11,121 nt of DNA, taken from NCBI GenBank assembly GCA_037443365.1, contig JBBIOM010000030.1, positions 11,903 through 23,023 on the forward strand, read 5' to 3'. The notes beneath the pieces were generated by a model that was not told the DNA's origin, ran no database searches, and was given only the letters and a program-made list of their open reading frames with translations. A program made the position numbers and the translations under genes. This DNA comes from Armatimonadota bacterium (GTDB lineage: Bacteria; Sysuimicrobiota; Sysuimicrobiia; Sysuimicrobiales; Humicultoraceae). This document shows positions 1-11,121 of this stretch, piece after piece (position 1 is the first letter of the stretch; the number at the start of each line of letters is the position of its first letter).

Positions 1-1659
1 GGGCGGCGGCGTGGGCGTGGGCGGCCGGACCGGCTCGACAGTGAAGGTCCAGCTCGTCGTGGATTCGTTGCGCGCCAGGTCGGCTATGCGGGCCTGCACA
101 CGGTTCGGCCCCTGCGGCAGAGGATCAGGGGGCGTGTAGAGGGCGCTGGTCTCGGTGATCGCCACCGGGCGCGCCTCGCGCCCGTTGACCCAGAGACGGA
201 AGCTTGCCGGGTCCAGGCCGGCAGGTCCACGCTCGGTCAGCCCCAGGATGATCGTGGGCTGACGCTCGTTCACCACTGCGCCGGGTTCGGGCGCCCGCCG
301 CGTGAACTCAGGGGGCAGGCCGTCAATCGTCACCGTACCCGCGTACATCTCGGCCTCCTGGCCTGCCACCCGCAGGCGAACCGTCACGCCTGCCCGCGCC
401 GCCGCGTCCCCGTGGCGCACGGCGTAGCGCCCGGTGTAGGTTCCCAGAGGCCCCTCGACCATCGCCACACCACGCTCGATCCGGCCGATGTCGAACCAGG
501 CGCTCCCGCGCGGCGTGCCCCGCAGCGTCACGACAAGCAAGGCTCCGACGCCAAGCGGCCCGTGGTCGCTGATGTGCGCGCCGTCTATCCTTGGCTGGTA
601 GGGGTAGAACGGCGTCGGGATCGGGCGCGGCATCGGGACAGGCGGAACCGGCAGCGGCGTGGTGGGAGTGCGCGCGCGCACCTCCCACACGTCGCCGGTC
701 TGCGGATTCGCCCTGACCTCCACTTCCATGCCCCGGCGCAGCAGATCCCAGGTGACCTGGCGGCCGTCCAGGAAGAAGGCGGCATCCTCGGCGATGCGCA
801 GGATCTGCCCGTCACCCAGCACCAGGGTCCGGAACCCCACGCTCTCCACCAGACCGGCAAGCGCCCTGTAGAAGGCGCGCACCGACAACGCCCCGCCGGT
901 CGCGTCAGCGGTCACGCGCACGAAGTCTCCGCGCCGCAACTGGTCGAGCGAGACCGAGCCGCTGCGGCCCGAGGACACCTCGGTGAGGAAGATCGTGGTA
1001 AGCGCGGTCACGGCGAACCTCCACATCATCCCGTCCGCTGCCACCAGCAGGCGCGCCGGCAGCGTGTGGAGGTCGACTTGCGCGACTGTGCCCTCGACGA
1101 AGGCGGTATACGGCGTGGGCGTGGCGATCGGTGTGGGGCGGACAGGCTCGGGCGGCGGGGGCGGGATGACCGGCAGGGGCCGGACCGGCTCAGGCGGCCC
1201 CGGCAGGGGCGCGGCAGCCGGGGGAGGGCCGGTGGAACGCGCCGATGCGACGTACACGATACGTCCGGCCGGATCCCAGTTCACGCTCGCTCCCAACGCC
1301 TCGCCCACGAACCGCAGGGGCACGAGCGTACGGCCGGCCAGCACCATGGGCGGCACATCGAGCAGGACCGTTCGCCCATTCACCAGGGCACGGCCGAGGC
1401 CTGGCTGCAGGACAACTACCGTGGCGCCATGGCGCGCGACGACGCGGCCAGGGTCAGGCTGCCACTCGACCCGCGCGCCCAGACGCTCGAAGACCCCGCG
1501 CAGCGGGATCAGCACGCGCCCGGCCACGACCACAGGGGGCTGGTCGAAGGCGACAGCCCGACTGTCTACAACGACCCCTACGGCCTGCGCAACGGCCGGG
1601 TGGGGGAACGCGCCCACCATCGTCATGACAAGCGCCATAGCCACGATTCGCGACGCCAT
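1..1659 (-). CDS. Secreted multidomain cell-envelope protein (signal peptide, copper amine oxidase N-terminal/stalk domain, Pro-rich linkers, repeated beta-rich and Ig-like domains); 3' end lies beyond the left window edge
   Basis: Manual translation from ATG at 1659 (RBS GGAGGAG at 1671-1665) is open to base 1 (553 codons). N-terminus MASRIVAMALVMTMVGAFPHPAVA-QA resembles a Sec signal peptide; followed by FDQPPVVVAGRVLIPLRGVFERLGARVEW...LDVPPMVLAGRTLVPLRFVGEALGASVNWD, the typical duplicated signature of the Cu-amine-oxidase N-terminal domain. Absent from the ORF track, presumably because no stop falls in the window. Confidence 0.88.
   Translation of the reverse strand, partial: MASRIVAMALVMTMVGAFPHPAVAQAVGVVVDSRAVAFDQPPVVVAGRVLIPLRGVFERLGARVEWQPDPGRVVARHGATVVVLQPGLGRALVNGRTVLLDVPPMVLAGRTLVPLRFVGEALGASVNWDPAGRIVYVASARSTGPPPAAAPLPGPPEPVRPLPVIPPPPPEPVRPTPIATPTPYTAFVEGTVAQVDLHTLPARLLVAADGMMWRFAVTALTTIFLTEVSSGRSGSVSLDQLRRGDFVRVTADATGGALSVRAFYRALAGLVESVGFRTLVLGDGQILRIAEDAAFFLDGRQVTWDLLRRGMEVEVRANPQTGDVWEVRARTPTTPLPVPPVPMPRPIPTPFYPYQPRIDGAHISDHGPLGVGALLVVTLRGTPRGSAWFDIGRIERGVAMVEGPLGTYTGRYAVRHGDAAARAGVTVRLRVAGQEAEMYAGTVTIDGLPPEFTRRAPEPGAVVNERQPTIILGLTERGPAGLDPASFRLWVNGREARPVAITETSALYTPPDPLPQGPNRVQARIADLARNESTTSWTFTVEPVRPPTPTPPP
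1135..1191 (-). repeat. Tandem EPVRP peptide repeats in a Pro-rich linker (third copy at 22-36)
   Basis: PPEPVRPLPVIPPPPPEPVRPTP; copies at 1177-1191 and 1135-1149; the 14-mer ggccggaccggctc is identical at 1178-1191 and 23-36. Confidence 0.6.
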
Positions 1660-1664
1660 CGCGT

Positions 1665-1671
1665 CTCCTCC
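1665..1671 (-). promoter_or_regulatory. Shine-Dalgarno site of the secreted stalk-domain gene
   Basis: GGAGGAG on the minus strand, 5 nt before ATG at 1659. Confidence 0.8.
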
Positions 1672-1694
1672 GGGGCCTGGTCTCTTCGATTACA

Positions 1695-1721
1695 TTACGG
1701 GGGGAAAGGCACGGAAGTTCA
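1695..1721 (-). promoter_or_regulatory. Putative ECF sigma-dependent promoter (TGAAC-N17-CGTAA)
   Basis: Minus strand reads TGAAC (1721-1717), 17-nt spacer TTCCGTGCCTTTCCCCC, CGTAA (1699-1695) in the 64-bp gap between coaE and the secreted-protein gene; matches the general ECF AAC/CGT consensus. Confidence 0.6.
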
Positions 1722-1723
1722 CT

Positions 1724-2377
1724 CTACGACCCCGCGCCGTGCTCCCGGGCGTGCCAGGCCTGCCAGAGCGCCTCGATCTGCCTTCGGGTCGCGTTCGGGG
1801 ATCCGCTGTTGTCCACGACCCAGGTGGCCAGGGGGATCTTCTCGCGCAAGGGACGCTGCGCGCGCAGACGCTGTTGGGCCGCCTCCAGAGGGATGCCGTC
1901 GCGCGCCATCAGGCGGGCGATCTGCGTGGCTTCGTCCGCGAAGACGACGACCACGCCGTCTGGGGCGAAGGGCTCGGGCTGCGCCACGTCCAGCAGGAGC
2001 GGTGCTTCCACCACGATTAAAGCCCCGGGACGCGCCGCGCGCGCAGTCTTGATCTCTTCCTCGATGCGAGCGCGGATGCGAGGATGCGTGATCGCGTTCA
2101 ACCGGGCGCGGGCGCCGGGGTCGGCGAAGACGAGCGCACCCAGCGCTTTGCGGTCCAGGACACCACCCTCTGTGACGACCGATGCGCCAAACGCCCGTAC
2201 GATCTCGCGCAGGGCCTCGGTCCCTGGCGCGACCACCTCGCGCGCGACCGCGTCCGCGTCAATCACGTGCGCGCCCATCTCGCGGAGAAACCGCGCCACC
2301 AGGCTCTTGCCGCTTGCGATCCCGCCGGTGAGGCCGATCACCTTCGCGGCGCCGCGGTCCGCACCCCGGTCGTTCAC
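1724..2377 (-). CDS. coaE: Dephospho-CoA kinase
   Basis: VIGLTGGIASGKS P-loop, IDAD, LDRKALGALVF, LNAITHP, RLMARDG, DNSGS motifs; GTG start overlaps the polA stop (GTGA, 2377-2374); usual position downstream of polA. Confidence 0.96.
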   Translation of the reverse strand: MNDRGADRGAAKVIGLTGGIASGKSLVARFLREMGAHVIDADAVAREVVAPGTEALREIVRAFGASVVTEGGVLDRKALGALVFADPGARARLNAITHPRIRARIEEEIKTARAARPGALIVVEAPLLLDVAQPEPFAPDGVVVVFADEATQIARLMARDGIPLEAAQQRLRAQRPLREKIPLATWVVDNSGSPNATRRQIEALWQAWHAREHGAGS

Positions 2378-5022
2378 TGCGCCGCTCCCCCCTCGACCGC
2401 GCGCATCTCGGCCCAGTTGGGGCCGGCCTTGGCCTCGGCGACCAGCGGCACCGACAGCGGATACGCTCGCTCCATCACGGCGCGGACCGCCCCGGCGACC
2501 TGCGCGGTGACCGGCTTCGGCACCTCGAAGAGCAGCTCATCGTGAATCTGCAGCGTCATGCGCGTACCGGGGAATGCCGGCAGCACCTCCCGCGCGATCT
2601 CCAGCATCGCCAGCTTGATGATGTCGGCGCTGGACCCCTGGATCGGCGTGTTGATCGCGACGCGCTCGGCGGCCTCACGCACCGCGCGGTTGCGGCTCTG
2701 CAGGTCGGGGAGGTACCGCCGGCGGTTCAGCACCGTGGTGACGAAGCCGTCCCGGCGCGCCTCCTCCACGACGCGCAGCATGTACTCGCGCACCTTTGGA
2801 AAGCGCGCGTAGTAGAGCCCGATGAAGCCGCGCGCCTCCTCTCTTGAGATGCCGAGCTGGCCTGCGAGGCCGTGCTCGCTCATGCCGTAGGCGACGCCGA
2901 ACACGATCGCCTTGGCGCGGCGCCTGAGTTCAGGGGTCACCGCGCCGCGCGCAACGCCGAATACCTCGGCCGCGGTGATCGCGTGGATGTCCTCGCCCGC
3001 CTCGAACGCTTCCACCAGGCCCGGGTCGCGCGTGTAGTGCGCCAGCACGCGCAGGTCTATCTGCGAGTAGTCCACGCCGAGAAGCAGCGATCCCGGCGGC
3101 GCAACGACCGCGCGGCGTATCCTGCGGCCCTCCTCTGTGCGGATCGGCAGGTTCTGCAGATTCGGCTGCTCGGTAATCACGCGGCCCGTGGCGGCCAGCG
3201 TCTGGTTAAACGTGGTGTGCACGCGCCCGGTCGCTGGATCGGCCAGCCGCGGCAGCACGTCCACATAGGTTGACTTCAGCTTGCTCAGCTCGCGGTGCGC
3301 CAGGATCTTCGCTGCGACCTCGTGCCGGGGCGCCAGGCTCTCCAGCACCTCGGCGTCGGTCGAGTAGCCGGTCTTCGTCCGCCTCAGCGGGGGAAGTTGG
3401 AGTTTCTCGAACAGCACGTGCGCGAGCTGCTTGGGCGATCCCAGGTTGAACTCGGTGCCGGCTTGGGCGTAGATGTCCGCGGCCAGCGCCTCAATCCGGT
3501 CGGCCAGCTCGTCCCCGAGCGCGGCCAGGTACGGTAGATCGGCGGCAACGCCGTCCCTCTCCATTGCCGCAAGCACCGCGGCCAGCGGCACCTCGACGTC
3601 GCGGAACAGCCCCTCCACACCGTGCTCGCGCATGCGCGCCTCGAGCACCGGGCGAAGCCCCAGGAGCAGGGCGGCGGCCTGCGCGGTCGAAGCGCCGGCC
3701 CTGGGATCGAGTACCAGGTCATCGGCGGCATCGGGGTAGGGCTCGTGCGTTTCGGCGCCCAGGAACTCGCGCGCCGCAGCGGCCAGCCCGTGCGTGCGCC
3801 GTCCTGGGTTGATCAGGTACGACGCGATCGCCACGTCGAAGTCAAACCCGGCCGGCGTGACACCCGACCTGCCGAGCGTAAGCAGGTCGGCCTTCACGTC
3901 GGCGCTCACCTTGCGCACCGCAGGGTCCTCAAGGATGTCGCGGACCTGCTCCGGGATGCCCTGGTCCGTCCCGACCCACGCCGCCTTCCCTGATGCGGCG
4001 ATCCCCACCGCGCGCAGCCGCGCCGCGAGCGGGTGTCCGGAGCCCCGCAGGAACGCCGCGCCGATCTCACCGGCCGCACGCGCCCACGCCGCGATCTCGT
4101 CAGGGGTCGCCGACGCGACCGTGCTGGCCGGCCGCGCGGCTTCGGCTGGCGCGCGCCGCCTGCTCAGCCGGTCCAGGAACCCGCGGAACTCCAGGTCCGC
4201 AAACAGCGCCCTCAGGCGGTCGTCCTTTGGCTCTATGCGGCGCAGGGCTTCCAGATCAACCTCCACGGGCGCGTCGGCTGAGATCGTCGCGAGTTGCTTC
4301 GAGAGCACCACCTGTTCTCGCGCCGCTTCCAGGGCGGCGCGCACCTTGGGCGGCGCCTCGCCCAGCCGGTCGAGCAGCGCCTCGACGCAACCGAACTGCC
4401 GGACCAGGGCGCCCGCGGTCTTGTCGCCGATGCCGGGCACGCCCGGGATGTTGTCGCTTGCGTCGCCCCGAAGGCTCTTGTAGTCCGGAATCCGTCCCGG
4501 GTCAAACCCGAAGCGCTCGCGCACCCTGTCCTCGTTGTAGATCACGGCCTCGGAGGCCCCGCGCCCTGTGACCATCACGCGCGTGCGCGCGTTCACGAGC
4601 TGCAGGGTGTCCAGGTCGCCGCTGACCACAAGCACCTCGAGGCCCTCGGCCTGGGCGACGCGTGCGACGGTGGCGATCACGTCCTCGGCCTCGAAGCCCT
4701 CGGCCTCCAGGACCGGGATTCCAAGCACCCCCAGCACCTGCTTACCGAGGGCGACCTGCGGCCGCAGGTCGTCGGGCATCGCCTCGCGGTGGGCCTTGTA
4801 CTCCGCGAACCGTTCGTGCCGGAAGGTCGGGCCCGGCCTATCGAAGGCCGCGGCGATGTAGTCCGGGTCTTCCTCTTCGAGGACCTTGAGGACCATCGCG
4901 GTCAGGCCGTAGACCGCGTTGGTGGGCCGGCCGTCCCGGGTCGTCAGGTAGGGCAGGGCGAAGAAGGCGCGGTACATCAGGCCGTTGCTGTCCAGCAGCA
5001 CGAGCTTGCCCTGCGCCCGCAT
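2374..5022 (-). CDS. polA: DNA polymerase I (5'-3' flap nuclease, degenerate 3'-5' exonuclease, family A polymerase domain)
   Basis: LVLLDSNGLMYRAFFAL, TNAVYG, YKAHR, SGDLD, GDASDNIPGVPGIGDKTA; FNLGSPKQL, TKTGYSTDAEVL, KLKSTY, PNLQNLP, DYSQIDLR, RRRAKAIVFGVAYG, NTPIQGSSADIIK, IHDEL. Start moved from the track's 5163 (which overlaps the upstream gene) to the ATG at 5022 (alternative ATG 5025), following GGGAGG at 5034-5029. Confidence 0.97.
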   Translation of the reverse strand: MRAQGKLVLLDSNGLMYRAFFALPYLTTRDGRPTNAVYGLTAMVLKVLEEEDPDYIAAAFDRPGPTFRHERFAEYKAHREAMPDDLRPQVALGKQVLGVLGIPVLEAEGFEAEDVIATVARVAQAEGLEVLVVSGDLDTLQLVNARTRVMVTGRGASEAVIYNEDRVRERFGFDPGRIPDYKSLRGDASDNIPGVPGIGDKTAGALVRQFGCVEALLDRLGEAPPKVRAALEAAREQVVLSKQLATISADAPVEVDLEALRRIEPKDDRLRALFADLEFRGFLDRLSRRRAPAEAARPASTVASATPDEIAAWARAAGEIGAAFLRGSGHPLAARLRAVGIAASGKAAWVGTDQGIPEQVRDILEDPAVRKVSADVKADLLTLGRSGVTPAGFDFDVAIASYLINPGRRTHGLAAAAREFLGAETHEPYPDAADDLVLDPRAGASTAQAAALLLGLRPVLEARMREHGVEGLFRDVEVPLAAVLAAMERDGVAADLPYLAALGDELADRIEALAADIYAQAGTEFNLGSPKQLAHVLFEKLQLPPLRRTKTGYSTDAEVLESLAPRHEVAAKILAHRELSKLKSTYVDVLPRLADPATGRVHTTFNQTLAATGRVITEQPNLQNLPIRTEEGRRIRRAVVAPPGSLLLGVDYSQIDLRVLAHYTRDPGLVEAFEAGEDIHAITAAEVFGVARGAVTPELRRRAKAIVFGVAYGMSEHGLAGQLGISREEARGFIGLYYARFPKVREYMLRVVEEARRDGFVTTVLNRRRYLPDLQSRNRAVREAAERVAINTPIQGSSADIIKLAMLEIAREVLPAFPGTRMTLQIHDELLFEVPKPVTAQVAGAVRAVMERAYPLSVPLVAEAKAGPNWAEMRAVEGGAAQ

Positions 5023-5057
5023 CATCACCCTCCCGCAAACGCCGCCGCGCGGCGACC

Positions 5058-6257
5058 TCAGGGACCGCTGCTGGCCCTGCGAAAGCCCCGGCGCAGCAAC
5101 CACCACAGGACCGCGGCGAGGGCGGCCACCGGAAGCAGCGCGGCCGCGAGCGCCACCAGCCACTCGGCGGCGCCCAGCATCTGACGGACGGTGTTCAGAA
5201 GCGCGGCCTTGACGCGCTCAAGCGTCCGGGTGAAGTCCCAGAACCCGCCCTGCGACTTCTTCGGCTTCTCCCGCAGTTCCGCCTGCACCGTCGCCAGTTC
5301 CACCTTGTTGGCGAGGAAGCGCAGCCGGCCGGTCAGGCGCTCTATCTCGCCGCGCACCCGGGCCACCTCTCCCTCGATGGCCAGCAGGTCGGGGATCTTC
5401 GTGGCGCGGTCGAACAGGGCCAGCAGCCGCGCCTCCTGGCGCGCCAGGTTGCGCACGCGCGCCTCCAGGTCAACGAACTCCTCGGTCACGTCCTGACCGC
5501 TGATCCGGCGCTGCTGCACGAGACCCAGTTTCTCGATCTGCGCCACGACGTCGCCGAAGCGCCTCGCCGGCACGCGCAGGATGAAGGTGCCGCGCGGCGA
5601 GCCGTCCTCGTCCGAGAAGGAGGAGTCGGCGACGAACCCGCCAGCGCCTTCGGCGATGACGGACAGACGGCTGGCCGCATCGTTCAACCGCTCGACCTCG
5701 AGCGATATCTCGGCTGTCCGGATGACCCGGCGCGCGAAGGCGGCCTCATCGGGCGCCCCGGCAGGAGGAACCGCCTGCGCCGCGCTGCGCGGGCTCTCAC
5801 CGATCTTCGAGGCATCCGTCGTGACGCGAAGCGCCCTGAACCGGTAGGCGCCAAGCCGCTCCGTGACCTCGGGCATGCCCGCGTCACGCACCAGGTTGAC
5901 GGCGAAGACCCCAACGAGAACGACGGCCGCGGCCGCGGTTGCGGCCTTCCATGACCACCGGACCCGCGGCCAGGGGACGCTGCTCCACGGCAGGCCGGCG
6001 CGGAGGCGCGCCCACGGTGAGCGTGCGGCCGCCTGGGGCGCCTGCGCGATCCGGCGGCGCACCTCGTCGGCGAATCCATCGGGTGCCTGCATCGGTTCCA
6101 CCTCCTGCATCAGGGCAACGGTTGCGCGCAGCCCGGCCAGTTCCGCCCGGCAGGTAGAGCAACCCTCGAGGTGCGCCTCCACCCGGGCGGTCTCATGATC
6201 CGGCAGCGCGCCGTCTATGAGCGCGCCGAGCCGCATGCGTGCTTCCTCGTGTGTCAT
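5058..6257 (-). CDS. Membrane-anchored zinc-binding anti-sigma factor (zf-HC2/ZAS) with DUF4349-like domain
   Basis: N-terminal H-x25-HxxxCxxC (MTHEEAR...AHLEGCSTC); TM segment AATAAAAVVLVGVFAVNLV; RRVIRTAEISLEV...GGFV...LRVP...GQDVTEEFVDLEARVRNL...RVRGEIERL resembles DUF4349; second hydrophobic segment at the C-terminus; directly downstream of the ECF sigma gene. ATG 6257 preferred (AAGGTGG upstream); ATG 6278 is an alternative. Confidence 0.85.
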   Translation of the reverse strand: MTHEEARMRLGALIDGALPDHETARVEAHLEGCSTCRAELAGLRATVALMQEVEPMQAPDGFADEVRRRIAQAPQAAARSPWARLRAGLPWSSVPWPRVRWSWKAATAAAAVVLVGVFAVNLVRDAGMPEVTERLGAYRFRALRVTTDASKIGESPRSAAQAVPPAGAPDEAAFARRVIRTAEISLEVERLNDAASRLSVIAEGAGGFVADSSFSDEDGSPRGTFILRVPARRFGDVVAQIEKLGLVQQRRISGQDVTEEFVDLEARVRNLARQEARLLALFDRATKIPDLLAIEGEVARVRGEIERLTGRLRFLANKVELATVQAELREKPKKSQGGFWDFTRTLERVKAALLNTVRQMLGAAEWLVALAAALLPVAALAAVLWWLLRRGFRRASSGP

Positions 6258-6281
6258 CGGTCCGCCACCTTCTCCCATCCC

Positions 6282-6827
6282 TCACCCTTCGACGCCGACG
6301 AGGTCCGCCAGCTGCGCGCGCATGGCCTCGCGTCCCCGTGCCAGGCGCGACCGCACGGTGCCCAGAGGAACCCCCAGGACGCGGGCGACCTCGTCGTAGG
6401 CCAGACCCTGCAGGTCGCGCAGCACCACGGCTGCGCGGTACTCCAAGGGCAGATGGAACAGCGCGGCGTGCACGCGGCGGGTGATCTCGCGGCGTTCCAC
6501 CACGGCCTGGGGATTGTCGCCGGACACGTGTTCGGGGCGCAGTTCTTCTGGCGTGGACGCCGGCCGTCGCCGCACCAGGTCGAGCGCCGCGTTCGTCGCG
6601 ATGCGGTACAGCCAGGTCCCAAACGCGGCGTCCTGGCGGAACCCGGGGAGGGCCTGGTATGAGCGCACGAAGGCGTCCTGCGCCGCGTCCCAGGCGTCCT
6701 CGTGGTTCCCGGTTATACGGTATGCCAGGGCGTAGATCTGGTCCTGGTGAAGGCGGACGAGCAGATCGAACGCTTCGGTCTCGCCGGCGCGCGAGCGGTT
6801 GATCAGGTCACGTTCGCTTGGGGCCAC
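6282..6827 (-). CDS. ECF (group IV sigma-70) RNA polymerase sigma factor, SigW/RpoE-like
   Basis: 181 aa; region 2 AFDLLVRLHQDQIYALAYRITGNHEDAWDAAQDAF...FGTWLYRIATN; region 4 LPLEYRAAVVLRDLQGLAYDEVARVLGVPLGTVRSRLARGR; GAGGAG (6839-6834) 6 nt before GTG. Confidence 0.95.
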   Translation of the reverse strand: MAPSERDLINRSRAGETEAFDLLVRLHQDQIYALAYRITGNHEDAWDAAQDAFVRSYQALPGFRQDAAFGTWLYRIATNAALDLVRRRPASTPEELRPEHVSGDNPQAVVERREITRRVHAALFHLPLEYRAAVVLRDLQGLAYDEVARVLGVPLGTVRSRLARGREAMRAQLADLVGVEG

Positions 6828-6859
6828 CCTGGTCTCCTCGCATTAGCCCTGTCATCCCG

Positions 6860-6887
6860 TTAGACGGGCAGGCCGGCGATTGGTTCC
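6860..6887 (-). promoter_or_regulatory. Putative autoregulatory ECF promoter (GGAAC-N16-CGTCTAA)
   Basis: Minus strand reads GGAAC (6887-6883), 16-nt spacer, CGTCTAA (6866-6860), about 30 nt upstream of the sigma start; classical ECF -35/-10 pattern, and ECF genes are commonly autoregulated. Confidence 0.72.
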
Positions 6888-6900
6888 CGAAGTGGCCCTC

Positions 6901-8229
6901 CTATGGCCCCGAGAGCTCGGCCAGCGCCTCGTCCAGGGCCCCGATCCCCATATCTATCTCCTCACGCGTGACTGTCAGCGGCGGGGAGACAAGGAAGATG
7001 TTGAACCGCCCGAAGAGGTGGACGCCGCGCTTCCGGAGAGACGCCTGGAACTGCCTGATGAGAGCCGGGCTCCCACCATACCTGGATGCCAGGGGCTCTC
7101 GGCTCGCGCGGTCCCTGACCAGCTCCAGGGCGAAGAATGCCCCCAGCCCCCGCGCGTCCCCCACGACGGCGTGCCTCTCGCGAAGCGCCTCGACGGCGGG
7201 CCGGAGCCAGCCTTCGATCTCCAGCGCCCGGGTCAACAGGCCCTCATCGCGGTAGGCCTCCTGCACGGCCAGGGCCACGGCCACCGCGAATGGATGGCCT
7301 GAGAAGGTGTGCCCGCACCAGAGCACGTCGTTGTCGAAGTGGCGCGCGAGCGATTCGCGGACCATGACCCCGCCCAGCGGGACGTAGGCCGATGTCACCG
7401 CCTTGGCAAAGGTCATGAAATCGGGCGTCACGCCGAAGCGCTGCGCGGCGAAGGGCGCACCGGTGCGGCCAAATCCCGTCATCACCTCGTCGAAGATCAG
7501 GGCTATTCCGTGCCGCTCCGTGATCTCCCGGATCCCCTTGAGGTACCCTTCCGGGTACACGATGACCCCGTTCGTTCCGACCACCGGCTCGATGATAAGC
7601 GCGGCCGTGCGCCCGGGATCCTCGTACTCCAGAACTTGCTCGAGATGCTGAAGGGCCCGGCGCGTCTCCTCCGTGGGGTCGTCCGTGAAGAAGGGGCTCC
7701 TGTAGGGATACGGCGTGAGGAAATGAACCACGCCCGGGATGCCCGGCTCGGCCCCGAAGCGCCGGTCATCCCCTGTGAGCGTCGCCGCGCCGTAACTCGA
7801 GCCGTGATACGACTTGTACGCGGCAAGCACCTTGGGGCGCCCTGTGATCGCGCGGGCCATCTTGATGGCGTCCTCGTTGGCCTCGGCCCCTCCTGTGGTG
7901 AAGAAGACCCTGCCCTCCTCAGGCCAGGGAGCGATCTTGATGAGGGTCTCGGCCAGTTCGGCCCGCGCGTCGTGGAAGAACGAGGGCGCGGTATAGCAGA
8001 GCCGCTCGGCCTGGGCCTGCATGGCGCGCACCACCCTGGGATGCCCGTGCCCGAGATTCACCGCCACGAGCCCGGACGACAGATCCAGGTAGCGCTTGCC
8101 CTCGGCGTCGTAGAGGAACCGTCCTTCTCCCCGCACCACCACAGGAGGCGCGAGCCCTGCCTGCGCCGACCAGGGGGTGAGCACATAGCGGCCGTGTCTT
8201 GCCTGATGATCTGATGCGGAGCCTGTCAT
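6901..8229 (-). CDS. Class-III PLP-dependent aminotransferase (omega-amino acid transaminase-like; substrate uncertain)
   Basis: RGEGRFLYDAEGKRYLD, NLGHGHP, FFTTGGAEANEDAIK, SYHG, IIEPVVG, LIFDEVMTGFGRTG, PDFMTFAKAVTS (PLP lysine), GHTFSGHP. Start ATG 8229 or TTG 8235 after AGGCGGTGAT. Confidence 0.92.
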   Translation of the reverse strand: MTGSASDHQARHGRYVLTPWSAQAGLAPPVVVRGEGRFLYDAEGKRYLDLSSGLVAVNLGHGHPRVVRAMQAQAERLCYTAPSFFHDARAELAETLIKIAPWPEEGRVFFTTGGAEANEDAIKMARAITGRPKVLAAYKSYHGSSYGAATLTGDDRRFGAEPGIPGVVHFLTPYPYRSPFFTDDPTEETRRALQHLEQVLEYEDPGRTAALIIEPVVGTNGVIVYPEGYLKGIREITERHGIALIFDEVMTGFGRTGAPFAAQRFGVTPDFMTFAKAVTSAYVPLGGVMVRESLARHFDNDVLWCGHTFSGHPFAVAVALAVQEAYRDEGLLTRALEIEGWLRPAVEALRERHAVVGDARGLGAFFALELVRDRASREPLASRYGGSPALIRQFQASLRKRGVHLFGRFNIFLVSPPLTVTREEIDMGIGALDEALAELSGP

Positions 8230-8247
8230 CCCCAAATCACCGCCTCT

Positions 8248-9180
8248 TCACGCAGAGTCCGTTTGCTCAAGGCACTTCACCAGGCGCAGCAGCGCGAGGT
8301 TCACCGGCGTGGCCACGCCCAGATGGGATCCTTCCCTGACGATGGCACCGTTGATCACGTCAATCTCGGTGCGGCGTCCCATCTCCACGTCCTGCAGCAT
8401 CGAGGACCTGTTGTTCGCGGTGCGCCGGGCCACATCTTGGACGTGCGCCCACGGATCCTCGAGCGGAATCCGCACCCCTGCCCGGCCGGCGACGGCCAGG
8501 CCTTCGTTCACGGCTTCCCTCATGATCCCTACGGCCTCGGGCACCTCCAGCAGCCGCCCGTTACGCACCCGCAGAATGGCGGTGAGCGGGTTGATGGCGA
8601 TGTTGACGAGCAGCTTGGCCCAGAGAGCGCCCTGGACGTTGTCGCTGGCAGAGGCGTGGAGCCCTGCGTCCGAGAGCGCCTCCACGAGGCGTCGCAGCCG
8701 GGGCGTGGGCGCGCCGTCCAGTTCCCCGATCAGGGTCTCGCCTGCGCCTGCGTGGTGGATGTGCCCGGCTGCGAGAACATTGGCTCCCTGACCAGTTGTA
8801 CCTGCCATGATGTGGCTCCTGGGCACCTCCTCGGCCAGGGCATCCACGTTGCCAAGCCCGTTCTGGAGCGTCAGGACCACCGTTTCTGCGCCCAGGAGCG
8901 GGGCAAGCGAGGCGGCGGCCTGCCTCGTGTGGTAGGACTTCACGAAGACGAGCACGAGGTCGCACGGGCCCACGGATCGGGGGTCGGTAGTAGCCCGGGG
9001 CCGCACGATCCGCTCCTGGCCGTCGGGCTCTGTGATGCGCAGTCCATGGGTCGCGATCGCGTCAATGTGCCCGGCCGACGTGTCCACGAGCCAGACCTCG
9101 TTTCCCCCTGCCTGCAGGTATCCCCCGAAAAGAGACCCCATCGCTCCGGCGCCGATCACGCAGACCTTGAGATGTGTCAC
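8248..9180 (-). CDS. panE: 2-dehydropantoate (ketopantoate) 2-reductase
   Basis: VIGAGAMG Rossmann motif, VFVKSY, LTLQNGLG, LWAKLLVNIAINPLTA (catalytic Lys), SSMLQD..GRRTEIDVING (catalytic Glu); GTG start overlaps the panB stop (9177-9180). Confidence 0.93.
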   Translation of the reverse strand: MTHLKVCVIGAGAMGSLFGGYLQAGGNEVWLVDTSAGHIDAIATHGLRITEPDGQERIVRPRATTDPRSVGPCDLVLVFVKSYHTRQAAASLAPLLGAETVVLTLQNGLGNVDALAEEVPRSHIMAGTTGQGANVLAAGHIHHAGAGETLIGELDGAPTPRLRRLVEALSDAGLHASASDNVQGALWAKLLVNIAINPLTAILRVRNGRLLEVPEAVGIMREAVNEGLAVAGRAGVRIPLEDPWAHVQDVARRTANNRSSMLQDVEMGRRTEIDVINGAIVREGSHLGVATPVNLALLRLVKCLEQTDSA

Positions 9181-10052
9181 CCCAGGAGGCCGGCGCGTAC
9201 CAGGCCTTCCCTCAACTCCTCGGCCTGCGCGGGGTCCATGGGGTAGCAGTGCTCTGAGGCCGGGAAGGCTCGGTCCCGAACCTCAGCGGCGAACTGGGAC
9301 AGCGACTCGCGGCAGGCCGCGCCGAGGTTGGCGTAGCGCTTGACGAACTTCGGCACGAACCGCTCGAACAGCCCCAGCATGTCGTGGAGGACGAGCACCT
9401 GCCCGTCGCAATCCGGGCCGGCCCCGATGCCTATGGTGGGGACGCTCGCGGCCTCCGTAATCATCGCCCCTACGGGAGCGGGCACCGCCTCCACCACGAT
9501 GGCGAAGACGCCGGCCTCCTGCAGGGCGAGCGCGTCCTCCACCACGCCCCTTGCGGAGTCCATGGTCTTGCCCTGTACGCGGAACCCTCCGAGTTGCGAG
9601 GCGCTCTGAGGGGTCAGCCCGATGTGGCCCATCACCGGGATGCCGGCCCGCACGATCGCCGCGGCGGCCGATGCGGAGCGCCTGCCGCCCTCGAGCTTCA
9701 CCGCGTCCATCCCGGCCTCTTTCATGAAACGGCCGGCGTTGTCCACCGCCCTCTCCGTGGAAACCTCGTACGAGAGGAACGGCATGTCCCCCACGAGGAA
9801 CGTGTTGGGGGCGCCGACCGACACCGCCCGCGCCATGATCAGCATCTCCCCCATGGTCACCGGGACGGTGTTCTTGTAGCCCAGGGTCGTCATCGCGCCC
9901 GAATCGCCCACGAGGATCATGTCGATGTCCACCGAATCCACGAGCGCCGCGAAGGCGTAGTCGTACGCCGTCACCATTGTGATCCTGCGCCCCGAGCGCT
10001 TCCGTTCCAGGAAATCAGGGATCGTGCCCTTCTTCTTCCGCGGCGTCTCCAC
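9177..10052 (-). CDS. panB: 3-methyl-2-oxobutanoate (ketopantoate) hydroxymethyltransferase
   Basis: ITMVTAYD, ILVGDS, GDMPFLSY, VKLEGG, MGHIGLTPQ, VVEAVP, TIGIGAGPDCDGQVLVLHD, PKFVKRY. Confidence 0.97.
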   Translation of the reverse strand: METPRKKKGTIPDFLERKRSGRRITMVTAYDYAFAALVDSVDIDMILVGDSGAMTTLGYKNTVPVTMGEMLIMARAVSVGAPNTFLVGDMPFLSYEVSTERAVDNAGRFMKEAGMDAVKLEGGRRSASAAAAIVRAGIPVMGHIGLTPQSASQLGGFRVQGKTMDSARGVVEDALALQEAGVFAIVVEAVPAPVGAMITEAASVPTIGIGAGPDCDGQVLVLHDMLGLFERFVPKFVKRYANLGAACRESLSQFAAEVRDRAFPASEHCYPMDPAQAEELREGLVRAGLLG

Positions 10053-10056
10053 GCCG

Positions 10057-10066
10057 TCACCTCCTC
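10057..10066 (-). promoter_or_regulatory. Strong Shine-Dalgarno site of panB
   Basis: GAGGAGGTGA on the minus strand just upstream of GTG at 10052. Confidence 0.85.
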
Positions 10067-10083
10067 GTTCCCTCTGGCGTCGC

Positions 10084-11121
10084 CTACTCCCCCAGGAAGT
10101 GCACGATCGCGGCCGCGTACAGACGCGCCGCGTCCACGAGCGCGTCGATCTCCACGTACTCGTCGGCCTGGTGCGGGATCTGCCTTCCTCCGGGACCGAT
10201 GGTCACGATGGGGATCCGCGCCCACGCGTGCAGGTACGTCCCGTCGGTCGTGCCGGGGACGCCGCCGTAGCGGGGCGGGCGTCGCAGCACCGTATCGAAG
10301 GCCGCCACGACGGCGCGCACTATCGGCGCGTCCGGCGGGGTCTCGGTCCAGGGACGATCCACGGTCAACTCGAGCGCGACGTGTACCCGGGGGTCGGCTT
10401 CCTGCGCGCGCGCCGCCAGGCACTCGAGCCCACGGTACAGCTCCGCATGATCCTGGCCCGGGATCGTGCGCAGGTCCACCGTGATCTGTCCTTCGCCCGC
10501 CATGACATTGGACTGGGGCTCGCCGTGCGCCGGCGCGCGTATCGTTGTGGGCGTGATGTGCGGCAGGCCGAGGAACTCGTGCCGGCCGAGGCGTTCCTGA
10601 AGCCGGCGGTCTTCCTCCACGAGTTCGGCGACGAACCGCGCGGCCACCGGAATCGGGTTCACCCCGGCGTAGGGCATTGCCCCGTGCGCCATGCGGCCCC
10701 GAAAGGTCGCCAGCACCCGCATCGCGCCCTTCTGGTGCAGGCATATCTCGTTCTCCTCGGGCTCGCAGACTATCGCGCCGTCGAAGCCCTGCGCGTGCCC
10801 GGCGCGGATGAAGGACTTGATCCCCAGCATCATGCCTTCCTCGTCGGACACGGCGGCGATCCGCACGCGGCCGGGCAGGTCGGGCGCCGCCCTGCGCACC
10901 GCGTCGAGCGCGCAGATCGCGGCAGCCAGTCCTCCCTTCATGTCCGCGGCCCCGCGGCCGTAGACGCGGCCACCCGTGACCTGGGCATCGAAGGGCGGAT
11001 GTGACCATGCGCCGCGGTCGCCCTCGGTTACGACATCGGTGTGTCCTTCCAGGATCAACCCCCGGCCAGGACGGCCAGAGGACCAGTCGGCGATGACGTT
11101 CGGGCGGCCAGGCGCGGCCTC
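10084..11121 (-). CDS. M20A family metallo-amidohydrolase (ArgE/DapE-like deacylase); 5' end lies beyond the right window edge
   Basis: Frame is open to base 11121 (EAAPGRPNVIADW...LILEGHTDVV); metal/catalytic motifs GHTDVV, YGRGAADMKGG, SDEE, CEP, GRMAHG, PHQADEY. The track's start at 11058 is internal. Confidence 0.92.
   Translation of the reverse strand, partial: EAAPGRPNVIADWSSGRPGRGLILEGHTDVVTEGDRGAWSHPPFDAQVTGGRVYGRGAADMKGGLAAAICALDAVRRAAPDLPGRVRIAAVSDEEGMMLGIKSFIRAGHAQGFDGAIVCEPEENEICLHQKGAMRVLATFRGRMAHGAMPYAGVNPIPVAARFVAELVEEDRRLQERLGRHEFLGLPHITPTTIRAPAHGEPQSNVMAGEGQITVDLRTIPGQDHAELYRGLECLAARAQEADPRVHVALELTVDRPWTETPPDAPIVRAVVAAFDTVLRRPPRYGGVPGTTDGTYLHAWARIPIVTIGPGGRQIPHQADEYVEIDALVDAARLYAAAIVHFLGE

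What the first reader, a model, noticed from the sequence alone, without database searches (positions are those of the whole stretch)
3049..3072. PolA with a natural steric-gate substitution: motif A reads DYSQIDLR instead of DYSQIELR
Seen: codons GAC TAC TCG CAG ATA GAC CTG CGC, with Asp (3055-3057) at the position of the near-invariant Glu. Established: this Glu (E. coli Pol I E710, Taq E615) is the family-A steric gate that excludes the 2'-OH of rNTPs; as I recall, engineered Taq E615D variants show relaxed rNTP discrimination. Inference: this could be a natural Pol I with increased ribonucleotide incorporation or altered sugar selectivity/fidelity (repair patching under low dNTP, or biotechnological use). 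The catalytic Asp of motifs A and C is intact, so it does not look like a dead enzyme.
Basis: partly seen in the sequence, partly recalled or inferred. Interest (0 to 1): 0.8.

Follow-up and report, generated by a model that had tools for sequence, protein, structure and literature searches.

The report
Pol I with Asp steric gate
The organism's only DNA polymerase I really has aspartate where textbooks place an invariant glutamate that keeps RNA building blocks out, but this is an inherited trait shared by whole bacterial groups, and its effect is untested.

Summary
Window 3072..3049 (minus strand) encodes DYSQIDLR, and the GAC at 3057..3055 is Asp at the family-A steric-gate position (Taq E615). 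It is not an error or a private mutation. The gene is the only family-A polymerase in a 97.7%-complete genome. A D-type motif pattern was found in 50 of 56 genomes of two families of its small phylum, with both GAC and GAT codons. All nine translated PolA genes from four other families have Glu.

It is also not rare. The D-type pattern is the norm in samples of Desulfobulbales (143/151) and Elusimicrobiota (92/101). A tree of 286 polymerase domains needs 15-16 D/E changes.

Every other pocket residue checked is intact. I found no measurement of Glu-to-Asp on sugar selection, only review statements that Taq tolerates it. The relaxed-rNTP reading is therefore possible but unsupported.

Two extra leads: a Val unique to this clade replaces the O-helix Asn next to the sugar-sensing Phe, and a helix-Q Ala-to-Ser change accompanies Asp in 9 of 14 lineages. 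The scan had noted Asp gates before, in phage polymerases.

The parts
2374..5022 (-). polA coding sequence (882 aa from the ATG at 5022..5020; the open frame runs on to a GTG at 5163)
   Evidence: ORF list and translation; the 882-aa form is the gene call in the protein collection; start and stop codons checked
4225..5007 (-). 5'-nuclease (FEN) domain
   Evidence: PF02739 (182.6 bits) and PF01367 (99.3 bits), residues 53-313 of P0001
3763..4008 (-). vestigial 3'-5' exonuclease-like domain
   Evidence: PF22619 (40.9 bits), residues 386-467; PF01612 gave no match at E <= 0.001. Loss of proofreading is inferred, not shown
2407..3531 (-). family-A polymerase domain
   Evidence: PF00476 at 501.5 bits, residues 545-919; best solved relatives are 6vde and Taq 1bgx
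3049..3072 (-). motif A, DYSQIDLR, with the catalytic Asp at 3072..3070
3055..3057 (-). steric-gate codon GAC = Asp (P0001 D703, P0002 D656; pairs with Taq E615)
   Evidence: conserved in relatives
2887..2925 (-). motif B / O-helix, RRRAKAIVFGVAY (R, K, F and Y intact)
2902..2904 (-). O-helix Val (P0001 V754) where Taq has N666, next to the sugar-sensing Phe; specific to this clade
   Evidence: 28/28 rows of the clade have Val; Asn in 143/146 E-type and 111/140 D-type rows; no Val outside the clade among 286 rows
2623..2640 (-). helix-Q segment QGSSAD; the second Ser (2631..2629, P0001 S845) pairs with Taq A757
   Evidence: association with the Asp gate
2530..2550 (-). motif C, QIHDELL, with the catalytic Asp at 2541..2539
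1724..2377 (-). coaE (dephospho-CoA kinase); its GTG start overlaps the polA stop by 4 bases
   Evidence: PF01121 at 182.6 bits; overlap seen

Best explanation
This is the organism's single, functional DNA polymerase I. It has a Taq-like build: a 5' nuclease, a vestigial exonuclease-like domain and a polymerase domain, and it lies in a housekeeping polA-coaE arrangement. The Asp at the steric gate arose once in the ancestor of two families of this small phylum (its NCBI-named relatives are labelled Armatimonadota or CSP1-3) and has been kept since. The same Glu-to-Asp change was fixed independently in about fifteen other bacterial lineages. Inferred mechanism: Asp keeps the carboxylate that the Glu uses to hydrogen-bond the O-helix Tyr and the helix-Q Gln, so the enzyme remains a DNA polymerase that selects dNTPs. 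The side chain is one methylene shorter, so packing against C2' of the incoming sugar is probably looser. In this clade that may be offset by two nearby changes, Ser for the helix-Q Ala and Val for the O-helix Asn. I expect sugar discrimination to be kept to within about an order of magnitude, possibly mildly relaxed. Shown: identity, single copy, clade fixation, recurrence, and an otherwise intact pocket. Inferred: all statements about geometry and kinetics.
For: - Identity and copy number: domain architecture; one PF00476 match in a 97.7%-complete genome.
- Relatives' loci: 26 of 29 encode DYSQIDLR and 3 encode Q-I-E-L-R.
- Phylum-wide D-type pattern: family f1 30/33 plus the window's own genome, f2 19/22; f4 0/23, f5 0/12, and f3, f6, f7 0/1 each. 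One f1 miss (G019) has the Asp and fails only on a later His.
- Glu was confirmed by translation in 9 loci of f3, f4, f5 and f7.
- Codon use: by my eye count of the 52 matches, 35 are GAC and 17 GAT, mixed within genera, with no GAA or GAG. The third base therefore turns over while Asp is kept.
- All 119 nearest non-self protein clusters carry DYSQIDLR.
- On the tree, all 28 rows of this phylum's D-type form one D-only clade.
Desulfobulbales are 143/151 D and 2 E. Elusimicrobiota are 92/101 D-pattern. The tree needs 15 D/E changes, or 16 with the gate column removed.
- Among the best 150 representatives at 50% identity, 9 are D, 138 E and 3 unmatched.
- Pocket: the equivalents of R668, D705, Y706, Q708, L711, R712, R754, K758, F762, Y766, N845, Q849, H881 and D882 are invariant in 140/140 D-type rows (Klenow numbers recalled).
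- Five D-type genomes of other lineages also each have a single PF00476 match.
- Literature passages: Taq E615 tolerates Asp. The gate carboxylate H-bonds the O-helix Tyr, and in Pol theta also the motif-6 Gln and a TGR Arg. The charge matters, since E710Q is a slow mutator.
Against: - No kinetic data on Glu-to-Asp were found, so 'discrimination largely kept' is inference.
- The steric-gate model assigns the clash to the aliphatic carbons of the Glu (T7 E480, passage), and Asp lacks one of these, so a real loss of discrimination is plausible.
- Stable fixation of each state in large clades, despite a one-step mutational path between them, fits either state being selected, not only neutrality.
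- The Ser association is not significant on well-supported independent pairs (median p 0.125), and the column was picked post hoc out of 385.
- Desulfobulbales keep Ala (27/27), so no compensation is obligatory.
- I could not measure distances in any structure, so the proposed contacts of S845 and V754 are untested.
- The states of five pattern misses (G045, G049, G050, G063, G066) are unknown.
Confidence: 0.6

Rival explanations
1. Adaptive relaxation of the sugar gate. The shorter Asp opens room for a 2'-OH, so this Pol I inserts ribonucleotides markedly more often. That could be useful for patch repair when dNTP pools are low, with RNase HII removing the rNMPs later.
For: The gate works through the aliphatic carbons of the Glu packing on the sugar (passage), and Asp removes one methylene. 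The state is stably kept in large clades. RNase HII is present in the genome. The enzyme seems to lack proofreading. Many D-type lineages carry names of anaerobic groups; this is an impression from record titles and was not tested.
Against: No measurement was found. Known rNTP-accepting mutants remove the side chain (E615G, E710A, E2335G) rather than shorten it. The Asp gate occurs both with a full 3'-5' exonuclease domain (L048, L083) and with a vestigial one (L077, L039, L102), and in very different lineages, so no common lifestyle link is shown. RNase HII matched in all 14 control genomes, so its presence says nothing. The genome has a ribonucleotide reductase and a Y-family polymerase, an ordinary repertoire.
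Confidence: 0.22
2. Changed base-substitution fidelity or template use rather than sugar choice. The gate residue also shapes the nascent base-pair pocket, so Asp could tune error spectrum, fingers closing, or reverse-transcriptase-like bypass of embedded rNMPs.
For: E710A and E710Q of Klenow fragment are mutators that fail to close the fingers efficiently (passages in PMC3715850; PMC10520511). Pol I is described as a reverse transcriptase over embedded ribonucleotides in the abstract listing of PMC13646829.
Against: Asp keeps the charge that E710Q lacks. Nothing in the sequences bears on fidelity. It was not testable here.
Confidence: 0.12
3. Sequencing or assembly error, or a private mutation of this one genome.
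For: None beyond the fact that GAC and GAG differ by one base.
Against: The same residue is found in 50 genomes of two families with two synonymous codons and in 119 of 119 nearest non-self protein clusters. A contig of a second sample has 0 differences over the codon.
Confidence: 0.01

Closest known systems
Taq DNA polymerase I (1bgx/1taq) and the 908-aa DNA polymerase I of PDB 6vde (recalled as mycobacterial Pol1)
   Same: Full-length alignment at E 1e-205 (6vde) and 1.4e-179 (Taq). Same 5'-nuclease plus vestigial-exonuclease plus polymerase build, and the same motifs A, B and C.
   Different: Both have Glu at the gate (DYSQIELR, DYSQIEMR). Taq has Asn and Ala where the window has Val (V754) and Ser (S845).
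Engineered steric-gate mutants: Klenow E710A/E710Q, Taq E615G sets (SFR3, AA40, SFM19), Pol theta E2335G
   Same: The change is at the same residue.
   Different: Those mutants remove the side chain or its charge. They gain rNTP or 2'-modified NTP use, or become mutators. Here the carboxylate is kept and only one methylene is lost, and no activity data exist.
Taq motif-A random library (Patel and Loeb 2000, seen only as cited in reviews)
   Same: Shows that Asp at position 615 is compatible with polymerase activity (passages).
   Different: That is a laboratory mutant in a Glu-adapted background. Here Asp is the wild type of whole clades. The primary paper was not readable.
D-type Pol I of Desulfobulbales, Elusimicrobiota, Dehalococcoidia and other groups
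   Same: Identical DYSQIDLR motif, canonical O-helix K, F and Y, and a single polA per genome in the 5 genomes checked.
   Different: Independent origins on the PolA tree. They keep the O-helix Asn. Desulfobulbales keep the helix-Q Ala. Some carry a full 3'-5' exonuclease domain.
Asp-gate / His-762 phage PolA clade noted earlier in this scan (e1-5928761, e1-5921487)
   Same: Asp at the family-A steric gate as a fixed clade signature.
   Different: Those are phage or mobile-element replicases with His at the 762 position. Here it is a chromosomal Pol I with Phe. Their claims were not checked here.

Membership tests
Bacterial DNA polymerase I (family A, PolA) | DNA_pol_A polymerase domain above Pfam's cut-off | tested here: met
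   PF00476 at 501.5 bits against a cut-off of 34.3, covering profile positions 3-381 of 381
Bacterial DNA polymerase I (family A, PolA) | Catalytic carboxylates of motif A (D of DYSQ) and motif C (HDE) | tested here: met
   D at 3072..3070 and HDE at 2544..2536; invariant in 286 aligned rows except the last Glu
Bacterial DNA polymerase I (family A, PolA) | O-helix motif B with R, K, F/Y and Y | tested here: met
   RRRAKAIVFGVAY at 2925..2887
Bacterial DNA polymerase I (family A, PolA) | N-terminal 5'-3' exonuclease / FEN domain | tested here: met
   PF02739 and PF01367
Bacterial DNA polymerase I (family A, PolA) | Glu at the steric gate (called universally conserved in PMC3715850) | tested here: not met
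   Asp. The same holds for whole clades that are otherwise canonical PolA, so this residue is better treated as typical of the family than as defining it
Bacterial DNA polymerase I (family A, PolA) | Active 3'-5' proofreading domain (Klenow type) | tested here: inconclusive
   Only PF22619 matched; PF01612 gave no match at E <= 0.001. This resembles Taq-type enzymes. The exonuclease motif residues were not aligned one by one
Sugar-promiscuous family-A polymerases (steric-gate-open mutants) | Gate side chain removed (Gly or Ala) | tested here: not met
   Asp keeps the carboxylate
Sugar-promiscuous family-A polymerases (steric-gate-open mutants) | Measured rNTP incorporation well above wild type | not testable with these tools
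   Needs enzyme kinetics

The most novel reading that the evidence does not exclude
Asp-gate Pol I enzymes are a convergently evolved functional class. In some fifteen bacterial lineages, including this phylum's two families, all sampled Elusimicrobiota and nearly all Desulfobulbales, shortening the gate residue (often together with a helix-Q Ala-to-Ser change) lowers 2'-OH discrimination by 10-fold or more. Gap filling and Okazaki maturation in these organisms would then routinely leave ribonucleotide patches, and RNase HII-dependent repair would carry a correspondingly larger load.
Probability: 0.15. Interest if true: 0.7.

Novelty: new variant of a known kind. Interest (0 to 1): 0.35.

Why it matters
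The steric-gate Glu is described as universally conserved in family-A polymerases (PMC3715850). This work shows a natural, stably inherited Asp alternative in the sole Pol I of whole bacterial groups, some with cultured members such as Desulfopila aestuarii DSM 18488 (L048). That gives polymerase enzymologists ready-made natural pairs, D-type and E-type sister enzymes, for asking how much of sugar discrimination depends on side-chain length rather than charge. It also gives them candidate second-shell partners to test. For this window alone the finding is ordinary: the residue is simply the state of its clade. If the Asp does loosen the gate, it would bear on ribonucleotide load in genomes and could supply new enzyme scaffolds. 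If it does not, the textbook statement only needs a small correction.

Tried and rejected
- Literature on the exact mutants: a whole-word search for E710D, E615D, E658D and E480D gave 28 papers. None of the 25 listed concerns a polymerase by its title, and most concern PRKD1 E710D.
- A search for the motif letters DYSQIDLR and two shorter forms gave 0 papers.
- A search on steric gate, family A, aspartate and natural variation listed nothing, by title or abstract start, about a natural Asp gate in bacterial Pol I.
- The primary papers (PNAS 1998, PNAS 2000, JBC 2000) are not held.
- Supplementary files were not opened. Table S2 of PMC3715850 may hold kinetic values for E710 mutants.
- Coupling of the gate Asp with the O-helix Asn-to-Val change: rejected as a general rule, because the other D-type lineages keep NFG.
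- Four other columns enriched in D clades (P0002 residues 572, 687, 748, 813) gave weaker results than the Ser column; medians were p 0.25-1 on independent pairs.
- Link to loss of proofreading: rejected, because both architectures occur.
- The 'phylum' search returned the same 94 genomes as the 'order' search and added nothing.
- Solved structures: all 60 listed hits are entries named DNA polymerase I, Taq polymerase, Klenow fragment or polymerase theta. The 3 alignments I saw have Glu, and I did not inspect the rest.
- Small shares of the stretch in lake, sediment and groundwater runs (X4-X12) were not used for any habitat claim. X11 gave only short pieces of 4 or more differences.
- No structure was predicted, because the tools return no coordinates and side-chain contacts could not be measured.
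Full report
**1. The observation**

The minus strand of window 3072..3049 reads GAC TAC TCG CAG ATA GAC CTG CGC, which is DYSQIDLR. The second Asp codon is at 3057..3055.

The motif lies in an open frame at 2374..5163 (-). The ATG at 5022 gives the 882-aa protein that the public protein collection also calls.

Pfam finds four domains:
- a 5'-nuclease domain, PF02739 plus PF01367;
- the ribonuclease-H-like vestigial domain PF22619;
- DNA_pol_A at 501.5 bits;
- no match to the 3'-5' exonuclease model PF01612 at E <= 0.001.

The best solved relatives are a 908-aa DNA polymerase I (6vde, E 1e-205) and Taq polymerase (E 1.4e-179). In the printed alignments the window's Asp pairs with the Glu of DYSQIEMR and DYSQIELR. 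Counting along the Taq chain coordinates, that Glu is E615.

**2. Not an error, and no second polymerase**

- The genome (2.2 Mb, 69 contigs, 97.7% complete) has a single PF00476 match.
- A contig of the possible source run covers 2900-3200 with no difference. A contig from another sample of the same study covers 3036-3200 with no difference. No variant is listed at the codon. These are contigs, not raw reads.
- Of 29 PolA loci from relatives, 26 encode DYSQIDLR. The other three encode DYNQIELR or DYDQIELR.

**3. Distribution in its own phylum**

The genome's GTDB phylum holds only 94 species genomes in one order. The NCBI names of the nearest proteins are Armatimonadota and 'Armatimonadetes bacterium CSP1-3'.

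A DNA pattern for D-[YF]-x-Q-h-D-h-R-x-x-A-H gave these counts:

| Family | Genomes with the D-type pattern |
|---|---|
| f1 | 30 of 33, plus the window's own genome |
| f2 | 19 of 22 |
| f4 | 0 of 23 |
| f5 | 0 of 12 |
| f3, f6, f7 | 0 of 1 each |

- One f1 miss (G019) has the Asp and fails only because Gln replaces the later His.
- The other five misses (G045, G049, G050, G063, G066) are unresolved.
- Translation of nine loci from f3, f4, f5 and f7 shows Glu in all nine.
- By my eye count, the 52 pattern matches use GAC 35 times and GAT 17 times, mixed within genera, and never GAA or GAG. The third base turns over while Asp is kept, which speaks for constraint.
- All 119 nearest non-self protein clusters carry DYSQIDLR.
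- Two unpublished genomes (G015, G024) are among the f1 counts. The conclusion does not depend on them.

**4. Distribution elsewhere**

- All 120 translate to genuine PolA motif A: DYSQIDLR 120 times, counting two copies in one locus, and DYSQVDLR once.
- Record titles name Elusimicrobiota, Dehalococcoidia and other Chloroflexota, Desulfobulbaceae including Desulfopila aestuarii DSM 18488 and Candidatus Electrothrix, several Patescibacteria, Syntrophomonas, Omnitrophota, Binataceae, Planctomycetota and Armatimonadota.
- In an evenly drawn sample of the order around Desulfopila, 145 of 151 genomes matched a pattern that allows either residue. By eye, 143 have Asp and 2 have Glu (G109, G113). 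One genome has an extra chance match.
- In a sample of the phylum around an Elusimicrobium genome, 92 of 101 genomes matched the Asp pattern.
- Five D-type genomes from these groups each have one PF00476 match.
- Among the best 150 representatives at 50% identity, 9 have Asp, 138 have Glu and 3 did not match my motif expression.
- A FastTree of 286 polymerase domains (140 D, 146 E) needs at least 15 D/E changes, or 16 with the gate column removed. It shows 16 D-only clades. All 28 rows of the window's phylum form one of them. The D rows were collected by their Asp, so their share in this tree is not a frequency.

**5. The rest of the pocket**

Using the alignment for Taq numbers, and recalled Klenow equivalents, these positions are invariant in all 140 D-type rows: the TGR Arg, the motif A D, Y, Q, L and R, the O-helix R, K, F and Y, the helix-Q N and Q, and the motif C H and D.

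Within the phylum, eight columns separate D-type from E-type rows without overlap. Two of them lie in the nucleotide pocket region.

- **The residue before the sugar-sensing Phe.** It is Val in 28 of 28 rows of this clade (window 2904..2902). It is Asn in 143 of 146 E-type rows and 111 of 140 D-type rows. Val is seen nowhere else among the 286 rows. It is therefore a lineage-specific oddity and not a partner of the Asp in general.
- **The residue three positions after the helix-Q Gln** (window 2631..2629, Taq A757).
  - It is Ser or Thr in 94 of 140 D-type rows, against Ser in 10 of 146 E-type rows.
  - Of 14 D clades with a near E-type sister, 9 have Ser/Thr and 5 keep Ala. No sister has Ser with Glu.
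  - The conservative test on well-supported independent pairs gives 4.5 pairs going the same way, 0.1 the other way and 4.4 unchanged, with median p 0.125.
  - The column was chosen post hoc out of 385, so this is a lead and not a result.
  - Desulfobulbales keep Ala in 27 of 27 rows.

**6. What is known about the residue**

All of the following are passages I read, not whole papers.
- The Glu is called universally conserved. It hydrogen-bonds the O-helix Tyr and forms part of the pocket for the nascent base pair. E710A and E710Q are mutators, and E710Q is slow (PMC3715850).
[quoted passage not shown] In Pol theta the carboxylate also bonds the motif-6 Gln and a TGR Arg (PMC6158600).
- Enzymes that accept rNTPs or 2'-modified NTPs carry Gly at the gate.
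- The primary papers were not held.
- Searches for the mutant names and for the motif letters found no paper on a natural Asp gate in Pol I.

**7. Reading**

The gene is an ordinary, single-copy Pol I in a housekeeping setting. The coaE start overlaps the polA stop. An ECF sigma and anti-sigma pair, an aminotransferase, panE, panB and an M20 peptidase lie upstream. The genome also has RNase HII, a ribonucleotide reductase and a Y-family polymerase.

The Asp is the inherited state of the clade. It is one instance of a substitution that bacteria have fixed many times. It occurs both with a full proofreading domain and with a vestigial one.

I rank the explanations as follows:
- 0.6: an active DNA polymerase whose sugar selection is largely kept and perhaps mildly loosened, possibly helped in this clade by the Ser and Val changes.
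- 0.22: an adaptive, clearly relaxed gate.
- 0.12: an effect on fidelity or template use.
- 0.01: error or private mutation.

None of the functional readings can be settled without kinetics.

**8. Verdict**

- Its refutation test (relatives showing Glu) fails to refute it.
- Its premise of rarity is wrong.
- Its functional inference is untested.

The general point may be of modest interest to polymerase specialists: a residue called universal has a natural, clade-fixed alternative in whole orders and a phylum, with a possible coupled Ser. The window itself is unremarkable within its lineage. The scan had already noted Asp gates on other DNA, in phage-type PolA clades. I did not check those notes.

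Noticed in passing
window 2902-2904 (-): The O-helix residue just before the sugar-sensing Phe is Val (AKAIVFG) in all 28 rows of this clade. It is Asn in 254 of the other 258 rows, and Val occurs nowhere else among the 286 aligned PolA rows.
   Followed up: partly
window 2629-2631 (-): The helix-Q residue pairing with Taq A757 is Ser. Ser/Thr accompanies the Asp gate in 9 of 14 independent D clades, against Ser in 7% of E-type rows. This is not significant on conservative pairs (median p 0.125), and the column was chosen post hoc.
   Followed up: partly
window 3163-3189 (-): After the TGR motif, the window's genus and most f1 relatives read RVITEQPNLQN, where Taq has RLSSSDPNLQN and several other families of the phylum have RLSS. 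Both D-type and E-type rows of the phylum show either form, so it is not tied to the gate residue.
   Followed up: no
window 2374-2377: The GTG start of coaE overlaps the TGA stop of polA by four bases, which suggests coupled translation of polA and coaE.
   Followed up: no
window 5023-5163 (-): The polA frame stays open for 47 codons upstream of the likely ATG start. This stretch is an Arg/Gly-rich run starting at a GTG that overlaps the end of the upstream DUF4349/zf-HC2 gene (5058-6278). It is probably untranslated, since the public gene call starts at the ATG.
   Followed up: no
loci L032-L151 (motif C column): Thirteen of 140 D-type rows, against 1 of 146 E-type rows, have Asp instead of Glu as the last residue of the motif C H-D-E triad. 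I did not determine which clade they belong to.
   Followed up: no
286-row alignment, Phe-762 column: All 140 D-type rows have Phe at the ddNTP-sensing position, while 14 of 146 E-type rows have Tyr. This was not corrected for relatedness.
   Followed up: no
G109 and G113 (Desulfobulbales sample): Two genomes in an otherwise Asp-type order carry Glu codons (GAA, GAG) at the gate. I did not examine whether these are reversals, basal lineages or transfers.
   Followed up: no
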